NCBI GenBank assembly: GCA_021286765.1
Contig: JAJTBS010000004.1
Coordinates: 27,427-91,426 of the forward strand
From: Holophagaceae bacterium
Lineage (GTDB): Bacteria; Acidobacteriota; Holophagae; Holophagales; Holophagaceae
DNA: 64,000 nt
Direction of reading: 5' to 3'
The notes under the pieces are model-generated. The model did not search any database. It was not told the origin of the DNA and saw only the letters and a program-made list of their open reading frames with translations. This document shows, one piece after another, positions 1-64,000 of the stretch; within the stretch, counting starts at the first letter, position 1, and each line of letters begins with the position of its first letter. Both the position numbers and the translations under genes were made by a program.

Positions 1-121
1 CCGCCAAGCTGTTCCGCACCTTCACCTGCACCCGCACGCCTTCAGGCAGGCCCTGGGGCGCCAGGTAGGTCAGGGGCGGCAGGGGCCGGTTCAGCTGGAT
101 GCGCGTGGGAACGAAGGTCAT
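1..121 (-). CDS. priA: Primosomal protein N' (PriA), 5' part only; runs off the window edge
   Basis: My translation from ATG at 121: MTFVPTRIQLNRPLPPLTYLAPQGLPEGVRVQVKVRNSLA. This resembles the PriA N-terminal 3'-DNA-binding domain (LTY..P....G.RV.V). Only 40 codons are visible. Confidence 0.5.
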   Translation of the reverse strand, partial: MTFVPTRIQLNRPLPPLTYLAPQGLPEGVRVQVKVRNSLA

Positions 122-145
122 GGGTGGCCAGGATACACTTGGCCC

Positions 146-1168
146 ATGATCATCCTGGGCCTCGAGTCCTCTTGCGACGACTGCTCCGCCGCCGTGGTGG
201 AGGAGACGGTCGAAGGTCCCCTGCTCCGCTCTCTGGTGCGGGAGAGCCAGGACGCCATCCATGGTCCCTTCGGTGGCGTCGTCCCAGAACTCGCCGCCCG
301 GGAGCACCTGCTCCAGGTGAGGTCCGTGATCGCCGGGGCCCTGGCCCAGGCCGGCCTGGGACTCCAGGACCTGGACCGCATCGCCGTGACCCGGGGGCCA
401 GGCCTGGTCGGCAGCCTGCTGGCCACCTTCAGCACCAGCAAGGCCTTGGCCTGGCGCCACGGAATCCCCTGGGTGGGCGTCCATCACCTGCTGGGGCACC
501 TCCACGCCGCCCGCTTCGCGGCTCCGGATCTCGCCTTCCCGGCGCTGGTGCTCCTCGTTTCGGGTGGCCACACCCACCTGTATCTTGCCCAGGACTGGAC
601 CTCGCTCCACCTGCTTCAGAAGACCCGCGACGATGCGGCCGGCGAGGCCTTCGACAAGACGGCGCGGATGCTGAATCTGGGTTATCCCGGTGGGCCCCTG
701 GTGGATGCCTGCGCCCAGGCGGCCGTCCGGGCCGGAGATCCCTTCACCCCGCCCAAATTCCGGGATGGGAAGGCCTCCTGGAGTTTTTCCGGCCTCAAGA
801 CCGGTGTGAAATTGCGGGTGGAGCGGAACCCCCGCCTGGCGGAAGCCGGAGCTTCAGACCCCGAGGTGCAGGGTCTCTGCCGCAGCCTCCAGGAGGCCAT
901 CGCCGCCTGGCTACTGAAGCCGGTCCCCGAACTGGCGAGAGAACATGGCGCCCGCAGCCTGGTCATCAGCGGTGGTGTGGCCTGCAACTCACGGCTGCGC
1001 GCCGAGGCTGCGGCTATGGCCACCCGCACAGGGTTGCGGCTCGCCATCCCTGAACCACGCCTCTGCACCGACAACGGAGCCATGATCGCCGCTGCGGGGG
1101 CCAAGCTGGAGCCTGCCTCCGAGCCCTGGAGCCAGAATGCCGATGCCGACCTGAAATGGGGAGCCTGA
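146..1168 (+). CDS. tsaD: tRNA N6-adenosine threonylcarbamoyltransferase TsaD
   Basis: ILGLESSCDD, HGPFGGVVPELAAREH, VHHLLGH, VSGGHT, DDAAGEAFDK, GGVACN and CTDNGAMIA motifs. Confidence 0.97.
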   Translation: MIILGLESSCDDCSAAVVEETVEGPLLRSLVRESQDAIHGPFGGVVPELAAREHLLQVRSVIAGALAQAGLGLQDLDRIAVTRGPGLVGSLLATFSTSKALAWRHGIPWVGVHHLLGHLHAARFAAPDLAFPALVLLVSGGHTHLYLAQDWTSLHLLQKTRDDAAGEAFDKTARMLNLGYPGGPLVDACAQAAVRAGDPFTPPKFRDGKASWSFSGLKTGVKLRVERNPRLAEAGASDPEVQGLCRSLQEAIAAWLLKPVPELAREHGARSLVISGGVACNSRLRAEAAAMATRTGLRLAIPEPRLCTDNGAMIAAAGAKLEPASEPWSQNADADLKWGA

Positions 1169-1169
1169 C

Positions 1170-1454
1170 ATGGAAGTCACCCGTGAGGATGTCCTGAGGT
1201 GCGCCGCGCTGGCCCACCTGAACCTCCAGGAGGAGGAGATCGAGCCCATGCGCCTGGCCATGGCCCAGATGCTCACTCACGCCGCCAGCTTGGATGAGCT
1301 GCCCCTGGACGGCGTCGAACCTTTGCTTTTGAGCCATGGGCAGCCCCTACCCCGGCGGGCGGATGTGCCGCTGGAGGGCTTCACGCAGGCAGAGGCCCTG
1401 GCCAATGCCCCGGCGCAGGACCGGGGGCACTTCGTGGTGCCGAAGGTGCTGTGA
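1170..1454 (+). CDS. gatC: Asp/Glu-tRNA amidotransferase subunit C
   Basis: 94 aa; ITREDV..CA.LAHL start and ALANAP....GHFVVPKV end, typical of GatC. Confidence 0.9.
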   Translation: MEVTREDVLRCAALAHLNLQEEEIEPMRLAMAQMLTHAASLDELPLDGVEPLLLSHGQPLPRRADVPLEGFTQAEALANAPAQDRGHFVVPKVL

Positions 1455-1514
1455 GCCTTGCCCGAAGAATGGCCTGCCGCACCCGGGCCGCCTTTACCCT
1501 CGGGTGACCTGGAC

Positions 1515-2096
1515 CTACCAGTCGCCGCCACCGGAATCGCCGCCGCCGAAATCGCCGCCGGAATCACCCCAGTCGCTGGAGCCGGAACTGGATTCACCCC
1601 AATCGCTGGAGGAACCGTCCGAGGTGCCGCCGGTCCACCCATCTCCGCCGTCCGAGCGGTCATGGTGGTGGTGGCCGCCGCCCATCATGCTGCCAATCAT
1701 CATGCCCGTGAGCAGACCACCCATGCCCCCTCCGGACTGGCCGTATCCCCCCTGCTGCATGGGGAGGGAGCCCTGCATGGGGGCATCGAGGCCCAGCTGC
1801 CGGCGGGCCGAGGGCGGGAGTTCCTCGTCCTTGAGGGACTGCAGCCCGGCCAGGGCCCCGCAGTAGCCACAGGTCCACTTCACGGACCGCAGACCATCCC
1901 ACTCCTGCTTCATGCGGTCCCCCGAAGCGCCACAGGTGGGGCACTTGGGATAGGGGCAGGCGAAGGTGTGGGGTTCCAGGGGGCCGGAGGGCAGGCCGCG
2001 ACGCGAGGCGCCCAGCTGTTCGGGCCGGTCCTGCTTGCCACGCATGGCCAGGTAGATCACCACCCCGATGATGAGAAGGACGAAGAGCATCGTCAT
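1515..2096 (-). CDS. Hypothetical membrane-anchored protein with Cys4 zinc ribbon and Gly/Ser/Asp-rich tail
   Basis: Start moved to ATG 2096 within the long 1515-3317 ORF. N-terminal hydrophobic helix, CPTCG...CGYCG, HHHH, tail SDWG..DWGDSGGDFGGGDSGGGDW. Confidence 0.8.
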   Translation of the reverse strand: MTMLFVLLIIGVVIYLAMRGKQDRPEQLGASRRGLPSGPLEPHTFACPYPKCPTCGASGDRMKQEWDGLRSVKWTCGYCGALAGLQSLKDEELPPSARRQLGLDAPMQGSLPMQQGGYGQSGGGMGGLLTGMMIGSMMGGGHHHHDRSDGGDGWTGGTSDGSSSDWGESSSGSSDWGDSGGDFGGGDSGGGDW

Positions 2097-2255
2097 GGGT
2101 ACCCCCAAGTCATCTAGGCTACTCCCGACCGGAGGCCGAGAGTAGGCGCGGGGCCCCCGGTTTTCGGCGAACCGTCGTTCCGGGCCGGGCTGCGGGTGCA
2201 GACCAGAGGCGAGCGGCGGCCCCCGGACAAGCTTCCTTGCTGGCATCATCACCCC

Positions 2256-3377
2256 ATGCAGCCACGCATCCCGATCCCGGCCGACCGGCCCTGGCGCGTA
2301 CTGGGCCTGATGTCGGGCACCAGCGCCGATGGCGTGGACGTCGTGGCCATCGAGGTGAACCCAGCCGCCTTTGAAACAGGCCGACCCTTCTACCGCTTCC
2401 TGGGCCACGTCGCCCTGCCCTATGCCGAAGGGCTCCGCGGGCGGGTGCTGGAAGCCGCCTCCAACCGCCTGGACCCGGCGGGCCTCTGCATCCTCCAGCG
2501 CTGCCTGGGCGACCACCATGCCAAGGCCGCCCGGCAGCTGTGCGACAGCTTGGATCTCAAGCCAGACCTCGCCTGCCTGCATGGCCAGACCGTGCAGCAC
2601 CACCCGGCAGATGGGGCAAGCCTGCAGCTGGCGGATCCCTACGTGCTGGTCGAGGCCGTGGGGTGCCCGGTGGTCTGGGATCTGCGCCGGCGCGACCTCG
2701 CCGTGGGCGGCCAGGGCGCGCCCCTGGTTCCCCTGCCGGAACGATGGCTGCACGGTCCGGAGCCCTGGCTCGCCCTGAATCTGGGTGGCATCGCCAACCT
2801 CACGCTGTGGGATGGGACCTCCACCCGCGCCTGGGACACGGGGCCCGGGATGTCCCTGCTGGACCTGGCCGCCCGCCATTGGCTGGACCTCCCCTTCGAT
2901 CTCGACGGGGCCCATGCCACGGGGACCGTGGCGGCGCCCCTCCTGTCCCGCTGGCTTTCCCATCCGTATTTCCAGTCCCCGCCACCCAAATCCACCGGGC
3001 GTGAGGTGTTCGGAGCTGCCTGGTTCGAGGCGGAGCGCTCCCGCCTGGAGCCCCTGCCCCTGCCGGACCGGCTGGCGACGCTGGCGGCCTTCACGGCCAC
3101 CACGGTCGCCGTGGAAGCCATCCGCACCAAGCCCTGGCCGAAGGACCTTCGGGCACTCGTGAGCGGCGGTGGCGCCCAGCACCGGAGGCTCCGGGCAGAG
3201 CTGGCCGAGCGGCTGCATCTGAGTCTGGAAGACGACCTGGCCTTCCCCCCGGGGGCGCGGGAGGCCGTGAGCTGGGCCCTGCTGGGGGCGGCCTCGGCCA
3301 TGGGCCTGCCCGGCCACCTCCCCGAAGTCACCGGAGCCTCGGAACCCCGGGTGCTGGGGAGCTGGGTGTGGCCGTGA
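2256..3377 (+). CDS. anmK: Anhydro-N-acetylmuramic acid kinase
   Basis: GLMSGTSADGVD, HGQT, DLAVGGQGAPLVP, LNLGGIAN, DTGPG, PPKSTGRE, GGGA motifs. Start placed at ATG 2256. Confidence 0.95.
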   Translation: MQPRIPIPADRPWRVLGLMSGTSADGVDVVAIEVNPAAFETGRPFYRFLGHVALPYAEGLRGRVLEAASNRLDPAGLCILQRCLGDHHAKAARQLCDSLDLKPDLACLHGQTVQHHPADGASLQLADPYVLVEAVGCPVVWDLRRRDLAVGGQGAPLVPLPERWLHGPEPWLALNLGGIANLTLWDGTSTRAWDTGPGMSLLDLAARHWLDLPFDLDGAHATGTVAAPLLSRWLSHPYFQSPPPKSTGREVFGAAWFEAERSRLEPLPLPDRLATLAAFTATTVAVEAIRTKPWPKDLRALVSGGGAQHRRLRAELAERLHLSLEDDLAFPPGAREAVSWALLGAASAMGLPGHLPEVTGASEPRVLGSWVWP

Positions 3378-5335
3378 GGTGGGGCCGCTGGATCGATCAC
3401 CTGCCGCTGTGGGTCGCGCTTGGAGCCGCCCTTTCCACTGGCATCTATGAACCCGCGGAGCTGCTCGTCATGGCCGCCCCGCTGGCCATCGCCGCCATCC
3501 TCGAGGCCTTCCGCTGGGACTTCAGCCGGCATCACCGATGGCTGGAGGTGGGGGCCCTGCTCTTCTTCCTGGGCGATCTGGCGAGGGGACGCGGGCTGTT
3601 CTATGTGGCCATCCACACCCTCTTCGTCCTGGCTGGCGTACGGCTCATCCTCCCCAGGGAGCCCTCCCATCAACGCCAGCTGCTGCTCATGGGCTTTCTG
3701 CTGTTCCTGACCACGGCCATCGGGGCCACCGATTTCTCCTTTCTGTTCTGGACCCTGGCCTGGTCCACCTCCGCCACCCTGGCCCTGCTGCAACAGATCT
3801 GGGAGCCCTCAGCCGCCCTCCGGCGGGGGGCGCTGTCACGCCCTCCCTATGCCCAGGTGCCCCTCTGGGTGGGCGGAGCCCTGCTTCTGGGCGCCGGCTT
3901 CTTTGTCATCATGCCCCGCCTGAGCCTGGGCCTGCGCCCCGGGGCTTTCCTCGGCATGACCCAGGGGCTGGGAAAGGCCGGCATGGGCGACCGCCTGGAT
4001 CTGGCGGGGGGTGGCCCCATCGAGCCCAACCCCGAGGTGGCGCTGAGGATCCTGCCTCCGGCCGGCATGGATCCAGCCGCGCACCCAGAGTGGATGCGGG
4101 GCCTGATCCTCCTTCGCGGGGTCACCCTGGAGTCCATCCAGGGCTCTCGCTGGGAACCCGCCGACCTCACACCCCCTTTTTCATTCACACCACCTGGACC
4201 GGGGGCGGACGCCACAGCCGAATTTCTCTTCTCCCCGAGTTCCCACGGCATTCTCACGCTCCCGGCTGGCCTGATCGGCCTGGCTCCCTCCGAGGTTTTC
4301 CTCAAGGGATCCGGGGGCAGCCTCCGGTGGCGCTTCCAGAGGGCGCGAACGGCGCCTCTGACCGTGCATTGGAACCCGGCCTTGCCTGACATGCCCGAGC
4401 CCTACCTATCCCGCCGTCGCCTGGATCTGCTCACCCGGCTGGAGCCTGGACATGAAGCGGCCCGGGTTGCCAGCTTCCGCTACGCGCCGGCGATCATGCC
4501 CACCCCGCAGCTGGTCCAGACCCTGGAAGCCAGCCTTCGCCGCTTCGCCTACACGCTGGACAATCCCTCCGGGAAGGCTGCCAATCCACTGGAGGACTTC
4601 CTCGATCGCACTCAGGCCGGCCACTGCGAGTATTTCGCCTCGTCGATGGCGCTCATGCTCCGGGCCCGGGGCGTGGCAGCTCGAGTGGTCAACGGCTACC
4701 GGCTGGGTCCCTGGATTCCCGAAGGGGGCTACTTCCGGGTGAGCCAAAACGAAGCGCACAGCTGGGTGGAGTACTGGCACGAGGGCCGGTGGCGGGTTTC
4801 GGATCCCACGCCCCAGGGACCAGCCACAGCAGCGGCGGACGCGAAAAAGCTGGGCGCGGTGGAGCGCTGGCTGGACGCCCTCAGCTACCGCTGGGAGCGC
4901 TACATTGTTCGATTCTCCGATCAGGACCAGCAGGAGGGCCTGTCCTGGATCCAGGCGCGCTTCCAGGGCTGGCAGTGGCGCTGGAAGGCCCCGCCAGCCC
5001 CGGCTCTGTGGAGCCTGGGCATCCTGGCCGCAGCCTGGCTGCTCTTGCGCACACGCGGTCACTGGCAGCCGACCCCAGACAGCCCGGGTCGCATCCGCGC
5101 CCTGCGCCCCTTGCTGCGGGCGACCCGGAACAGCGCCCCACCCCGCCCCGGGGAGACGGCCCGATCCTGGCTCCACCGCCTAGGCGCCCAGCGTCCCGAG
5201 CGGAGGGAGGCCCTGGCCGACCTTGCAGAGGCCGTGGACCGGCTGGCCTACGGCTCCGGAAAATCTGCGGCCTCCGCCCTGGCGAAGGCGGAGGCCGCAG
5301 CCTGGCGGGGCTGGAAGCCCCCTATTTCTCCGTGA
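3374..5335 (+). CDS. DUF3488 + transglutaminase-like membrane protein (TgpA-like)
   Basis: Multi-TM N-terminus; GHCEYFAS (Cys), EAHSWVE (His), SDPTP (Asp) triad. The GTG start overlaps the anmK stop (GTGA). Confidence 0.88.
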   Translation: MRWGRWIDHLPLWVALGAALSTGIYEPAELLVMAAPLAIAAILEAFRWDFSRHHRWLEVGALLFFLGDLARGRGLFYVAIHTLFVLAGVRLILPREPSHQRQLLLMGFLLFLTTAIGATDFSFLFWTLAWSTSATLALLQQIWEPSAALRRGALSRPPYAQVPLWVGGALLLGAGFFVIMPRLSLGLRPGAFLGMTQGLGKAGMGDRLDLAGGGPIEPNPEVALRILPPAGMDPAAHPEWMRGLILLRGVTLESIQGSRWEPADLTPPFSFTPPGPGADATAEFLFSPSSHGILTLPAGLIGLAPSEVFLKGSGGSLRWRFQRARTAPLTVHWNPALPDMPEPYLSRRRLDLLTRLEPGHEAARVASFRYAPAIMPTPQLVQTLEASLRRFAYTLDNPSGKAANPLEDFLDRTQAGHCEYFASSMALMLRARGVAARVVNGYRLGPWIPEGGYFRVSQNEAHSWVEYWHEGRWRVSDPTPQGPATAAADAKKLGAVERWLDALSYRWERYIVRFSDQDQQEGLSWIQARFQGWQWRWKAPPAPALWSLGILAAAWLLLRTRGHWQPTPDSPGRIRALRPLLRATRNSAPPRPGETARSWLHRLGAQRPERREALADLAEAVDRLAYGSGKSAASALAKAEAAAWRGWKPPISP

Positions 5336-6092
5336 GCTTCTCGAAGGCCTTCATGACCTCCATGGGCAGCGGGAAGACGATGGTGCTGTTCTTCTCCACA
5401 GCGATCTCCGTGAGGGTCTGCAGGTAGCGCATCTGGATGGCCGTCGGGTTCTGGCTGATCTTGTTGGCCGCTTCCAACAGCTGCTGGCTGGCCAGCAGTT
5501 CACCTTCGGCCGCGATGATCTTCGCCCGCTTCTCGCGCTCCGCTTCAGCCTGTTTGCCCATGGCGCGCTGAATCTGCTCAGGCAGGTCCACGCTCTTGAG
5601 CTCGACGCTGTTCACCTCGACGCCCCAGGGTTCGGTGGAGCGGTCGATGATCTCCCGCAGGCGCATGCTGAGCTTCTCGCGGTCCGCCAGCAGCTCATCC
5701 AGGCTCACTTCGCCGAGGATGGAGCGCAGGGTCGTCTGGGCGATCTGGCTGGTGGCGTAATAGTAGTTCTCCACGCCGACGATGGCCTGCTTGGGATCCA
5801 GCACCTTCGAATAGACGACGGCGCTCACCTTCAGGCTCACGTTGTCGCGGGTGATGATGTCCTGGCTGGGCACCTCCAGCACCGTAGTGCGCAACGACAC
5901 GATCACGGCCTTCTGGAAGGGGCGCCAGATGAAGACCAGGCCCGGTCCCTTGGGGTTGGGGCTCACCTTGCCGAGGGTGAATACCACAGCCCGCTCGTAC
6001 TCGTTGATGACCTTGAGGCAGCTCAGGGCCCAGACCACAGCCAAGACGAAGAGGGGGCCGAGCAGACCAAATGAAGCGAGGAGGGCGTCCAT
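5322..6092 (-). CDS. SPFH/band-7 (stomatin/slipin) membrane protein
   Basis: EYERAVVF.LG, DIITRDNV, AQTTLRS.LG..LDELL, WGV.V, AEAERE.RAK motifs. Confidence 0.95.
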   Translation of the reverse strand: MDALLASFGLLGPLFVLAVVWALSCLKVINEYERAVVFTLGKVSPNPKGPGLVFIWRPFQKAVIVSLRTTVLEVPSQDIITRDNVSLKVSAVVYSKVLDPKQAIVGVENYYYATSQIAQTTLRSILGEVSLDELLADREKLSMRLREIIDRSTEPWGVEVNSVELKSVDLPEQIQRAMGKQAEAEREKRAKIIAAEGELLASQQLLEAANKISQNPTAIQMRYLQTLTEIAVEKNSTIVFPLPMEVMKAFEKLTEK

Positions 6093-6189
6093 GGTGGCTC
6101 CTGGTAGGCCCCCATCATGTCACCAGAAACAGACTGAAAGGGAACCCGAATCTCAGCTATGATCGAGACGCCTTTTTACAGGAGTTCCT

Positions 6190-6789
6190 ATGCGCCGTCT
6201 CATTCTCCCCCTTCTCCTGGTCGCCGGATCCTCACTCATGGCCCAGTCCACCACGATCAACGGTGGCCTGCAGACCGGTCTCAGCCTTCCAACCGGCGAC
6301 TTCGCGGACAAGAAGTTCAACGGCTACTACGAAGGCGCCAACGGTGGCCTGGGCATTCACTTCGGCGGCCACCTGGATTTCAACTTCACGCCGCACCACC
6401 AGATGCGCCTCATCCTGAACGTGAACGGCTTCGCCAGCAAGGAGCAGACGATCTACGGGGACACCCAGCAGAACAGCTTCGGCATCACGCAGTTCGGGGC
6501 CGATTACGTCTTCAATGCGACCTCCCCCAATCGCGGTGGCTACTTCCTGGTGGGCCTGAACCTCAACAAGGTGAAGGCCAAGTACGAGCTGACCGGCACA
6601 CCGGACTTCGAGGCGAACCAGTCCGGGAAGCTCGGCTTCCGCATCGGCGGTGGCTACAACTTCAACCGCGTGTTCAGCCTTGAAGGCCATGTCAACAGCG
6701 TGTCGGTAGACAAGAACGGCGCGGATGGACTCGACATGGACGCCCTGACGTGGGTGACCGTCAGCGCCGTGTTCCGCTTCGGCCGCTAG
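6190..6789 (+). CDS. Outer-membrane beta-barrel protein (OmpA-TM/porin-like)
   Basis: Signal peptide, alternating amphipathic strands rich in G/Y/F, C-terminal VFRF; GGAG SD upstream. Confidence 0.8.
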   Translation: MRRLILPLLLVAGSSLMAQSTTINGGLQTGLSLPTGDFADKKFNGYYEGANGGLGIHFGGHLDFNFTPHHQMRLILNVNGFASKEQTIYGDTQQNSFGITQFGADYVFNATSPNRGGYFLVGLNLNKVKAKYELTGTPDFEANQSGKLGFRIGGGYNFNRVFSLEGHVNSVSVDKNGADGLDMDALTWVTVSAVFRFGR

Positions 6790-6790
6790 G

Positions 6791-7414
6791 CTACTTCCGC
6801 ACGAAGGGATTGGTCTCCGCCTCCACCCCCAGGGTGGTGGCGGGGCCATGGCCGGGAATGACCAGCGTCGCGCCATCCAGGGGGTAGAGTTCCCGCCGGA
6901 TGCTCTGCTCCAGGAGGTCCCAGCTGCCGCCCCATAGGTCCGTGCGGCCCACGCCGCCTCGGAACAGCGTGTCACCAGCCAGGAGCACCTGCCCCTTGGC
7001 GAAGGCGCCGTGGAAGCAGCAGGAGCCCGGCGTGTGGCCCGGCGTGTGCAGCGTGGCCAGGTCCAGATGGCGATCTCCGGCGTGCAGGCGGGTCATCTCG
7101 GGCTGGGGGATGGCGGGCATGCCGAACATGCCCGTCTGCTGGGGCAGGGCCTCGATGAGGAAGGTGTCGTCCCCATGCAGATGGGCCGGGCACTGCCAGA
7201 GGTCCTGCAGTTCCCGTGTGGCGCCCACATGGTCGAAGTGGGCATGGGTGTGGAGCAGGGCCGTCACCTTGAAACCGAGGCCCTCCACCCGCTTGCGGAT
7301 CTTCGCCGCATCCCCGCCCGGATCCACCACCACCCCGAGGCCCGTGTCGGGCTCCCAAAGCAGCGAGCAGTTGCAGCCCAGGGGGCCCACGGGAAAGGTC
7401 TCGAGGTTCAGCAT
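6791..7414 (-). CDS. MBL-fold metallo-hydrolase (glyoxalase II-like)
   Basis: HTHAHFDHVG, HTPGHTPG, AGDTLF..GVGRTD, PGHG. Start at ATG 7414. Confidence 0.93.
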   Translation of the reverse strand: MLNLETFPVGPLGCNCSLLWEPDTGLGVVVDPGGDAAKIRKRVEGLGFKVTALLHTHAHFDHVGATRELQDLWQCPAHLHGDDTFLIEALPQQTGMFGMPAIPQPEMTRLHAGDRHLDLATLHTPGHTPGSCCFHGAFAKGQVLLAGDTLFRGGVGRTDLWGGSWDLLEQSIRRELYPLDGATLVIPGHGPATTLGVEAETNPFVRK

Positions 7415-7451
7415 GGTTCCAGTGTGGCAAACCCGGCGGTAGATTGGGGCC

Positions 7452-8099
7452 ATGGAACAAGTCGATCCTCCCCGAGTGCCCTGGTTCTCCCCCTGGGACC
7501 TGCTCCCCGTGGCGGGCGCCCTGGCTCTGGTGATCGCCCTTCCCGGCCTCATGCATGGCCTTCCGGATCCCATTCCCACCCATTTCAACGCCCGGGGTGT
7601 CGCCAATGGATGGACTTCCCAGGCCAGCTATCCCTGGTTGGCCTTCGGCCTGCCAGCGGCGATCTGGGTCCTCCTTCTGCTCACGGGCCGGGCCTTCGTG
7701 GGCTCGGACCAGGATCCGGAGGGCCGCAAGGGCGCGGCCATGGCCCCGCTGCGTGGCCTGGTCACCCTGGGCCTGCTGGGCATGATGGCGGGCGGCCTCC
7801 TGGTCCCGCGCCATGGCCAGGGCGTGATCGCCTGGATGATCGGCGGGTTCCTGGCCCTGACCCTGCTCGGCGTCCTGCTCATGGCGCGGCAGCTGAAGCG
7901 GACCCTGCAGAACGATGACCGCAGCGAGCACTACCGCTGGGGGCTCTTCTACGTGAACGCGGAAGACCCCGCCCTCTGGGTGCCCAAGCGGCTGGGCCTG
8001 GGCTGGACGCTCAATTTCGCCCATGGCTTGAGCTGGGCCATCCTGGCCCTGCTGCTCCTGCCCGTGGCGCTGGTCATCGCCCTCACGCGGACCCGCTGA
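7452..8099 (+). CDS. DUF1648/DUF5808 membrane protein (SdpI-like)
   Basis: IPTHFNARG.ANGW near the N-terminus; WGLFYVN.EDP.LWVPKR.GLGWTLNFAH at the C-terminus; several TM helices. Confidence 0.8.
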   Translation: MEQVDPPRVPWFSPWDLLPVAGALALVIALPGLMHGLPDPIPTHFNARGVANGWTSQASYPWLAFGLPAAIWVLLLLTGRAFVGSDQDPEGRKGAAMAPLRGLVTLGLLGMMAGGLLVPRHGQGVIAWMIGGFLALTLLGVLLMARQLKRTLQNDDRSEHYRWGLFYVNAEDPALWVPKRLGLGWTLNFAHGLSWAILALLLLPVALVIALTRTR

Positions 8100-8106
8100 G
8101 CCGCCC

Positions 8107-9930
8107 GTGGCCGCCATCCGCACCAACCTTGAAAAATCCCCCTTCCTGAAACGGAAGCTGGGTGACCTTCCCCTGCGCCCCGGCTGCTACCTCTACCGTG
8201 ACGAGGGCGGCAACCTGCTCTACGTGGGCAAGGCCAAGGTGCTGCGCAACCGCGTGAAATCCTACTTCCAGCAGAAACGGCTGGACGCCAAGACGCGGCG
8301 CCTGGTGGCGCGCATTTGGGACATCGAGCTCATCGTCTGCGAGACGGAACTGGAAGCCCTCGTCCTGGAGAACAACCTCATCAAGGAGCACTGGCCGCCC
8401 TTCAACATCCTGCTGAAGGACGACAAGAGCTACCCCTACGTGAAACTCACCTGGAAAGAGGCCTTCCCCAAGGTCTACGTCACCCGCAAGGTACGCAAGG
8501 ACGGCAGCCTCTACTTCGGCCCCTTCTTTCCCGCCAGCACGGCCTACCGCACCGCCGAACTGGTGTACCGCTTCTTCCAGATCCGGGACTGCGACATCGA
8601 CATCGACGGCAAGCGCGGCCGCGCCTGCCTCAAGTACCAGCTGCACCGCTGCACGGCCCCCTGCATCGCCGCCGTGGGTCAGGAGGCCTACCGCGAGCAG
8701 GCCAAAGAGGCGCGGCTCTTCCTGGAAGGCAAGCGGGACGAACTGAAGGCCCGGCTGGAAGCGGCCATGTGGAAGGCCGCCGAGGCAGCCGCCTACGAGC
8801 AGGCGGCCCAGCACCGCGACGCCCTGCAGCAGGTGGATGCCTGGTTCACCCGCCAGAAGGCCGCCAGCGCCGATCTGGATGACACCGATGTCTACGGCAG
8901 CGCCGTGCTGGATGGCCGGGCCTGCGTGCACCGGCTGATGCTCCGGGACGGCCGCATGATGGGGCGGCAGGAATACGTGCTGGATGACGTGGAGGTCTTC
9001 GATGGTGCCGTGCTGGCCCAGGTGATCCAGCGGGTCTACAGCGCCGATCCCGTGCCCGCCAAGCTGCTGGTGGAAATCGAGCCCGACGAGGGCGGCCTGC
9101 TCCGGGAGTGGTTGTCTGGCCTGCGGGGCACCAAGGCCCGCATCCATGTGCCGCAGAAGGGCGAGAAGGTGGATCTGCTGGCCATGGCCCAGGAGAACGC
9201 CCGCCTGGCCCTGGAGCGCAAGTTCGAGCCCGCGCGCCTCAACGAGGCGGTGCTGGAGGGCCTGCAGGCCTTCCTCGGCCTCAGCCACCTGCCCCGCCGC
9301 CTGGAGTGCTTCGACATCAGCCATGGCCAGGGCCGTGAGGTGGTGGCCAGCTGCGTGGTGTTCAGCGACGGCATGCCCGACAAGGCCCGCTACCGCCGAT
9401 TCAAGATGAGCCACGAACAGAACGACGACTTCGCCAACATGTTCGAAGCCGTCACCCGCCGCTACAAGCGCATGCGGGACGAGGGTCAGGAATTCCCCGA
9501 CCTGGTGCTCATCGATGGCGGGCTGGGCCAGCTGCACGCGGCCGAGGCCGCCCTCAAGGAACTGGGCCTGGAGCAGCTGGAACTGGCCAGCCTAGCCAAG
9601 AAGGAGGAATGGGTGTTCCGGCCTGGCTCCAGCGAGCCGCTGAAGATCCCCAAATCCTCCCCGGTACTGCAGCTGCTGCAGCGCATCCGCGATGAGGCCC
9701 ACCGCTTCGCCATCACCTACCACCGGGCCCTGCGGGCCAAGCGCACCCTGCAGACCGAGCTCACGCAGATCCCCGGCATCGGTCCCATCACCGCCAAGAA
9801 GCTTCTGCAGACCTTCGGCAGTGCCGCCAAGGTGCGGGAAGCCTCTCCCTCCGAGCTGGAGGAGGCGCTCGGAGTTGCAGCCTCACGCAAGGTCATGGCC
9901 TGGCGGAAAGGGCCGCCTGAAGACCAGTAA
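8107..9930 (+). CDS. uvrC: Excinuclease ABC subunit C
   Basis: GIY-YIG (PGCYLY...LYVGKAK.LRNRV.SYF), Cys-rich segment, RLECFDISH, DLVLIDGG.GQL, RIRDEAHRFA, HhH IPGIG. Confidence 0.97.
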   Translation: MAAIRTNLEKSPFLKRKLGDLPLRPGCYLYRDEGGNLLYVGKAKVLRNRVKSYFQQKRLDAKTRRLVARIWDIELIVCETELEALVLENNLIKEHWPPFNILLKDDKSYPYVKLTWKEAFPKVYVTRKVRKDGSLYFGPFFPASTAYRTAELVYRFFQIRDCDIDIDGKRGRACLKYQLHRCTAPCIAAVGQEAYREQAKEARLFLEGKRDELKARLEAAMWKAAEAAAYEQAAQHRDALQQVDAWFTRQKAASADLDDTDVYGSAVLDGRACVHRLMLRDGRMMGRQEYVLDDVEVFDGAVLAQVIQRVYSADPVPAKLLVEIEPDEGGLLREWLSGLRGTKARIHVPQKGEKVDLLAMAQENARLALERKFEPARLNEAVLEGLQAFLGLSHLPRRLECFDISHGQGREVVASCVVFSDGMPDKARYRRFKMSHEQNDDFANMFEAVTRRYKRMRDEGQEFPDLVLIDGGLGQLHAAEAALKELGLEQLELASLAKKEEWVFRPGSSEPLKIPKSSPVLQLLQRIRDEAHRFAITYHRALRAKRTLQTELTQIPGIGPITAKKLLQTFGSAAKVREASPSELEEALGVAASRKVMAWRKGPPEDQ

Positions 9931-10590
9931 TCAGCGACCACCCTCGATCTGGTTCAGTTCCGACCGGGCGGCGTCGCTGCCCATCTCCGCGGCCCGACGG
10001 TACCAGTAGAGCCCCTTCTCGCGGTCCTTGGGAACATTGAGGCCCTGCAGGTACATGGCCCCCAGCATCCGCATGGCGTGGGTATCGCCGGCCTTGGCCT
10101 GCTCCAGGTAGGCCTGGACATCCGCTGGAAGGGCGTCGGAGGCGGCAGTCGATGTCGGATTCCTCGGGCCGGAAGCAGCCGTGGGGCGGGCGGTAGGAGG
10201 CACAGGCCCCTTGGAGAACATCAGGAAGGTCGCCGCCCCCAGCACCACCAGGGCGCCAAGGCCCAGGGGCCACCGCCAGTTGAAGGGTGTCGGGGCCGCG
10301 GGGCGAAGCGGCTGATCCAGCGTCTGCCCTTCCGCCCCGGCGGGCTGATCCACCCTCTGCACGCGGATCGGTGGCTCGTCCATCCTGGGGCGCGTCATCT
10401 TCAGTGTCTGATCGGAGGCCGCCATCGAATGCCCTTGCGGGATCTTCTGGGTCGCATCGATCCCCAGATCCTTCGCGAGGTTGAGCCGCTGGGTGGCGTA
10501 GGGATCGGCCGGCATCCCGGCGGACAGCCGGACCGTGTCATCGGGCGATGGCGCCGGTGCCGTGGGATCGAGGGACTCGGGGTCGCGCAT
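9931..10590 (-). CDS. Single-TM protein with C-terminal Sel1-like repeat
   Basis: Pro-rich N-terminus, TM helix, then AMRMLGAMYLQG.NVPKD..KGLYWYRRAAEMG (Sel1 consensus). Confidence 0.8.
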   Translation of the reverse strand: MRDPESLDPTAPAPSPDDTVRLSAGMPADPYATQRLNLAKDLGIDATQKIPQGHSMAASDQTLKMTRPRMDEPPIRVQRVDQPAGAEGQTLDQPLRPAAPTPFNWRWPLGLGALVVLGAATFLMFSKGPVPPTARPTAASGPRNPTSTAASDALPADVQAYLEQAKAGDTHAMRMLGAMYLQGLNVPKDREKGLYWYRRAAEMGSDAARSELNQIEGGR

Positions 10591-10632
10591 GGACCTTCCT
10601 CAGAGAATGCCTTCCCAGCATACCTGGACGGC

Positions 10633-11088
10633 TCAGCCCTCCAGCTGCTTCGCCCACCGGTCGTATCCGGGCACAAGGGCCAGGAACAGCACCGGGGTCA
10701 GGAGGATGAATCCCCAGACATGGCGGGTCGCCTGGGTGCCCACGAGCACCCAGTAGGCCAGGCCACAGAGGCTGCTGACCTCGAAAGCCGCCGCATACAG
10801 CAGGCTCTCCCGGAGCACCCTGGTGGGCCGCGCGGCCTCGGGCAGCTCCCGGAACCCGCTCAGGGCCCTCCCGCTGCGCCACCAGACCCAGGCGGCGGAC
10901 AGGAACACCAGGCCCGTGAGGAGGTATCCCACCTGCTGGAAGACCCCAACGGGGGACTCCCGGCCCGGGGGCACGGTCCCGGAAAGGATGAACACGGCGA
11001 TCACGGCCGGGGTGCCTAAACAGAGCGCCATGCCAAGCAAGCGCCCCATGCGATGGGCCGACCGGAGGGCCTCGGTCCCGCCGCTCAC
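10633..11088 (-). CDS. Hypothetical integral membrane protein (about 4 TM)
   Basis: 151 aa with four hydrophobic segments; the GTG start overlaps the scpA stop. Confidence 0.7.
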   Translation of the reverse strand: MSGGTEALRSAHRMGRLLGMALCLGTPAVIAVFILSGTVPPGRESPVGVFQQVGYLLTGLVFLSAAWVWWRSGRALSGFRELPEAARPTRVLRESLLYAAAFEVSSLCGLAYWVLVGTQATRHVWGFILLTPVLFLALVPGYDRWAKQLEG

Positions 11089-11900
11089 GCGGCCTCAGCG
11101 GCCTTGACCCGGATCTCGCCGAAGGTCTCACCCTGAACCAGCGCGATGCGGCCTGTGCGGACCAGCTCCAGGAGGGCGAGGAAGGTGAGTACCAACTCAT
11201 CGCGGGAGCGCGCCTGCCCCAGCAAGCCCTGGAAGGGCTTCCATAGGCCGTCCTGCAGGTCCCGCATCACCTCCATCACCCGCTGCTCGAGGGACTTGGG
11301 CTGGGTGCGCACCTCCACGGGGGGCGGGGGCATCAGGCGCTTCAGGGCCTCGCGGTAGGCGCCCAGAAGGTCGAACAGGGTCGCCCGGATGGGCTCGTCC
11401 TCCACCCGCTTGTGGTCCTCCAGGTCGAGTCCCGGCGCGAAGGCGATCTTCTGCCAGTCGGACTCGCGGTCCGAGAGCTGGGCGGCGGCGGCCTTCACCT
11501 GCTGGTAGTCCAGCAACCGCTGCACCAGGGCCTCGCGGGGATCCTCCTCGCCGCAGGCCTCGGGCGGGCGGGGCAGCATCAGCCGCGACTTGATCTGGAG
11601 CAGCTGCGCGGCCATGGCGACGAACTCCGCCGCGATCTCCAGGTTCAGCTCCTCCATGAGCCTCAGGTAGTCCATGTACTGCTGCGTGACCTGGGCCATG
11701 GGCAGGTTCAGGATGTCCAGCTTCTGCTCCTGGATGAGGTGCATCAGCAGGTCCAGGGGCCCCTCGAAGGCCGTGAGGTGCAGGGCCAGACCACGGAACT
11801 TCGTTTCGAACCCCTTGGGAGATTCAAAGGCTCTGGGGGCCTCGGGTACGGGCACGACTTCAGCCACCGGTTCTGGGTGTTCCATGGGGGTCTCGGACAT
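11085..11900 (-). CDS. scpA: Segregation and condensation protein A (SMC kleisin)
   Basis: FEGPLDLL.HLI, AAEF..MAA.LL.IKSR.MLP, TFLALLEL...G.I.L.Q...FGEI. Confidence 0.93.
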   Translation of the reverse strand: MSETPMEHPEPVAEVVPVPEAPRAFESPKGFETKFRGLALHLTAFEGPLDLLMHLIQEQKLDILNLPMAQVTQQYMDYLRLMEELNLEIAAEFVAMAAQLLQIKSRLMLPRPPEACGEEDPREALVQRLLDYQQVKAAAAQLSDRESDWQKIAFAPGLDLEDHKRVEDEPIRATLFDLLGAYREALKRLMPPPPVEVRTQPKSLEQRVMEVMRDLQDGLWKPFQGLLGQARSRDELVLTFLALLELVRTGRIALVQGETFGEIRVKAAEAA

Positions 11901-12028
11901 GGCTCCATTCTAGCCGCGCCCAGGCCCCAGCCAACGCCACTGGAAAGGCTCTTCAAGGCCTTCGTCCATCCCCGGGCCCATCAATTGTTCGGTGGCAATG
12001 AATGCACGGCAGGAGACAATGAAAGGCC

Positions 12029-12937
12029 ATGGCCCGCCCTCCCGTCCTCCCCGGTCCCCGTCCCGCTTGGCTGAAGATCCGCGTCCCGGCCCCGGAGGTG
12101 GTGGCCGAGGTCGAAGGGCTCATCCGGGAGCAGCGCCTGGTGACGGTCTGCGAGGAGGCCCGCTGCCCCAACCTGCACGAGTGCTGGGGCATCCACCGCA
12201 CGGCCACCTTCATGCTCATGGGCGACATCTGCACGCGGCACTGCGGGTTCTGCAATGTGGGCAAGGGACGGCCTGGCGAACTGGATCCCCAGGAGCCGCA
12301 GCGGGTGGCCGAAGCCGTGGCGCGCCTGGGCCTGCGGTTCGCCGTGGTCACCTCCGTGAACCGGGATGATCTGGCGGACGGCGGCTCCGCGCACTTCGCA
12401 CAGACCATCCAGTGGATCCGCAGCCTCTCCCCGCGCAGCGGCATTGAGGTACTCATCCCGGATTTCCGCGGCGACGAAGCGGCCCTTCAGACCGTGCTGG
12501 AGGCCCGGCCGGACGTGCTGAACCACAACGTGGAGACCGTGCCCCACCTCTACAAGCGGGTGCGGCCGGACGCCGACTACCAGCAGAGCCTGGAGCTGCT
12601 GCGCCGGACGGCGGCCTGGCGGGACCGGCACGCCCCAGCCATGCGCGTGAAGAGCGGCATCATGGTGGGCCTGGGGGAAACGCCCGACCAGGTGCTTGAA
12701 CTGATGGTCGACTGGCGGAATAGCCGTGTGGACGTGGCCACCATAGGCCAATACCTCCCCCCTTCTGAACACCACCTGCCCCTGCACCGGTTCGTGGAGC
12801 CTGCCGAGTTCAAGCTGTACCGGCAGAAAGGCCTGGAGATGGGCTTCGAGCGCGTGGAATCCGCGCCCCTGGTGCGTTCCAGCTACCACGCCGGAGACGG
12901 CTACGGGGGCCCGGAGGCCCCCGCAGCCAGGTCATAA
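12029..12937 (+). CDS. lipA: Lipoyl synthase
   Basis: CEEARCPNLHEC, CTRHCGFC radical-SAM motif, NHNVETV, KSGIMVGLGE, GQYL, RSSY. Confidence 0.97.
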   Translation: MARPPVLPGPRPAWLKIRVPAPEVVAEVEGLIREQRLVTVCEEARCPNLHECWGIHRTATFMLMGDICTRHCGFCNVGKGRPGELDPQEPQRVAEAVARLGLRFAVVTSVNRDDLADGGSAHFAQTIQWIRSLSPRSGIEVLIPDFRGDEAALQTVLEARPDVLNHNVETVPHLYKRVRPDADYQQSLELLRRTAAWRDRHAPAMRVKSGIMVGLGETPDQVLELMVDWRNSRVDVATIGQYLPPSEHHLPLHRFVEPAEFKLYRQKGLEMGFERVESAPLVRSSYHAGDGYGGPEAPAARS

Positions 12938-12943
12938 AGCAGC

Positions 12944-14065
12944 CTAGGCCTTGGCGTGGATGTCCGCGCCGAGGAACTGCTGCTCGAAGGCGGTCCAGTC
13001 CAGCGGTCCGGCGCCCTGGGGGCCGTTCGCCGTGCGAAGGCGGGTGATCTCCTCCTGGTACCAGTCGATGACGGGCTTGCCGATCTTCAGCGCCGAGAGC
13101 TCCGAGGCGAGGTCGCTGGGAGTCAGCAGGCAGACCCAGCCACGGTCATAGGGGCTGCGGATGAGTTCGCCGGGATCGGTCTTCAGGCCGGCGTTGTCAT
13201 GCTCGATGCGGCCCGACAGCGGCGCGGCCACATGGACCGTTCCGGTCGCCCCCTTTAGGGTGAACAGGGTGTCGCCCGCCTTCACGGTCTTGCCACGCTC
13301 GGGCAGCTCGATTTCCTTGACGGTGCCCAGGGCCTTCCGGACGAAGTCGTCGATGCCGATGCGGACCTGGCCTTCCGGCTCGATGCGGACCCAGGCGTGG
13401 CCCGGGGAGAGGAAGGCGCCGCCCGGCACGCAGAACTCGGTGGCAGGCACCACCTCGGCCATCTCGGGCGAAACCATGCGGACATTCGGTCGGCGGGCGG
13501 CTTCGAGCCGGGCTTCGCGCTTGATCAGGAGCTTCTTGGCGAAGTCGCCGAGCTCATCGGCGGTGAAGGGCTTCTGCACGTACTCACAGGCGCCGTGCTG
13601 CAGGGTCTGGACGGCGGTCTCAATGCTGCCGTAGCCCGTGATGACGACCACGTCCACGTCGGGGCGCAGGTGCTTGACCGCCTTCACGACCTCCACGCCG
13701 TCCATGTCCGGCATCTTGAGGTCGGTAAACAGGAAGTCATAGTCATTGCGCTGCACCAGGCCCAGGGCCTCGGGGCCGTGCTCGACCGTGTCCACGCTGA
13801 AACCCTCCAGGACGAGGATGCGCCGGAAGGAGTCCAGCACCACGGCCTCATCGTCCACGGCCAGGATGCGGGCCTTGGGATTGGGGACCGCGACCCGCTT
13901 GAGGCTCTTGGCCTCGTGGGTGAAGTCCAGGCGGATGGCGGTGTTGAGGACGGCTTCACGCGCCTGGCGTTCCCGGTTCTCCCGCATTCGCCTGAGCGAG
14001 GTTCGCACCACGAAGTCGATGCCCACGAAGGCCACAAACATGAGAAGGATCAATACGGCGGTCAT
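12944..14065 (-). CDS. Membrane-anchored response regulator: TM + receiver + GcvH-like domain lacking the lipoyl lysine
   Basis: N-terminal hydrophobic helix. Intact receiver (AVDD, TDLKMP D115, ITGYG, QKPF). C-terminus HAWVR...RIGIDDF...LG...IELP..G..V.AGD.L....AAPLSG.I...N....P......PY..GW matches the GcvH fold. Confidence 0.9.
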   Translation of the reverse strand: MTAVLILLMFVAFVGIDFVVRTSLRRMRENRERQAREAVLNTAIRLDFTHEAKSLKRVAVPNPKARILAVDDEAVVLDSFRRILVLEGFSVDTVEHGPEALGLVQRNDYDFLFTDLKMPDMDGVEVVKAVKHLRPDVDVVVITGYGSIETAVQTLQHGACEYVQKPFTADELGDFAKKLLIKREARLEAARRPNVRMVSPEMAEVVPATEFCVPGGAFLSPGHAWVRIEPEGQVRIGIDDFVRKALGTVKEIELPERGKTVKAGDTLFTLKGATGTVHVAAPLSGRIEHDNAGLKTDPGELIRSPYDRGWVCLLTPSDLASELSALKIGKPVIDWYQEEITRLRTANGPQGAGPLDWTAFEQQFLGADIHAKA

Positions 14066-14074
14066 GGCGACCTC

Positions 14075-15601
14075 CTAGGTGAGGGTGGGAATGTTCGGTG
14101 ATCCGCCGTCGGCCCCGGTGGCCGTCGGCAGGCGAAGGGTGAAGCAGGTGCCCTGGCCGGGCTGGCTCTGGACCTCCAGCGAGCCACCGTGGGCCTCCAC
14201 GATGCCCCAGCTGACCGCCAGCCCCAGGCCCGTGCCGTGGTTGCCCTTGGTGGTGAAGAATGGTTCAAAGATCCGCGGCAGGTCCTCAGCGGAGATCCCC
14301 CGGCCGCTGTCCTCCAGCAGGAATTCGATGGCGCCGGGGCTGGCGGACCTGGTGATGGCCCGGATCTGGCCCCCTTCGGCTCCGATGGCATCCGCCGCGT
14401 TCAGCAGGAGGTTCACGACCACCTGCTGGATCTGGTTCGGATCCGCCTGGACCTGGGGCAGGTCTGCCGCCAGATCCAGGGACAGGTTCACCTGGTTCAG
14501 GCTGAGCTGGGTCATCACCACCGAGACAGAGCGCCGCACCACCTCGTTGAGGTCCATGGGTTTCCGGGCCGGGGCCGCGGGCCGGGCGAAGTCAAGCAGC
14601 TCGCGAATGATGCCGCGGCAGCGGACGGTCTCCCGCACGATCACATCCAGGTCCTCGCAGGCCGGCAAGTCGTGCTCCATGCGCTTGCGGAGCAGGGAGG
14701 CATAGCTCAGCACGCCGGTCAGCGGGTTGTTGATTTCATGGGCGACGCCAGCGGCCAGACGGCCGACGGAGGCCAGCTTGTCGGCCTGGGTCAGCTGGCG
14801 CTGCGTATCTGCCAGCGTCTGGGTCATCTCATTGAAGGCCTTGGCGAGTACGCCCAGCTCATGCCGCCCGCTGACGGGAATCGTGACGCCCAGGTCGCCC
14901 TCCATGACCCGGCGGGTGCCCTCGACCAGGGAGGCCACCGGGCGGACCACCAGGCGGCGGTTGAGCCACCAGAGCATGAAGCTTCCGGCCAGGATGGCCA
15001 GGGCGGCGGAGGCCGTGATGACCAGGCGGCTGTGGGCGATCTCCTGATCCACCTCCGCCAGGGAGACATTCACGTCGAGCACGCCGAGGAGGCTCTGCTT
15101 GGCGCTGTGGGCGTGGCAGGCCGCCGTGGAGCAGGACGGCGCATTCGGGATGGGGTTGATGACGCCCAGGACGCGGGTCCCGTCCGCAGCGCGGAAGGTC
15201 CTGGCCCGCGCCTGGATTCCCAGGCGCTCAAGGGGCCGGCCCTCCGCATGGCAGGCGTAGCAAGCCTCCCCCCGGGGATCCAGGCTGGTGCCGATCTCCT
15301 CGCTGGCCGAGGAGAACATGATCTTGCCCTCCTTGTTGAAGACGCGGACCTTGCGGATGCCCTCCTCATGGAGGCCACCCACATCCCGGATCTGGCGGTG
15401 CAGGTTCTCCCGCCGGTTCTCCAGCATGTCGAAGTGGGTGGCGCTCTTGATGGTCTCGCTCAGTTGATCCGCGCTGCGGGTCCGCTCCGCGAGCAGCTGC
15501 GCCGTGTGTGATCGCAGGATGGCCACGGACATGCCCCCGATCACCAGCGCCGTCGTGAGGCCGGCGCCGAGGATCAGACGAGTGCCGATGCGGGTGCGCA
15601 T
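14075..15601 (-). CDS. HAMP-domain sensor histidine kinase with heme-c-type motifs in the periplasmic domain
   Basis: Two TM helices around a sensor with CYACH (15248-15262) and CSTAACH (15113-15133); HAMP; AHEINNPL H-box, NLLLNAADA, DSGRGI, FEPFFTTK, GTGLGL. Confidence 0.93.
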   Translation of the reverse strand: MRTRIGTRLILGAGLTTALVIGGMSVAILRSHTAQLLAERTRSADQLSETIKSATHFDMLENRRENLHRQIRDVGGLHEEGIRKVRVFNKEGKIMFSSASEEIGTSLDPRGEACYACHAEGRPLERLGIQARARTFRAADGTRVLGVINPIPNAPSCSTAACHAHSAKQSLLGVLDVNVSLAEVDQEIAHSRLVITASAALAILAGSFMLWWLNRRLVVRPVASLVEGTRRVMEGDLGVTIPVSGRHELGVLAKAFNEMTQTLADTQRQLTQADKLASVGRLAAGVAHEINNPLTGVLSYASLLRKRMEHDLPACEDLDVIVRETVRCRGIIRELLDFARPAAPARKPMDLNEVVRRSVSVVMTQLSLNQVNLSLDLAADLPQVQADPNQIQQVVVNLLLNAADAIGAEGGQIRAITRSASPGAIEFLLEDSGRGISAEDLPRIFEPFFTTKGNHGTGLGLAVSWGIVEAHGGSLEVQSQPGQGTCFTLRLPTATGADGGSPNIPTLT

Positions 15602-15604
15602 GGC

Positions 15605-16771
15605 TCAGGCTCCCTCTTCCGGGATCTGGGCTTCGGTCACGGGCCCCTCGGGGAAGATGCGCAGATTGCGCACGGCGAAGGCAAATACCGCCATGCCCGT
15701 GGCCACCAGGCCCACCGAGATGATGATCTCCATGGCCGAGGGGATGTAGCGGATCCCCGAAGCGGCTTCCATGCCCGTGATGCTGACGTTCAGCCGGTTC
15801 ATGACGAAACCCATCACGGCGAGGAAGGCCCCGCCCACCAGCCAGTCAGGATGGCTGCGCAAGCGGCGGAAGGACATGAGCACCACAGGCAGGATCACGC
15901 CCATGACGAACTCCAGGAGGAACATCCGCCCTTCATACCCGAAGTCGAGGAGGGTCCCGAACGCATGGTTCCGGTAGATGGCCTGGATGCGCATGAGCCC
16001 GTAGATGCCCAGGGCCACCACCATGCCGCGGGCCAAAGGCTCCAGCAGGTCCATTTCCAGGTGCCGACCGAAGGCCCGCTTGCTGAGGTAGGACTCCAGG
16101 ACCACCATGCCGATGCCCGCACCAATGGCCGAGATGTAGAAGTGAAGCGGCAGCAGCGGGGAGTACCAGAGGGGATGCAGCTTGCTCGGAACGATCAGGT
16201 AGACCGTACCCAGGGAGGACTGGTGCAGGGTTGAGAGGATCACGCCCAGGACCACCAGCGGAGTGATGAACTTATGGATGAGCCGCGCGGGGGCATGGAG
16301 GCCAAAGCGTTCAAAGACGATGGGCGAGAATTCCAACGCCAGCACCGTGGTGTACAGCATCACGCACCAGGCCACCTCGAACATGACGGAGTGGGGATTC
16401 CAATAGACCATGGCGTGCCAGATGCGCCAGGGCTGCCCCAGATCCAGCAGCAGGGCCACGATCACGAAGCCATAGCCCAGAAAGCCCGTGAGCAGGGTGG
16501 GGCGGACGATGGGTTCGAAGCGCTTGAGGTTGAACAGGTGGACGACGGCGGTGAGGGTGAAGGCCCCCGCGGCCAGCCCCACGCCGCAGAGCAGGTCGAA
16601 GCCGATCCAGAGCCCCCAGGGGAACTGGTCGCTCAGGTTGGTCACGGCCCCAAGGCCCTTGGTGAACCTCATGACCGTGACGATGGCGAAGGCGATGAAG
16701 GTTACGGCGAATACGGCCGTCCAGAATCCGGGCCGGAACCGGCGGGTGGCAAGCGTGGCGGTGCTGTTCAT
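15605..16771 (-). CDS. NrfD/HybB-family polytopic membrane subunit
   Basis: GLG.V.NL...FPWG.WI.FDL..G, P.VRP.LL..F.GY, DLG.PW, SV.FE.A.C...Y..V.ALEF.P, LS..HQSSLG; resembles HybB. Confidence 0.9.
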   Translation of the reverse strand: MNSTATLATRRFRPGFWTAVFAVTFIAFAIVTVMRFTKGLGAVTNLSDQFPWGLWIGFDLLCGVGLAAGAFTLTAVVHLFNLKRFEPIVRPTLLTGFLGYGFVIVALLLDLGQPWRIWHAMVYWNPHSVMFEVAWCVMLYTTVLALEFSPIVFERFGLHAPARLIHKFITPLVVLGVILSTLHQSSLGTVYLIVPSKLHPLWYSPLLPLHFYISAIGAGIGMVVLESYLSKRAFGRHLEMDLLEPLARGMVVALGIYGLMRIQAIYRNHAFGTLLDFGYEGRMFLLEFVMGVILPVVLMSFRRLRSHPDWLVGGAFLAVMGFVMNRLNVSITGMEAASGIRYIPSAMEIIISVGLVATGMAVFAFAVRNLRIFPEGPVTEAQIPEEGA

Positions 16772-17520
16772 GACCGGCCTCCCCGTCCGTTGGTATGGTC
16801 TTCAGCCTTGGCCACGTCGTCGCGGCGGGCGGTGATCCAATGAACCCCGAAGAGGAACGCGCCCCAGACACCGACGAAATTGGGAATGTTGGAGAGCACC
16901 TGCCAGGTGCGCTGGGCGGGTGGGTCCGACGGAAGGTTCGTCTTCATCCCCAGCTTCTCGAAGGGGATGTTCGAGATCATCAGCACCGAGGTTCCGCCTG
17001 TTTCCGCGAGGCCGTAGATGTGATCCACATAGGCGCCGGGCTTCGACCGGATGCGGGTCCGCGCCTCCCAGATCAGGTCCTCCTTCTTGCCGAAGGTGGT
17101 GGCTTCCGCCGGGCAGGCCGCCGCGCAAGCCGTGGGCTGCCCATCCTTGACCCGGCCAGCGCACATGATGCACTTGCCGATGACGGGCACGGGGCGATCC
17201 CACTGATACTTCGGAATCTCGTAGGGGCAAGCCATCATGCAGTAGCGGCAGCCCATGCAGCGTTCGCTGTCGTAGACCACCGGACCTTCAGGCGTCTTCT
17301 TCAGCGCCGCCACCGGGCAGACGGAAGCGCAGGTCGGTACTTCGCAGTGCATGCAGAGGCGGCGGACGTTGAGCCCCTCACGTTCCTGAACCGTGGTCCA
17401 GGTGTAGGCAGTCAACACCTCCTCTACCTTGGCCGGTAGCTTGTTCTGCTCCTTGCATGCGGAGCTGCAAGCGCCGCAACCAATACAGCGCGTAGCGTCA
17501 ATGAGAAGGCCCATGCCCAT
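16768..17520 (-). CDS. HybA/FdnH-like 4x[4Fe-4S] ferredoxin subunit with C-terminal TM anchor
   Basis: Four Cys groups (CIGCGAC..AC, CMHC..P.CASVCP, CMGCRYCM.ACP, KCIMC...P.C..ACP), YG..E.GGT, C-terminal hydrophobic helix; AGGAG SD; no twin-Arg leader. Confidence 0.92.
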   Translation of the reverse strand: MGMGLLIDATRCIGCGACSSACKEQNKLPAKVEEVLTAYTWTTVQEREGLNVRRLCMHCEVPTCASVCPVAALKKTPEGPVVYDSERCMGCRYCMMACPYEIPKYQWDRPVPVIGKCIMCAGRVKDGQPTACAAACPAEATTFGKKEDLIWEARTRIRSKPGAYVDHIYGLAETGGTSVLMISNIPFEKLGMKTNLPSDPPAQRTWQVLSNIPNFVGVWGAFLFGVHWITARRDDVAKAEDHTNGRGGRS

Positions 17521-17576
17521 GGGTGCTCCTGCCTTGTCAATCGACCTCGGGAGGAATTCCCGGGGGTACGGCTGGA

Positions 17577-17605
17577 AGCATGCACTCGGGTTTTTCTATA
17601 GTCAA
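17577..17605 (-). promoter_or_regulatory. Candidate sigma70-type promoter for the hybA-like cluster
   Basis: Minus strand reads TTGACT-N17-CATGCT about 60-85 nt upstream of the start codon; the -10 match is weak. Confidence 0.3.
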
Positions 17606-17927
17606 CCCCTTGGTAGTAATTAAAAACGACATCATTGTCATTAGTAAGAATCGCGCCGGAGCGGCCTGGCAAATACTGGACTCTCAGGTATTTTCACTTT
17701 TCTTCGAATAGCCGCCTCGCAGGTCCTCTTGCTTGCTCTGATACACGCGAATTGAGGCTTTTGAGATCGACGAATTTCAAACTCATGAGACATCTTCGTC
17801 CGCAGTGGAGCATGAATCGCCGGGGTGATTTCCGATCTGGCCATCTCAAAAATGAAGCCTCTGCGGCCCTCATGGCGCTTTCAATGCGACAAGGCACCGC
17901 CGGGGTGAAACCGGATTTCTAGAAAGG

Positions 17928-17955
17928 AAAGGGCCCCGCAACCGCGGGGCCCTTT
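17928..17955 (-). terminator. Rho-independent terminator after groEL
   Basis: AAAGGGCCCCGC-aacc-GCGGGGCCCTTT perfect stem; TTTCCTTTCT follows on the minus strand. Confidence 0.85.
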
Positions 17956-17979
17956 GACAAACCGCGAAACGCGGCTGAA

Positions 17980-19632
<1,653 letters not shown>

Positions 19633-19920
19633 TTAGCCGACGATCGCGAGAATCTCGTCTTCGCGAACGATGACGTGGTCGATGCCGTCGATCTTCACTT
19701 CGGTGCCGCTGTACTTGCCGATCAGGACCTTCTGGCCGGCCTTGACGGACATGGGGTTGCGGGTGCCGTTCTCGTTGATCTTGCCTTCGCCGACGGCCAC
19801 CACCTCGGCCTCCATGGGCTTCTCCTTGGCGGTGTCGGGGATGATGATGCCGCCCTTGACGACTTCGGCGGGGTCGACGCGCTTCAGCACGACGCGATCG
19901 GACAGGGGCTGGATGGCCAT
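19633..19920 (-). CDS. groES: Co-chaperonin GroES
   Basis: MAIQPLSDRVV, GGIIIPDTAKEKP, KYSGTEVK, DILA-like end. Start at ATG 19920 with GGAGG SD. Confidence 0.98.
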   Translation of the reverse strand: MAIQPLSDRVVLKRVDPAEVVKGGIIIPDTAKEKPMEAEVVAVGEGKINENGTRNPMSVKAGQKVLIGKYSGTEVKIDGIDHVIVREDEILAIVG

Positions 19921-19964
19921 GGGACCTCCTTGAAAAGGATTGAGGTTGGAAACGATCGAGGCTG

Positions 19965-19991
19965 TTAGCACTCGCCAACAGCGAGTGCCAA
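19965..19991. promoter_or_regulatory. CIRCE element (HrcA operator)
   Basis: TTAGCACTC-gccaacagc-GAGTGCCAA, one mismatch from the consensus TTAGCACTC-N9-GAGTGCTAA, directly upstream of groES. Confidence 0.92.
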
Positions 19992-20134
19992 GTCTCCCAC
20001 CCTAGGAGTGGGCAAGTCAAGCCCCATTTCGTCGATTTGATAAAAATTTGATATTAAAGACGAAGATTTTCTTCGTCATGAATTAAAAATCGAAAGCCCC
20101 TGCGGAGGCCGCATAGGGGTGTAGCCTCAGATCC

Positions 20135-20833
20135 ATGGAACAACTCACCACCCTGCGCGACCTGCAAGCCACCTTGGATTACCTGGCCACCATCCAGCGT
20201 GAGCTGGCGGCCCTCCCGCCCGACCTGGCCGTCCTGGATGCCAGGGTCAAGGCCGCTGAGAAGCAGATCGCCGAGAAGACCAAGGCCCTGGACACCGCCA
20301 AGGCCCAGATCGCAGTGAAGTCGAAGGAGTTCCTTCAGGCTCAGAAGGAGGAGGACCGGGCCCGGGCGGCTGTGAAGGCCACCAGTCAGAAGCTGCAGTA
20401 CACCGCCGCCATCCGCGAATTGGACGAAAAGGAGCGCCTCAAGGCCGCCGTGTCCAAGCCGCTCAAGGCCCTGGAGGTCACCTCCCAGACTCTGGAGCAG
20501 GCCCTCAGCGCTCTGGAAACTGAACGCGCTGCCGCACAGGCCCAGTTCGACGAGCTGCATGCAATCTTCCTGGAGGAACACGCCAACCAGGTGGAGGGCC
20601 GCAAGCAGCTCCTGGCCAAGAAGGCGCAGCTGGAGGCGAAACTGCCCCCACCTGAAGTGGCCCGCTTCCACCGCCTGGCCAGCGCCCGCCAGGGCCGGGC
20701 CGTGGTCGTGGTCGAGAACGGCGCCTGCTCCGGCTGCAACGTGAAGCTCCGCGGCCCGATGCTCTTCCAGCTGAAGGAAGGCAAGGCCCTGGTCACTTGC
20801 GAATCCTGCCAGCGGGTCCTCTTCCTGCCGTGA
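20135..20833 (+). CDS. Coiled-coil protein with C-terminal C4 zinc ribbon (DUF164/CT398-like)
   Basis: Long heptad-rich helix followed by G.AVV.V.NGACSGC...CESCQRVLF. Confidence 0.88.
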   Translation: MEQLTTLRDLQATLDYLATIQRELAALPPDLAVLDARVKAAEKQIAEKTKALDTAKAQIAVKSKEFLQAQKEEDRARAAVKATSQKLQYTAAIRELDEKERLKAAVSKPLKALEVTSQTLEQALSALETERAAAQAQFDELHAIFLEEHANQVEGRKQLLAKKAQLEAKLPPPEVARFHRLASARQGRAVVVVENGACSGCNVKLRGPMLFQLKEGKALVTCESCQRVLFLP

Positions 20834-21495
20834 GCCTCCCTCAGCGCATCGAGGGCCTGCGGGCCCGCATCCACCGCGCCTGCGAGGCTGCCGGCCGGGA
20901 TCCAGGCACCGTCGAGCTGCTGCCCGTCTCCAAGAAGCAACCGCTGGCCCTCATCCGGGAAGCTGCGGACCTGGGCTTCTCGCGCTTCGGCGAGAACTAT
21001 GTGCAGGAGGGCGCCGACAAGGCCACGGCCCTGCCCGAGCTCAGCTTCGCGCTGTTGGGCCCCCTCCAGCGCAACAAGGCCAGGCCGGCCCTGCAGCACT
21101 TCACCGAGATCCAGAGCCTTGACCGCCCCGAGCTGGCCGAGCGCCTGCGCCGCCTGGCCGAAGAGCTGGGCGTAATCCGGCCCGTGTGGATCCAGGTGGA
21201 TCTCTGGGACGAGGCCACGAAGCTGGGCGGCTGCACCGGGGCGGACCTGCCGACGCTGATCGAGGCCCTGGGCAACGATGCGCGCCTGCCCCTGCGCGGC
21301 CTCATGGCCATCCCCCCGCCTGAAGACGAGGGCGCCTTCGCCCAGATGGCCGCCCTGCGCGACCGCCTGCAGCAGGACCTGGGCCGGTCCCTGCGCCTGA
21401 GCATGGGCATGAGCGATGACCTCGAGGCCGCCATCGCTGCGGGCACCGACCAGATCCGCATCGGTACCGCGTTCTTCGGAGAACGCACCCGCTAA
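20830..21495 (+). CDS. yggS: YggS-family pyridoxal phosphate homeostasis protein
   Basis: LLPVSKKQ, FGENYVQE, G.LQRNK, LRGLMAIP, LSMGMS.D...AI..G...IRIGT..FG. GTG start overlaps the upstream stop. Confidence 0.93.
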   Translation: MSLPQRIEGLRARIHRACEAAGRDPGTVELLPVSKKQPLALIREAADLGFSRFGENYVQEGADKATALPELSFALLGPLQRNKARPALQHFTEIQSLDRPELAERLRRLAEELGVIRPVWIQVDLWDEATKLGGCTGADLPTLIEALGNDARLPLRGLMAIPPPEDEGAFAQMAALRDRLQQDLGRSLRLSMGMSDDLEAAIAAGTDQIRIGTAFFGERTR

Positions 21496-21581
21496 GGCGA
21501 GAGACCGGCTTTCCCTGGGGTAGGGCCTCGCGGCCCCCTGCGCCTTCATGGTTCGATGCTTCATCAGCCCCTGGAGCCTTC

Positions 21582-22007
21582 ATGACCACCCTCAAGACCG
21601 CCACGGCCACCCTGCCTGTCTCCGCAGACGCGCTCTACGCCTTCCTTTCCGATCTGTCGAAGCACCGCGCCTTCCTGGAGCCCGCCGCCATGAACTTCCA
21701 GGGCACGGCGGACTCGCACAGCTACGTCATCGAGGTCATGGGCATGAAGATGCCCCAGGAACTCGTCGTGAAGGAGCGCGTGCCCGGCCAGCGCGTGGTG
21801 CTGGTCCCCGGCGCCAAGAAGCTGTTCGACCACGAACTGCGCTTCGAGATCGCGCCGAGCGGCGAGGGCAGCACCCTCCGCCTGGTGGATGAGGCCGACA
21901 TCCCCATGATGATGCAGATGATGGGCGCCGAAAAGCTGCTGCAGGCCCAGCTCGACAGCGGCTTGGCCCGCATCCAGGATCTGGCGGCGAACGGCAAACT
22001 CACCTAG
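21582..22007 (+). CDS. SRPBCC/START-like small protein
   Basis: 141 aa with host-like codon usage; strand-helix-strands-long C-terminal helix pattern similar to CoxG/SRPBCC. Confidence 0.55.
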   Translation: MTTLKTATATLPVSADALYAFLSDLSKHRAFLEPAAMNFQGTADSHSYVIEVMGMKMPQELVVKERVPGQRVVLVPGAKKLFDHELRFEIAPSGEGSTLRLVDEADIPMMMQMMGAEKLLQAQLDSGLARIQDLAANGKLT

Positions 22008-22054
22008 GAAAGCGCAGACAGAACGGGCAGCCTGCGGCATTCTGGGGCATTCCC

Positions 22055-23791
22055 ATGCGCACCCTGCCGGTCTTCTTTGCCCTCGCGCTGGCGCCTCTCC
22101 AGTGCCAGGTGCGAGAGGTGCGCACCACGGCCAAGGACCGCACCTCCCTCAGCGTCACCATCTACCAGAGCGGCCTCGCCGCCATCCGCGACACCCGCCG
22201 CGTAAACCTGCCCGCAGGTCCCAGCCGCCTGGCCTTCGCGGACCTGATGCCCAGTCTGCGGCCCAAGAGCGCCACCCTGCGCGATCCTGGCGGTGGGCTC
22301 CAGGTGCGCGAGCGCAACTACGAGTTCAACCTGCTCAGCCCCGCCTCGTTGGTGGAGGCCAGCCTGGGCTTGCCCGTGCGGGTAAAAGGGGAGAACGGGA
22401 AGGCCGACCAGCACGGGACTCTGGCATCGTCGCCATTGCTGAATCCCAGGCTGCGGCCCGATGCCAAGCCCCTTGACCGCATCGCGCGAAGGCCAAGTGC
22501 CTTCATCCAACCACCCGATCCCAATGTACTGGTGGTGACCCCCGAGGGCCTTGCGAGCCATGCTCCCGGACGCCTTGCCTTCAGTCAGGTGCCGCACCAT
22601 CTCCTCGCCTCCCCAACCCTGGTCCAGGATTTGGTCACCCAGGCACCGGAATCTCTGGACCTCACCTTGCTCTACACCGCCACCGGCCTGGCCTGGACCG
22701 CCCACTACGTGGCCACCCTGGACATGGACGGGACCCACCTCGATCTGGATGCATTTGCTACGGTTCAGAACGAGGGCGATCAGGCGCTTCCCGATACCAA
22801 CCTGCAACTGCTAGCGGGTGACCCCAACATCGTCTACGAACCGCCCGTAGCCGACCCGAGCACACCATCAACGGACCAAACTCAAGTCGTAGAGGTGCTT
22901 GCCACGGCCGTGGCTGGCCCCCCCGTCTTCAAGGAAGAAAAGCTGTCCGAATACCCCGTGTTCACCTTGGACCGTCCGGTCACCCTCGCCCCGCGAGCGA
23001 ACAAGCAGCTGAAATTGATGTCTGCGGCGCATGTTCCAGTCAAGCAGACCTTCCTTCTCGAGGCGCCGTACCAGGACTATGGTGCCTCTCCGACGACTTT
23101 TGTGGGCTCTGCCCTCTTTCAGCTCGAGCCCCCCACATTCGCGTTCTCGCCAGTTCCTCAGCGCTGGAGAACCCTTGAAGTCGAGGGGGACTCCCTCAGT
23201 GAACTCCCACCCTCCAGCATGCAGCGCATCAACCAGGAGGTGGAGCACGACCAATGGGTGGCCTGCCACCACCCCCCCGTGCGCCGGATGGGCAATGTCC
23301 CCAACACAGCGGCCTCCGGCCTCGGCCGGGCCCTGCCCAAGGGCTCTATCCTGCTGCGCTACCAGGATCCTTCCGGGGCCCTGGTCCTGCTTGGCGGCGG
23401 CCAAAACCAGGAGGCGGAGTTCCCCCCAACCCCCACGGGGGAGACGATCGAGCTTGTGCTTGGCCCGGCCCGGGGCTTCCGAGTGACGCGACGTGGCACC
23501 TTCCAGAGGGCCCTCCCGACGGCCCCGATCATGGACGACCAGGGACGGACGTGCCCCCGGCGTCAGTATGAATACGGGGTAGAGGTCCGGATCCATAACT
23601 CACTTGGGTCGGAGACCATGGTCACCGTCCGGGAACCCGTCACAGCGGGATGGGAGGTGCTGTCCTCCAGCCAGCCCGGCCACCGCTCTGGCGCGGATGC
23701 CTATGATTTCCAGGTCCGCATCCCCTCTAGGGGCCAGGCCACCCTCACCTACACCGCGCGAACGGACCTTGAACAGTGGGGCCCGGAATGA
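22055..23791 (+). CDS. DUF4140/DUF4139-domain exported protein, divergent paralog 1
   Basis: LSVTIYQ..LA.IRDTR, ERNYEFNLLSP.SL, L.Y.A.GL.W.A.YVA, L.L.AGD, EE..SEY..FTL.RP.TL, paralogous to the next gene. Confidence 0.85.
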   Translation: MRTLPVFFALALAPLQCQVREVRTTAKDRTSLSVTIYQSGLAAIRDTRRVNLPAGPSRLAFADLMPSLRPKSATLRDPGGGLQVRERNYEFNLLSPASLVEASLGLPVRVKGENGKADQHGTLASSPLLNPRLRPDAKPLDRIARRPSAFIQPPDPNVLVVTPEGLASHAPGRLAFSQVPHHLLASPTLVQDLVTQAPESLDLTLLYTATGLAWTAHYVATLDMDGTHLDLDAFATVQNEGDQALPDTNLQLLAGDPNIVYEPPVADPSTPSTDQTQVVEVLATAVAGPPVFKEEKLSEYPVFTLDRPVTLAPRANKQLKLMSAAHVPVKQTFLLEAPYQDYGASPTTFVGSALFQLEPPTFAFSPVPQRWRTLEVEGDSLSELPPSSMQRINQEVEHDQWVACHHPPVRRMGNVPNTAASGLGRALPKGSILLRYQDPSGALVLLGGGQNQEAEFPPTPTGETIELVLGPARGFRVTRRGTFQRALPTAPIMDDQGRTCPRRQYEYGVEVRIHNSLGSETMVTVREPVTAGWEVLSSSQPGHRSGADAYDFQVRIPSRGQATLTYTARTDLEQWGPE

Positions 23792-23878
23792 CGCTGGCGC
23801 GCTTGAAAGGATTTCCCCGTTCCCGACATCACCAGGTAGTGGGCCGCTAGCTGGCCCGTCACCCACCCCGGAGGTCCC

Positions 23879-25312
23879 ATGCGCTCAACCCTGCTCCTCG
23901 CCGCCCTGCCTTCGCTCCTGGTCGCCCAGGAGACATCCACCACGCTGAAGGATCAGAAGGCGCTGGCGGTGACGATCTACAACGACAACCTGGCCCTGGT
24001 GAAGGACACGCGGGAGGTGCGGCTGCCCAAGGGGGAGGCGCGGCTGGCCTTCCAGGAGGTGTCGGCGCAGATCCGGCCCGAGACAGCCCTGCTGCGGAAC
24101 CTCACCCACCCGAAAGATTTCTGGGTGGCGGAGCAGAACTTCGACTTCGACCTACTCACGCCCCAGAAGCTGCTGGAGAAGTATGTGGGGGAGAAGGTCA
24201 CCATCGTGCGCAGTGTGCCCAATGCCGAGGGCGCCGGCTCCAAGGAGGTGCGCGAGGAGGCCACGGTGCTGGCCACCAACAATGGCACGGTGCTGCAGTT
24301 CGCCGACCGCATCGAGACCAGCATCCCAGGTCGAATCGTGTACTCCAAGGTGCCTGGCAACCTGCGGGCCCGGCCCACGCTGGTGATCAGCCTAAACAGT
24401 GGCGTGGAGAAGGCCCAGCAGCTGGAGCTGAGCTACCTCACAGGCGGCCTCTCCTGGCGCGCCGACTATGTGGCCAACCTGTCTTCGGACGAGAAGGCCC
24501 TGGATCTCAGCGGCTGGGTGACCCTCACCAATCAGAGCGGCGCCGCCTATCCCAATGCCACGCTTCAGTTGGTCGCGGGGGACGTGAACCGGGTACGGGA
24601 GCGGCGCATGGACAACGTGGCCTTCCTCTCGGCGGGCGTGGCCAAGGCCGCCGCCCCAGCGCCGAAGATGGCCGAGGAGAGCCTCTTCGAATACCACCTC
24701 TACACCCTGGATCGCCCCACCACCCTGGCCGTGAACCAGACCAAGCAGGTGGCCCTGCTCAGCGCCAGCGGCGTGCCGGTGCGCAAGGAATACCTGCTGC
24801 AAGGCCAGAACCACTACTACTCCGGCAGCTACGGCGACCTGGGCGAGAAGCAGAAGGTGGGCGTATTCGTGGAGTTCGACAACAAGGAGTCCAGCCGCCT
24901 GGGCATGCCCCTGCCCAAGGGCATCATCCGCGTCTACAAGCGCGACGGCGAGGGCCGCGCCCAGTTCGTGGGCGAGGACAACGTGGACCACACCCCCAAG
25001 AACGAGTTGGTGCGCCTGAAGCTGGGCGATGCCTTCGATGTCACGGCCAAGCGGAAACAGACCGACTTCAAGAGCCTGGGCCGCCAGGGGAAGTTCGGTT
25101 ACGTGTATGAATCCGCTTTCGAGGTGGAGCTGAAGAACGCCAAGAAGGAGGCCGTCACCGTGAACCTCCTGGAGCCCATGCCCGGGGACTGGGAGGTGCT
25201 GCAGAGCAGCCAGCCCGCCATCAAGGAGGCCTCGGGCACCGCCCGCTTCAAGGTCACGGTGCCCGCCGAGGGCCGCGCCTCACTGACCTACCGGGTGCGG
25301 GTGAGGTGGTAG
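23879..25312 (+). CDS. DUF4140/DUF4139-domain exported protein, paralog 2
   Basis: Signal peptide; AVTIYNDNLALVKD.R, EQNFDFDLL, LSYLTGGLSW.ADY, EYHLYTL.RPTTL, LG.PLP.G..RVY, GED...HTP. Confidence 0.92.
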   Translation: MRSTLLLAALPSLLVAQETSTTLKDQKALAVTIYNDNLALVKDTREVRLPKGEARLAFQEVSAQIRPETALLRNLTHPKDFWVAEQNFDFDLLTPQKLLEKYVGEKVTIVRSVPNAEGAGSKEVREEATVLATNNGTVLQFADRIETSIPGRIVYSKVPGNLRARPTLVISLNSGVEKAQQLELSYLTGGLSWRADYVANLSSDEKALDLSGWVTLTNQSGAAYPNATLQLVAGDVNRVRERRMDNVAFLSAGVAKAAAPAPKMAEESLFEYHLYTLDRPTTLAVNQTKQVALLSASGVPVRKEYLLQGQNHYYSGSYGDLGEKQKVGVFVEFDNKESSRLGMPLPKGIIRVYKRDGEGRAQFVGEDNVDHTPKNELVRLKLGDAFDVTAKRKQTDFKSLGRQGKFGYVYESAFEVELKNAKKEAVTVNLLEPMPGDWEVLQSSQPAIKEASGTARFKVTVPAEGRASLTYRVRVRW

Positions 25313-25365
25313 GGACCGAACCCGTCCAGCCTGGCATGGCGGTACCTGCGCCATACTGAACCTCC

Positions 25366-26130
25366 ATGCCCCTGCCCGCCCGTTTCCTCGCCCGCCTGCG
25401 ACGCCTCCCGCTGCGCCTGCGCGGGCGGCTGGGTGGTGGAACGGAAGGACTGCATCCTTCGAAGCTCAAGGGGGCCGGACTGACCTTCGTGGAGAACCGG
25501 CCCTACGTGCCCGGCGACGATCCCCGCTTCATCAATTGGCCACTGACGGCGCGCACGGGCGAGCCGATCATGAAGCGCTTCGAGAGCAGCCGCGACCTGG
25601 TGCTCTGGCTGGTGGTGGATCCCTCGCCCTCCATGTTCCTGGGCGATCCCATCTCGCCACTTCGCTGGGCCCTGGAGCTCTGTGGGGCAGCCTTCGCCAC
25701 CTTGCAGGCCACGGGCGATCGCCTGGGCCTGATCGTGCCGGGCGACCACCGCACGCCACCTCTCCGCATCGCCCCCAAGCGCGGCCGCATCCATGGCCTG
25801 CGCCTCCTTGAGACCCTGGCGGAACGGGGCCCCGCGCTGCCCACCGAGGCCTCCTGGCGCGAGGCCCTGGGGCACTGGGGCGAGCACGGGAAGGGGCACC
25901 GGCTCTGGCTCTTCAGCAACGGCTCGGGGCTGCAGGGCGTGGCGCCGCTCCTGAAACCCCTGGCCGGGCGCCACCGGCTGGTGTGGTTCCAACCGGAAGA
26001 CCGCTCCGACCGGGGGGGCATGACCTGGCCCGATCCCGCCTTCAGCCCCGCCATCGAGCGGCAGCGCTGGGATCTGATGGACGATCCCGTGGTGAGGCTA
26101 AATGCCTGGCTCCGCGCGGGGGGCGCATGA
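25366..26130 (+). CDS. DUF58-domain protein (vWA-like)
   Basis: G...F...R.Y.PGDD.R.I.W..TAR.G....K.FE..R, VVD.SPSM, GDR.GL. Confidence 0.9.
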   Translation: MPLPARFLARLRRLPLRLRGRLGGGTEGLHPSKLKGAGLTFVENRPYVPGDDPRFINWPLTARTGEPIMKRFESSRDLVLWLVVDPSPSMFLGDPISPLRWALELCGAAFATLQATGDRLGLIVPGDHRTPPLRIAPKRGRIHGLRLLETLAERGPALPTEASWREALGHWGEHGKGHRLWLFSNGSGLQGVAPLLKPLAGRHRLVWFQPEDRSDRGGMTWPDPAFSPAIERQRWDLMDDPVVRLNAWLRAGGA

Positions 26131-26921
26131 AACACACTGGCCGCGGCGGCCTGGCGCTCGCCTGGGGGCTCTGGGCTCTGCCAGCCCTCGCCGCGCCCGC
26201 CTGGAAGACCCCGCCCCAGCCGAAGCTGGGCGAGTTGCTGGTGCTGGAACTGCGCGAGGAGGATCCCGCCAGCCCCGCACCCCCGCGTCCCACCGTGGAG
26301 GATCGCCTGGGGCCCCTGCACCTGCGTGCGCTGGAGCCGCTGCCGGATGGGCGCGGCTGGCGCTTCCAGGTGCAGGCACTGGAACCCGGCCTGGCCGTGG
26401 TGCCAGCCCTGGACCTGGGCAACGGCCAGCGCAGCCCGGAACTGCGCCTGTGGGTGCCCCGCAGCATCCCCTATGGAGGCCCCTGGGTGGGTTTCGGAGG
26501 GGGCAACGACGACCGCCTGCCGGCCATCCCCTTCCCCTGGGCCTGGGCCAGCCTGCTGCTGGTGCCACCCCTGGCCCTCGCTGCCTGGGGGCTTCGCCGC
26601 TGGCGGCGGGGCTCGGCCCAGCGCCGGCTGGTCCATGCGATCCGCGCTTTCCAGCACCACTGGCCCCCATCCGACCGCGACCGGACCACGCTGGATGCCG
26701 CCCACGGCCTGGGCCGGGAATTGCTGGCCGCACGCTTTGGCGAGGAGGCTCGGGCCTGGGGCGCGCCAGATCTCCAGGACCGCGCCCTGGGCCCCTGGGT
26801 GCTGTGGCTCCGCAGCCTGGATGCGGCCCGCTTTGGGCGTTCCGAGCCGCCATTCCCCTCCGCGGAGCAGCTGGTGGCCGTGATCCATGCGGCGAAGGCC
26901 CCAGCCGGGGGTAGGCCATGA
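26127..26921 (+). CDS. Hypothetical membrane protein, position equivalent to the BatD-like gene of Bat clusters
   Basis: Start at ATG 26127 overlapping the DUF58 stop (ATGA); signal-like N-terminus, Ig-like middle, central TM. Confidence 0.65.
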   Translation: MKHTGRGGLALAWGLWALPALAAPAWKTPPQPKLGELLVLELREEDPASPAPPRPTVEDRLGPLHLRALEPLPDGRGWRFQVQALEPGLAVVPALDLGNGQRSPELRLWVPRSIPYGGPWVGFGGGNDDRLPAIPFPWAWASLLLVPPLALAAWGLRRWRRGSAQRRLVHAIRAFQHHWPPSDRDRTTLDAAHGLGRELLAARFGEEARAWGAPDLQDRALGPWVLWLRSLDAARFGRSEPPFPSAEQLVAVIHAAKAPAGGRP

Positions 26922-27874
26922 TCACCCTCCGCCATCCCCTGCTGCTGCTGTTGGCAGGGCCCCTGGTGCTCTGGGCCTGGCGGGTGGTCTACCGGTGGGG
27001 CATCCCCTCTTCGCGGCCCTCCAGCCGGCTGGGCCGCCTCAGCTCCCACTGGATCCCCATCCTGCTGGCGCTGGCCCTGGGCCTTGCCGCGGCGGGCCCG
27101 GAGTGGCGCACGCCGCTGCGCGGCATCGCCCCTGTGGTGGACCTGGCGGTGGTGCTGGATGGCAGCAGCAGCATGCGGATCCTCGACCGCCCTGATGAAG
27201 ACCGCTGGCACGCCGCCCGGCGCACCCTTGCCCAGTTCGTGCTGCGGCGCCCGGACGACCGCTTCGCCCTCATCCTCTTCAGCGCCCACCCGGTGACACT
27301 GAGCCCCCTCACCGCCGACCACATGCGCCTGCTGCGCATGCTGGCGCGCCTGGACATCGACAGCCGGGATGATGGCACGGCCATCGGCTCGGCCCTCATG
27401 ACCGCCGTGCGGCGCCTGGAGGACAGCCCCGCCCGCAGCCGCGTCATCCTGCTGATCACGGACGGCGTGCAGAACCGGGGCCGCGTAACCCCCCTGGAGG
27501 CCGCGGAGGAGGCCCGCCGCAACGGCATCCGCATCCACGCCGTGGCCCTGGGCAGCAACGGCGAAAGCCTCGTGCCCCTGGAAGGCGGCGGCTTCGCCCG
27601 CCTCCGGGTGGAGGTGGATCACGCCACCCTGCAGCAGGTGGCCCACCTCACGGGCGGGGAATCCTTCAGCGCCGAGGACCCGGCCGGCCTGGAGAACAGC
27701 CTGGCCGCGGTGGATCGCCTGGAGAAGACGCTGCTGCCCGTGGACCCACCCACGGAAGGGCGGCCGATGGCCCTGTGGTGCCTTCTGGCTGCCGCGGTGC
27801 TGGCGCTCCCCCTCGCCACAGATCTGGCCTTCAAGCGCGGCAGGCCGCGACCTGCCTGGGTGGAGGGGCCATGA
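26918..27874 (+). CDS. vWA-domain membrane protein (BatA-like)
   Basis: MIDAS D-G-S-S-S, DR.ALI.F, PLT.DH, GTAIG.AL, ILLITDG.QN.G, P.EAA..A...GI.I..V. Confidence 0.9.
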   Translation: MITLRHPLLLLLAGPLVLWAWRVVYRWGIPSSRPSSRLGRLSSHWIPILLALALGLAAAGPEWRTPLRGIAPVVDLAVVLDGSSSMRILDRPDEDRWHAARRTLAQFVLRRPDDRFALILFSAHPVTLSPLTADHMRLLRMLARLDIDSRDDGTAIGSALMTAVRRLEDSPARSRVILLITDGVQNRGRVTPLEAAEEARRNGIRIHAVALGSNGESLVPLEGGGFARLRVEVDHATLQQVAHLTGGESFSAEDPAGLENSLAAVDRLEKTLLPVDPPTEGRPMALWCLLAAAVLALPLATDLAFKRGRPRPAWVEGP

Positions 27875-29400
27875 GCCTGCCCTTCTCCCATCCCTGGGCA
27901 CTGGCCCCGACCGGCGGCATCGTCCTGTTGGTGGTGGCCCTGGCCGTGCGCGCCCACCTCCGGCCCGGTCTCGGCGTGCAGGTGGTGGGCCAGCGTCCCC
28001 TCTGGCAGGGCCTGGGCATGGCCCTGATGGTCGCCGGACTTGGGATCGGCCTGGCAGAGCCCCGCTGGGGTCTGCCGGAGTTCCCCAGGCTGACCGTGCA
28101 TGTGGTGCTGGATGCCAGCCGCTCGATGACCGTGCCCGATGCGGAGGGTCGCACCCGATGGGCGGCCGCCGTGACCGCCCTCGACCGCATCTGGTCGAGG
28201 CCCCAGCCCGGCATCCGGTGGGCCCTGGACTTGCTGACGGGCGATGACATCCCCATCCATCCCCCAGGCGAGGACCGCACCCTGCTGCGGGAGGCCCTGC
28301 GGGCCGTGGTGCCCGGCGAAGTCGGCTCGCCCGGCACCAGCCTGGGCCGGGGCCTTCCCCAGGTGGCGGCGCAGGTGGACCGCGACCTGCCCGCCGTGAT
28401 CCTGCTCCTCAGCGATGGGGAGGAAACCTGGGAGGCGCCGGAGGAAGCCCTGAACCGCGCCGTGGAACCCCTCAAGCGGGCCCGGATCCCGGTCTGCGTG
28501 CTGGCCTACGGGGACGGGCACGCCCATGCGGTGCCGGCCCGAGCCCAGGCCTTGGCGGATCAGGCCCGGGGCGCGGTGGCCCCCGGGCCCGAGCCTGCCA
28601 CCAGCACCGCCCGCCCCGAATTCATGGCCCGCCTGGCCCAGGCCACCCAGGGGCAGGTGTTCAAGGATGGCGAGGACGCCGCCGCGGGGCTCCAGGCCTT
28701 GGCTGCCGGCAGGCTGCCCCTGCCCGCCCGGCGCTCCCTGCAGCCGGCCCACCCCGAGGTGGGCGCCTGGCTGGCCCTGGCAGGACTGGCGTTGTGGCTC
28801 CTGTTCTCAGGCAAGCCCCTGACCCGCTGGCGGCCCATCCTCCTGCTCCTGCTGGGCCTGGGGGCGTCCAGCGTGCAGGCCCAGGGCACCAGCTGGGCAC
28901 CACCCTCGGTGAAGGCCTGGATGGCCCAGCGGGCCATCGAAGCCGGCGACCTGCCCGGGGCCCGGAAGTGGCGCCCGGGCGATGCGCGGCCGGCCCACGT
29001 GCTGCTGGCGGCACAGATCGACCTGCGGACCGGGTTCCCGGAGGACGCCCTGAAAACCCTGGCGCCCCTGGTGGGCCAAGGCTCGCCGCGGCCCATCCCC
29101 GCCTGGCGCGCCCCGGCCCTCCTGCTCGCGGCCCGAGCGCACCTGGAATCCAGTCGGCCAGCCGAGGCCCGCGCATTGCTGGAGCGTCTGCTGCTGGAGC
29201 AGCCCGGTCAACGGGAGGCCATCCACGACCTGCAGACGCTGGTGAAGGATGCCCAACCGCCCCCGCCGCCCAACCCGAAGAAGCCGCCTCCGCCCCCCCC
29301 GCCCCGACCCAGCATGGGCGCCCAGCAGGACGAACTGGAGGGCCTCAAGCAGCGCCTGCCCAGGCCCCCGAAAACCCCGGCGGGCGTGAAGGACCTCTGA
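27871..29400 (+). CDS. vWA-domain protein (BatB-like) fused to a TPR-like/Pro-rich C-terminus
   Basis: VLDASRSM, PGTSL, LLSDGE, second TM pair, helical C-terminus ending in a Pro-rich tail. Start ATG 27871. Confidence 0.82.
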   Translation: MSLPFSHPWALAPTGGIVLLVVALAVRAHLRPGLGVQVVGQRPLWQGLGMALMVAGLGIGLAEPRWGLPEFPRLTVHVVLDASRSMTVPDAEGRTRWAAAVTALDRIWSRPQPGIRWALDLLTGDDIPIHPPGEDRTLLREALRAVVPGEVGSPGTSLGRGLPQVAAQVDRDLPAVILLLSDGEETWEAPEEALNRAVEPLKRARIPVCVLAYGDGHAHAVPARAQALADQARGAVAPGPEPATSTARPEFMARLAQATQGQVFKDGEDAAAGLQALAAGRLPLPARRSLQPAHPEVGAWLALAGLALWLLFSGKPLTRWRPILLLLLGLGASSVQAQGTSWAPPSVKAWMAQRAIEAGDLPGARKWRPGDARPAHVLLAAQIDLRTGFPEDALKTLAPLVGQGSPRPIPAWRAPALLLAARAHLESSRPAEARALLERLLLEQPGQREAIHDLQTLVKDAQPPPPPNPKKPPPPPPPRPSMGAQQDELEGLKQRLPRPPKTPAGVKDL

Positions 29401-29485
29401 CCGGCCGGGACCTCCCCTTGGCATGGCGAAACAAGGCGGCGGCCCAGAGGCCGCCGCGCGGGAATTGAGGATGGTGGGGCTTCGT

Positions 29486-29893
29486 CTACTTCGCGTTCAA
29501 CCAGGTCGCGAACTCGGCACCGCTGCGGAAGGCGCCCACCTGGCGGCGGAGCTCCTTGCCCTCGGCGTTGAGGATCACCATGGTGGGGAAGGCGTTCAGC
29601 TTGAAGGTCTCCGAGAGCTTGGTGCCTTCGGCGACGGGCGTGCCGTCCCGCTTCTGGACCAGCGCCGAGAAGGGCACCACCTTGGCGAGGGCGGCCTGGG
29701 CCTCGGGCGTGGGGAACACGTTCTTCTGAAGATGGAGGCAGGGGCCGCACCACTCGGTCCACAGGTCCATGAAAACGACCTTCTTCTCGGCCTTGGCCCG
29801 CTTGAGGGCGGATTGGTAGTCATGCTCCCACTTGACGGTGTCCGCGGCAAAGGCCGGGGCGGCGATGAGAAGCAGGGCGACGAGGGCTTTCAT
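29486..29893 (-). CDS. Exported thioredoxin-family protein
   Basis: Signal peptide, AL..AK.E.K.V..D..T.WCGPC, cis-Pro loop AFPT. Confidence 0.9.
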   Translation of the reverse strand: MKALVALLLIAAPAFAADTVKWEHDYQSALKRAKAEKKVVFMDLWTEWCGPCLHLQKNVFPTPEAQAALAKVVPFSALVQKRDGTPVAEGTKLSETFKLNAFPTMVILNAEGKELRRQVGAFRSGAEFATWLNAK

Positions 29894-30058
29894 GCAGGGA
29901 CTCCAGGGAATTGGCGGACGGACCGCAGGATTTGGATGGAGGCAGGGCGGGTTTCGTTCCAGGTTTCAGGATACCCGGGCTAATCCCCTGGTTCAGCGGC
30001 CCGTAATCCCAGGCGACCCGGCGAGTGCCGAACCCCCATCCTTCCAAGGAGGCCGCCC

Positions 30059-30409
30059 ATGCGCGCCATCATGATCCCGCTGGCCCTGGCGGCCAGCCTC
30101 AGCCTTCCCCTGTCCGCCCAGAGTGCGCGGTTCATCAAGGTGGACATCGTCTCCAAGAGCGTGATGCAGCACCACCACAAGCAGAAGGGCGTGGACGGGC
30201 CCACCGAAGTCCACATCCGCATGCCCATCAGCCTGGCCAAGGGCGTGCTCGACATGGCCGGCGAGGGCGAAATCAAGGTCAACGGAGAAACCAAGAAGGG
30301 CATGAAGCCCGAACAGCTCCAGAAGCTGCTGTCCGACGCCAAGGCGGGGGATCTGCTGCTGGAAATCACCACGGACAAGGGCGATCACGTCCGCGTCACC
30401 GTCGAGTAA
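30059..30409 (+). CDS. Hypothetical secreted protein
   Basis: AAGGAGG SD, signal peptide, host-like codon usage, followed by a terminator-like hairpin. Confidence 0.8.
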   Translation: MRAIMIPLALAASLSLPLSAQSARFIKVDIVSKSVMQHHHKQKGVDGPTEVHIRMPISLAKGVLDMAGEGEIKVNGETKKGMKPEQLQKLLSDAKAGDLLLEITTDKGDHVRVTVE

Positions 30410-30435
30410 CCGGGAGCCCCCATCCGTGCATCGTC

Positions 30436-30460
30436 AAGCCCCGCTCCGGCGGGGCTTCTT
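30436..30460 (+). terminator. Rho-independent terminator
   Basis: AAGCCCCGC-tccg-GCGGGGCTT followed by CTT. Confidence 0.65.
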
Positions 30461-30476
30461 CGTGTACGCTCTCGGA

Positions 30477-30869
30477 ATGGATTCTTTGACCGAACTCCGA
30501 GTGCGCTACGCCGAAACGGATGCCATGGGCATCGTCCACCACGCCACCTATCCGGTGTGGATGGAACTGGGCCGCAGCGACTTCCTGCGCAAGCTGGGTC
30601 AGAGCTACGCGGACTGGGAGGCCCGGGGCGTGCGGCTGGTGGTGAACGAGATCCGGGTGCGGTTCCGGGCGCCGGCCCGCTATGACGAGCTGGTCCAGGT
30701 GCGGACCTCCATCCAGGAGACGGGACGCCGGCGCATCATCTTCGGCTACCGGATCGAACGGGACGGCATCCTCCTGGCCGAGGGGGAGAGCATCCACCTG
30801 GTTGCGGGATCGGATAACCGCGCCCGGGTGCTGCCGGACGATCTGCTGGCCCTGATTCAGGGGCGCTGA
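30477..30869 (+). CDS. YbgC/FadM-family acyl-CoA thioesterase
   Basis: LRVRYAETDAMGIVHH..Y..W.E.GR hot-dog motif. Start ATG 30477. Confidence 0.92.
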   Translation: MDSLTELRVRYAETDAMGIVHHATYPVWMELGRSDFLRKLGQSYADWEARGVRLVVNEIRVRFRAPARYDELVQVRTSIQETGRRRIIFGYRIERDGILLAEGESIHLVAGSDNRARVLPDDLLALIQGR

Positions 30870-31501
30870 GGCGCGTCCGGGCTGCCCAAGCAGGTGGACA
30901 TCAGGGCCACGAGGGCATCCATGACCCGGCGCCGCTCCTCGCTGAAAGCATCGGTCTGGAAGCTTTGGAAGCTCACCAGCCCCACCGGCCGGCTGCTCCA
31001 CCCCAGCGGCACGCCATACCAGGAATGAGGAATGAGGCCTGTGGCTTGTTCTGCCGCGGTGAGCAGGCTGCCTGCGGCGTGTCCTTCCTCCATGGTGCGG
31101 ATGTAGACCGGACGGCGAGCCGCCAGCACGCGTTCGGACAGCCCCGCCCGGTCCGACAGGCGCCGGGATGGGTGGTTCCGGGCCCGGCCGCCTTCGTGGT
31201 ACAGCACGAACCGGAGCTGGTCCTGGTCCCAGTCCGCGATGGCCACGTAGAAGCAGGCGAGACCCAGGGGCTTGAAGCTGACATCGAAAAGGATCTGGGC
31301 CAGGGCCTGGTCGGAACCGCCCGGACGCATGCGTTCGAGGGCGCTCAGAAGGAGGTCGCGGTCCTCATCCAGGTGGCGGACCAGTTCCTGGGTGTCCTCC
31401 AGCCGGACCTGGACCGAGCGGCATTCGGCCTCCAGCTTCCGCAGGCGTTCATCGCGCTCGGCCAGCGCCTCGTCCTGTTTGCGGCCGGAGAACAGACTCA
31501 T
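30857..31501 (-). CDS. Coiled-coil + GAF-domain protein with no output domain
   Basis: Start ATG 31501 after GGAG. N-terminal coiled coil, then FY.A..D, GLS.RV....PV.I, SW.GVPL.....VG..S.QS....AF. Confidence 0.8.
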   Translation of the reverse strand: MSLFSGRKQDEALAERDERLRKLEAECRSVQVRLEDTQELVRHLDEDRDLLLSALERMRPGGSDQALAQILFDVSFKPLGLACFYVAIADWDQDQLRFVLYHEGGRARNHPSRRLSDRAGLSERVLAARRPVYIRTMEEGHAAGSLLTAAEQATGLIPHSWYGVPLGWSSRPVGLVSFQSFQTDAFSEERRRVMDALVALMSTCLGSPDAPQRP

Positions 31502-31552
31502 CGGATCTCCAGGAGGCTTTGGATCGAAAGGAAAAGGTGGTTTGCTAGAACC

Positions 31553-33004
31553 ATGAAGAAGATGCGGCGAACCCTGGCTCTGTTCAACACCCTGACGCGG
31601 CGGGTCGATCCCGTGGTCCCGATCCTGGATGGACAGATCTCCTTGTACACCTGCGGACCCACGGTCTACAACTACGCGCACATCGGCAACCTGAGAACCT
31701 TTCTCTTCCAGGACCTGCTGAAGCGGACCTTCCGGGCTGGTGGCTACGAGGTCAGCCACTGCATGAACATCACGGACGTGGAGGACAAGATCATCCGCGA
31801 TTCCCAAGGAGCCTTGCCTGCGGACGCCTCCAATGCCGAGCGGCACGGGGCCATGACCGCGCTCACGGACCGGTTCACGGCCATCTTCCTGGAAGACCTG
31901 GACACGCTGCGCATCCAGCGCGCGGACTTCCTGCCCAAGGCGACCGCCTACGTCCCCCAGATGATCCGATTGATCCGGGCCCTGGAGGCCAAGGGCCTGG
32001 CCTACGTTCGCGAGGGCAGCGTCTACTACCGCATTGCCGGCCTGCCGCAGTATGGCTGCCTGGCCCACCTGAACCGTGAAGGCATGCAAGCCGGCGCGTC
32101 GGTCGACGCGGATGAATACGAGCGCGACTCCGTCACTGATTTCGTGCTCTGGAAGGCCACCAAGCCGGGTGAACCCTGGTGGGACAGCCCCTGGGGCCCG
32201 GGCCGCCCCGGCTGGCACATCGAGTGCTCGGCCATGGGAATGGAACTGCTGGGTGAGCGGGTGGACATCCACAGCGGTGGCGTGGACCTCATCTTCCCCC
32301 ATCACGAGAACGAGATCGCCCAGAGCGAGGGCTGCCTGGGCCATCAGTGGGTCAACCACTGGGTCCACGGGGAATTCCTCATGGTCGAGGGGCAGAAGAT
32401 GGCCAAGAGCCTGGGCAACTTCTTCACCCTCCGTGACCTCATCGAGAAGGGCGTGGACCCCATCGCCCTGCGCTATGCCATCCAGAGCAACCACTACCGC
32501 AAGGTGCTGAACTTCAGCTTCGAGGGACTCCGCGCTGCCGAGAACGCCCTCAAACGCATCCGGGCCTTCCGCACCCGGATGGAGGGCGAAGGGCAACCCG
32601 GCGGCGGCCCCTGGAAGGAGGCCATGGATCCGCTGGCACGCCTGGAGCAGGCGCGCGAGGCCTTCTGGGCCGCCATGGCGGATGACCTGAACACCCCCGA
32701 GGCCCTGGCGGCGATCTTCACCCTGGTGAGCGACCTGAATGCCCAGGATGACCATGTGGCCCTTACCCGCGAGGAGCGTGACGCGGTGCTGGCGTTCCTG
32801 GACGAGACCGATGCCATCTTCTCAGCCTGGCCCCAGGCCACGGACAGCCTGAATGCCGAGGTCGAAGCGCTGATCGAGGCGCGGAGGGCTGCCAAGGCCG
32901 CCAAGAACTGGGCCGAAGCCGACCAGGTTCGCGACCAGTTGAAGGCGCTCGGCATCGTCCTCGAGGACCGCAAGGACGGCACCACGGGTTGGCGCAGGGC
33001 CTGA
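31553..33004 (+). CDS. cysS: Cysteine--tRNA ligase
   Basis: YTCGPTVY...HIGN, PWG.GRPGWHIECSAM, DIH.GG.DL.FPHHENE, KMAKSLGNF, DD.NTP.A. Confidence 0.97.
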   Translation: MKKMRRTLALFNTLTRRVDPVVPILDGQISLYTCGPTVYNYAHIGNLRTFLFQDLLKRTFRAGGYEVSHCMNITDVEDKIIRDSQGALPADASNAERHGAMTALTDRFTAIFLEDLDTLRIQRADFLPKATAYVPQMIRLIRALEAKGLAYVREGSVYYRIAGLPQYGCLAHLNREGMQAGASVDADEYERDSVTDFVLWKATKPGEPWWDSPWGPGRPGWHIECSAMGMELLGERVDIHSGGVDLIFPHHENEIAQSEGCLGHQWVNHWVHGEFLMVEGQKMAKSLGNFFTLRDLIEKGVDPIALRYAIQSNHYRKVLNFSFEGLRAAENALKRIRAFRTRMEGEGQPGGGPWKEAMDPLARLEQAREAFWAAMADDLNTPEALAAIFTLVSDLNAQDDHVALTREERDAVLAFLDETDAIFSAWPQATDSLNAEVEALIEARRAAKAAKNWAEADQVRDQLKALGIVLEDRKDGTTGWRRA

Positions 33005-33009
33005 AACGA

Positions 33010-33035
33010 AACGCGACCCCGACCGGGGCCGCGTT
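33010..33035. terminator. Hairpin between convergent cysS and pstS-like genes
   Basis: AACGCG-a-CCCC-gacc-GGGG-c-CGCGTT; T-rich tail (TTTCGTTTC) on the minus strand. Confidence 0.55.
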
Positions 33036-33052
33036 CAAGCCGGGTTCCGAGC

Positions 33053-34054
33053 CTAGCGGCTCAGGCGCTTGAGGGCGATGGTGATGAATTCCGGGGGGCC
33101 GGGGAGGAGGCCGGAATCCGCCACGGCATTCTGCCCCTCCTTCGTCAGGATGAAGTGGATGAGCTCGTTGACGGGAGCCGGCAGGGGGGCGCCGGGGGTC
33201 CGGTTCAGGTAGGCGTAGTAGAGCCGGGGCATGGGGTACTTGCTGGTGGTGACGTTTTCCTGGTTCGGGAACCGGGCGTCCTCCCCGTGGTAAGGGATCA
33301 CCGGAAGCACCTTGTTGGCGAAGTACCAGGACGACATGGTGCCGATGGCGATGCCGGCCTGATCGGTCATGACCGCCTCGGCCAGAGCGGAGGCATCATC
33401 CCGGTCCAGGATGCCCTGCCGGAATTCGCCATTGAGCAGGACCTTCTCCGCAATGCTGGACCGGGTGGCGGTTCCTGCGGCGCGGGTGTAGGCCTGGACG
33501 GGTAGCTTCGTCCACTCACCCTTCAGGCCGAGATCGCCCCAGGTGACGGCCGGGGATTTGGCACCACCGAGCCGGGACTTGGAGTAGATGGCGTCCAGCT
33601 GCTCCATGGAGATGGAAGAGATGGGGTTGTTCTTGTTGACGAAGACGATGTTCGCATCGAGGCAGACCGGGATGCGCATGGGCATGTAGCCGAACTTGGC
33701 CTGGAAGGCTTTGCTCTCCTCAGGGCTGAATTCGCGGGCGGTCAGAATGAGCAGGCTGGTGCCGTCCACAAAGGCCTTGACGGCATCCTTGGTGAGCTTG
33801 GGCCGGAAGATCAGGTTGGCTTCGGGGTGGACTTTCCGGAAGGCCGCGGACCACTCCTCCCCGAGATCAGCAAGGGCATCCGTGCCGATGAGGTCGAGGG
33901 GCCCCTTGACCTGGACCTGGGGCTGGTACGCCGGAATGACGGCCGCCACCTTGGCCCGGGGCTGGGCCGTCTGGGCGTGAAGGGTCCCGAGAGTGCAGAC
34001 CCCGGCCGCAATGATCAGAAGTGATGAAATCAATCGGGCGGGGGGAGTTCTCAT
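33053..34054 (-). CDS. PstS-family phosphate-binding periplasmic protein
   Basis: Signal peptide; DA..V.VNK.NPI..I...QL..IY, R...GT, ..Y.YP..R.YY. The N-terminal binding motif is divergent (GTD). Confidence 0.8.
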   Translation of the reverse strand: MRTPPARLISSLLIIAAGVCTLGTLHAQTAQPRAKVAAVIPAYQPQVQVKGPLDLIGTDALADLGEEWSAAFRKVHPEANLIFRPKLTKDAVKAFVDGTSLLILTAREFSPEESKAFQAKFGYMPMRIPVCLDANIVFVNKNNPISSISMEQLDAIYSKSRLGGAKSPAVTWGDLGLKGEWTKLPVQAYTRAAGTATRSSIAEKVLLNGEFRQGILDRDDASALAEAVMTDQAGIAIGTMSSWYFANKVLPVIPYHGEDARFPNQENVTTSKYPMPRLYYAYLNRTPGAPLPAPVNELIHFILTKEGQNAVADSGLLPGPPEFITIALKRLSR

Positions 34055-34362
34055 GGGGAATCCTCTCGAGGGATGGCCGCATCAAGAATGCCACCGTGTA
34101 CCGGCTTTCACGATGCAGACTTACAGTCAATGAATCCAAATTGGGGAGTAATTAGACGCCCCACGGGTCATGATCGTACACCCTGCCACCCTGGCCATCG
34201 GCTGCATGACAGGAATGGTGATGTAGGTCACGGACCGACCCAGGATGCCAGGCCATCGCGGCCTTTGCCTGCAGGGCCAACCGCTTCTAGGGGGTCGGCT
34301 CCTCCGGTAGACTGCCTGCAGGCACTTCGACTTCAACGCCCTGAAATCCCATTGGAATTCCC

Positions 34363-34719
34363 ATGCTCCGTGCAAAAAGCTGTCTCGCCCTTGCCGTCCT
34401 CAGCCTGTTTTGCGGGTCGCCCCTCCAGTCCCAGGAGGAGAAGAAGAGCCTCCCGGCCCACCACGCCAAGGCGGGCGTGCACTGCTACGACTGCCACCAG
34501 GAGGAGAAGCCCACCAAGAAGGCCGTGGCTCCGGATTCCTGCATGACCTGCCATGGCGACTACCCCGCCATGAAGGCCCTGACGAAGAACGCCAAGCCGA
34601 ATCCGCATGATTCCCACCTGGGCGAGATCCCCTGCACGGAGTGCCACCGCCAGCATCAACCCGCGGTCGTGAAGTGCCTCGAGTGCCACGAAGGGAAATA
34701 CAAGTTCAACCTGCGATAG
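34363..34719 (+). CDS. Periplasmic tetraheme cytochrome c (c3/small-tetraheme type)
   Basis: Signal peptide; CYDCH, CMTCH, CTECH, CLECH; extra His residues and NPH.SH motif. Confidence 0.93.
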   Translation: MLRAKSCLALAVLSLFCGSPLQSQEEKKSLPAHHAKAGVHCYDCHQEEKPTKKAVAPDSCMTCHGDYPAMKALTKNAKPNPHDSHLGEIPCTECHRQHQPAVVKCLECHEGKYKFNLR

Positions 34720-35704
34720 GGCCTGAGCCCCGCAGGGCCCCGGACACCGCCCCGGGCAGGAGTTCCTCCAGGCACTGGCGGCGCTGGCAGGCCCGCTCCC
34801 GGCAGGGGGCGCAGGCGATGCCGGTGCGCAGGACCGGCCCCGCCCCTTCCGGCAACCCCGCGACCACGGGATCGCTGGAACCGTAGAGCCCCAGCGCGGG
34901 AACGCCAAGCACCACGGCCAGGTGCAGAAGGCCGGTGTCCGGTGCGACCACGCGGTCCGCCTGCCGGAGCGCCGAGGCCAACTGCCAGAACCCCAGCCGG
35001 GGCAGAGCCTCCACCCCCGTGGCGGCAGGCAGCCAGGTCCGGAGTTCCTCCTCCTCCGGCCCCAGGGACCAGCGGAGGTCGTAGCGCCCTTTGAGCTCAG
35101 CGGCCAGCTTCAGCCAGTGGCGGAGGGGCCAGCGCTTGATGGCGCCGCGCCGGGAGGCGCCTGGCACCAGCACGACTCTGGGTTTGGCGTCCTGGAGCCA
35201 GATGGTGCCAGGATCGGGGAGGTCCACGCCCCTCAGGACCGCCTGGAACCTGCCAAGGCCCTCGACGCCCCGGCTCCGGCCAAAAGCCTCAGCCAGGCCC
35301 AGCGCCTGGTCGTACCGGGTCTGATGCCGGAACGCCAGGGGATGAGTCTGAAGCGAGCCGGCGAACTCCTTGGTGACGCCGTCCCCCCAGCGCTCCGGAA
35401 TGGATGCCAGCTTCGGAATGAGGGCCGCCTTGAGGATGCCGTGGAAATCCAGGCTGACCTCGGCACCCCGGACGAGCCCCCCCACCCGTTTCAACTCACT
35501 CAGCGCAGAGAAGGGATTCGACAGGCGCCGGCGTCTCACGATCACAGGCTCCAGCCAGGGGAGCGGCTCCAGCAGGAAGGCGTGGCGGTCCTCCACCACC
35601 GCCCTGAATCGCGCCCCGGGAAATGCTGCATGCAGGTTGGCCCAGGCGGGCAGCACCCGGAGGATGTCGCCGAGGGCGGAGAGGCGGAGCAGAACCAGAT
35701 CCAT
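34706..35704 (-). CDS. GT9-family glycosyltransferase (LPS heptosyltransferase-like)
   Basis: LRLSALGDI, K.WP, D.VV..DTGLLHLA..LG.P..GLYG.SDP. Confidence 0.9.
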   Translation of the reverse strand: MDLVLLRLSALGDILRVLPAWANLHAAFPGARFRAVVEDRHAFLLEPLPWLEPVIVRRRRLSNPFSALSELKRVGGLVRGAEVSLDFHGILKAALIPKLASIPERWGDGVTKEFAGSLQTHPLAFRHQTRYDQALGLAEAFGRSRGVEGLGRFQAVLRGVDLPDPGTIWLQDAKPRVVLVPGASRRGAIKRWPLRHWLKLAAELKGRYDLRWSLGPEEEELRTWLPAATGVEALPRLGFWQLASALRQADRVVAPDTGLLHLAVVLGVPALGLYGSSDPVVAGLPEGAGPVLRTGIACAPCRERACQRRQCLEELLPGAVSGALRGSGPIAG

Positions 35705-35733
35705 CCCTCCATCCTATTCGTTACGCTGGAAGC

Positions 35734-36561
35734 ATGAGCATGCAGCCTTTCGCCAAGGACCAGACCAAGAACCCGCCCCCCAAGAACTGGCTGGACCGGC
35801 TGCTGCGGCGCTTCTCGCGTGTCGCCTACGGCGTGGCGGTCCTCCTGATGTACACCCTCGCCTCCACGGCCCTGGGTCTGGCCCTGGCCCCAGCGCTGTG
35901 GATCTGGTCCCGCCTGCATGCCTGGGCGGCCCCCCTGGCCGGCCTGCTGCCCTGGATCGTGTCGGGCTTCGCGCTGGCCCTCTGTTTCTTCATCTTCGGC
36001 CTGACGCTCCTGCTGGTCGTCCCCCTCTACAACTGGGTCCTCCCCACCCGGGTGAAGCCCTTCAAGGGTGGCTATTACACCCTGCACGCCCTGCCCTGGT
36101 TCCTCCACAATGGCCTGTTCTACCTGGTGCGCTTCACCTTCCTGCCCTTCGTGACGCTCACCCCCTTCGGCGTGTGGTTCCTGAAGGCCATGGGCATGAA
36201 GATCGGCCGCCACGCTTTCATCAACACGGAGTACATCAGCGATCCCCAACTCATCAGCGTTGGCGACGACGCGGCCCTCGGCGGCAGCGTGCGCATCTTC
36301 GCCCACTACGGTGGGGGCGGGAACCTGGTCATCGCGCCGGTTGTCGTGGGGCATCGCGCCACCCTGGGCCTGGCCTGCTGCGTCATGGGGGACGTCATCA
36401 TCGGGGACGACGCCACCATCCTTCCCGAGAGTGTGGTGCTGCCCGGGAGCCGGGTGGGAGCAGGGGAGACCTGGGGCGGGGTCCCCGCGCGAAAGATCGA
36501 CCGCGAAGAAATGGAGCGCATCAAAGCCGAAATTCGAGGCATGACCGAAACCCTGGGGTGA
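35734..36561 (+). CDS. Membrane protein with C-terminal left-handed beta-helix (hexapeptide acyltransferase-like)
   Basis: TM helices, then G.KIG, D..LI.VGDD, .IG...TLG, IG....I.P.S.V, W.G.PA. Start ATG 35734. Confidence 0.8.
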   Translation: MSMQPFAKDQTKNPPPKNWLDRLLRRFSRVAYGVAVLLMYTLASTALGLALAPALWIWSRLHAWAAPLAGLLPWIVSGFALALCFFIFGLTLLLVVPLYNWVLPTRVKPFKGGYYTLHALPWFLHNGLFYLVRFTFLPFVTLTPFGVWFLKAMGMKIGRHAFINTEYISDPQLISVGDDAALGGSVRIFAHYGGGGNLVIAPVVVGHRATLGLACCVMGDVIIGDDATILPESVVLPGSRVGAGETWGGVPARKIDREEMERIKAEIRGMTETLG

Positions 36562-36729
36562 CCTGGGTCACAGGGTCGGCCGCCCGCTTCGCGGGGAAGG
36601 GCCAGGGAAGCGTTCTGCCGACCTGCCGGGGGGTGAAGTCCGACCAGACGGGACTAGGCAAGTCCCGAGAATCCCGCGACAATCCAAGTTTCTCCCAGGG
36701 GGCTCCCCCCTTCATCTTTGGTCCAAACG

Positions 36730-37608
36730 ATGCGCACACCTGCCCTCCTTTGCTCCGTTCTCGTATCTGCGGCCCTCCTGGCCCAGGCGCCAGCACCGTC
36801 CCTCGGCGACCGCGTGAAGGCCGAGAGGCCCGCGGTGGAACAGCTGCTGGCCGAGCTCAAGTACCCCGAGGCCATGCAGCGAGCCGAGGCCCTGTTGCCT
36901 GCCGCCCGTCCCGCCTTCGATAAGAAGGACAACTCCACCCTCGTGCAGAGTGTCGCCGCCAACCTCGATATGGCCGAAGCGTTGCGCCTGGCCACCGAGG
37001 CCGCCGACTCCGCCGGGGCCTGGGAGAAGGCCCTGGACTACGCGAAGACCGCCAAGGCCCTGGCCAATGAGGCCTATGCCGGCGTGAAGGAACCCTTCAC
37101 CCAGACCGTGGCCTACTACAAGCAGGCCGGCGCCCGGGCCCAGCAGGTGCTGGACGAGAACGATGCCCGCATCAAGGAACTGAAGGGCAAGAGCGCCCTG
37201 GATCCTGGCGAACGCCAGGAGCTGGATCTGGCCCTCGGCGTCGAGAAGGAAGTGCTGGACTGCGCCAAGTGGATGAAGTTCTTCCAGACCTACCTGGACG
37301 TCACCAAGCGAGAGAACGAGGCCTATGACCCGCTGGTGAAGGTGATGGAGGACAAACTCAAGAGCGAAGCGGATCAGATCGCCGACTACAAGGCTGGCAA
37401 GGGCGAGAAGACCAAGTGGGTGGAAGCCGTCATCTCCACCCCCGCCTACCTCGAGCGCTTCACCGAGAAGTCCGGCAAGGCCCAGTGGCTGAACCGCCTG
37501 GCGATCCTTGACCCCGAGAACAAGAAGGTCCAGCACCAGCTCGACCTCCTGACCGGCAAAGCCACGGCTCCTGCGGCCAAGCCCGCCAAGAAGGGAAAGA
37601 AGGCCTGA
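36730..37608 (+). CDS. Hypothetical secreted alpha-helical protein
   Basis: Signal peptide, strongly host-like codon usage, Lys-rich tail; no recognised motif. Confidence 0.8.
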   Translation: MRTPALLCSVLVSAALLAQAPAPSLGDRVKAERPAVEQLLAELKYPEAMQRAEALLPAARPAFDKKDNSTLVQSVAANLDMAEALRLATEAADSAGAWEKALDYAKTAKALANEAYAGVKEPFTQTVAYYKQAGARAQQVLDENDARIKELKGKSALDPGERQELDLALGVEKEVLDCAKWMKFFQTYLDVTKRENEAYDPLVKVMEDKLKSEADQIADYKAGKGEKTKWVEAVISTPAYLERFTEKSGKAQWLNRLAILDPENKKVQHQLDLLTGKATAPAAKPAKKGKKA

Positions 37609-37636
37609 TCGCCCCCGGGACCTGTACCCTGAAGGC

Positions 37637-39925
37637 ATGACCCGCCGTTCCAATCCCCGCATCCCCGTCCGCGGTCCAGCCCGCACCCCCGACCGACGGC
37701 CCTCGCGCGAAGCCCCGAAGCCCATGGCCTCGGGGCTTCGTCCGTACGAGACCTTCGAGGCCACCTTCCTGGGCCATCCCGAGGGGGCTGGTGGCTTCCT
37801 GAGAATCCTGGGGGCGCCCAAAGGGCCCCGCATGGACCTGCTCGTGGACTGGCAGGATGCCCGCGGCGCCATCCACGGCGACCGCGTGGTGGCCGAGGTC
37901 CACGGCGAGGGGTGGGACGGCCGCCTCAAGGCCCGGGTCCTCGAGATCAAGGGGCGCGGAGACATCCCCCTGCCCGGCACCCTCCAGAAACAGCCCTGGG
38001 GCTGGCGCGTGGTGCCCCTGGAACCGCGCCTGGCCCAGATCATCTCCGTGCCACCCACGGATCTGGCCGAGGACGGCGAGCTGGTGAGCGTGAAGCTGGA
38101 CGCCGACCCCGAGGCCAGGCAGCTGCGTGGCACGGTGGTGGCACGTCTTGGGAAGAAGACCGACCTGAAGATCGAGAACAAGCTCACGGCCGCCCTGTTC
38201 AACCTGCGCACGGCCTTCCCGGACGCCGTGATGAACGAATTGGCGCCCTTCCCCACCGTTATCCCCGCGGAATGGCTCCAGGGCAGAGAAGACCTCCGCG
38301 AGGCCCTCACCTGCACCGTGGATCCGCCCACGGCCAAGGACTTCGATGACGCCATCAGCCTGGAAGTGCTGCCCAGATCCGAAGGCGGCGGCTGGCTCCT
38401 GGGCGTCCACATCGCCGACGTGAGCCACTATGTGGCCGAGGGGGGGCCCCTGGACGAGGAGGCCCGCCTGCGGGGCACCTCGGTCTACTTCCCTGATGAA
38501 GCCATCCCCATGATCCCGGAGCGCCTCAGCGGCGACCTCTGCAGCCTGCGCGAGGGCGTCGACCGACTCACCATGACGGCCTGGATGACGATCTCGCCGA
38601 CCCTCGAGGTGGTGGAAACGCGCCTGTCGGAAAGCGTCATCCGCAGTGCCAAGCGCCTCACCTACGACGAGGTGAAGGAGGCCTGCATCGACCTGTCGAC
38701 GCGCAAGCGGGCCGAGCTGGGCGAGCCCTTGTGCGGCCTCCTGGACGAGGCTCTGGTGCTGTCCCGCCAGCTCACCCAGGTGCGTCTGGGCCGCGGCGCC
38801 ATGAACCTGGACACAGAAGAAGCCGAGTTCCTCTTTGATGAGGAGGGTCGCCCCATCGACGCGCGGCGCTATCCGCGGCACGACGCCCACCGCATGATCG
38901 AGGAGTTCATGCTGCTGGCGAACGAGACCGTGGCCCGGTTCTTCACCCGGAAGAAGATCCCCTCCATCTACCGCATCCATGACGAGCCCGACGCCCTGAA
39001 GCTGGAGATCTTCGCGGAAGTCGCGCGGACCTTCGGCCTCCTCAAGCCCAAAGAGACACCCACGCCCGAGCACCTGAACGCCATGCTCGACAAGATCCGG
39101 GGCGGCCCCCTGGAGGCCATGATCAACACGCTGCTGCTGCGCAGCTTGAAGAAGGCCGAGTACAACGTCGACAACATCGGCCACTCGGGCCTGGCGCTCC
39201 AGGACTACCTGCACTTCACGAGCCCCATCCGGCGCTATCCGGATCTCATCGTTCACCGCCTGCTGCGCAAGGTGCTCCGGGGCCAGCGGCTGCCTGAAGG
39301 CCTGCACAGCCAGCTGGCGGTGCTCGCCAAGGGCGCCAGCGACTGCGAACAGAAGGCCACCGAGGCCGAGCGCGAGAACGACAAGTGGAAAGCCTGCCTC
39401 CTCATGAAGCCCCGCATCGGCCAGCGCTTCAAAGGGCGCATCCAGGGTTTCTCCGCCAAGGTCGTGTTCGTCACGCTCGAGTCACCCTTCGTCGAGGTGG
39501 GCGTGCCCCTGGCGGCCCTGGGCGGCAACTTCTGGGTGGATGAGCACCGCACCAAGGCCACAGGCCAGCGGGGCATGGTGGTGCTCACCATCGGCGATGC
39601 GGTGGAAGTGGAGATCACCACCGTGGATGAGAACCTCCGGCGCGTCAGCGCCTGGGTCACCGAAGCCAGAGCCCAGGATGCCCACGGCAAGGTCATCCAG
39701 TTCGTGCCGACGCTCGCTGCACCCGCCGTTCTGCGGGAAGGCGATCTGGAGAAGCCCCGACGGGGAGGAAAAGCCCGCCTGGAGGAGCCACCAGCGCGGC
39801 GTGCCTCGGCGACGAAGCAGCGCCCGCCGAAGAAGGCCCGTGTGACCGCCGGGAAAACACGGGAGGCAAGTCCCAAACCGCCGAAGGGCAGTGTCCGTGG
39901 CAGCGGCAAGCGGAAGGGCCGGTGA
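37637..39925 (+). CDS. rnr: Ribonuclease R / VacB family exoribonuclease
   Basis: CSD region (A.HGDRV), D.P.A.DFDDAISL, HIADVSHYV, RGTSVYFP, LSLREG.DR, H.MIEEFML.AN, HFTSPIRRYPDLIVHR, S1 domain, basic tail. Confidence 0.93.
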   Translation: MTRRSNPRIPVRGPARTPDRRPSREAPKPMASGLRPYETFEATFLGHPEGAGGFLRILGAPKGPRMDLLVDWQDARGAIHGDRVVAEVHGEGWDGRLKARVLEIKGRGDIPLPGTLQKQPWGWRVVPLEPRLAQIISVPPTDLAEDGELVSVKLDADPEARQLRGTVVARLGKKTDLKIENKLTAALFNLRTAFPDAVMNELAPFPTVIPAEWLQGREDLREALTCTVDPPTAKDFDDAISLEVLPRSEGGGWLLGVHIADVSHYVAEGGPLDEEARLRGTSVYFPDEAIPMIPERLSGDLCSLREGVDRLTMTAWMTISPTLEVVETRLSESVIRSAKRLTYDEVKEACIDLSTRKRAELGEPLCGLLDEALVLSRQLTQVRLGRGAMNLDTEEAEFLFDEEGRPIDARRYPRHDAHRMIEEFMLLANETVARFFTRKKIPSIYRIHDEPDALKLEIFAEVARTFGLLKPKETPTPEHLNAMLDKIRGGPLEAMINTLLLRSLKKAEYNVDNIGHSGLALQDYLHFTSPIRRYPDLIVHRLLRKVLRGQRLPEGLHSQLAVLAKGASDCEQKATEAERENDKWKACLLMKPRIGQRFKGRIQGFSAKVVFVTLESPFVEVGVPLAALGGNFWVDEHRTKATGQRGMVVLTIGDAVEVEITTVDENLRRVSAWVTEARAQDAHGKVIQFVPTLAAPAVLREGDLEKPRRGGKARLEEPPARRASATKQRPPKKARVTAGKTREASPKPPKGSVRGSGKRKGR

Positions 39926-40416
39926 TCGTCCCGCCCTCGCCCGTGCGCTGCCTGGGAGTGGACCCTGGCTCCCTGGCCTGCGGCTGGGCCGTGGTGGAGC
40001 GCTTCGGGTCCCGGCTCGCCCTGGTGGAAGCAGGCGTCATCCGCAACCCCCGGGGTACCGAGTTTGACCAGCGGGCTCTGCTCATCCACCACCGCCTGTC
40101 CGAGGCCATCGCCGCCCACCACCCCGGCTTCATGGCCGTGGAATCCCCCTTCGTGGAGAAGAATGCCGCCACGGCCCTGAAGCTGGGCCAGATCCGCGGG
40201 GGCATCCTGCTGACCGCGGCCCTGCACGGATTGCCGGTGGGCGACTACAACCCCATGCAGGTCAAGAAAGCCGTCAGCGGCTACGGTTGGGCGGACAAAG
40301 GTCAGGTGGGGAAGATGGTGATGACCCTGCTGAACTTGAAGGAACCCCTGGCGGCCGACGCAGCCGACGCGGCCGCGGTGGCCATTGGCCACCTGCTGGC
40401 CAGCCGAAGGGCCTGA
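39922..40416 (+). CDS. ruvC: Holliday junction resolvase RuvC
   Basis: LGVDPG...CGW.V, MAVE..F, LG..RG, Y.P.Q.KKAV.G.G.A.K.QV, D.ADA.AVA..H. Confidence 0.95.
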   Translation: MIVPPSPVRCLGVDPGSLACGWAVVERFGSRLALVEAGVIRNPRGTEFDQRALLIHHRLSEAIAAHHPGFMAVESPFVEKNAATALKLGQIRGGILLTAALHGLPVGDYNPMQVKKAVSGYGWADKGQVGKMVMTLLNLKEPLAADAADAAAVAIGHLLASRRA

Positions 40417-40464
40417 TCCGGTCTTGGACGACCTGGATGTCATGTTTTTCAACGATTTCGGAAA

Positions 40465-40485
40465 TTGTCACGGAAGCCGTGACAA
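40465..40485. promoter_or_regulatory. Perfect 9-bp inverted repeat, candidate operator
   Basis: TTGTCACGG-aag-CCGTGACAA in an AT-rich intergenic stretch upstream of a small ORF. Confidence 0.5.
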
Positions 40486-40511
40486 AAAATCTCGTAACTC
40501 ATGACATTTCT

Positions 40512-40527
40512 TGTGATGCCTATCACT
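40512..40527. promoter_or_regulatory. CRP/FNR-family-like binding site
   Basis: TGTGA-tgccta-TCACT against the CRP consensus TGTGA-N6-TCACA (9/10 match). Confidence 0.5.
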
Positions 40528-40582
40528 AGCCTTAGTCACAAGCAAACACGATCATGTTGTCCAGGAAGCCCACGGAGCCACC

Positions 40583-40783
40583 ATGCACATGGACACCGCA
40601 GCGCGACAGCACAACCCCGCCTTCTGGACCACTGCCGAGCGCCTGCATGAAGTGTTCAATCAGCTGGAGCGCCAGATGAGCAGCTCGCCCCGTGGCCTCG
40701 CCGTGCTCCGCCAGGTCCAGGCCCTTGAAGCCGAGCTTGAAGCCGAAGTGATGCACCGCAGCCGTCGCATCGCCGCTGCCTGA
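40583..40783 (+). CDS. Small hypothetical helical protein (66 aa, or 64 aa from the second ATG)
   Basis: GGAG SD, G/C-ending codons like neighbouring genes, own terminator directly downstream. Confidence 0.7.
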   Translation: MHMDTAARQHNPAFWTTAERLHEVFNQLERQMSSSPRGLAVLRQVQALEAELEAEVMHRSRRIAAA

Positions 40784-40802
40784 CCCTGATTCCGCCCCAT
40801 GC

Positions 40803-40827
40803 AAAGCCCGGCACCGCCGGGCTTTTT
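40803..40827 (+). terminator. Rho-independent terminator (possibly bidirectional)
   Basis: AAAGCCCGGC-acc-GCCGGGCTTTTT. Confidence 0.85.
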
Positions 40828-41118
40828 CATATCCATCCGTCCAGCCGTCTGAGGACGGCTGAAGTTCATTGCGTCGGCAAATGACGTTCCTCCCTGGAAG
40901 GGCATCAAGCCCCATCCCCGGGGGCCAAGGGCGTTCGCGAAAGCGATGAACCCACTGACCATAGAAAGGGCACCCCGAAAGGTGCCCAGGAGTCTCGGCC
41001 TTGTGAAACCCTGGCCGGAAGGGGCTGGCGAAAACGGTCGCCCCATGGGAGGAAAGAATGGCTCTTCCCATCCCCCAGGCTAGGCCGCGCCTGCCCTCCT
41101 ACAAGGGGGAACCATGGC

Positions 41119-42849
41119 TCAATCTTCGTACCGCAATGTCCCGGGCCGGTAGGCCGGATAGGCCGGTACCCACTGAGCCTTGGTGACCACGGCACCGATC
41201 TGGTCGTCGTCGAGAAGACGCCCCAGGCCTGCATTGCGGGCCTCGATGCCCACGGCTTTGGCCACGGAGGCGGACACCCTGCGGATGTCCTTCATTTCCG
41301 GCAGCAGCAGGCCCATGGCCTCCTGATCCGGCGTCACGAACTCGCTGATGGCCCGGCTGGCGGCCAGGAACATGCCGTCCGTCACGCGGGTGGCCTTGCA
41401 GACCAGGGCCCCGAGGCCAACGCCAGGGAAGATGTACATGTTGTTGCACTGCGAGGCTTGGAGGGTTTGCCCCTTCCAGTCCATGGGGTCGAAGGGGCTG
41501 CCCGTGGCCACCAGGCCCTTGCCGTCCGTGGCCTTCCACACAGCCTCCGGCGTGCACTCGCACTTGTGGGTGGGGTTGGAGAGCGCCAAAACGATGGGCC
41601 GCGCCGAGTGCTTGGCGGTCTCCGCGAGAATCGCCTCGCTGAAGAGGCCGGGCTGGGCGGTGACGCCGATGAGCACCGTGGGATGGGCGTTGCGGACCAC
41701 ATCCTCCAGACCGATGCGGGAAGGATCGTCCAGCCTCCAGCCCTCCACCCAGGCCCGGCGCTGGGCCAGGGGTTCCTGGGGACCCTCCAGCTGCGGATCG
41801 TCGTCAAGCAGGAGGCCCTGCATGTCCACGGCAAAGATGCGCCGGCGGGCTTCCTCGTCGGAGAGGCCCTCTTCTTTCAGGGCGGCCCGGATGTTCATGG
41901 CGATGCCGGTGCCCGCCTGGCCCATGCCCACGATGACGTAGCGCTCATCCTGGAAGCGGCTCTTCTTGATGCGCATGGCGGTCATGAGCGCGGCCAGGGC
42001 CGTGGAGCCCGTGCCCTGGATGTCGTCATTGAAGGAGAGGATGCGCTCGCGGTAGCGGTCGAGGTTCTTGAACGCGGTGTGCTTGGCGAAGTCCTCCCAC
42101 TGGAGCAGCGCGCCGGGGAAGTTGCGCTTCACGCCGAGGACGAACTTCTCAATCAGCTCCTCGTACTCGGCCCCCCGCAGCCGGGGCTTGCGGATGCCCA
42201 GGTAGAGCGGATCCTCCAGCAGCCGGGGGTTGTTGGTGCCCACGTCCAGGGTGATGGGCAGGGTGACGCCGGGGTGCACCCCGCCGGCGGCCACGTAGAG
42301 GCTGACCTTGCCCACGGGGATACCCATGCCATCCGAGCCCAGGTCACCCAGGCCCAGAATACGCTCGCCGTCGGTCACCACGATGAGGTTGACCTGGGGC
42401 TGTGACAGCCCGTGGAAGATCTGGTCGATGTTCGCGATGTTCTCGGGGGTGATGTAGATGCCCCGGAAGCGGCGCTGGATGTGGCTCAGCTGCATGCAGG
42501 CCAGACCCACCGTCGGGGTGTAAATGATGGGGACCATCTCGTCCAGGTGGTCCTGGAGGAGGCGGTAGAACAGCACCTCGTTGCGGTCCAGGAGGCCCGA
42601 GAGGTAGATGTAGCGCTCCATGTCGTCGGGCTTGCGCAGGAAGGCCTCGTAGGTTCGGTCCAGCTGGGATTCCAGCGTCGCGACGCCGGGCCGCAGCATC
42701 CCGTCCAGGCCCAGGCTCAGGCGCTCCTCCTTGGTGAACGCCGAAGCTTTGTTCAGGTGGGGATTGTTCAGCAGCTGCCGACCACGGAGGTACACCTCGT
42801 AGTAGTCCTCGCCCGTCAGCGGGTCGATCTTGAGCACGAAGTTCTTCAT
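41119..42849 (-). CDS. maeA: NAD-dependent malic enzyme
   Basis: LNK.SAFT..ER, NE.LFYR, PIIYTPTVG, VTDGERILGLGD, GIP.GK..LY, QWEDF, FNDDIQGTG, G.G.AG.G, LSNPT, NN.YIFPG. Confidence 0.93.
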   Translation of the reverse strand: MKNFVLKIDPLTGEDYYEVYLRGRQLLNNPHLNKASAFTKEERLSLGLDGMLRPGVATLESQLDRTYEAFLRKPDDMERYIYLSGLLDRNEVLFYRLLQDHLDEMVPIIYTPTVGLACMQLSHIQRRFRGIYITPENIANIDQIFHGLSQPQVNLIVVTDGERILGLGDLGSDGMGIPVGKVSLYVAAGGVHPGVTLPITLDVGTNNPRLLEDPLYLGIRKPRLRGAEYEELIEKFVLGVKRNFPGALLQWEDFAKHTAFKNLDRYRERILSFNDDIQGTGSTALAALMTAMRIKKSRFQDERYVIVGMGQAGTGIAMNIRAALKEEGLSDEEARRRIFAVDMQGLLLDDDPQLEGPQEPLAQRRAWVEGWRLDDPSRIGLEDVVRNAHPTVLIGVTAQPGLFSEAILAETAKHSARPIVLALSNPTHKCECTPEAVWKATDGKGLVATGSPFDPMDWKGQTLQASQCNNMYIFPGVGLGALVCKATRVTDGMFLAASRAISEFVTPDQEAMGLLLPEMKDIRRVSASVAKAVGIEARNAGLGRLLDDDQIGAVVTKAQWVPAYPAYRPGTLRYED

Positions 42850-42958
42850 GGCTGCCCCTTGTCTGCCACGCCACGCCCGGATCCGACAGATCCCAGGTTC
42901 CTGTTCAGACGGGGCTGGATGGTAAAAACAGTGTATCTCCCACCTGAAGGGGAAGTGA

Positions 42959-44971
42959 TCACATCGGGACCGGGGAGGCCTGCAACAAATCCCCGAGTTC
43001 CCGGCTGGTTCCCACCGGAGCCGCGCAGGTCCTTCCCCGGCACACGAAGGCCAGGGGCTTGCCCGGACTCAGGCCCCGGCCTTCATGCAGCGGCAGCAGC
43101 TGATCCCCGGAGACCGAGAGCACCCGGCCCGGCAGGAACCGGCGATGCACCTCGCGGAGCATGTCCCGCACGAGGGGATCCCCCGGATGGCCGGAAAGAG
43201 CCACGTCCAGGTGCTCCCGCTGCACCAGATCGAGGACACCCAGGAGGCCCAGGAAGGCCCGGGGCGCCCGCGCCATCCAGGGTCCGAAGCACTGGAGGGT
43301 CCCTTCGGCCGCAGACCGGAAGTCCTCCCGCTGAAGGTGGCGCGACAGCCGGAGCAGGGCCCGGGCGGCCAGGGTGTTGCCGCTTGGAATGGCATTGTCG
43401 AAGCCAGGCTTCTGCCGGAAGAGGAGGTCCGGCTGGTCCGCCTCGGTGCTGTAGAACCCGCCACCGACCGGATCATGGAACCGCGCCAGCATCACCTCGC
43501 CGAATGTCTCGGCCCAGCGCAGCCAGGCGGGATCGAAGTCGGCCTCGAAGAGGTCCACCAGCCCCTCCACCACGGCCGCATGGTCTTCAAGGAAGGCGGC
43601 CGTGTGCGCCCGGCCCTGGCGCCACACCCGCAGCAGCCTCCCCTCCCGCCAGAGTTCCTGGCGAAGGAAGGCGGCGCAGGCCTGGGCTGCCGCCAGGTAC
43701 CTCGCCTCCCCCAGCACCTGGAAGCCCCGGGCCAGGGCCGACAGGGCAAGGCCATTCCAGGCGGCCAGCACCTTGTCATCCTTGCCGGGCCGGACCCGCC
43801 GGTCCCGCCAGAGTCGCAGCCGCTCACGCAGGAGCCGATCTTCCTCCCCGGGAAGCAAAGCTTCCGGAGTGCCTGAAAACCGGTGGACGACGCTGGCCCC
43901 ATGCTCGAAGTTGCCGCCCTCGGTGATGCCGAAGGCCGCGCAGAACCGCGCCCCATCTCCCGGCCCCAACGCCTCCCGAACCTCCGCAGGGGTGAAGGCA
44001 TAGAACTTCCCCTCTTCCCCCTCGCTGTCCGCATCTTCGCTGGAGTGGAAGCCGCCGCTGGGGTCGCGCAGGTCCCGCAGCAGGTAGTCCAGAGTCTCCC
44101 GCGCCACTTGGGCATGGCGCGCCTCTCCAGTCGCCTGGAAGGCCGTGAGGTAGCAGCCGGCCAGCTGGGCATTGTCGTAGAGCATCTTCTCGAAATGCGG
44201 CACCAGCCAATGGGCGTCCACGCTGTAGCGGGCAAAGCCGCCGCCCAGGTGATCGTACATGCCGCCTTCCCACATGGCCTCCAGGGTGCGTAACGCCATG
44301 GCCCGGTCCGCCTTGGTCCCCCGGGCCAGAAGCAGGTCCACCGCCATCTGCTGGGGGAACTTCGGGGCGGGGCCAAAGCCACCCCACTCGGCATCGAAGC
44401 TTCGGCGCAGCTGGGCCAGGGCCGCCTCCAGGACACCCTCGTCCGGACGCCTGTCGCCAGCCTCCACCTCAGCCTGGCGTCGAAGTTCCGCGGCGAGCGC
44501 CCCGGCCTGCCCCACCACCCCGGCACGGTCATCCTGCCACAGCTGGGCAATCCGCTTGAGCAGGGGGACGAAGCCCGGCATGCCGCCACGGGGTTCGGGC
44601 GGGAAGTAGGTGCCGCCGTAGAACGGTTCCAGATCGGGGGTAAGCCACAGGCTCATGGGCCAGCCGCCCCGCCCCGTGAGCGTCTGCACCGCGTCCATGT
44701 AGAGGTCGTCCAGGTCCGGCCGTTCCTCGCGATCCACCTTGATGCTCACGAAGTGGGCGTTCAGCACCTCGGCCACGGTGGGGTTCTCGAAGCTTTCGCG
44801 CTCCATGACATGGCACCAGTGGCAGGCGCTGTAGCCGATGCTGAGGAAGATGGGCTTCTGCTCGGACCGGGCCCGCTGCAGGGCCTCTTCACCCCAGGGA
44901 AGCCAATCCACGGGGTTGTGGGCGTGCTGGAGCAGGTAGGGGCTGAGGCTTCCGGAAAGGTGATTGGGCAT
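42959..44971 (-). CDS. YyaL/SSP411-family thioredoxin-domain + glycoside-hydrolase-like protein
   Basis: N.L....[66 protein letters not shown]. Start ATG 44971. Confidence 0.95.
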
Positions 44972-45075
44972 TATCCCGACTCCATCGGTCAGGATTATGC
45001 CTGAGGATCCTGTTTCCACACGGGGAAAGTCCTCGACGCCACCTACAATGGTCGTTTGGTCCCCACCGGAGTCCC

Positions 45076-46434
45076 ATGTTCGACAGCCTTACCCAAAAGC
45101 TCAGCCAGGCCATGAAAGCCCTCCGGGGCCAGTCGAAGCTGACCGAAGCCAACCTTGAAGCCGTGCTCCGCGAGGTCCGCATGGCCCTGCTGGAAGCCGA
45201 CGTCCACGTGAGCGTGGCCCGCACCTTCCTGCAGCGGGTGAAGGAGAAGGCCCTGGGCACCGAGGTCATGCAGGGCCTCAACCCGGCCCAGGCCTTCATC
45301 GACATCGTCCACCGCGAATTGGTGGAGATCATGGGCGGCCAGGCCCCTGAGCACCCCATCGCCTTCGCCTCGAAGCCGCCCACCGTGGTGATGATGGTGG
45401 GCCTTCAGGGCGCGGGCAAGACCACCAGCTGCGGCAAGCTGGCGGTCTTCCTCAAGAAGCTCGGGCGTTCTCCGCTGCTGGTGCCCGCCGACGTCTACCG
45501 TCCCGCCGCCATTGAGCAGCTGCACGTGGTGGCCAGGGATGCCGGCGTCCCCTCCTTCCGCACGGAGGAGAAGGATCCCGTGGCCATCTGCGCCTCGGCC
45601 CTCGCGGAAGCGAAGGTCAAGGGCTGGGACGTGGTGGTGCTGGACACCGCCGGCCGCCTGCACCTCGACGAACCATTGATGGAGGAGCTGGCCCGGATCA
45701 AGGCGGCCACCGCCCCGGACGAGATCCTCTTCGTGGCCGACGCCATGACGGGCCAGGATGCCGTCCGCAGCGCCACGGCCTTCCACGAGAAGCTGGGCAT
45801 CACCGGTGTGGTGCTCACGAAGACCGATGGCGACACCCGCGGCGGCGCGGCCTTCAGCATCAAGCAGGCCACGGGCCAGCCCCTGAAGTTCGTGGGCGAG
45901 GGCGAGAAGCTGGAGGACTTCCAGCGCTTCCACCCGGACCGCATGGCCCAGCGCATTCTTGGGATGGGCGACGTGCTCAGCCTCATCGAGCACGCCAAGG
46001 ACAAGCTCGACGAGAAGGAAGCGGAGGTCATGGCCAAGCGCCTGGCCAAGAACCAGTTCACCCTCGAAGACATGCGCAAGCAGTTCCAGCAGGTGCAGAA
46101 ACTGGGCTCCATGAACAAGATCCTGGGGATGCTCCCGGGGCTCGGGCAGATGAAAGATCAGATCGCCCAGGTGGCCACGGACAAGCGCATCAAGCACCTG
46201 GAGGCCATCATCAATTCCATGACCCCAGCCGAGCGGAACAACCACAACCTGCTGGACGGCAAGCGCAAGCGCCGCATCGCCGCGGGCTGCGGCCGCCCGG
46301 TCCACGAGATCAACCAGCTGCTGAAGCAGTTCATGGAAACGAAGAAGATGATGGGCCAGATGAACGATCCCAAGTTCATGGCGCGCATGCAGCGCATGGC
46401 CAAGATGGGCGGCGGCCCCAACCTTCCGTTCTAG
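45076..46434 (+). CDS. ffh: Signal recognition particle protein
   Basis: MF.SL...[39 protein letters not shown]-domain. Confidence 0.97.
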
Positions 46435-46440
46435 GAGCCC

Positions 46441-47928
46441 ATGGCCCCTTCCCGCGCAACCACCGCCCGCACCGGCATCTGGATCACCCTGATCCTGGTC
46501 CTGCTCGGTCTGGCGGCACTGGTCGTGTTCGTCCGGAGCCGCCAGAGTGCCGGGCGGGTGCTGATCCTGGCATCCGCCCTGGATGACCACGGGAAGGACG
46601 TGGGGCCCGGCATGGAAACCCTCCTCGCAGACTGCATGGAGGTCCTTTCGGGAGCCACCGTCACCCATGCGGCCACGCTCCCGTCCCCGGCGGACCTCCT
46701 CCGCTTGTCGCCCGACACGCGCCTGCTGAGGTTCGCGGGGCGCAGGAGCGGGGATCAGCTGGCCATGACACTGGAGTGGAACACGGTGGACCGGGTCCGG
46801 TCCGGGAAGCCGTGGACCCTGGATCAGCCCGGGCAGCAGGATCCCCTGCGGGTCGTGAGGCACATTGTCCAGACCTGGCCCCTGCCCCTCAGGTTCCGCC
46901 AGCTGGATGCCCTGCTTCCGTCCTCCGCCTCGAACTTCTGGCCCTTGCTGGAGAGCCTGTCCATCCGGGATGACCAGAGCGCCGCCGCGGACCTGGCGGC
47001 CTCCCAGCGATTCGTCGAGGCCGAACCCCGGTGCGCCACCGGCTGGGCTGTCCTGGGCGACCACCTCTACCGGAGCCTGTGGGTGGATCCCCTTCAGGCC
47101 GGCATCGGACTGAATTCACGCACGCACCATGCCTTTCAGAAGGCCGTGGAACTTGTCCCCGGCCACCCACGGGCCACGTTCCTGTGGTCAATGATGCTGA
47201 CTGACACGGGGAACCAGAGCATGGCCCTGCAGGCGCTGCGGGATGCGGTCCGGCTCAGGGCGAATCCGCCGGACCTCTATCTCGGCATCGCCTATGCCAG
47301 CCGGACCTCGGGCCTGCTCGAAGGCGCCCGCCGCGCCCTGGCCCGGCGGGCCAAACTGCTCGGCCCCCTGGCCACACCCTCCGCCTGGTTCGCCGAGACC
47401 ACCTACCTCTACCTGGGCGATCTCGAGGCTTTCGGGCGGGAGCTCGATCGGGCCGGGTCTCTCCGGCAGGACGCCAGCATCCTCTTCTACAAGGGCTACT
47501 TCGCCCTCCTCCAAGGCCATGATGCCCAGGCCCTGAACTTCATGCGGGCCGGAAGCGACCCGGGAATGATACCCACCCACTTCCGCGATCTCTGCCGCGT
47601 GTACCGGGCCTACCTCGAAGGCCGGTCCACCGACGGCCTGGTCGAGCTGCGGGAGATGGACGAGGTCCGCGGCAAGCTGCACATTCCGGATGGCGAGTGG
47701 ACGTTCAAGGAGGCCGAGGCCTACGCCATCCTCGGCGATGCGGACCGTGGCGTGGACTGCGCCACCCGGGCCTTCGTGCAGGGGTTCAGCTGCGCGGCCT
47801 GGTACGAGAACTCGCCCTTCCTGGCCAAGGCCAGGGCCCATCCCCGCTGGCGGACCCTGCAGCGGAACATCCGGGAACGGCAGGCCGTGCTGGAGGGGAG
47901 CTTCCCGCCTTCGGCCTTCGAACCGTGA
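46441..47928 (+). CDS. Membrane-anchored TPR-repeat hypothetical protein
   Basis: One N-terminal TM, helical repeats, and a C-terminal A...GF....W....P.L...R..PRW segment. Confidence 0.75.
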   Translation: MAPSRATTARTGIWITLILVLLGLAALVVFVRSRQSAGRVLILASALDDHGKDVGPGMETLLADCMEVLSGATVTHAATLPSPADLLRLSPDTRLLRFAGRRSGDQLAMTLEWNTVDRVRSGKPWTLDQPGQQDPLRVVRHIVQTWPLPLRFRQLDALLPSSASNFWPLLESLSIRDDQSAAADLAASQRFVEAEPRCATGWAVLGDHLYRSLWVDPLQAGIGLNSRTHHAFQKAVELVPGHPRATFLWSMMLTDTGNQSMALQALRDAVRLRANPPDLYLGIAYASRTSGLLEGARRALARRAKLLGPLATPSAWFAETTYLYLGDLEAFGRELDRAGSLRQDASILFYKGYFALLQGHDAQALNFMRAGSDPGMIPTHFRDLCRVYRAYLEGRSTDGLVELREMDEVRGKLHIPDGEWTFKEAEAYAILGDADRGVDCATRAFVQGFSCAAWYENSPFLAKARAHPRWRTLQRNIRERQAVLEGSFPPSAFEP

Positions 47929-47985
47929 ATTATGGCTTGGGAATTGAGTCCTTCCGCGATACACTTTCCTGCTCAGGGAGTGCCC

Positions 47986-48228
47986 ATGCTTTCGATCCGT
48001 CTTGCTCGCAATGGTGCCAAGAAGCGCCCGTTCTACCACATCGTCGTCTCCGAAAACGACCGCATCCCCACCGGCCAGGCCGTGGAGGTGCTCGGTTTCG
48101 TGAACCCCATCGCCGGCTCCGGCGAAGCGGTCCGCATCGACGTGGAGAAGGCCAAGTCCTGGCTGCAGAAGGGCGCCCAGCCCTCCAAGACCGTGCTCGA
48201 CCTGTTCAAGAAGAACCAGGTCATCTAG
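47986..48228 (+). CDS. rpsP: 30S ribosomal protein S16
   Basis: ML.IRL.R.GAKKRPFY.IVV, E.LG..NP, WL.KGAQPS.TV. Confidence 0.97.
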   Translation: MLSIRLARNGAKKRPFYHIVVSENDRIPTGQAVEVLGFVNPIAGSGEAVRIDVEKAKSWLQKGAQPSKTVLDLFKKNQVI

Positions 48229-48245
48229 CCCGTCTCAGATCCACG

Positions 48246-48274
48246 AAAGCCGGGCCTGTGGTCCGGCTTTCTTT
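48246..48274 (+). terminator. Hairpin/terminator after rpsP
   Basis: AAAGCCGGGCC-tgt-GGTCCGGCTTT followed by CTTTGTT. Confidence 0.65.
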
Positions 48275-48292
48275 GTTCTCCACGGAGAAGCC

Positions 48293-48547
48293 ATGAACCT
48301 GGAAGCCTTCCTGCGCGACGTGCTGACCCCGCTGCTGGACCATCCTGAGACCTTCCGCGTCGAGATCACCGGCGAAGGGCGGAGGCGCGACGTGCTGGTC
48401 TATGCCGATCCCCAGGACCGCGGCCGCATCATTGGAAAGCACGGCCGGATGATCTCGGCCCTGCGCACCCTCTGCAAGACCGCTGGCGACAAGGCCGGTT
48501 TGTCGGTGGATCTTGAGCTGTACGACGGGGACGAGCAGGAGGCCTAG
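48293..48547 (+). CDS. khpA: KH-domain RNA-binding protein KhpA/YlqC
   Basis: 84 aa; L..L.D.P, D.GR.IGK.GR.I.ALR; located between rpsP and rimM. Confidence 0.9.
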   Translation: MNLEAFLRDVLTPLLDHPETFRVEITGEGRRRDVLVYADPQDRGRIIGKHGRMISALRTLCKTAGDKAGLSVDLELYDGDEQEA

Positions 48548-49099
48548 ATGCTCCTTGCCGGTCACCTCGCCAAAATCCAGGGACTCAAGGGCGAATTCCT
48601 GTTCCACGCCCTCATGGATGACCCGGAACGCCTGGAAGGCATGAAGGGCCTCATCCTGGCCCCGCCCCACCAGAACCTGGAACAGGGCGACCCGGCCCCG
48701 CCCGCACGCGCCACCTGCCTGCGCAGCTTCCGCTGGCACCAGGACCGCCCCTGCCTCGCCTTCGCCGACCTGCCGGACCGGACCGCGGCGGAACCCTTCA
48801 AGGGCTGGGCCCTGTGGATGCCCGAAACCGAGGCGACCCTGGAGGAGGGCGAGAGCTTCCGCCATCAGTGGATCGGCTGCGAAGTCTTCATCGCCGGCCG
48901 CAAGGTGGGAGAAGTGCTGCGCCTGGATCCCGGCCCTGCCGGCTACGACATGGTGGTGATGCGGGACCTGAGACCCGGCCGCACCGGCCAGCGCGACATT
49001 CCCTACATCAAGGCCTGGTGGACCCTGGACCTGCTGAATCGACGCTTGGACCTGGATCCGCCTGAGGGCCTGCTCGACGTGAACCTGGTCGGGGACTGA
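48548..49099 (+). CDS. rimM: 16S rRNA processing protein RimM
   Basis: G...K..GLKGE, DR..AE..KG, EE.E...H..IG..V, VG.V, IPY, DPPEGLL; synteny with rpsP-khpA. Confidence 0.88.
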   Translation: MLLAGHLAKIQGLKGEFLFHALMDDPERLEGMKGLILAPPHQNLEQGDPAPPARATCLRSFRWHQDRPCLAFADLPDRTAAEPFKGWALWMPETEATLEEGESFRHQWIGCEVFIAGRKVGEVLRLDPGPAGYDMVVMRDLRPGRTGQRDIPYIKAWWTLDLLNRRLDLDPPEGLLDVNLVGD

Positions 49100-49102
49100 C
49101 CC

Positions 49103-49588
49103 GTGGGGTCCGGTTTTGAACGATTCAAGCAGACCTTGGGCATGCGCCTCTTCGGCTGGCTGAAGATCCCCCTGCTCGCCTCGGTCCGGCCCAGCGTGAT
49201 GGAACTCAGCGAGACCCGCTGTGTGGTCAAGATCCCCCTGCGCCGCTGGTCGAAGAACCACCTGGGTTCCATGTACTTCGGGGCCCTGGCCATCGGGGCC
49301 GACTGCGCCGGCGGCCTCCTGGCCATGGATCAGATCAAGCGCTCCGGCGCCAAGGTGAACCTCGTCTTCAAGGCCTTCCAGGCTCAGTTTCTCAAGCGCC
49401 CCGAATCAGACGTCTACTTCATCTGCGAGGAGGGGCAGGCCATCCGCGATCAGGTCCGGCGGGCCCTGGAATCCGAGGACCGCATCACCGAGCCCATGCA
49501 CATCCGGGCCGCCGTGAAGCTACCGGATGGGACCTACGAGCCCGTGGCCGAGTTCGTGCTGGAGCTCAGCCTGAAGCGTCGCCGCTAG
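49103..49588 (+). CDS. DUF4442/YiiD-like hot-dog-fold protein
   Basis: KNHLGSMYFGAL..GAD.AGG, FLKR.E.DV.F; hot-dog pattern. Confidence 0.78.
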   Translation: MGSGFERFKQTLGMRLFGWLKIPLLASVRPSVMELSETRCVVKIPLRRWSKNHLGSMYFGALAIGADCAGGLLAMDQIKRSGAKVNLVFKAFQAQFLKRPESDVYFICEEGQAIRDQVRRALESEDRITEPMHIRAAVKLPDGTYEPVAEFVLELSLKRRR

Positions 49589-50196
49589 GCGACCCGCAGC
49601 TGCAGCAGGAACTTCTGGATGCCCGCCAGGAGCATCTCGATGGCGATGGCCGTCAGCACCAAGCCCATGAGTCGCTCGAAGGCCATGGTGACCTGCTCCC
49701 CCAGGAAGTCGGCGATTTTCTCGGCGAAACCCAGCACCACCGCTGAGATGGCCATGGCCACGGACAGGGCGCCCAGCCACTCCCATAGGCGATGGGGCTC
49801 CCGGCTCACCAGCAGCAGCACCGTGGCGATGGCGGAGGGGCCGGCGATGAACGGGATGGCCAGGGGCACCAGGAAGGGCTCCCCATGGAGCGGGTGGTCG
49901 GCGCCGCGGCCCTCGGGATGGGGGAACACCATCTTCAGGGCGATGAGGAAGAGGATCACCCCGCCCGCGATGCCCAGCGAGGTGTCGGTGAGGTGCATGA
50001 GCTTGAGCACCCGTTGCCCAAAGAGGGCGAAGAACACCAGGATGGCGAAGGCGAACAGCACCTCGCGGACGATGATCCGCTGACGCCGAGCCGGGTCCAC
50101 CTGTCGCAGCAGGCCCACGAAGAGCGGGATGTTGCCCAGGGGGTCCGTGACCAGCACCAGGAGCACGATGGCGGAGATGAAGGAAGACGAGTCCAT
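49585..50196 (-). CDS. MarC-family integral membrane protein
   Basis: L.LV.DPLGNIP.F, AGG.ILF.IA..M, VPLAIP.IAGP.AIA, ERLMGL.L.AIA.EM. Confidence 0.93.
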   Translation of the reverse strand: MDSSSFISAIVLLVLVTDPLGNIPLFVGLLRQVDPARRQRIIVREVLFAFAILVFFALFGQRVLKLMHLTDTSLGIAGGVILFLIALKMVFPHPEGRGADHPLHGEPFLVPLAIPFIAGPSAIATVLLLVSREPHRLWEWLGALSVAMAISAVVLGFAEKIADFLGEQVTMAFERLMGLVLTAIAIEMLLAGIQKFLLQLRVA

Positions 50197-50249
50197 AGGC
50201 CTTCAGCATAGCCTCAGGCTCCGGCCCGTCCTCCCCCTCTCGCGGGATC

Positions 50250-50546
50250 TCAGGGGGCCGGAGGGACGCGACCTGACACCTTGAGGGCCCACCAACGGAG
50301 CCCCACGAAGAGGAAGCGCCAGTCCTTGAAGAACTCCGGCGGCTTCCCCTCCACGGCATGGCCCAGGAACTGGAAGAACCAGCCCACCCCGAACAGGAGA
50401 AGGCCGACCTTCCAGAGCCCCGGAACCAGGAGCGCCGCGAGGAGAAGGAGGATCGACAGCGTCACCAGGGGAATGCCGACCGTGTGGCAGGCCCGGTTGA
50501 GGGGATGCTGATGGCTCTGCCCATAGGCCTGGATCCAGTCGGACAT
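50250..50546 (-). CDS. DUF962/Mpo1-like small membrane protein
   Basis: Y..SHQHP.NR..H.VGIP, GW..QF.GH..EGK.P.FF. Start ATG 50546. Confidence 0.85.
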   Translation of the reverse strand: MSDWIQAYGQSHQHPLNRACHTVGIPLVTLSILLLLAALLVPGLWKVGLLLFGVGWFFQFLGHAVEGKPPEFFKDWRFLFVGLRWWALKVSGRVPPAP

Positions 50547-50593
50547 GGGTCTGGATCCAAGCATGGGAGCCCCCTGCAACATGGGCGGTCGGG

Positions 50594-52369
50594 TTATTTG
50601 AGGTCGATCTCGAAAGCCAGGCGGGCGTAGACCCCCCGGGGATCGTTCAGGGCCGACACCCGCTCCAGCTGAAGCTTGAAGGCCTCCGCCAGGGCGTCCA
50701 CCGGACCGGGCTTGGTCAGCTTCCGCGATTTCCCCTGACCGAGGTTCCTCAGCAGGTCCTTCAGGGCATCGGGCTCTCGCTCGGGCCCAGCCACGTAGAA
50801 ATCATTCTCGGCCTTGGCCATCTTCGCGGCATGTTTCAGAGCCGCGCCCAGTCCGCCGATCTCGTCCACCAAGCCCAGCTTGACGGCCTCGCGGCCGGAC
50901 CAGACCCGGCCCTGGGCGATCTCGTGGACGGCCTCCTTCTTCATCTTCCGGCTGTCGGCCACCTTCGCCACGAACTGCTCGTAGATGTGGTCCACCAGGC
51001 CCTGGATGCGGTTCAGCTCCAGGTCGTTCTTGGGGCGGGTCAGGGTCATGGGGTTGGCCAGCTTCGCGGTCTGCACGCTGTCCCAGGTGATGCCATGCCC
51101 GTTGGCGAGCTTCTTCACATTGGGCAGCAGGCCGAAGACGCCGATGGAACCCGTGATGGTGGTGGGCTCGGCGAAGATGCGATCGCCATAGGTGCTGATC
51201 CAGTAGCCGCCCGAGGCCGCCAGGTGGCCCATGGAGATCACCAGGGGCTTCACCTTCTTGGTGAGCACGACTTCCCGCTGGATGAGTTCCGAGGCCGAGG
51301 CACTGCCGCCGGGGCTGTTCACGCGCAGCACCACCGCCTTGACCCGCTCGTCCAGGCGCAGGCGCCGGAGCTCACGGCTGAGCCGCTCGCCGCCGATCTG
51401 GCTGGACTTGCCTTCGCCGTCCACGATCTCGCCTTCCGCCACCAGCACGGCGATGCGGGTCTTCCCCGTCTTCGCCTCGCCCGGGATGCCAGCGTAGGTG
51501 GCCAGGGTGATCTGGGGGAAATCCTTGTCCTTCGCCTGCTTCCCAGCCAGCTTCTTGAGCTCGTCGAGCACTTCGTCGTAGGGCGCGATGCGGTCCACCA
51601 GGCCCAGCTTCTTGGCGTCCTCGGCCTCGATCAGCCCCCTCTCGTCGGCGATGGCCTGGAGGTCCGCAGGCTGCTTCTTGCGGTCCTTCGCGACGGTGTC
51701 CTTCCACTCGCCCCAGATGTCATCCAGCAGCATCTGGATCTGCTCGCGGTTGGGATCACTCATGCGGTCGGTTATGTACGGCTCCACCGCGCTCTTGTAC
51801 TTGCCCACGCGGGTGACCTGCACCTCCACGCCGTACTTCTTGAAGGCCTCGCCAAAGAACATGGGTTCGCTGGCCAGGCCGTTCACCTCCATCTCGCCGA
51901 AGGGGTTGATGAACACCGTCGTGGCGCCCGCGGCCAGGTAGTAGTCCCGCTTGCCCCAGCCCAGGTTGTAGGCCAGCACGGGCTTCTTCGCCTTGAAGCG
52001 CTGGATGGCCTCCCGCAGCTCCCGCAGCTGCGCGGGGCCGGCGCCCTGCAGGTTGCCCGTGAGGAACAGGCCTGTGATGCGGGAATCCGAGGCCGCCCGG
52101 TCCAGGGCCTCGATGGCCACCGGCAACGCCTGGCTGCGTGTGCCGCCCCCACTCATGGCCTCGCTGAGCGCCTCGCCGGGCTCGGTGTCGCGCTCACCAT
52201 CCGACAGGCTCGTGTCCAGGTCGAAGACCAGCACGGCTTTGCCCGGAACCGTCGGCTTTCCCGAGGATCCAAGGACCGCCAGCAGGCCGAAGAACAGCAC
52301 GAACGCCAAGCCCCCGGCCACCATCAGGGCCAGGAGGGTGGCGAAGAAACTCTTGAAGAAGTCCTTCAT
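50594..52369 (-). CDS. sppA: Signal peptide peptidase SppA (67K type)
   Basis: YYLA..A, G.YKSAVEP, RVNSPGGS..ASE.I, SMG..AASGGYWI, TGSIGV, GRVW.G..A..LGLVD. Confidence 0.95.
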   Translation of the reverse strand: MKDFFKSFFATLLALMVAGGLAFVLFFGLLAVLGSSGKPTVPGKAVLVFDLDTSLSDGERDTEPGEALSEAMSGGGTRSQALPVAIEALDRAASDSRITGLFLTGNLQGAGPAQLRELREAIQRFKAKKPVLAYNLGWGKRDYYLAAGATTVFINPFGEMEVNGLASEPMFFGEAFKKYGVEVQVTRVGKYKSAVEPYITDRMSDPNREQIQMLLDDIWGEWKDTVAKDRKKQPADLQAIADERGLIEAEDAKKLGLVDRIAPYDEVLDELKKLAGKQAKDKDFPQITLATYAGIPGEAKTGKTRIAVLVAEGEIVDGEGKSSQIGGERLSRELRRLRLDERVKAVVLRVNSPGGSASASELIQREVVLTKKVKPLVISMGHLAASGGYWISTYGDRIFAEPTTITGSIGVFGLLPNVKKLANGHGITWDSVQTAKLANPMTLTRPKNDLELNRIQGLVDHIYEQFVAKVADSRKMKKEAVHEIAQGRVWSGREAVKLGLVDEIGGLGAALKHAAKMAKAENDFYVAGPEREPDALKDLLRNLGQGKSRKLTKPGPVDALAEAFKLQLERVSALNDPRGVYARLAFEIDLK

Positions 52370-52415
52370 GGCGGCTCCGGAGAAGACCCTTCAGGATGGC
52401 AGAAACGGCCCGAAC

Positions 52416-52955
52416 CTAGCGCAACCGGGCCACCAGGGCCAGGAACGCGTCCAGGGTCCTGGGCACGGCTGCGGCGGTGCGGGCGTCCGTGGGCGCGCCC
52501 TCCTCATCCAGTTGCTGGTCCGCATGGGGCACCGTGATCGTCTCCGGCAACGCCAGCGCCCCCATGTTGGCCAGGGTGGCCCGCCAGGCCATCAGGCCGC
52601 GGGCGCCGCCGAAGGCTCCCGGGCTGGCCGCGCAGAGCAACACAGGCAGGCCCGCCCAGGGGCTGGGCTTCATGGTGCTGAGCCAGTCTACGGCGTTCTT
52701 CAGATGGCCGGGAATGCCCGCGTTGTATTCCGGCGACACGATCAGCAGGCCCTGGGTTTTCGCCAGGGCCGCATGCAGGGCCTGAACGGCGGCGGCGGGA
52801 GCCTCAGCATCCTCATAAAGCGGCAGGCGCAGGGCCTCGCCGGAAAAGGTCGAGACCTCATGCCCCCGGGCTTCCAGCGTCCGCGCCAGGTATCCCAACA
52901 GCTTGGCGTTGAGCGAAGCGGACCGGAGGCTTCCCCCCATCAGCACCAATCTCAT
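52416..52955 (-). CDS. NADPH-dependent FMN reductase family protein
   Basis: GSLR..S.N, SPEYN.GIPG.LKNA.DW.S, SPGAFGG.R. Start ATG 52955. Confidence 0.93.
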   Translation of the reverse strand: MRLVLMGGSLRSASLNAKLLGYLARTLEARGHEVSTFSGEALRLPLYEDAEAPAAAVQALHAALAKTQGLLIVSPEYNAGIPGHLKNAVDWLSTMKPSPWAGLPVLLCAASPGAFGGARGLMAWRATLANMGALALPETITVPHADQQLDEEGAPTDARTAAAVPRTLDAFLALVARLR

Positions 52956-53027
52956 GGTTCCTCCTGAGATGTGACCTGGATCAATCCTGACTTGATTGGT
53001 AAACTTTTTCATCCCCTGGAGGATGAG

Positions 53028-53456
53028 ATGTCCAACTACCCCGAACACATGGTCGCTCCGATGCGAGATGAGCTTGTCCAGGCCGGCTTCCGGCAGCTCC
53101 TGACCCCCGCCCAGGTGGACGAGGCCTTGCAGCGGCCCGGCACCACGCTGCTGGTGGTGAACAGCGTCTGCGGCTGCGCCGCGGCCGGGGCCCGCCCGGG
53201 CGTGGCCGAGGCGCTCCGGTCGCAGGGTCTGCGCTTCGATCACCTCGTCACGGTCTTTGCCGGCATGGAGAAGGAGGCCACGGCCCAGGCGCGGGAATAC
53301 TTCGAGGGCGCCATGCCCACCAGCCCCCAGGCTGCCATCTTCAAGGACGGGCAGCTGGTGCACCTCATGCAGCGCCAGGATTTCCTCGGCCACGACCCGG
53401 ATGAGATCGCCGCCGCGCTGGCCGCCGCCTACCGCCGGACCGTGGTCGCGAGCTGA
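53028..53456 (+). CDS. BrxA/BrxB (YphP/YqiW)-family bacilliredoxin
   Basis: Y....V.PMR.EL...GF..L.T, VVNSVCGCAA..ARP, TVFAG.EKEAT..AR, P.SP..A.FKDG.LV....R..I.G. Confidence 0.9.
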   Translation: MSNYPEHMVAPMRDELVQAGFRQLLTPAQVDEALQRPGTTLLVVNSVCGCAAAGARPGVAEALRSQGLRFDHLVTVFAGMEKEATAQAREYFEGAMPTSPQAAIFKDGQLVHLMQRQDFLGHDPDEIAAALAAAYRRTVVAS

Positions 53457-53607
53457 TCTGACATCAGCGCCCGTCGGCCAGAGCCGGATCATCCGGGATT
53501 TGATGGGCGGCGCGTGGCTCGTGGGCGTGTCGGCGCCTCCTGCGGGTGGCGAATGATCCGGTCATTTTCTGGCGGGGTGCGCTAGCTTTGGGGATCTGCG
53601 GGTCCCC

Positions 53608-54966
53608 ATGCGTCCACTCCCCATCCTCCTCCTGCTCGCCCTGCCTCTGTCGGCCCAGGCTCCGCCGGCAGCCTCGGCCTTCGTGGAGGAACTCGAGCCC
53701 TCCACCCTGGCCCTGCCCATCCGTGTGGACCTGATCCCGTTGCTGAAGCAGATGGAGGGACAAGTGCCGCTCTCCCCTCCGGGCATCGAGACCTGGGCGG
53801 AGATCAAGGGCCGGCCCCGGACCTATTTCCGCTTCAACCTGATCCGCGAGCCCCTGGTGGTGAGGGTGAAGGACAACCAGGTGTCGGTGCGGGTGGTGGC
53901 GAACTTCGGCATGGACGTGGGCCTTCGGACCTTCGGCAACCACTTCACCGTGATGGGTTCCTGCGGCCGGGCCCCTGAGCCGCCGCGGCGGGTCCTGCTG
54001 GACCTGAAGACCGACATCGGCCTCCTGCCCGGCTGGGGGGTGGACCTGCGACAGACGGCCTTCGAGGTCTCGCCGCTGAACACCTGCGAGGTCACCTTCC
54101 TCGGGTTCGACATCACCGACCAGGTCACGGCGGGCATGAAGGAGAACCTGCGGGCCGGGGCCGACCTCCTCGGCCAGCTCGTGCGGGAAAATGCGCTGGC
54201 CCGCCAGAAGGCCCAGGAGGCCTGGACGCAGTTCAGCCAGCCCATCGAGCTGGGCAAGGATCTCTACCTCCTGTTCCAGCCGCGCCGCATCCGCCTCGCG
54301 CCCCTGGCCACCCAAGGGAGAACCCTGGTCATCACGCCTGAGATCGAGGCCCAGCCCCGGCTGGTGCTCGGCACGAAGCCCCAGTCCGAGGTGACGCCCC
54401 TGCCCGACCTCGAAGTGAATGCCAGCCTGAAGCCAGGCTTCCGCCTCCGCGTGGAGGCTGACCTGGCCTACACGCACGCCAGCCAGCAGCTCGCCGCCCA
54501 GGTGGTCGGCAAGACCTTCGACACGGACAAGGGCCGCTTCGAGATCACGTCGGCCCGCGTCTGGGGTGAGCAGGGCAAGGCCATGCTCGAAGTCGGGCTG
54601 AAGGGCCGCATCACCGGAAAGGTGAAGCTGTCCGGGAAACCTCTGTCCGACCCCGCCACCAGCTCGCTGCGCCTCACGGACCTGGACTTCACCCTGGACA
54701 GCCAAAGCTGGCTGGCCAGGCTGGGCGACTGGATCTACCACTCGGACCTGCGGCGGGTGCTGGCAGACAAGGCGCACTTCCTCATGGACCAGCAGTTCCA
54801 GGGCCTGCGTGAGGCTGTCCAGGCGGGCCTCAATCGGCAGCTGGCTCCAAACCTGCAGCTAAGTGGCACCTTGAAGGCCTTCCGGGTGGCCGCCGTGACC
54901 ACGGGCGCCGAGGGCTTCCGGTCCCAGGCCTACCTCGAAGGCGAGGTCCAGGTGGACATGAAGTAG
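53608..54966 (+). CDS. Exported protein, probably DUF4403 family
   Basis: Signal peptide, beta-rich, W....P.P..L...P; the family call is from overall resemblance only. Confidence 0.6.
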   Translation: MRPLPILLLLALPLSAQAPPAASAFVEELEPSTLALPIRVDLIPLLKQMEGQVPLSPPGIETWAEIKGRPRTYFRFNLIREPLVVRVKDNQVSVRVVANFGMDVGLRTFGNHFTVMGSCGRAPEPPRRVLLDLKTDIGLLPGWGVDLRQTAFEVSPLNTCEVTFLGFDITDQVTAGMKENLRAGADLLGQLVRENALARQKAQEAWTQFSQPIELGKDLYLLFQPRRIRLAPLATQGRTLVITPEIEAQPRLVLGTKPQSEVTPLPDLEVNASLKPGFRLRVEADLAYTHASQQLAAQVVGKTFDTDKGRFEITSARVWGEQGKAMLEVGLKGRITGKVKLSGKPLSDPATSSLRLTDLDFTLDSQSWLARLGDWIYHSDLRRVLADKAHFLMDQQFQGLREAVQAGLNRQLAPNLQLSGTLKAFRVAAVTTGAEGFRSQAYLEGEVQVDMK

Positions 54967-54992
54967 GCTGAAGGCTGGAGAGCCCGACCCAC

Positions 54993-56111
54993 ATGCCCAA
55001 GCCCCTGTCCCACTTCAGGATCGTGGACCTGTCCTGCGTGCTGGCCGGTCCCTTCGCCACCCAGCTCCTGGCGGACTTCGGCGCGGAGGTTCAGAAGCTG
55101 GAGCCCCCCGAGGGTGATCCCACCCGGGGCTGGGGCCCTCCCTTCGAGGATGGCGAGGCCGGCGAGAGCGCCTACTTCCGGTGCGCCAACCGGGGGAAGA
55201 CGAGCCGCGCCATTGACCTGCATACCGAGGAGGGCAAGGAGCAGCTCTTCGACCTCCTGAAAGAGGCCGATGTGCTGGTGGAGAACTTCCGCGCCGATTC
55301 CGCGGACCGCCTGGGCCTGGGCTGGAAGCGGCTGCACGCGAAATTTCCGAAGCTGATCCTCGCCTCCGTGCGCGGCTTCGCCTCGGACGTCACCGCGTCC
55401 CGCCGCGCCGGCTACGACTTCATCATCCAGGCCGAGAGCGGCTGGATGGCCATTACCGGCGAGCCCGAAGGCCGCCCCATGAAGGTGGGCGTGGCCCTGG
55501 TGGATGTGCTGGCCGGCCTCTACTGCGCCAATGGCATCCAGGCCGCCCTCCTCCACCGCGAGCGCACCGGCGAGGCCCTCCACATCGAAGTGCCACTCAT
55601 GGAGGCCGCCCTGGCGGGCCTGGTCAACGTGGCCGCGGGCTCGCTCATGACCGGGGAACCGCCCCGCCGCTGGGGCAACGCCCACCCCCAGATCGTGCCC
55701 TACCAGTCCTTCCGCTGCCAGGATGGCGACGTGGCCATCGGTGTGGGCAGCGACCGCCAGTTCGAGGTGCTGGCCATGTGGCTGGGCCTGGATCTGGAAG
55801 CCCGTCCCGAATGGAAGAAGAACCGCGGCCGGGTCAGGGACCGCGAGGAGCTGGTGGCCCTCATCGAGGCGCGCACCCGGACCAGCACCGTGGAGGAGGT
55901 GCTGGGCATGTGCGAGGCCAACGCCATCCCGGCCAGCCGCGTGCGCAGCGTGGACGAGGTGCTGTACCGCCAGGGCGGGACCCTGCACAACCTCCTGCAG
56001 CCCCTCTTCGAAATGGAAACCAACACCATGGTGCCCACCCTGGCCTCGCCGCTGCTCTTGAACGGGGAGCGGGCCTGCGCCCCCCTGCCCCCGCCCCGCT
56101 GGAAGCCATGA
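54993..56111 (+). CDS. CaiB/BaiF family III CoA-transferase
   Basis: DLS.VLAGPF.TQ.LAD.GAEV.K.EPP.GD..R, NRGK.S, ADV.VENFR, GYD.I.QA.SG.M.ITG, .D..AG. Confidence 0.94.
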   Translation: MPKPLSHFRIVDLSCVLAGPFATQLLADFGAEVQKLEPPEGDPTRGWGPPFEDGEAGESAYFRCANRGKTSRAIDLHTEEGKEQLFDLLKEADVLVENFRADSADRLGLGWKRLHAKFPKLILASVRGFASDVTASRRAGYDFIIQAESGWMAITGEPEGRPMKVGVALVDVLAGLYCANGIQAALLHRERTGEALHIEVPLMEAALAGLVNVAAGSLMTGEPPRRWGNAHPQIVPYQSFRCQDGDVAIGVGSDRQFEVLAMWLGLDLEARPEWKKNRGRVRDREELVALIEARTRTSTVEEVLGMCEANAIPASRVRSVDEVLYRQGGTLHNLLQPLFEMETNTMVPTLASPLLLNGERACAPLPPPRWKP

Positions 56112-56503
56112 AACGCGCGCCACGCCTGGTCCCCATCGGGGCCCGCCAGCCCAACCAGAAGGCCGAGGCGCGCCTGCGGCAGGCCTGGCACTTCGTGGTC
56201 GGCCCCGCCCTGGCGGACCGGACGCGCCCCCTTCGAGTGGAACGGGACATCCTGGTCATGGGCTGCTGGGAACTGGCCCGCATCGCGGCCCTCCGCGAAG
56301 CCGCCGAGGCCGTCTGGCCCCAGGTCCGGGATCGCATCCACCGGGCCCTGGGGCTGAACCTCAGGGGCCTGCAGATCATCCCCTGCGACCCCCCGGCCGA
56401 GGCCCCGGAGCGCGCCGAGGAACCCGACCCCCTGCGCCGCGCCCTCCGCCTCCTCCAGGCCCGCCGCCTCGAGCGGATCCGCCTCGGACTCGAGCCCGAA
56501 TAG
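56108..56503 (+). CDS. DciA/DUF721-like protein
   Basis: ATG 56108 overlaps the upstream stop; W..VVG..LA..T.P..V....L.. pattern. Confidence 0.6.
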   Translation: MKRAPRLVPIGARQPNQKAEARLRQAWHFVVGPALADRTRPLRVERDILVMGCWELARIAALREAAEAVWPQVRDRIHRALGLNLRGLQIIPCDPPAEAPERAEEPDPLRRALRLLQARRLERIRLGLEPE

Positions 56504-56548
56504 CCAGGCTGGACGCCCGCGCCCCTTTCCAGTAGAGTCAAACCTTCG

Positions 56549-56660
<112 letters not shown>

Positions 56661-56670
56661 GCCGGAAGCA

Positions 56671-56854
56671 GGCGAGAGGATTCGAACCTCCGAGTGGGCT
56701 TGTGGAGACAGCGCGGGGCGCTGTCGGAGCATGACCGGCGGCTGGCCCAGCCAGACGCGGTTCGAATCCGCCCCCTGATGGGCCGGCGACAAATAAAGGG
56801 AACGATTCGGACCTCCGAGTGGGCTTGTGGAGGCAGCGCGGGGCGCTGGCGGAG
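56671..56854. repeat. tRNA-linked repeat: inverted copy of the tRNA 3' part plus two 51-bp direct repeats
   Basis: 56671-56693 is the exact reverse complement of tRNA 56597-56619. 56679-56729 and 56804-56854 match at 48 of 51 positions (period 125). Confidence 0.9.
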
Positions 56855-57044
56855 ATTGCGCGGTGAGCTGTCGGGAGCAAGATGGGCGGTCGTCGGGGCC
56901 GAGCGCACCCGAACCTCAACCCCTGCGGTGGTCAGACCACGATCCAGCCAAAGCCCCCATCCAGCCTCGCTTTTCGTGATCCGTGCCCTCGCACCTCCCA
57001 AGCTACAATGGCCAGTTCCGTCCGCCGGGCGGGGAGCCTTCACG

Positions 57045-57371
57045 ATGACCGACGTCTGCACCGTCATGACCACCTGCGGGAGCGAGGAAACCGCCCTCAC
57101 CATCGCCGCCGCCCTGGTGGACCAGGCCTATGCCGCCTGCGTGAACATCGTCCCCAGCATCAAGAGCTATTACTACTTCAAGGGTGAGACCCACCTTGAT
57201 GAGGAGGTCATGCTGATCATCAAGACCACCCGGGAGCTCTTCCCGCAGGTCTCCGAGGTGATCACCGACCTGCACACCTACGAGGTCCCCGAGATCCTCA
57301 TGTTCCCCATCGAGGAAGGCTCCGAGCCCTTCCTCGACTGGATTCGCCAGAGCGTGAACCGGCTGGCCTGA
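57045..57371 (+). CDS. cutA: Divalent-cation tolerance protein CutA
   Basis: V.TT...E.A..IA..LV....AACVNI.P...S.Y...G.....E....IKT, H.YE.PEI. Confidence 0.93.
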   Translation: MTDVCTVMTTCGSEETALTIAAALVDQAYAACVNIVPSIKSYYYFKGETHLDEEVMLIIKTTRELFPQVSEVITDLHTYEVPEILMFPIEEGSEPFLDWIRQSVNRLA

Positions 57372-57404
57372 CCTACCGCCACCAAGACTTCCCGGAGCGT
57401 CCCC

Positions 57405-58385
57405 ATGGAACAGACCCTGTCCCTCGAATTCCTGCGGGTGGTCGAACAGGCCGCCATCGCCTGCGCCAGTTCCATCGGCCATGGCCGCCGCAAGCACAGC
57501 GACAAGCTGGCCGTGGAAGCCATGCGGACGGCCATGGAGAGCGTACGGATGGACGGCACCATCGTCATCGGTGAAGGCGAGCGGGACGAAGCACCCATGC
57601 TCTACATCGGCGAGAAGGTGGGCATGGGCGCCGACCTGGATGGCGACCACCCGGCCGTGGACATCGCCGTGGATCCCCTCGAAGGCACGAACCTCTGCGC
57701 CACCGGCGCTCCCAACGCCATCGCCGTGCTGGCGGCCACCGAGAAGGGCGGTCTGCTGCACGCACCCGACCTTTACATGGAGAAGCTCGTCGTCGGCCCC
57801 GCCGCCAAGGGCAAGGTCAGCCTGGATGCCCCCGTGGGTGAGACCCTCAAGATCATCGCCAAGTCCTTGGACCGGCAGGTTTCCGAGATCACCGTCAGCG
57901 TGCTGGATCGCGATCGCCACGCCCAGCTCATCGCCGATATCCGCACCGCCGGAGCCCGCATCCAGCTCATCGGCGACGGCGACCTCAGCGCCGCCATCAG
58001 CGCCGCGGTGAGCGGCACGGGCATCCACGCGGTCATGGGCACGGGCGGCGCGCCCGAGGGCGTGCTTTCCGCGGCCGCCCTGAAGTGCCTCAACGGCGAA
58101 ATCCAGGGCCGCCTCAAGGTGGACACCAACACCGCCAGCCGGGAGAAGGCCGAGGCCATGGGCGTGGATTTCGGCAGGATCTACTTCACCGACGACCTCT
58201 GCCCCGGCAAGCAGATCGTGTTCGCCGCCTGCGGCGTCACCCACGGCAATCTGCTGAAGGGCGTGCTGCACTTCGGCCACGGCCTACGTACTTCCAGCCT
58301 CATCCTCACCTACGGGGCCCGCCAAGTCCGCTTCATCGACACGGTTCACATCAAGGAAGGCGAGAACGTCACCGTCCGCTTCTAG
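57405..58385 (+). CDS. glpX: Class II fructose-1,6-bisphosphatase
   Basis: R..E.AA.A, AD..AV.AMR-like, [48 protein letters not shown]. Confidence 0.96.
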
Positions 58386-58392
58386 GTGATGC

Positions 58393-58854
58393 TTGTCCGA
58401 GTCGCTCCGCACCCGCCTCATGCGCTGGGGCTTCAATCTGTGGCCCTGCTACCGTGGCACGGGCGGGCGCGTAGCCTACATCGCCGCGGACTGGCAGGAG
58501 GTCCGGGTGCGCCTGCCTCTGTCCTGGCGCACCCGGAACTATGTAGGCACGATTTTCGGCGGCAGCCTGTACGGCGCCGTGAACCCCTTCTTCATGATCA
58601 TGCTCATGGAGAACCTGGGGGCCGGGTTCACCGTGTGGGACAAGGCGGCCGCCATCCGGTTCCGCAAGCCCGGCCGCGGCACCCTCACCGCCACCTTCAA
58701 GCTGGACGAACCCGAGCTGAAGGAGATCCGGCGCCTGCTCCTGGAGCAGCCCAAGGTGGACCGGACCTACACCGTTCTGCTTGTGGATGGAAATGGTGCT
58801 ATTCACGCCGAAATAGAGAAAACAATTCACATATCAATCAATAAATCTTCCTGA
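58393..58854 (+). CDS. DUF4442/YiiD-like hot-dog-fold protein (second copy in the window)
   Basis: N.WP.Y...GG.V, L.L..R.RNYVGT.FGGSL, P..M.M....LG....VWDK.A.I.F.KPG.G. Start uncertain (TTG 58393). Confidence 0.82.
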   Translation: MSESLRTRLMRWGFNLWPCYRGTGGRVAYIAADWQEVRVRLPLSWRTRNYVGTIFGGSLYGAVNPFFMIMLMENLGAGFTVWDKAAAIRFRKPGRGTLTATFKLDEPELKEIRRLLLEQPKVDRTYTVLLVDGNGAIHAEIEKTIHISINKSS

Positions 58855-58886
58855 TAGGCTTTTACCCTCATCTTACGAGGTTATTC

Positions 58887-60911
58887 ATGATCTCCCCCCT
58901 GCGCCTTTCGCTCGGCCTCTGTCTCGGGCTCGCCACCTTCACCCTGGCGGCCCAGTCCAAACCCGGGGTGGACCCCGCGAACCTCGACACGGCCATCAAG
59001 CCCTGCGAAGACTTCTACGCCTTCGCCAACGGCGGCTGGCTCAAGTCCCACAGCCTGCCCGCGGACAAGGCCCGCTTCGGCGCTTTCGAGGAGGTGAGCG
59101 AGCGGAATCGCGCCATCCTCAAGCAGATCCTGGAGGAGACCAGCGCCAAGACCGCCTGGGCCAAGGGCAGCGTCCAGCAGAAGGTGGGCGACTTCTACGC
59201 CTCCGGCATGGATGAGGCCGCCATCGAGACGCGTGGCCTCGCGCCCCTGAAGCCCATCCTCGCCACCATCGAAGGGCTGAAGGACGCCAAGCAGCTCCCC
59301 GCCCTGCTGGCCAAGCTGCACGGCCAGGGCCTCCCGGGCGGCTTCGGTTTCTTCGTGCGGCAGGATGCCAAGGCCTCCACCCAGTACCTGGGCTACCTCA
59401 ACCAGGGCGGCACCGGCCTGCCCGATCGCGACTACTACCTGAAGGACGATGCCCGCAGCAAGGAGATCCGTGCCAAGTACGAGCAGCACATCGCCAGGAT
59501 GCTCCAGCTGGCGGGCGATGCCCCCGCCCTGGCCACCGTCCGCGCCAAGGTGGTGCTGGACCTTGAGACCCGGATGGCCCAGGCCCAGTGGACCCGCGTG
59601 GAGCAGCGCAATCCCCAGAAGACCTACAACAAGCGCACCCTCGATCAGCTCGCGAACGAGGCCCCCGGCTTCAACTGGAAGGGGTACTTCCAGGCCCGCG
59701 GCGTGAAGCAGGCGGACCTGAACCTCTCCCAGCCCTCTTACTTCCTGGCCTTCGGCAAGCTGGCCGCGGAAGTGCCCGCCACCCAGTGGCGCACCTACCT
59801 CCGCTGGCATGCCCTCAATGCCACCGCCAACCTGCTGCCCAAGGCCTTCGGCGAGGAGGCCTTCGCCTTCCATGGCAAGGTGCTGAGCGGGACGCCGGAG
59901 CGCGAACCCCGCGCCAAGCGCATCGAGGCCGCCACGGACAACACCCTGGGTGAGGCCCTCGGGCAGCTCTACGTCAAGGTCGCCTTCCCGCCCGAAGCCA
60001 AGGCCAAGGTCCTGGAGATGGTGGAGAACCTGCGTGTCGCCCTGCGGGAGCGCATCACGAACCTCGACTGGATGGGCGCGGACACCAAGCAGCAGGCCAT
60101 CAAGAAGCTCAATGCCTTCGGCGTCAAGATCGGCTACCCCGACAAGTGGAAGACCTACGCCTTCGACGTCAAGCGCGACGACTACTTCGGCAATGTCCGC
60201 CGGGCCTCGGCCTTCCGCATCCAGGAGAACCTCAAGAAGCTCGGCAAGCCCATCGACCGGACGGAGTGGGGCATGACCCCGCCCACCGTGAACGCCTACT
60301 ACAGCCCCACCATGAACGAGATCGTGTTCCCGGCGGGCATCCTGCAGCCGCCCTTCTTCGATCCCAAGGCGGATGACGCCGTGAACTACGGTTCCCTGGG
60401 TTTCGTCATCGGCCACGAGATGACCCACGGCTTCGACGACAGCGGTAGCCAGTTCGATGCCGAGGGCAACCTCAAGAACTGGTGGACCGACGCGGACAAG
60501 AAGGCCTACGAGGCCCGCACGGACCTGGTGGTGAAGCAGTACGACGCCTACGAGCCCCTCAAGGGCGAGCACGTCAACGGCAAGCTCACCCTGGGTGAGA
60601 ACATCGCCGACATCGGCGGCCTGAAGATCGCCTTCGCGGCCTACCAGAACAGCCTCAAGGGCAAGGCGGTCCCCGCCCCCATCGACGGCTTCACCGGACC
60701 CCAGCGCTTCTTCCTGGGCGCCGCCACCGTCTGGCGCAACCACATCCGCGAGGCGGCCCTGTCCCTGCGCCTCAAGACCGATCCCCACAGCCCCGGCCGC
60801 GAGCGCGTCAACGGCCCCCTGTCCAACCTGCCCGAGTTCTACGAGGCTTTCGGCTGTGCCGATGGCCAGCCCATGAAGCGCGACGCGAAGGTGCGTCCAG
60901 CCATCTGGTAA
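58887..60911 (+). CDS. M13-family zinc endopeptidase (PepO/neprilysin-like), copy 1
   Basis: Signal peptide, P..DFY..ANG.W, GL.LP..DYY, KIGYPD, VNAYY.P..N.I.FPA.ILQ.PFF, GHEMTHGFD, GENIAD.GG, D.HSP. Confidence 0.96.
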   Translation: MISPLRLSLGLCLGLATFTLAAQSKPGVDPANLDTAIKPCEDFYAFANGGWLKSHSLPADKARFGAFEEVSERNRAILKQILEETSAKTAWAKGSVQQKVGDFYASGMDEAAIETRGLAPLKPILATIEGLKDAKQLPALLAKLHGQGLPGGFGFFVRQDAKASTQYLGYLNQGGTGLPDRDYYLKDDARSKEIRAKYEQHIARMLQLAGDAPALATVRAKVVLDLETRMAQAQWTRVEQRNPQKTYNKRTLDQLANEAPGFNWKGYFQARGVKQADLNLSQPSYFLAFGKLAAEVPATQWRTYLRWHALNATANLLPKAFGEEAFAFHGKVLSGTPEREPRAKRIEAATDNTLGEALGQLYVKVAFPPEAKAKVLEMVENLRVALRERITNLDWMGADTKQQAIKKLNAFGVKIGYPDKWKTYAFDVKRDDYFGNVRRASAFRIQENLKKLGKPIDRTEWGMTPPTVNAYYSPTMNEIVFPAGILQPPFFDPKADDAVNYGSLGFVIGHEMTHGFDDSGSQFDAEGNLKNWWTDADKKAYEARTDLVVKQYDAYEPLKGEHVNGKLTLGENIADIGGLKIAFAAYQNSLKGKAVPAPIDGFTGPQRFFLGAATVWRNHIREAALSLRLKTDPHSPGRERVNGPLSNLPEFYEAFGCADGQPMKRDAKVRPAIW

Positions 60912-60942
60912 ACCGCCCCTCGCCCTGCTGAAAGGATGTTCC

Positions 60943-62964
60943 TTGAAAGCCCGATCCGTTCTGTCGTTCCTGGCACTGATGCCCGCCCTGGTCGCGGGCT
61001 CCCCGTCCCGTCCGGCCCCCAAGCCCATCCTCGGGGTGGACCCCGCCTACCTCCAGACGGCGACCTCGCCCTGCAAGGACTTCTACGGCTACGCCAACGG
61101 CGCCTTCGACCGGGTGGCCATCCCCGGGGAGTACGCCTCCTACGGGGTCAACCAGGAAATCGATGAGCGCAACTTCGCGATCCTCAAGGGCATCCTCGAA
61201 GGCTCTGCGCGGCAGGGTGGGGCCAAGGGCAGCATCGGCCAGCGGGTCGGCGACTTCTTCGCCGCGGGCATGGACGAGGCCCGCATCGAAAAGGCCGGCC
61301 TCCAGCCGCTGGCCCCCATCTTCCACGCCATCCAAGCCGTGAAGACCCCCAAGGATCTGGTGGCCGAACTGGGCCGCCTCCATGCCCTGGGCGTCCACGC
61401 CGGCTTCAGCTTCGGCGTCCAGGTGGACGACAAGGACAGCAGCGCCATGATCGCCAGCTTCAACCAGGGCGGTCTGGGCCTGCCGGAGCGGGACTACTAC
61501 CTGCGACCCGGCAAGGAGGCCGAGGAGACCCGCCAGGCCTACGTCCGCCACATCGCGGGCATCTTCACCCTATCCGGCGACGCGTCCGTGGTGGCCCAGG
61601 CCAAGGCCGCCAAGGTGCTGGCCCTGGAGACGAAGCTGGCCCAGGCCTCACGTACCCTGGTCGATCTCCGGGACCCCCAGGCCAACTACCACAAGGTGGC
61701 CCGGAAGGAACTCGGCGCCTTGGCCTCCCTCGACTGGGACACCTATTTCGCCGCTGTGTCCCTGCCTTCCACCGAGGCCCACGTTCTCGTCGGTCAGCCA
61801 GAGTTCTACAAGGCCCTCGCCGGATTGATGGCCTCCGAGTCCATGGAGACCTGGCGCACCTACCTGCGTTGGCATGTGCTGCGCACGGCCTCGCCCTTCC
61901 TGGGCAAGGCCTTCGTGGCTGAGAACTTCGCGTTCTATGGGAAGGTCCTCTCGGGAACCACGGAACTCCGGCCCCGCTGGAAGCGTGTCCTCAGCGCCGC
62001 CGACCGCGCCCTGGGCGAAGACCTCGGCCAGCTCTATGTCAAGACCGCGTTCAGCCCCGCCGCCAAGGAGCGCGCCCTGAAGATGGTCCACTTCCACAAG
62101 GAGGCCATGCGGGCCCGCATCCTCGCCGCCGACTGGATGGTCGAGGCCACCAAGGCCCAGGCCCTGAAGAAGCTCGACACCATGCGCAGCAAGGTCGGCT
62201 ACCCCGACCACTGGCGTGACTACAGCGCCCTCAAGGTCTCCCGGCAGTCCTTCCTGGCCAACGTCCAGGCGGCCTCGGCCTTCGAGTTCCGGCGCCGCAT
62301 GGCCAAGCTCGGCAAGCCGGTGGACCGCAACGAGTGGTTCATGACGCCCCAGACCAACAACGCCTACTACGATCCCAGCCTCAACGAGATGTGCTTCCCC
62401 GCCGGCATCCTCCAGCCTCCTTTCTTCGATGAGAAGGCGGATGACGCGTCCAACTACGGGGCCCTCGCCTCCACCATCGGCCATGAACTGACCCACGGCT
62501 TCGACGATCAGGGCCGCCAGTACGACTGGCAGGGCAACCTCAAGGACTGGTGGACGGCGGAGGACGCCAAGCGCTTCGAGGCCCGGGCCGAGCACATCGT
62601 GAAGCAGTACGGGGCCTTCGAGGTGCTGCCCGGCCTGCACATCAACGGCAAGCAGACCCTGGGGGAGAACATCGCTGACATCGGCGGCCTGCGCGTCTCC
62701 TACGAGGCTTTCAAGCTGGCCACCCGGGGCAAGGACCTCAAGCCCGTGGACGGCTTCACGCCGGATCAGCGCTTCTTCATCGCCTTCGCCCAGGGTTGGC
62801 GCACCAACCAGCGGCCCGAAGCCCTGCGGCTGGGCGTCACCACCGATGTCCACTCCCCGGTGCGCTGGCGCGTGCTCGGCCCCGTGGCGGACTTCCCCGA
62901 GTTCCGGAAAGCCTTCAGCTGCGAGGCGCCCCCCGCGAGCCAGGCCCCCACGGCCATCTGGTAA
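60943..62964 (+). CDS. M13-family zinc endopeptidase, copy 2
   Basis: Same motif set: NAYY, GHELTHGFD, GENIADIGG, D.HSP. TTG start with AAAGGA SD. Confidence 0.95.
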   Translation: MKARSVLSFLALMPALVAGSPSRPAPKPILGVDPAYLQTATSPCKDFYGYANGAFDRVAIPGEYASYGVNQEIDERNFAILKGILEGSARQGGAKGSIGQRVGDFFAAGMDEARIEKAGLQPLAPIFHAIQAVKTPKDLVAELGRLHALGVHAGFSFGVQVDDKDSSAMIASFNQGGLGLPERDYYLRPGKEAEETRQAYVRHIAGIFTLSGDASVVAQAKAAKVLALETKLAQASRTLVDLRDPQANYHKVARKELGALASLDWDTYFAAVSLPSTEAHVLVGQPEFYKALAGLMASESMETWRTYLRWHVLRTASPFLGKAFVAENFAFYGKVLSGTTELRPRWKRVLSAADRALGEDLGQLYVKTAFSPAAKERALKMVHFHKEAMRARILAADWMVEATKAQALKKLDTMRSKVGYPDHWRDYSALKVSRQSFLANVQAASAFEFRRRMAKLGKPVDRNEWFMTPQTNNAYYDPSLNEMCFPAGILQPPFFDEKADDASNYGALASTIGHELTHGFDDQGRQYDWQGNLKDWWTAEDAKRFEARAEHIVKQYGAFEVLPGLHINGKQTLGENIADIGGLRVSYEAFKLATRGKDLKPVDGFTPDQRFFIAFAQGWRTNQRPEALRLGVTTDVHSPVRWRVLGPVADFPEFRKAFSCEAPPASQAPTAIW

Positions 62965-62973
62965 CCTGCCCCC

Positions 62974-63585
62974 ATGAGACTGCCCGCCGCCCTCTTGCTC
63001 GCCACCCTCGGGCTCTCCGCACAGGAGAACCCGGGTGGGAACCGGGTGGGAGTGGGTATTGCCCTTCTGGCACCGCTGGACACCCTCAGCTCGAAGTTCA
63101 ATCCGGGCTTTCAGGGCGGCCTCCAGATCCATTTCAACCGGGAGAGCCGCCACCTGGGCAGGCTCAGGATCGACTACCTGCAGATCGACTCGAAACAGGC
63201 CATCCAAACCGGGCTGGTGTCCTACTGGGATGGCTCAACTTGGGTGAACACGCAGGGACTGGCCCACAGCCGTCTGGAGGCCTACTCCGTTGCGTATGAG
63301 TGGATGCCTCACCTGGAGAACCACAGCCGCAGCGGCCTTTTCGGCATCTTCGGCATGGGCGGCACCCTGTGGAACGAGACCTTGCGACCGACCAATTCAC
63401 CCTACGGTGGAACCTATACCGAGACCGAATGGGGATTCACCCTTAGCGCCGGAGTCGGCTGGCGCTTCAATCCCCACACCACTGTGGAGACTCGGTTCGT
63501 TCACAGCGACCTGGACTTCAGTCGGCACCCCAACTATGGCTCGAGCCGCTCCTACCTGACCTTCGGCACCAGCCTCCGGTTCTGA
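62974..63585 (+). CDS. Outer-membrane beta-barrel protein
   Basis: Signal peptide, amphipathic strands, G.G.RF, C-terminal SLRF. Confidence 0.78.
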   Translation: MRLPAALLLATLGLSAQENPGGNRVGVGIALLAPLDTLSSKFNPGFQGGLQIHFNRESRHLGRLRIDYLQIDSKQAIQTGLVSYWDGSTWVNTQGLAHSRLEAYSVAYEWMPHLENHSRSGLFGIFGMGGTLWNETLRPTNSPYGGTYTETEWGFTLSAGVGWRFNPHTTVETRFVHSDLDFSRHPNYGSSRSYLTFGTSLRF

Positions 63586-63606
63586 ACCCCGCACCCAAGG
63601 ATTCCC

Positions 63607-64000
63607 ATGCGACTGCGACCCCTTGCCCTGCTTGCCACCCTCCTCGCCACCGGTGTGGCGCTGGAAGCCTGCACCAACCTGCTCGTCACCAAGGGCGCGA
63701 GCAAGGATGGCTCGACGATGATCACCTACTCCGCCGACAGCCACACGCTGTACGGCGAGCTCTACTTCAAGCAGGGGGGAAGGCACCAGCCGGGCGCCTT
63801 CCGCGACATCGTCGAGTGGGACACGGGCAAGCCCCTGGGCCGCATCCCCGAAGCCCCCGTCACCTACACCCGTGTGGGCAACATGAACGAGCACCAGCTC
63901 GTCATCGCCGAGACCACCTTCGGCGGCCGCAAGGAACTGCACGGGCCCAGCGGCATCGTGGACTACGGCAGCCTCATCTACATCGGCCTGGAGCGGGCCA
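63607..64000 (+). CDS. C69-family dipeptidase (Ntn hydrolase), 5' part only
   Basis: My translation: MRLRPLALLATLLATGVALEA-CTNLLVTKGASKDGSTMITYSADSH...GNMNEHQLVIAETTFGGR..L...GIVDYGSL.YIGLER. The N-terminal nucleophile Cys follows a signal peptide. Confidence 0.9.
   Translation, partial: MRLRPLALLATLLATGVALEACTNLLVTKGASKDGSTMITYSADSHTLYGELYFKQGGRHQPGAFRDIVEWDTGKPLGRIPEAPVTYTRVGNMNEHQLVIAETTFGGRKELHGPSGIVDYGSLIYIGLERA

Follow-up and report, generated by a model that had tools for sequence, protein, structure and literature searches.

A Geothrix gene cluster joining an HmcBC-like Fe-S/NrfD pair to a two-haem-motif sensor kinase and a membrane-tethered receiver-GcvH-fold protein: a reduced version of a cassette found in many phyla

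Membrane modules that pair an iron-sulfur protein with an NrfD-family subunit have been described in several systems. In the Hmc and nine-haem cytochrome (Nhc) complexes of Desulfovibrio (HmcABC(D) and NhcABCD), a tail-anchored 4x[4Fe-4S] protein is joined to a cofactor-less, ten-helix quinone subunit of the NrfD type, an arrangement that is also encoded in the Holophagaceae locus described here. The regulators of the hmc operon are rrf1 and rrf2, and a 2026 preprint finds a response-receiver protein to be structurally closest to Rrf1 homologs. HybA and HybB of E. coli hydrogenase-2 belong to the same two protein families, with Asp109 and Ser129 identified as quinone-site residues of HybB (PMC8076601). 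Modules reported by the Palmer laboratory likewise combine Fe-S and NrfD proteins, with or without c-type cytochromes, and a variant with a leaderless Fe-S protein is noted in the same report; there the leaderless protein follows a Tat-dependent [FeFe] hydrogenase, and co-export is suggested by the authors (bioRxiv 10.1101/2023.11.02.564894). On the sensory side, sCache_heme domains fused to signaling modules have been assigned NO-sensor-like properties (2026 preprint, PMC12889525).

The locus lies in a 64,000-nt window, the whole stretch of DNA analyzed, of the Holophagaceae (Geothrix) contig JAJTBS010000004.1, assembly GCA_021286765.1, and all coordinates are positions within that window. 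An earlier note on this DNA had described four same-strand genes separated by -4, 3, and 9 nt, had found among them neither a catalytic subunit nor a DNA-binding regulator, and knew of no characterized system with this architecture. All of this holds. The ORFs lie exactly at the coordinates listed below, on the minus strand, with a 4-nt overlap followed by gaps of 3 and 9 nt that leave no small ORF between them. Because the cluster is flanked by groES/groEL with a terminator and by a convergent lipoyl synthase gene, it contains neither type of protein, and a literature search found no description of the cassette, or of a characterized system of such architecture, in searchable papers. The spacing suggests that the four genes are co-transcribed. 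The features are as follows:

16768..17520, minus strand: HmcB/HybA-like 4x[4Fe-4S] protein, 250 aa (Fer4_11, HmcB, and HybA profiles)
15605..16771, minus strand: HmcC/HybB-like NrfD-family membrane subunit, 388 aa (Pfam NrfD, HmcC, and HybB profiles)
14075..15601, minus strand: sensor histidine kinase with two haem-c motifs, 508 aa (Pfam, AF2, Foldseek)
15248..15262, minus strand: first haem-c motif of the kinase, CYACH, C114-H118, on a short inserted helix (112-118) between strands in the model
15113..15133, minus strand: second haem-c motif of the kinase, CSTAACH (Cx4CH), C157-H163, followed by H165 (alignment of 18 kinases)
12944..14065, minus strand: membrane-tethered response regulator, REC plus GcvH fold, 373 aa (Pfam, AF2, Foldseek)
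17574..17639, minus strand: conserved upstream element (alignment of 12 Geothrix/Holophagaceae upstream regions and the sequence itself)
17921..17952, minus strand: groEL terminator hairpin, GGGCCCCGC/GCGGGGCCC with a T-run, identified by reading the sequence and separating groESL from the cluster

On the upstream side groES/groEL is followed by the hairpin, which is absent from the output of a consensus terminator scan. Downstream, the convergent lipA gene (lipoyl synthase) ends 6 nt from the regulator stop codon; this adjacency occurs in Geothrix and its closest relatives only, not in other Holophagaceae or any other phylum. The conserved upstream element contains a GACAAnnnnGTC inverted repeat, TTTTTAATT, an invariant GGGTTGACTAT (with a -35-like TTGACT), and an invariant ATGCTTC, and is probably a promoter with a regulator site. 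A sigma-70 consensus scan gave no match at this element, and no sigma-54 -24/-12 spacing is seen in it by eye.

The Fe-S protein scores 72 bits with Fer4_11, 248 bits with HmcB, and 199 bits with HybA, the latter two below the equivalog cut-offs. Its 16 cysteines form four [4Fe-4S] motifs (residues 12-22, 56-68, 88-98, and 117-136), and the C-terminus is a hydrophobic tail helix, FVGVWGAFLFGVHWI, followed by RR. The N-terminus, MGMGLLIDATRCIGC, bears no Tat or Sec leader, and there is no space for a Tat leader because of an upstream stop codon and an AGGAG 5 nt before the ATG. The leaderless state is common to every Holophagaceae orthologue and paralogue of this protein; a Tat leader (MNRRxFLK) is present on the Fe-S proteins of type I relatives. 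No leader-bearing partner is encoded in the Geothrix operon. The NrfD subunit matches Pfam NrfD at 100 bits (cut-off 25.8) and is below equivalog level for both HmcC (333.8 bits vs. 550) and HybB (286.9 bits vs. 450). It has approximately ten TM helices, nine detected and one in the 225-282 loop, and its N- and C-termini are predicted to be cytoplasmic, with a K+R loop bias as in relatives that have a Tat-leader Fe-S partner. When compared by residue position, its LDLG (D110) and HSVMF (S128) motifs are near-collinear with Asp109 and Ser129 of HybB.

The kinase consists of TM1, a periplasmic single-Cache-type domain with the two haem-c motifs, TM2, HAMP, HisKA (H288), and HATPase. Pfam matches are to HAMP, HisKA (58 bits), and HATPase_c (93 bits), the latter two above cut-off, and the catalytic boxes are intact (HEINNP with H288, NLLLNA at 397, DSGRG at 431, and GTGLGL at 456), with the best profile scores obtained against AtoS/ZraS-type kinases. 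Residues C114, C117, H118, C157, C162, H163, and H165 are invariant in an alignment of 18 kinases from many phyla (Acidobacteriota, Calditrichota, KSB1, Gemmatimonadota, Ignavibacteria, Kryptonia, Nitrospirota, and others), and haem is predicted to be covalently attached at both the CxxCH and the Cx4CH. T55 and M59 of the N-terminal helix are also invariant in these 18 kinases, making M59 a candidate distal haem ligand. Foldseek matched the AF2 model (pLDDT 82) to WalK-type sCache domains and to the GSU0935 haem-c sensor (3B42; E 1.9e-5, 23% identity), and 3B47 was matched too. Pfam DUF3365 has no match to the kinase at E<=0.01, and PF21563 matches at E 0.0077 with 17 bits, below its cut-off of 27.

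The regulator begins with a TM helix (residues 2-24 of a long helix, 2-43), followed by REC (66-190), the GcvH fold (195-326), and conserved C-terminal helices (WYQEE at 335). Its receiver is NtrC1/DctD-like (Pfam Response_reg, 97 bits), scores best against NtrC-family receivers, and retains D71/D72, D115, T143, and K165, which are invariant in 19 long forms; the codon of the phosphoacceptor D115 is nt 13721-13723. Adjacency and co-inheritance of kinase and regulator suggest phosphotransfer to D115. The receivers of tethered forms share 67-74% identity across phyla and are the best-conserved part of the protein, a sign of strong constraint. In the REC tree four cassette receiver clades are joined weakly (81/85 support). 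The output domain matches GCV_H (PF01597) at 66 bits (cut-off 22.2) and TIGR00527 at 63.5, below the cut-off of 115.85. In the AF2 model (pLDDT 81) its GcvH fold aligns by Foldseek with the solved H-proteins 1ONL, 3AB9, and 3KLR (TM 0.90-0.94, approximately 30% identity), and the H-protein motifs HxW, PxxG, APxSG, and GW are retained. At the lipoyl-lysine column there is Thr or a gap, versus ESVKT in the genome's own GcvH, and no conserved lipoyl-lysine is found in the 19 long, 14 short, or receiver-less forms. As judged from these alignments, the GcvH-fold protein cannot carry lipoate.

Among 201 sampled Acidobacteriota genomes, a full-length regulator orthologue is present in 12 of 12 Holophagaceae. 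The co-occurrence search proposed in the earlier note recovered all four genes together in approximately 45 Holophagaceae loci having enough flank, as well as in other phyla in permuted orders, an arrangement far beyond chance. At locus L006 a 47-49% identical paralogue has taken the place of the Fe-S/NrfD pair, with kinase and regulator still orthologous (82-86%).

By comparison of gene content, the Geothrix cluster is a Holophagaceae-specific reduced form of a cassette that is widespread across many phyla. The constant core of the cassette consists of an HmcB/HybA-like 4x[4Fe-4S] protein with a 10-helix NrfD subunit of the HmcC/HybB type, a kinase with the invariant CxxCH and Cx4CH in its periplasmic Cache-type domain, and one or two proteins of GcvH fold that lack the lipoyl lysine and include a membrane-anchored one. 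When 1.84 billion representatives were searched with the output domain, 1336 matches were obtained at E<=1e-10, and most among the top matches listed are proteins of approximately 230 aa with a TM helix, a GcvH fold, and an extension, but no receiver. In all of approximately 40 full-length loci, the gene for this receiver-less protein is directly upstream of leaderless Fe-S and NrfD genes (46-53% and 50-57% identical, respectively, to those of Geothrix), as would be expected if the protein acted on the HybAB-like pair by contact. The genes that come next encode a soluble GcvH-like protein, the kinase with its two haem motifs, an activator of the NtrC type, and an M54 peptidase. The receiver-fused versions comprise seven genes, encoding the kinase, a soluble and a tethered REC-GcvH protein, a pentahaem cytochrome, a Tat-Fe-S protein, NrfD, and a TM peptide of 39-50 aa. 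These genes stay together in three gene orders whose flanks are unrelated, and a DNA-binding regulator is absent from the cassette in every receiver-fused version examined. The cytochrome c of related cassettes is pentahaem, trihaem (fused), or 13-haem, and these cassettes resemble HmcABCD/NhcABCD. In Nitrospirota the kinase/REC-GcvH pair adjoins a NuoEF/formate-dehydrogenase-like enzyme; a receiver is also carried by the NuoE subunit of this enzyme, another case of a receiver within a redox enzyme.

Set against these relatives, the Geothrix cluster no longer has a cytochrome, a small peptide, or a soluble paralogue, and its Fe-S protein has lost the Tat leader. No homolog of the cassette pentahaem cytochrome, the small peptide (tblastn), or the soluble REC-GcvH, nor of the other cassette cytochromes, is present in the Geothrix genome, which measures 3.15 Mb and is 95.6% complete. 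For the [NiFe] hydrogenase large subunit nothing scores above cut-off, PF00374 giving only a 21-bit sub-threshold match. The same genome encodes many NtrC-type receivers. It also contains a second orphan Fe-S/NrfD pair, which adjoins a PAS sigma-54 activator.

The best explanation of the cluster, held with about even confidence, is that the kinase responds to periplasmic redox state or to NO by phosphorylating the tethered subunit at D115, and that this subunit in turn modulates the quinone module directly. The four genes would then encode one membrane unit, comprising an HmcBC/NhcBC-type quinone-reactive pair, the two-haem kinase, and the tethered GcvH-fold protein, with the receiver in Geothrix inserted between the membrane helix and the GcvH fold. 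The kinase haems would report periplasmic redox state by exchanging electrons with the Fe-S subunit or with the pool of periplasmic cytochromes, or they would bind NO. The kinase would autophosphorylate at H288 and pass the phosphate to D115, and the receiver would alter the contact that the GcvH-fold domain and C-terminal helices make with the NrfD/Fe-S module on its cytoplasmic side, thereby tuning quinone turnover or the proton path. Control would thus be post-translational, not transcriptional. Both the physical complex and its effect on the quinone module are predictions from sequence. Weighing against this explanation are the leaderless Fe-S protein without a Tat-bearing partner, the lack in Geothrix of a cytochrome or enzyme partner whose electron flow could be regulated, the weak joining of the cassette receiver clades, and the sigma-54 activator beside the kinase in receiver-less cassettes. 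A wider proposal, put forward more tentatively, is that lysine-less tethered GcvH-fold proteins may be cytoplasmic-face regulatory subunits of a widespread, unrecognized family of HmcBC-type modules, phosphorylated directly by the two-haem kinase in Geothrix and many other lineages. If true, a respiratory quinone module is switched post-translationally by a two-component system, with no transcription factor involved.

The proposals of the earlier note on function stand in part. Its idea of a partner acting on the HybAB-like pair by protein contact is favored by the receiver-less output gene adjoining Fe-S/NrfD and by the absence of a DNA-binding regulator from receiver-fused cassettes, but not by the NtrC-type activator beside the kinase in receiver-less ones. 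Gating or docking, the examples it gave, would be putative modes of such contact. Since the kinase family adjoins this sigma-54 activator there, transcriptional output is the system's other form, and cross-talk to an orphan activator may provide a transcriptional branch in Geothrix. The term "orphan" describes a derived state, related cassettes carrying multihaem cytochromes. The signal received by the kinase could be NO instead of a redox state.

Several other explanations have been weighed. The Fe-S/NrfD pair might be the input of the kinase, equilibrating with the menaquinone pool and exchanging electrons with the kinase haems, so that the cluster would act as a dedicated quinone-pool redox sensor with the tethered REC-GcvH as its output or adaptation arm and a target elsewhere. 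A module without a catalytic partner, in a genome without a matching cytochrome or [NiFe] hydrogenase, is consistent with this, as is the exchange of the Fe-S/NrfD pair in L006 beside orthologous kinase and regulator genes; besides the Fe-S protein, moreover, the two kinase haems are the only periplasmic redox centers encoded in the Geothrix and receiver-less cassettes. The idea is nevertheless rather unlikely. It would place a leaderless Fe-S protein in the periplasm although no export route for it is known, and no conserved external target gene is seen, since each lineage has different flanks; the GcvH-fold protein accompanies Fe-S/NrfD even without a receiver, when the output is a sigma-54 activator, and this fits a subunit better. 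A distinct question concerns the signal and not the architecture: the kinase could be an NO sensor, like signaling-linked sCache_heme proteins, driving a nitrosative-stress or denitrification-linked response. Its fold resembles GSU0935/GSU0582, and its first CxxCH is on a short helix inserted in the Cache scaffold, as described for sCache_heme. An NO sensor is judged unlikely given the lack of a DUF3365 match, the sub-threshold PF21563 score, and a constant partner that is a quinone module instead of an NO-metabolizing enzyme, and the second invariant Cx4CH site with candidate His/Met distal ligands suggests six-coordinate electron-transfer haems.

It is quite improbable that the tethered REC-GcvH protein serves mainly as a phosphate sink or competitor, with an orphan NtrC-type sigma-54 activator elsewhere as the real output of the Geothrix kinase. 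The NtrC-type activator adjoining this kinase family in receiver-less cassettes, the AtoS/ZraS-type and NtrC-family scores of kinase and receiver, the many NtrC-like receivers in Geothrix, and the activator beside its second Fe-S/NrfD pair all point that way. No receiver-fused lineage has a cassette-linked activator, however, the identity among tethered receivers is above what a sink would need, and no sigma-54 -24/-12 motif is evident by eye in the upstream element. Mimicry of apo-GcvH by the lysine-less domain, regulating lipoate- or glycine-cleavage enzymes, would accord with the similarity to true H-proteins in sequence and fold and with the convergent lipA gene, but with lipA adjacency so restricted and Fe-S/NrfD the invariant partner everywhere, this is very improbable indeed.

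Compared with known systems, the Geothrix Fe-S and NrfD proteins have HmcB and HmcC as their best NCBIfam matches, and related cassettes, though not that of Geothrix, add a periplasmic multihaem cytochrome and a one-helix peptide at the HmcD/NhcD position. Unlike Hmc/Nhc, Geothrix lacks the periplasmic multihaem cytochrome subunit HmcA/NhcA, the small peptide, HmcE/F (cytochrome b/HdrD-like), and the Tat leader, whereas Hmc/Nhc lack a GcvH-fold subunit and a dedicated haem kinase. The HybB quinone-site Asp and Ser have candidate counterparts by position, but there is no hydrogenase, no Tat leader on the Fe-S protein, and no score reaching the HybA/HybB equivalog cut-offs. From the Palmer-laboratory modules the Geothrix operon differs in having no Tat-bearing partner, and the accessible part of that report makes no mention of kinase or GcvH-fold partners (bioRxiv 10.1101/2023.11.02.564894). 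The kinase shares with sCache_heme proteins (DUF3365/Tll0287; GSU0582, 3B47; GSU0935, 3B42) a periplasmic Cache-type fold, haem-c motif(s) on inserted helices, a signaling module, and an N-terminal-helix Met as candidate distal ligand; it differs in having two invariant motifs (CxxCH and Cx4CH) rather than one and in falling outside the family profiles. The regulator has the complete H-protein fold of GcvH (PF01597) and the lipoate-binding LbpA, but lacks their conserved lipoyl-lysine and is fused to a TM helix, a receiver, and a C-terminal helical extension. In BccR-CbcBA of Geobacter sulfurreducens, CbcB is a b-type cytochrome, control is transcriptional, and no GcvH-fold protein is described; as a potential-dependent inner-membrane quinone oxidoreductase with a dedicated, co-encoded, receiver-containing regulator, this system is nonetheless a functional analogue, comparable to the receiver-less cassettes with their sigma-54 activator.

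The cluster, from a Geothrix (Holophagaceae, Acidobacteriota), consists of four genes on the minus strand with intergenic spacings of -4, 3, and 9 nt. The earlier note had described four same-strand open reading frames at 12944-17520, and re-reading the sequence reproduced them exactly as claimed.

Genes of the cluster, with window coordinates, strand, and scores to the nearest named families.
16768-17520, minus strand: 4x[4Fe-4S] protein, 250 aa, with 16 Cys in four motifs and a hydrophobic tail helix at the end; HmcB 248 bits, HybA 199 bits
15605-16771, minus strand: NrfD-family subunit, 388 aa; HmcC 334 bits, HybB 287 bits
14075-15601, minus strand: HAMP/HisKA/HATPase kinase, 508 aa; periplasmic domain flanked by two transmembrane (TM) helices and bearing CYACH (114-118) and CSTAACH (157-163)
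12944-14065, minus strand: regulator, 373 aa; N-terminal TM helix, complete receiver (D71/D72/D115/T143/K165), and GCV_H domain

Upstream, the flank comprises groES/groEL and a hairpin terminator, followed by 460 nt of intergenic DNA. A conserved element (window 17574-17639, minus strand) precedes the operon in 12 Geothrix/Holophagaceae loci and contains a GACAAnnnnGTC inverted repeat, TTTTTAATT, an invariant GGGTTGACTAT, and an invariant ATGCTTC. This element looks like a regulator site with a promoter, and scanning it with the sigma-70 consensus gave no match. Downstream, a convergent lipoyl synthase gene (radical SAM and LIAS_N domains; window 12029-12937, plus strand) ends 6 nt from the stop codon of the regulator gene. 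Comparison of 79 loci found lipA and groEL as neighbors only in Geothrix and its closest relatives, and a functional linkage to lipA was rejected, the adjacency being confined to the Geothrix lineage.

Conservation was assessed by tblastn of the four proteins against the 79 loci, all of which encode relatives of the regulator. All four genes occur together in about 45 Holophagaceae loci, and they co-occur in permuted orders in Calditrichaceae, Spirochaetia, a betaproteobacterial MAG, and Eisenbacteria. The earlier note had proposed a search for such co-occurrence. Within a sample of 201 Acidobacteriota genomes, a full-length regulator ortholog is present in 12 of 12 Holophagaceae and in none of the four genomes from the sister family, and beyond Holophagaceae it is found only in scattered lineages. 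A groundwater Acidobacteria MAG (L006:3290-5190) carries the same locus between groEL and lipA, with orthologous kinase and regulator (82-86%) and an Fe-S/NrfD pair of a paralogous type (47-49% identical); here the redox pair looks to have been replaced in place. In a Holophaga MAG (L045:3392-11706) two paralogous cassettes lie back to back, one with Fe-S protein, NrfD, kinase, and regulator, and the other, on the opposite strand, with a second tethered regulator, NrfD, and an Fe-S protein of the other type.

The AF2 model of the regulator (pLDDT 81) comprises a long TM/linker helix, the receiver, an H-protein fold (TM-score 0.90-0.94 and ~30% identity to solved H-proteins), and two C-terminal helices. 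Residues 195-373, searched against 1.84 billion representative proteins, returned 4709 matches at E<=1e-3 and 1336 at E<=1e-10. The top matches listed are mostly ~220-255 aa in length, and those that were read share the TM helix at the N terminus, the GcvH fold, and the C-terminal extension but have no receiver. Among the matches to one such receiver-less protein, all of the ~40 full-length loci place its gene directly upstream of genes for a Geothrix-type leaderless Fe-S protein (46-53% identity) and an NrfD subunit (50-57%); these loci derive from Ignavibacteria, Kryptonia, Bacteroidota, Terriglobia/Bryobacteraceae, Eisenbacteria, Actinomycetota, and Deltaproteobacteria. Because of this adjacency, the GcvH-fold proteins are assigned, on gene neighborhood, to the Fe-S/NrfD module, with or without a receiver. 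In three annotated loci there follow genes for a soluble GcvH-like protein, a homologous two-heme HAMP kinase, an NtrC-type REC-AAA-HTH sigma-54 activator, and a peptidase M54 (archaemetzincin), the last of which ends the cassette after the activator (L183:13374-13955 and L213:12808-13395). The receiver-fused cassettes resemble a version of this system in which the AAA and HTH domains of the activator have gone and the GcvH-fold proteins carry a receiver instead. The receiver of the regulator is NtrC1/DctD-like with a long alpha-5 helix, and shares up to 48% identity with receivers of the activators in the receiver-less grade; with other Geothrix receivers it shares no more than 38%. In a receiver tree the clades are joined weakly (81/85 support), and receiver phylogeny was dropped as proof of descent from a cognate NtrC-type regulator.

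The GcvH-fold module also has other partners. Among proteins P0404, P0452, and P0371, those of ~570 aa carry it behind a PBP-like periplasmic domain plus a TM helix, and in one of 1391 aa three copies precede an FAD-oxidase/CCG (HdrD-like) domain. Two loci from Nitrospirota/Thermodesulfovibrionia (L063 and L057) encode a homologous two-heme kinase and a REC-GcvH protein of ~254 aa. By Pfam, L063:2336-13710 reads two-heme kinase, REC, DRTGG, HATPase, PHP, HATPase, REC-GcvH, a REC-NuoE-like 2Fe-2S fusion, NuoF, and a formate-dehydrogenase-like molybdoenzyme, and ORF sizes suggest the same layout in L057. In L063 one subunit of a soluble redox enzyme includes a receiver, and no DNA-binding regulator was seen in the annotated stretch.

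Larger receiver-fused cassettes were recovered through the genomic context of the soluble paralog (REC and GCV_H, ~265 aa). A seven-gene set, whose genes come in three different orders between unrelated neighbors and which is present in Thermoanaerobaculia, Vicinamibacteria, Cytophagia, Rhodothermales, and others, encodes the kinase, the soluble and the tethered (~390 aa) REC-GcvH proteins, a pentaheme c7/c3-like cytochrome with a Sec signal, an Fe-S protein with a canonical MNRRxFLK Tat leader, NrfD, and a small conserved TM peptide of 39-50 aa (NIFETKGLEYLLL). A second subtype (Calditrichaceae, KSB1, Gemmatimonadota, and one unclassified MAG) combines a leaderless Fe-S protein with an NrfD bearing an eleventh helix and a C-terminal c7-type cytochrome domain, with three CxxCH motifs where counted (L099 and L120). 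The Melioribacter cassette encodes a Tat-Fe-S protein, NrfD, a 13-heme cytochrome, the kinase, and both regulators. Taken over all its versions, the cassette is frequent among uncultured bacteria from sediment and soil that belong to many phyla; the Geothrix four-gene version is its minimal form, and is present in cultured organisms. The possibility that the cytochrome, small peptide, or soluble REC-GcvH is encoded elsewhere was rejected, none being found in the source organism's own genome (95.6% complete). That genome does hold another orphan pair, made up of a leaderless Fe-S protein (47% identity) and an NrfD subunit (G000 C3:114845-116868, minus strand, and C3:117196-118806, plus strand, partly in L089), which has no kinase, GcvH-fold gene, or cytochrome and is divergent from a PAS, sigma-54 AAA, and HTH activator. 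Another NrfD-family gene, the best NrfD match of the genome (C6:730883-732901, L085), has immediately downstream a receiver-domain gene whose product matches the receiver of the soluble REC-GcvH protein of L047 at 43% identity.

The Fe-S protein begins MGMGLLIDATRC, with AGGAG 5 nt ahead of the ATG and a stop codon further upstream, and therefore has no Tat leader; a missed upstream start that would supply one was ruled out by the stop codon, the ribosome-binding site, and conservation in more than 45 loci. Every Holophagaceae copy is without the leader and keeps all 16 Cys, as do the paralogous type (47-50% identity), Calditrichaceae-type copies, and the receiver-less grade. An inverted NrfD topology was likewise rejected as an explanation, since the distribution of K+R across the loops indicates an N-in/C-in arrangement, as it does for relatives whose Fe-S partner is Tat-exported. 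Behind the tail helix of the Fe-S protein, an RR-rich stretch points to a C-terminus in the cytoplasm, which together with the unchanged NrfD topology would put the cluster domain on the outer side of the membrane, with no export route visible. The published leaderless case follows a Tat-dependent [FeFe] hydrogenase (bioRxiv 10.1101/2023.11.02.564894). No Tat-dependent hydrogenase partner was found here, nor was a [NiFe] hydrogenase found on searching the organism's own genome.

The sensor domain of the kinase is modeled by AF2 (pLDDT 82) as a single Cache/PDC-type domain with the first heme motif on a short inserted helix. Residues C114, C117, H118, C157, C162, H163, and H165 are invariant in 18 kinases from all grades, as are T55 and M59 of the N-terminal helix. 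Foldseek matches include WalK-type sCache domains and the Geobacter heme-c sensors 3B42 (E 1.9e-5) and 3B47 (E 3e-3). A 2026 preprint defines an sCache_heme family (PMC12889525). We treat the kinase sensor as a related two-heme variant of that family because it gives no DUF3365 profile match and has a second heme site.

The reading that best fits the comparative pattern is that the four proteins form a single membrane unit: the tethered GcvH-fold protein would contact the Fe-S/NrfD module and, in Geothrix, phosphorylation of D115 by the two-heme kinase would govern that contact; we give this reading about an even chance. The receiver of the regulator forms part of a protein that invariably accompanies a quinone-reactive membrane module. 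D110 and S128 of NrfD appear to correspond in position to the Asp and Ser of the HybB quinone site (PMC8076601). The module might alternatively serve as the quinone-sensing input of the kinase, a tentative possibility that we consider somewhat unlikely. Members of sCache_heme fused to signaling modules are reported to show NO-sensor-like behavior (PMC12889525); that NO is the signal here, a proposal concerning the signal only, is doubtful.

An orphan sigma-54 activator as the main output is more doubtful still; no sigma-54 motif or spacing was obvious by eye in the conserved upstream block. Least credible, and very unlikely, is an H-protein mimic acting on lipoate enzymes. In the GcvH fold of the regulator the lipoyl-lysine column holds Thr or a gap, as against ESVKT in the organism's own GcvH, and the lysine is unconserved in every form of the family. 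If the membrane-unit reading is true, it would provide a fast, direct link from periplasmic redox or NO state to the flow of electrons or protons. It would also give the GcvH fold a new role as a signaling or adaptor domain, driven here by a receiver; in other proteins a periplasmic binding domain takes that place, or there is no driver at all. Geothrix species are cultured iron reducers, which makes the four-gene version suited to genetics and biochemistry.

Two-component control of respiration by ArcBA, RegBA, NarXL, and BccR is transcriptional. BccR-CbcBA of Geobacter is a functional analog of the sigma-54 grade. Rrf1/Rrf2 of the Desulfovibrio vulgaris hmc operon were set apart from the present regulator by their description in the literature, which in its available portions mentions no GcvH fold; a 2026 preprint gives Rrf1 homologs as the nearest structural matches of a response-receiver protein. 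The open-access literature yielded no receiver-GcvH regulator, no GcvH-fold partner of NrfD modules, and nothing for Geothrix with NrfD, and where public sources name these proteins, it is only as "response regulator" or "CheY-like". The Fe-S/NrfD pair is nearest to HmcBC/NhcBC and HybAB, and to the tail-anchored Fe-S/HybB-like modules described in a Palmer laboratory paper. It differs from them in their defining features, having no cytochrome or D subunit (Hmc/Nhc), no hydrogenase (HybAB), no Tat leader, and HmcB, HybA, HmcC, and HybB scores that all lie below the equivalog cut-offs. In keeping with the earlier note, the open-access literature yielded no characterized system with this architecture. 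We rate the two-component system and the Hmc-type module as known kinds, and the output or adaptor domain as the new element.

Follow-up and report, generated by a model that had tools for sequence, protein, structure and literature searches.

What is the function of an H-protein fold that stands behind the receiver of a response regulator and has a threonine where the lipoyl lysine should be? The question is raised by a Geothrix gene in the window (the whole 64,000-nucleotide stretch of Holophagaceae DNA that was analysed). To our knowledge, nearly all well-understood response regulators alter transcription, second-messenger levels or motility. According to the original prediction for this locus, the output domain is a non-lipoylated H-protein fold repurposed as a phosphorylation-controlled interaction domain. 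Here we assess this prediction against the fold of the domain, the family to which it belongs and the genes with which it is encoded.

The regulator is a membrane-anchored receiver with a GcvH-fold output domain

Translation and Pfam searches establish that the regulator gene (Table 1), which ends in a stop codon at 12944-12946, encodes a 373-residue protein comprising an N-terminal membrane helix, a complete receiver and a GcvH-fold domain. The reading-frame coordinates and all residues named in the original prediction agree with the open-reading-frame list and the codon table. Residues 2-20 are strongly hydrophobic, matching the proposed N-terminal transmembrane helix, and are directly followed by an Arg-rich stretch, RTSLRRMRENRER; the remainder of the regulator is therefore cytoplasmic. 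The receiver is intact: D71, D72, D115, T143, Y162 and K165 are all present and are invariant in 44 aligned homologues, and these residues include the phospho-acceptor D115 (codon 13721-13723) and the Thr and Lys that had been said to be kept. In Foldseek searches, the receiver together with its alpha-5/linker helix matches the receiver-plus-linker structures of DctD and NtrC1. The C-terminal helical extension, for which the AlphaFold model gives helices at residues 330-346 and 357-365, shows family homology to about residue 345 and again in the tail, and its residues G329, W335, Y336, E339 and F364 are invariant in the 44 homologues. Domain profile searches detected no DNA-binding or enzymatic domain in the regulator.

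Table 1. Features of the regulator gene and its cassette (positions in the window).
Feature	Positions	Strand	Basis
Response regulator gene with GcvH-like output, membrane-anchored	12944..14065	-	ORF/translation; Response_reg E 7e-28; GCV_H E 3e-18
N-terminal transmembrane helix, residues 2-20	14006..14062	-	Hydropathy 2.67 over 19 residues; helix in model
Receiver (REC), residues 67-172	13550..13867	-	Pfam PF00072, 97.4 bits
Long alpha-5/linker helix, residues 169-190, receiver to output	13496..13561	-	Helix in AlphaFold model; Foldseek
GcvH-fold domain without lipoyl lysine, residues 213-328	13082..13429	-	Pfam GCV_H 223-324; pLDDT 85-95; TM 0.91 and rmsd about 1.6 Å to H-proteins
Beta-hairpin, residues 266-280 (lipoyl-lysine carrier in true H-proteins)	13226..13270	-	Gapless alignment, PDB H-proteins
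C-terminal helical extension, residues 329-373	12947..13081	-	Family motifs IG..V..WY..E..R and W..F...FL
Putative cognate sensor histidine kinase, HAMP-HisKA-HATPase	14075..15601	-	Pfam; stop codon 9 nt before regulator start
NrfD-family integral membrane (quinone-site) subunit	15605..16771	-	Pfam NrfD E 2.4e-28; eight hydrophobic segments
Four-cluster-type FeS subunit (Fer4_11), first cassette gene	16768..17520	-	Pfam Fer4_11 E 4.5e-20

The output domain is a complete H-protein fold that lacks the lipoyl lysine

The score of the output domain against Pfam GCV_H (PF01597) is 66.2 bits vs. a cut-off of 22.2 (E 3.2e-18), and the similarity to H-proteins is thus well beyond chance. Against TIGR00527 the domain scores 63.5 bits, below the curated equivalog cut-off of 115.85, and against NF002270 it scores 66 vs. 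117. In phmmer searches against PDB H-proteins, the segment GKTVKAGDTLFTLKGATGTVHVAAPLSG (regulator residues 258-285) aligns without gaps, such that the lipoyl Lys of the pea ('VESVKATSDV'), T. thermophilus and M. tuberculosis H-proteins lies opposite T274 (ACC, 13244-13246) and the Glu of ESVK lies opposite K271 (AAG, 13253-13255). The alignment bears out what had been proposed from an H-protein pattern: Thr in place of the lipoyl Lys, Lys in place of the Glu, and loss of the ES.K motif. The AlphaFold model has strands at residues 266-271 and 276-280, with the turn at G272-A273-T274-G275, and Foldseek matches the domain to E. coli, Thermus, bovine and human H-protein, with target TM scores of 0.90-0.92, the score for 3ab9, 1onl and 3klr being 0.91, rmsd of 1.2-1.8 Å and approximately 30% identity. 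Hallmark residues of H-proteins are retained away from the hairpin: H223-x-W225, G237-x-D-D-F, P282-x-x-G285 and P305-Y...G309-W310. R235, D239, D240, F241 and K244 make up a conserved face. We conclude that the output of the regulator is a complete H-protein fold without the lipoyl lysine and that it cannot serve as a lipoate carrier.

Absence of the lysine is a trait of a large, widespread family

In 120 homologues with 67-93% identity, the column that corresponds to the hairpin tip holds A, T, S, E, G or D, and a Lys is absent in 117 of 121 sequences and present in 4. In the best 150 representatives of 50%-identity clusters, the column holds G, D, A, E, S, T or N, and a Lys is absent in 149 of 156 aligned domains and present in 7. 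Few columns of the domain vary more than those of the tip. The sporadic tip lysines, considered as possible lipoyl sites, were rejected; they have no ESVK context and are read as surface variation. Judged by sequence, loss of the lysine is a trait of the family and not of one protein.

We define the family by a GcvH fold without the tip lysine, followed by a C-terminal IG..A..W...E..R helix and a W..F...FL tail, behind a membrane helix or input module; the best 150 representatives all share these features. The domain spans phyla and occurs in thousands of proteins, the great part of them receiver-less. Most members have about 230 residues and consist of a membrane helix and the domain; an N-terminal membrane helix is present in 90 of 109 proteins of 201-275 residues. 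In some members a periplasmic-binding-protein domain and a membrane helix precede the GcvH-like domain, which places the domain in the position of a signalling output. The receiver is one among several interchangeable N-terminal input modules. A literature search that covered few subscription journals found nothing on a receiver-GcvH fusion or on a lysine-less GcvH beside NrfD, and a description may exist elsewhere. We conclude that the lysine-less GcvH-like domain and its C-terminal helical extension constitute a large, widespread, apparently undescribed family, mostly membrane-tethered and receiver-less. The prediction of a repurposed, non-lipoylated H-protein fold thus stands as regards the fold, the loss of the lysine, which holds throughout the family, and the competent receiver, which lies beside a kinase. 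The lysine-less domain is not confined to one regulator, and the role of 'interaction domain' is one that we infer from gene neighbourhoods and domain architectures.

Median dN/dS is 0.085 for the receiver, 0.30 for the GcvH-like domain and 0.52 for the C-terminal extension. The GcvH-like domain is under purifying selection, and the domain, the extension and 27 invariant residues are retained in 44 homologues with identities down to 49%. Selection on the domain and extension is weaker than on the receiver, an observation that we count against the reading favoured below.

The family is encoded with an FeS/NrfD module and a haem-motif kinase

The regulator gene is the last of a cassette that also encodes an FeS subunit, an NrfD-family subunit and a sensor histidine kinase. 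The kinase has transmembrane helices at residues 10-28 and 193-211, and its periplasmic loop bears the motifs CYACH and CSTAACH; CxxCH and Cx4CH motifs are present in 83 of the 86 kinases that adjoin genes of the lysine-less family. In distant loci, the space between kinase and regulator was considered for an extra gene and holds none; the kinase itself has an insert of approximately 200 residues between HisKA and HATPase.

The FeS subunit has a hydrophobic C-terminal segment. Its sequence has no Tat or Sec signal peptide, no longer reading frame is present upstream of its gene, and the Geothrix cassette contains no catalytic or cytochrome subunit. An FeS protein without an export signal, in a module without a catalytic subunit, is likewise counted against the reading favoured below. 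Genes for Hdr, CCG or LplA proteins are absent from the cassette and from 80 related loci. Upstream of the cassette, matches to the sigma-54 promoter pattern are fewer than expected by chance, with nothing convincing in 17521-17979.

Related loci, retrieved with a five-sequence alignment, keep the FeS-NrfD-kinase-regulator set, and with it the pairing of kinase and regulator, in every case with enough flanking sequence and do so in several phyla, the carriers including Methylomirabilis, Binatia, Eisenbacteria and Vicinamibacteria MAGs. Counted by species, the cassettes number more than 300. A receiver form in KSB1 adjoins genes for Fer4_11 and an NrfD-multihaem fusion, and the operons of receiver-less members encode Fer4_11, an NrfD-cytochrome c fusion, a kinase of the same type and a sigma-54 regulator. 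In other families of Acidobacteriota, FeS and NrfD genes lie within 8 kb of the domain in 13 of 20 loci and are absent in 7. Across 301 Acidobacteriota genomes, the NrfD subfamily is present in 72 of 80 domain-positive genomes vs. 37 of 221 domain-negative genomes, an odds ratio of 45 (32 without the regulator's own family) in a statistic that ignores phylogeny. We conclude that the association of the domain with the FeS/NrfD module is strong and not obligate, 7 of 20 loci having the domain without FeS/NrfD within 8 kb and 8 of 80 genomes having it without the NrfD subfamily.

A candidate docking domain for the FeS/NrfD module

The usual position of the family beside an FeS/quinone membrane module implies that the signal probably acts on the module directly and not on gene expression. 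The reading we favour, and consider somewhat likelier to be right than wrong, is that the lysine-less domain, free of lipoate, docks under the control of phosphorylation and that the FeS/NrfD module, a target we infer, is what it acts on. According to this hypothesis, a periplasmic redox signal would be sensed by the adjacent kinase through its CxxCH and Cx4CH haem motifs, the kinase would phosphorylate D115, the NtrC1/DctD-like receiver and long alpha-5 linker helix would shift the dimer geometry, the GcvH-like domain and the C-terminal helices would be repositioned at the cytoplasmic side of the membrane surface, and the domain would dock on, or be released from, the co-encoded FeS/NrfD quinone module, with altered activity or assembly of the module as the result. 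Docking on the module would make the output post-translational and not transcriptional. Haem binding by the kinase and phosphotransfer from the kinase to D115 are putative steps, and what the domain docks on is the most presumptive part of the scheme.

The sigma-54 regulator is the obvious partner of the kinase in receiver-less operons, and the domain could therefore sit on the sensing side instead of the output side. The domain, together with FeS/NrfD, would then report the quinone-pool or cytoplasmic redox state to the kinase through contacts with its cytoplasmic domains. In that case the Geothrix receiver form would serve for feedback or as a phosphate sink, and an orphan regulator encoded elsewhere would provide the true output. 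We consider this alternative unlikely, although several observations are consistent with it: the receiver-less operons encode the GcvH-like proteins as membrane proteins in their own right, conservation of the haem-motif kinase is high, and the kinase is linked to the domain as tightly as FeS/NrfD is, two loci (L122 and L127) having the kinase with no FeS/NrfD nearby. Against it, the regulator is the sole receiver protein of the Geothrix-type cassette in all loci examined, such that the system would, oddly, be output-less, and the single-protein architectures with a periplasmic binding domain have the GcvH-like domain in the output position.

It is improbable that the domain has remained a carrier or ligand module, by acylation of K271, by modification of C312 (in the motif GWVC) with a persulfide or another adduct, or by binding of a small molecule in the lipoyl-arm cleft. 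A Lys is present at position 271 in 87 of 121 close homologues, but the other homologues have R, T, H, S or V, and most distant members have R, Q, H or T. K271 also lies off the turn, three residues ahead of the turn position, and lacks the E-S-V-K context. Wallis and Perham are said to have found in 1994 that the lysine must be exactly at the turn for lipoylation, and we judge lipoylation at K271 unlikely. C312 is conserved in at least 90% of receiver-type homologues, but 7 of 20 diverse members have L or V at this position. One relative, in which three GcvH-like domains are fused to an FAD-oxidase/FeS/CCG enzyme, does offer a catalytic context.

A decoy H-protein that sequesters GcvT, GcvP, Lpd or LipA in a phosphorylation-dependent manner, and thereby regulates one-carbon or lipoate metabolism, would account for the many H-protein hallmark residues kept away from the hairpin and for the lipoyl synthase gene, lipA, that lies convergently 6 nt downstream of the regulator. 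The adjacency of lipA, considered as a clue to lipoylation, was set aside: lipA, scpA and groEL flank the cassette in the Geothrix clade only and flank none of 26 more distant cassettes (L057-L082). A canonical GcvH with ESVK is encoded beside gcvT in the same genome on a separate contig (contig 4), whereas the neighbours of the regulator are the kinase, NrfD and FeS genes, with no link to gcvT or gcvP, and the family-wide partner is FeS/NrfD; a decoy is thus very improbable. That the domain is a decaying, functionless relic of a GcvH fusion, leaving in effect a single-domain receiver, is scarcely credible: selection on it is weaker than on the receiver, but its dN/dS is far under 1, its invariant residues and extension persist in homologues as distant as those above, and it is conserved across phyla, mostly in proteins that have no receiver at all.

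Returning to the docking reading, we tentatively propose, as a broader claim that is possible and in our view likelier to fail than to hold, that the cassette encodes a two-component system in which a periplasmic haem-sensing kinase phosphorylates a membrane-tethered pseudo-H-protein and the latter controls, directly and post-translationally, the passage of electrons through the FeS/NrfD quinone module or the assembly of that module, and, more generally, that the lysine-less domain serves NrfD-type modules as a cytoplasmic control subunit, hitherto unrecognised, with interchangeable inputs (receiver, periplasmic binding domain, Cys-rich domain or plain membrane anchor). If so, redox sensing would be coupled to electron transport in a distinct way, by a regulator that engages a quinone-linked membrane module directly, which would matter for Geothrix and other metal-reducing and sediment bacteria. 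The H-protein would be a further clear example of a cofactor carrier whose fold has come to serve in signalling without the cofactor. Thousands of genes labelled 'glycine cleavage system H protein' or 'CheY-like protein' would need re-annotation. The family is present in cultured Geothrix, including G. fermentans DSM 14018, and the idea is thus open to bench work.

Comparison with known systems

The domain shares with GcvH (PF01597, TIGR00527) its fold and the HxW, G-x-D-D/Y-F/A, P-x-S-G and PY..GW signatures, but the regulator differs from GcvH in lacking the lipoyl lysine and ESVK, in placing the fold C-terminal to a membrane helix and a receiver, in having extra conserved C-terminal helices and in being unlinked to gcvT and gcvP. 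LbpA, the lipoate-binding protein of the sulfur-oxidising Hdr-like system, is likewise a paralogue of GcvH that serves, away from glycine cleavage, in a redox system linked to the membrane or to FeS proteins. LbpA has the lipoyl lysine in 95 of 95 proteins, and most have two conserved cysteines (PMC6067878), whereas the regulator has neither the lysine nor hdr-like neighbours nor dedicated ligase genes.

The N-terminal domains of NqrA (PF05896) and RnfC (PF13375) are cofactor-less lipoyl/biotinyl-like beta-folds that serve as structural parts of quinone-linked membrane complexes. Weak NQRA_N matches cover the hairpin in the regulator (E 0.015, 15.9 bits vs. 25) and in an orthologue, L066 (E 1.4e-4, 22.4 bits vs. 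25), and one relative has a weak RnfC_N match under the gathering cut-off. H-proteins give all of the best matches in structure and in sequence, and the domain is therefore a GcvH paralogue and not of the NqrA/RnfC type.

The neighbours of the regulator resemble the two-subunit quinone modules HybA/HybB of hydrogenase-2, PsrB/PsrC and HmcB/HmcC in pairing a Fer4_11 four-cluster protein with an NrfD membrane protein. They differ in that the Geothrix cassette lacks both a catalytic and a cytochrome subunit, in that its FeS protein bears neither a Tat nor a Sec signal, and in that the partners are a haem-motif kinase and a GcvH-like regulator.

RssB consists of a receiver and an inactive PP2C-like domain, a protein-interaction output that does not bind DNA. 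By analogy, the regulator would be another case in which a receiver controls a fold shorn of its key functional residue and presumably binding a partner; RssB structures are among the Foldseek matches, through the receiver. The regulator differs from RssB in having another output fold, in being membrane-anchored and in having as its presumed partner a respiratory-type membrane module instead of a sigma factor or protease.

Results

A receiver protein with an H-protein fold

The window comes from a Geothrix genome (Holophagaceae, Acidobacteriota), and the nearest homologues bear the names Geothrix or Holophagaceae. The regulator comprises a membrane helix, a receiver, a linker helix, and a GcvH-like domain; no DNA-binding or enzymatic domain was found in it. 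The hydrophobic N-terminus bears out the transmembrane helix of the original prediction, and the receiver, noted there as keeping D115, Thr, and Lys, contains D71, D72, D115, T143, Y162, and K165. Based on the arginine-rich stretch and the positive-inside rule, the protein beyond the helix is predicted to be cytoplasmic, as the receiver must be, since contact with the kinase requires it.

Features of the regulator, its cassette, and the adjacent lipA gene (nucleotides, window positions; residues, regulator numbering)
Feature	Position	Strand	Remark
lipA, lipoyl synthase	12029-12937	+	NF004019, 396 bits; convergent, 6 nt from regulator stop codon
Regulator gene	12944-14065	-	373 residues encoded
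Membrane helix	residues 2-20		strongly hydrophobic; arginine-rich stretch follows
Receiver domain	residues 67-172		Pfam, E 7e-28
Long alpha-5/linker helix	residues 169-190		joined to receiver
GCV_H domain	residues 223-324		Pfam, E 3e-18; 66 bits vs cut-off 22
HAMP-HisKA-HATPase kinase	14075-15601	-	cassette member
NrfD	15605-16771	-	cassette member
Fer4_11 FeS protein	16768-17520	-	cassette member

A phmmer search of all PDB chains matched the C-terminal part of the regulator to the H-proteins of pea, Thermus, Mycobacterium, and E. coli, placing L270-K271-G272-A273-T274, without gaps, opposite V-E-S-V-K, so that the place of the lipoyl lysine is held by T274 (codon ACC, 13244-13246) and that of the glutamate by K271, as had been read from the sequence. 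In an AlphaFold model with 44 homologues as input, pLDDT is 85-95 across residues 210-330, and strands 266-271 and 276-280 are joined by a turn made of G272-A273-T274-G275. The 20 best Foldseek matches of the modelled domain are all H-proteins (target TM 0.74-0.92), the top ten at target TM 0.90-0.92 and rmsd 1.2-1.8 Å; together with the Pfam match, these results confirm the predicted fold.

The missing lysine across the family

The tip column, that is, the hairpin position of the lipoyl lysine in true H-proteins, contains A in 35, T in 32, S in 23, E in 10, G in 7, D in 5, and K in only 4 of 120 homologues of 67-93% identity; the K271 column of these close homologues contains K in 87 and otherwise R, T, H, S, or V. 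A search of 1.84 billion cluster representatives with the C-terminal 178 residues returned 4708 matches at E <= 0.001, of which 1337 reached E <= 1e-10. Among the best 150, the tip column holds G, D, A, E, S, T, or N, the usual hairpin is R-Q-G-G/D-R, and a tip lysine, present in 7 of 156 aligned domains, is in no case part of an ESVK motif. Positions 273, 274, and 276 are within the fifteen most variable of the 116 positions of the domain. Judged from these alignments, loss of the tip lysine is a family trait and no accident.

The domain scores 63.5 against the NCBI GcvH equivalog cut-off of 115.85, far short of it, and the only other GCV_H gene in the genome (136 aa, with GTVESVKTV) adjoins gcvT. 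Because the tip lysine is absent family-wide, the score is below cut-off, and the GTVESVKTV protein is encoded separately beside gcvT, we conclude that the regulator domain is a divergent GcvH paralogue, predicted to be unable to serve as a glycine-cleavage carrier.

Homology within the family runs beyond the Pfam domain into a helix with the motif IG..A..WY..E..R, and many members have a tail ending W..F...FL. Among the cluster representatives, the commonest form is a membrane helix followed by the domain (about 230 aa; of 109 proteins 201-275 aa long, 90 have an N-terminal membrane helix). Further forms place before the domain a membrane helix and receiver, as in the regulator; a membrane helix and degenerate receiver; a signal or membrane helix, periplasmic-binding-protein domain, and membrane helix; or a Cys-rich N-terminus. 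Given these architectures, the domain stands in the place of signalling outputs, after interchangeable inputs. One representative of 1391 aa (P0129) has three tandem lysine-less GCV_H domains joined to a GlcD/HdrD-like enzyme (FAD_binding_4, FAD-oxidase_C, 4Fe-4S dicluster, two CCG), a fusion that, by its domain content, ties the family to Hdr-type enzymes too. In a Blastocatellia MAG, a 338-aa GcvH-like paralogue (L083:6981-7997), encoded directly 5' of a 232-aa membrane-anchored paralogue, lacks the membrane helix; its N-terminus is instead rich in Cys (C-x14-C-x5-C-x2-C, followed by C-x2-C), a candidate site for a metal or FeS cluster.

A conserved cassette with FeS, NrfD, and kinase genes

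In the window four genes follow one another closely on one strand, the regulator gene last. A search limited to one genome per species turned up 327 relatives of the C-terminal region, and from these searches 80 loci were retrieved; tblastn with the window proteins as queries showed an identical four-gene order in every retrieved locus with sufficient flank, including loci labelled Methylomirabilis, Binatia, Eisenbacteria, and Vicinamibacteria. In 13 of 20 further loci from different Acidobacteriota families, FeS and NrfD genes lie within 8 kb, mostly adjacent, and in most the kinase gene does too. Receiver-less family members in genomes of the Blastocatellia type belong to operons that encode, in order, GcvH-like proteins of 338 and 232 aa, Fer4_11, an NrfD-cytochrome c7 fusion, a kinase, and a sigma-54 regulator. 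In KSB1, a receiver form has as neighbours Fer4_11 and a fusion of NrfD with a multihaem part. Of 301 Acidobacteriota genomes sampled, 80 have the domain, 109 this NrfD subfamily, and 72 both (phylogeny ignored, odds ratio 45, Fisher p 3e-32; odds ratio 32 with the own family omitted). The link between domain and FeS/NrfD is strong, not absolute.

Upstream groEL and downstream lipA and scpA occur in the Geothrix clade only (0 of 26 more distant cassettes). We therefore rejected the adjacency of lipA as a functional clue; it is local synteny and looks coincidental. Between groEL and the cassette lie approximately 460 nt (17521-17979) that look AT-rich by eye relative to the G+C-rich flanking genes. 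This spacer contains a groEL terminator hairpin (about 17927-17951) and, near 17595-17610, the stretch TTGACT...TATAGA; a sigma-54 consensus sought there was not found. Elsewhere in the window, two large ORFs lying side by side (578 and 477 aa; 22055-25312, +) have DUF4139 as sole match.

The periplasmic loop of the kinase (residues 29-192) contains CYACH and CSTAACH. Of 86 kinases encoded next to GcvH-like genes across the phylum, 83 have one CxxCH plus one Cx4CH in this loop; the pattern suggests a sensor with two haems, the second at an unusual site. The kinase of distant cassettes is about 690 aa long, with an approximately 200-aa insert between HisKA and HATPase (L066:2208-4280; also L070, L071, L076-L078, L080, and L082). 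In the FeS subunit the first Cys cluster begins at residue 12, neither a signal peptide or other export signal nor a longer upstream frame was found, and a moderately hydrophobic C-terminal segment (~205-232) precedes RRDD. The cassette contains no catalytic subunit for the FeS/NrfD module. A second NrfD paralogue in the genome (G000:C3:114974-116056) is 47% identical. In four Holophagaceae loci (L016, L017, L031, and L079), kinase and regulator are 66-86% identical to those of the window and the FeS/NrfD pair only 46-50%, suggesting that the module was swapped for a paralogous type.

Discussion

We lean toward the reading that the GcvH-like domain is the output of the regulator, acting on the FeS/NrfD module. 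Using haem c, the kinase would detect a redox signal in the periplasm and phosphorylate D115; phosphorylation would alter the dimer geometry of the receiver and its linker helix, which are similar to the receiver-linker units of NtrC1 and DctD that Foldseek returned; and the shift would move the membrane-proximal GcvH-like domain and C-terminal helices, so that the domain docks on, or lets go of, the FeS/NrfD module. The original prediction, a repurposed, phosphorylation-controlled interaction domain, holds as to a lysine-less fold behind an intact receiver, next to which a kinase is encoded; its interaction role is putative, and its scope has to be broadened from one gene to a family.

The domain could instead lie on the sensing side, touching the kinase, a possible but less probable arrangement: the regulator is the sole receiver protein of the Geothrix-type cassette, and an input-only domain would leave that system without an output, which is why we prefer the output reading. 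That the domain bears another adduct or ligand is unlikely, and it is very improbable that it acts as a decoy for enzymes of glycine cleavage or lipoylation. Median dN/dS is 0.30 for the domain vs 0.085 for the receiver, 27 residues from 215 onward are invariant in 44 homologues (identity down to 49%), and the whole domain is under purifying selection; a relic without function is the least credible reading.

Comparison with known systems

The regulator domain is a paralogue of GcvH by fold and sequence but fails three of four membership features (lysine, curated score, and gcv linkage). LbpA proteins, located with hdr-like genes, all keep the lysine (PMC6067878), which excludes the lysine-less domain from that group. 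The N-terminal domains of NqrA and RnfC, cofactor-less lipoyl-like structural parts of quinone-linked complexes, offer an analogy only, and Pfam matches to NQRA_N and RnfC_N fall short of cut-off. In the full-text literature covered, which leaves out most subscription journals, we found no account of the regulator architecture or the lysine-less family. We class the regulator as a response regulator whose output, an H-protein fold free of cofactor, is undescribed in that literature. By analogy only, its working mode would be most like that of disabled-fold binding outputs such as RssB, a response regulator that uses a disabled ancestral fold for binding.
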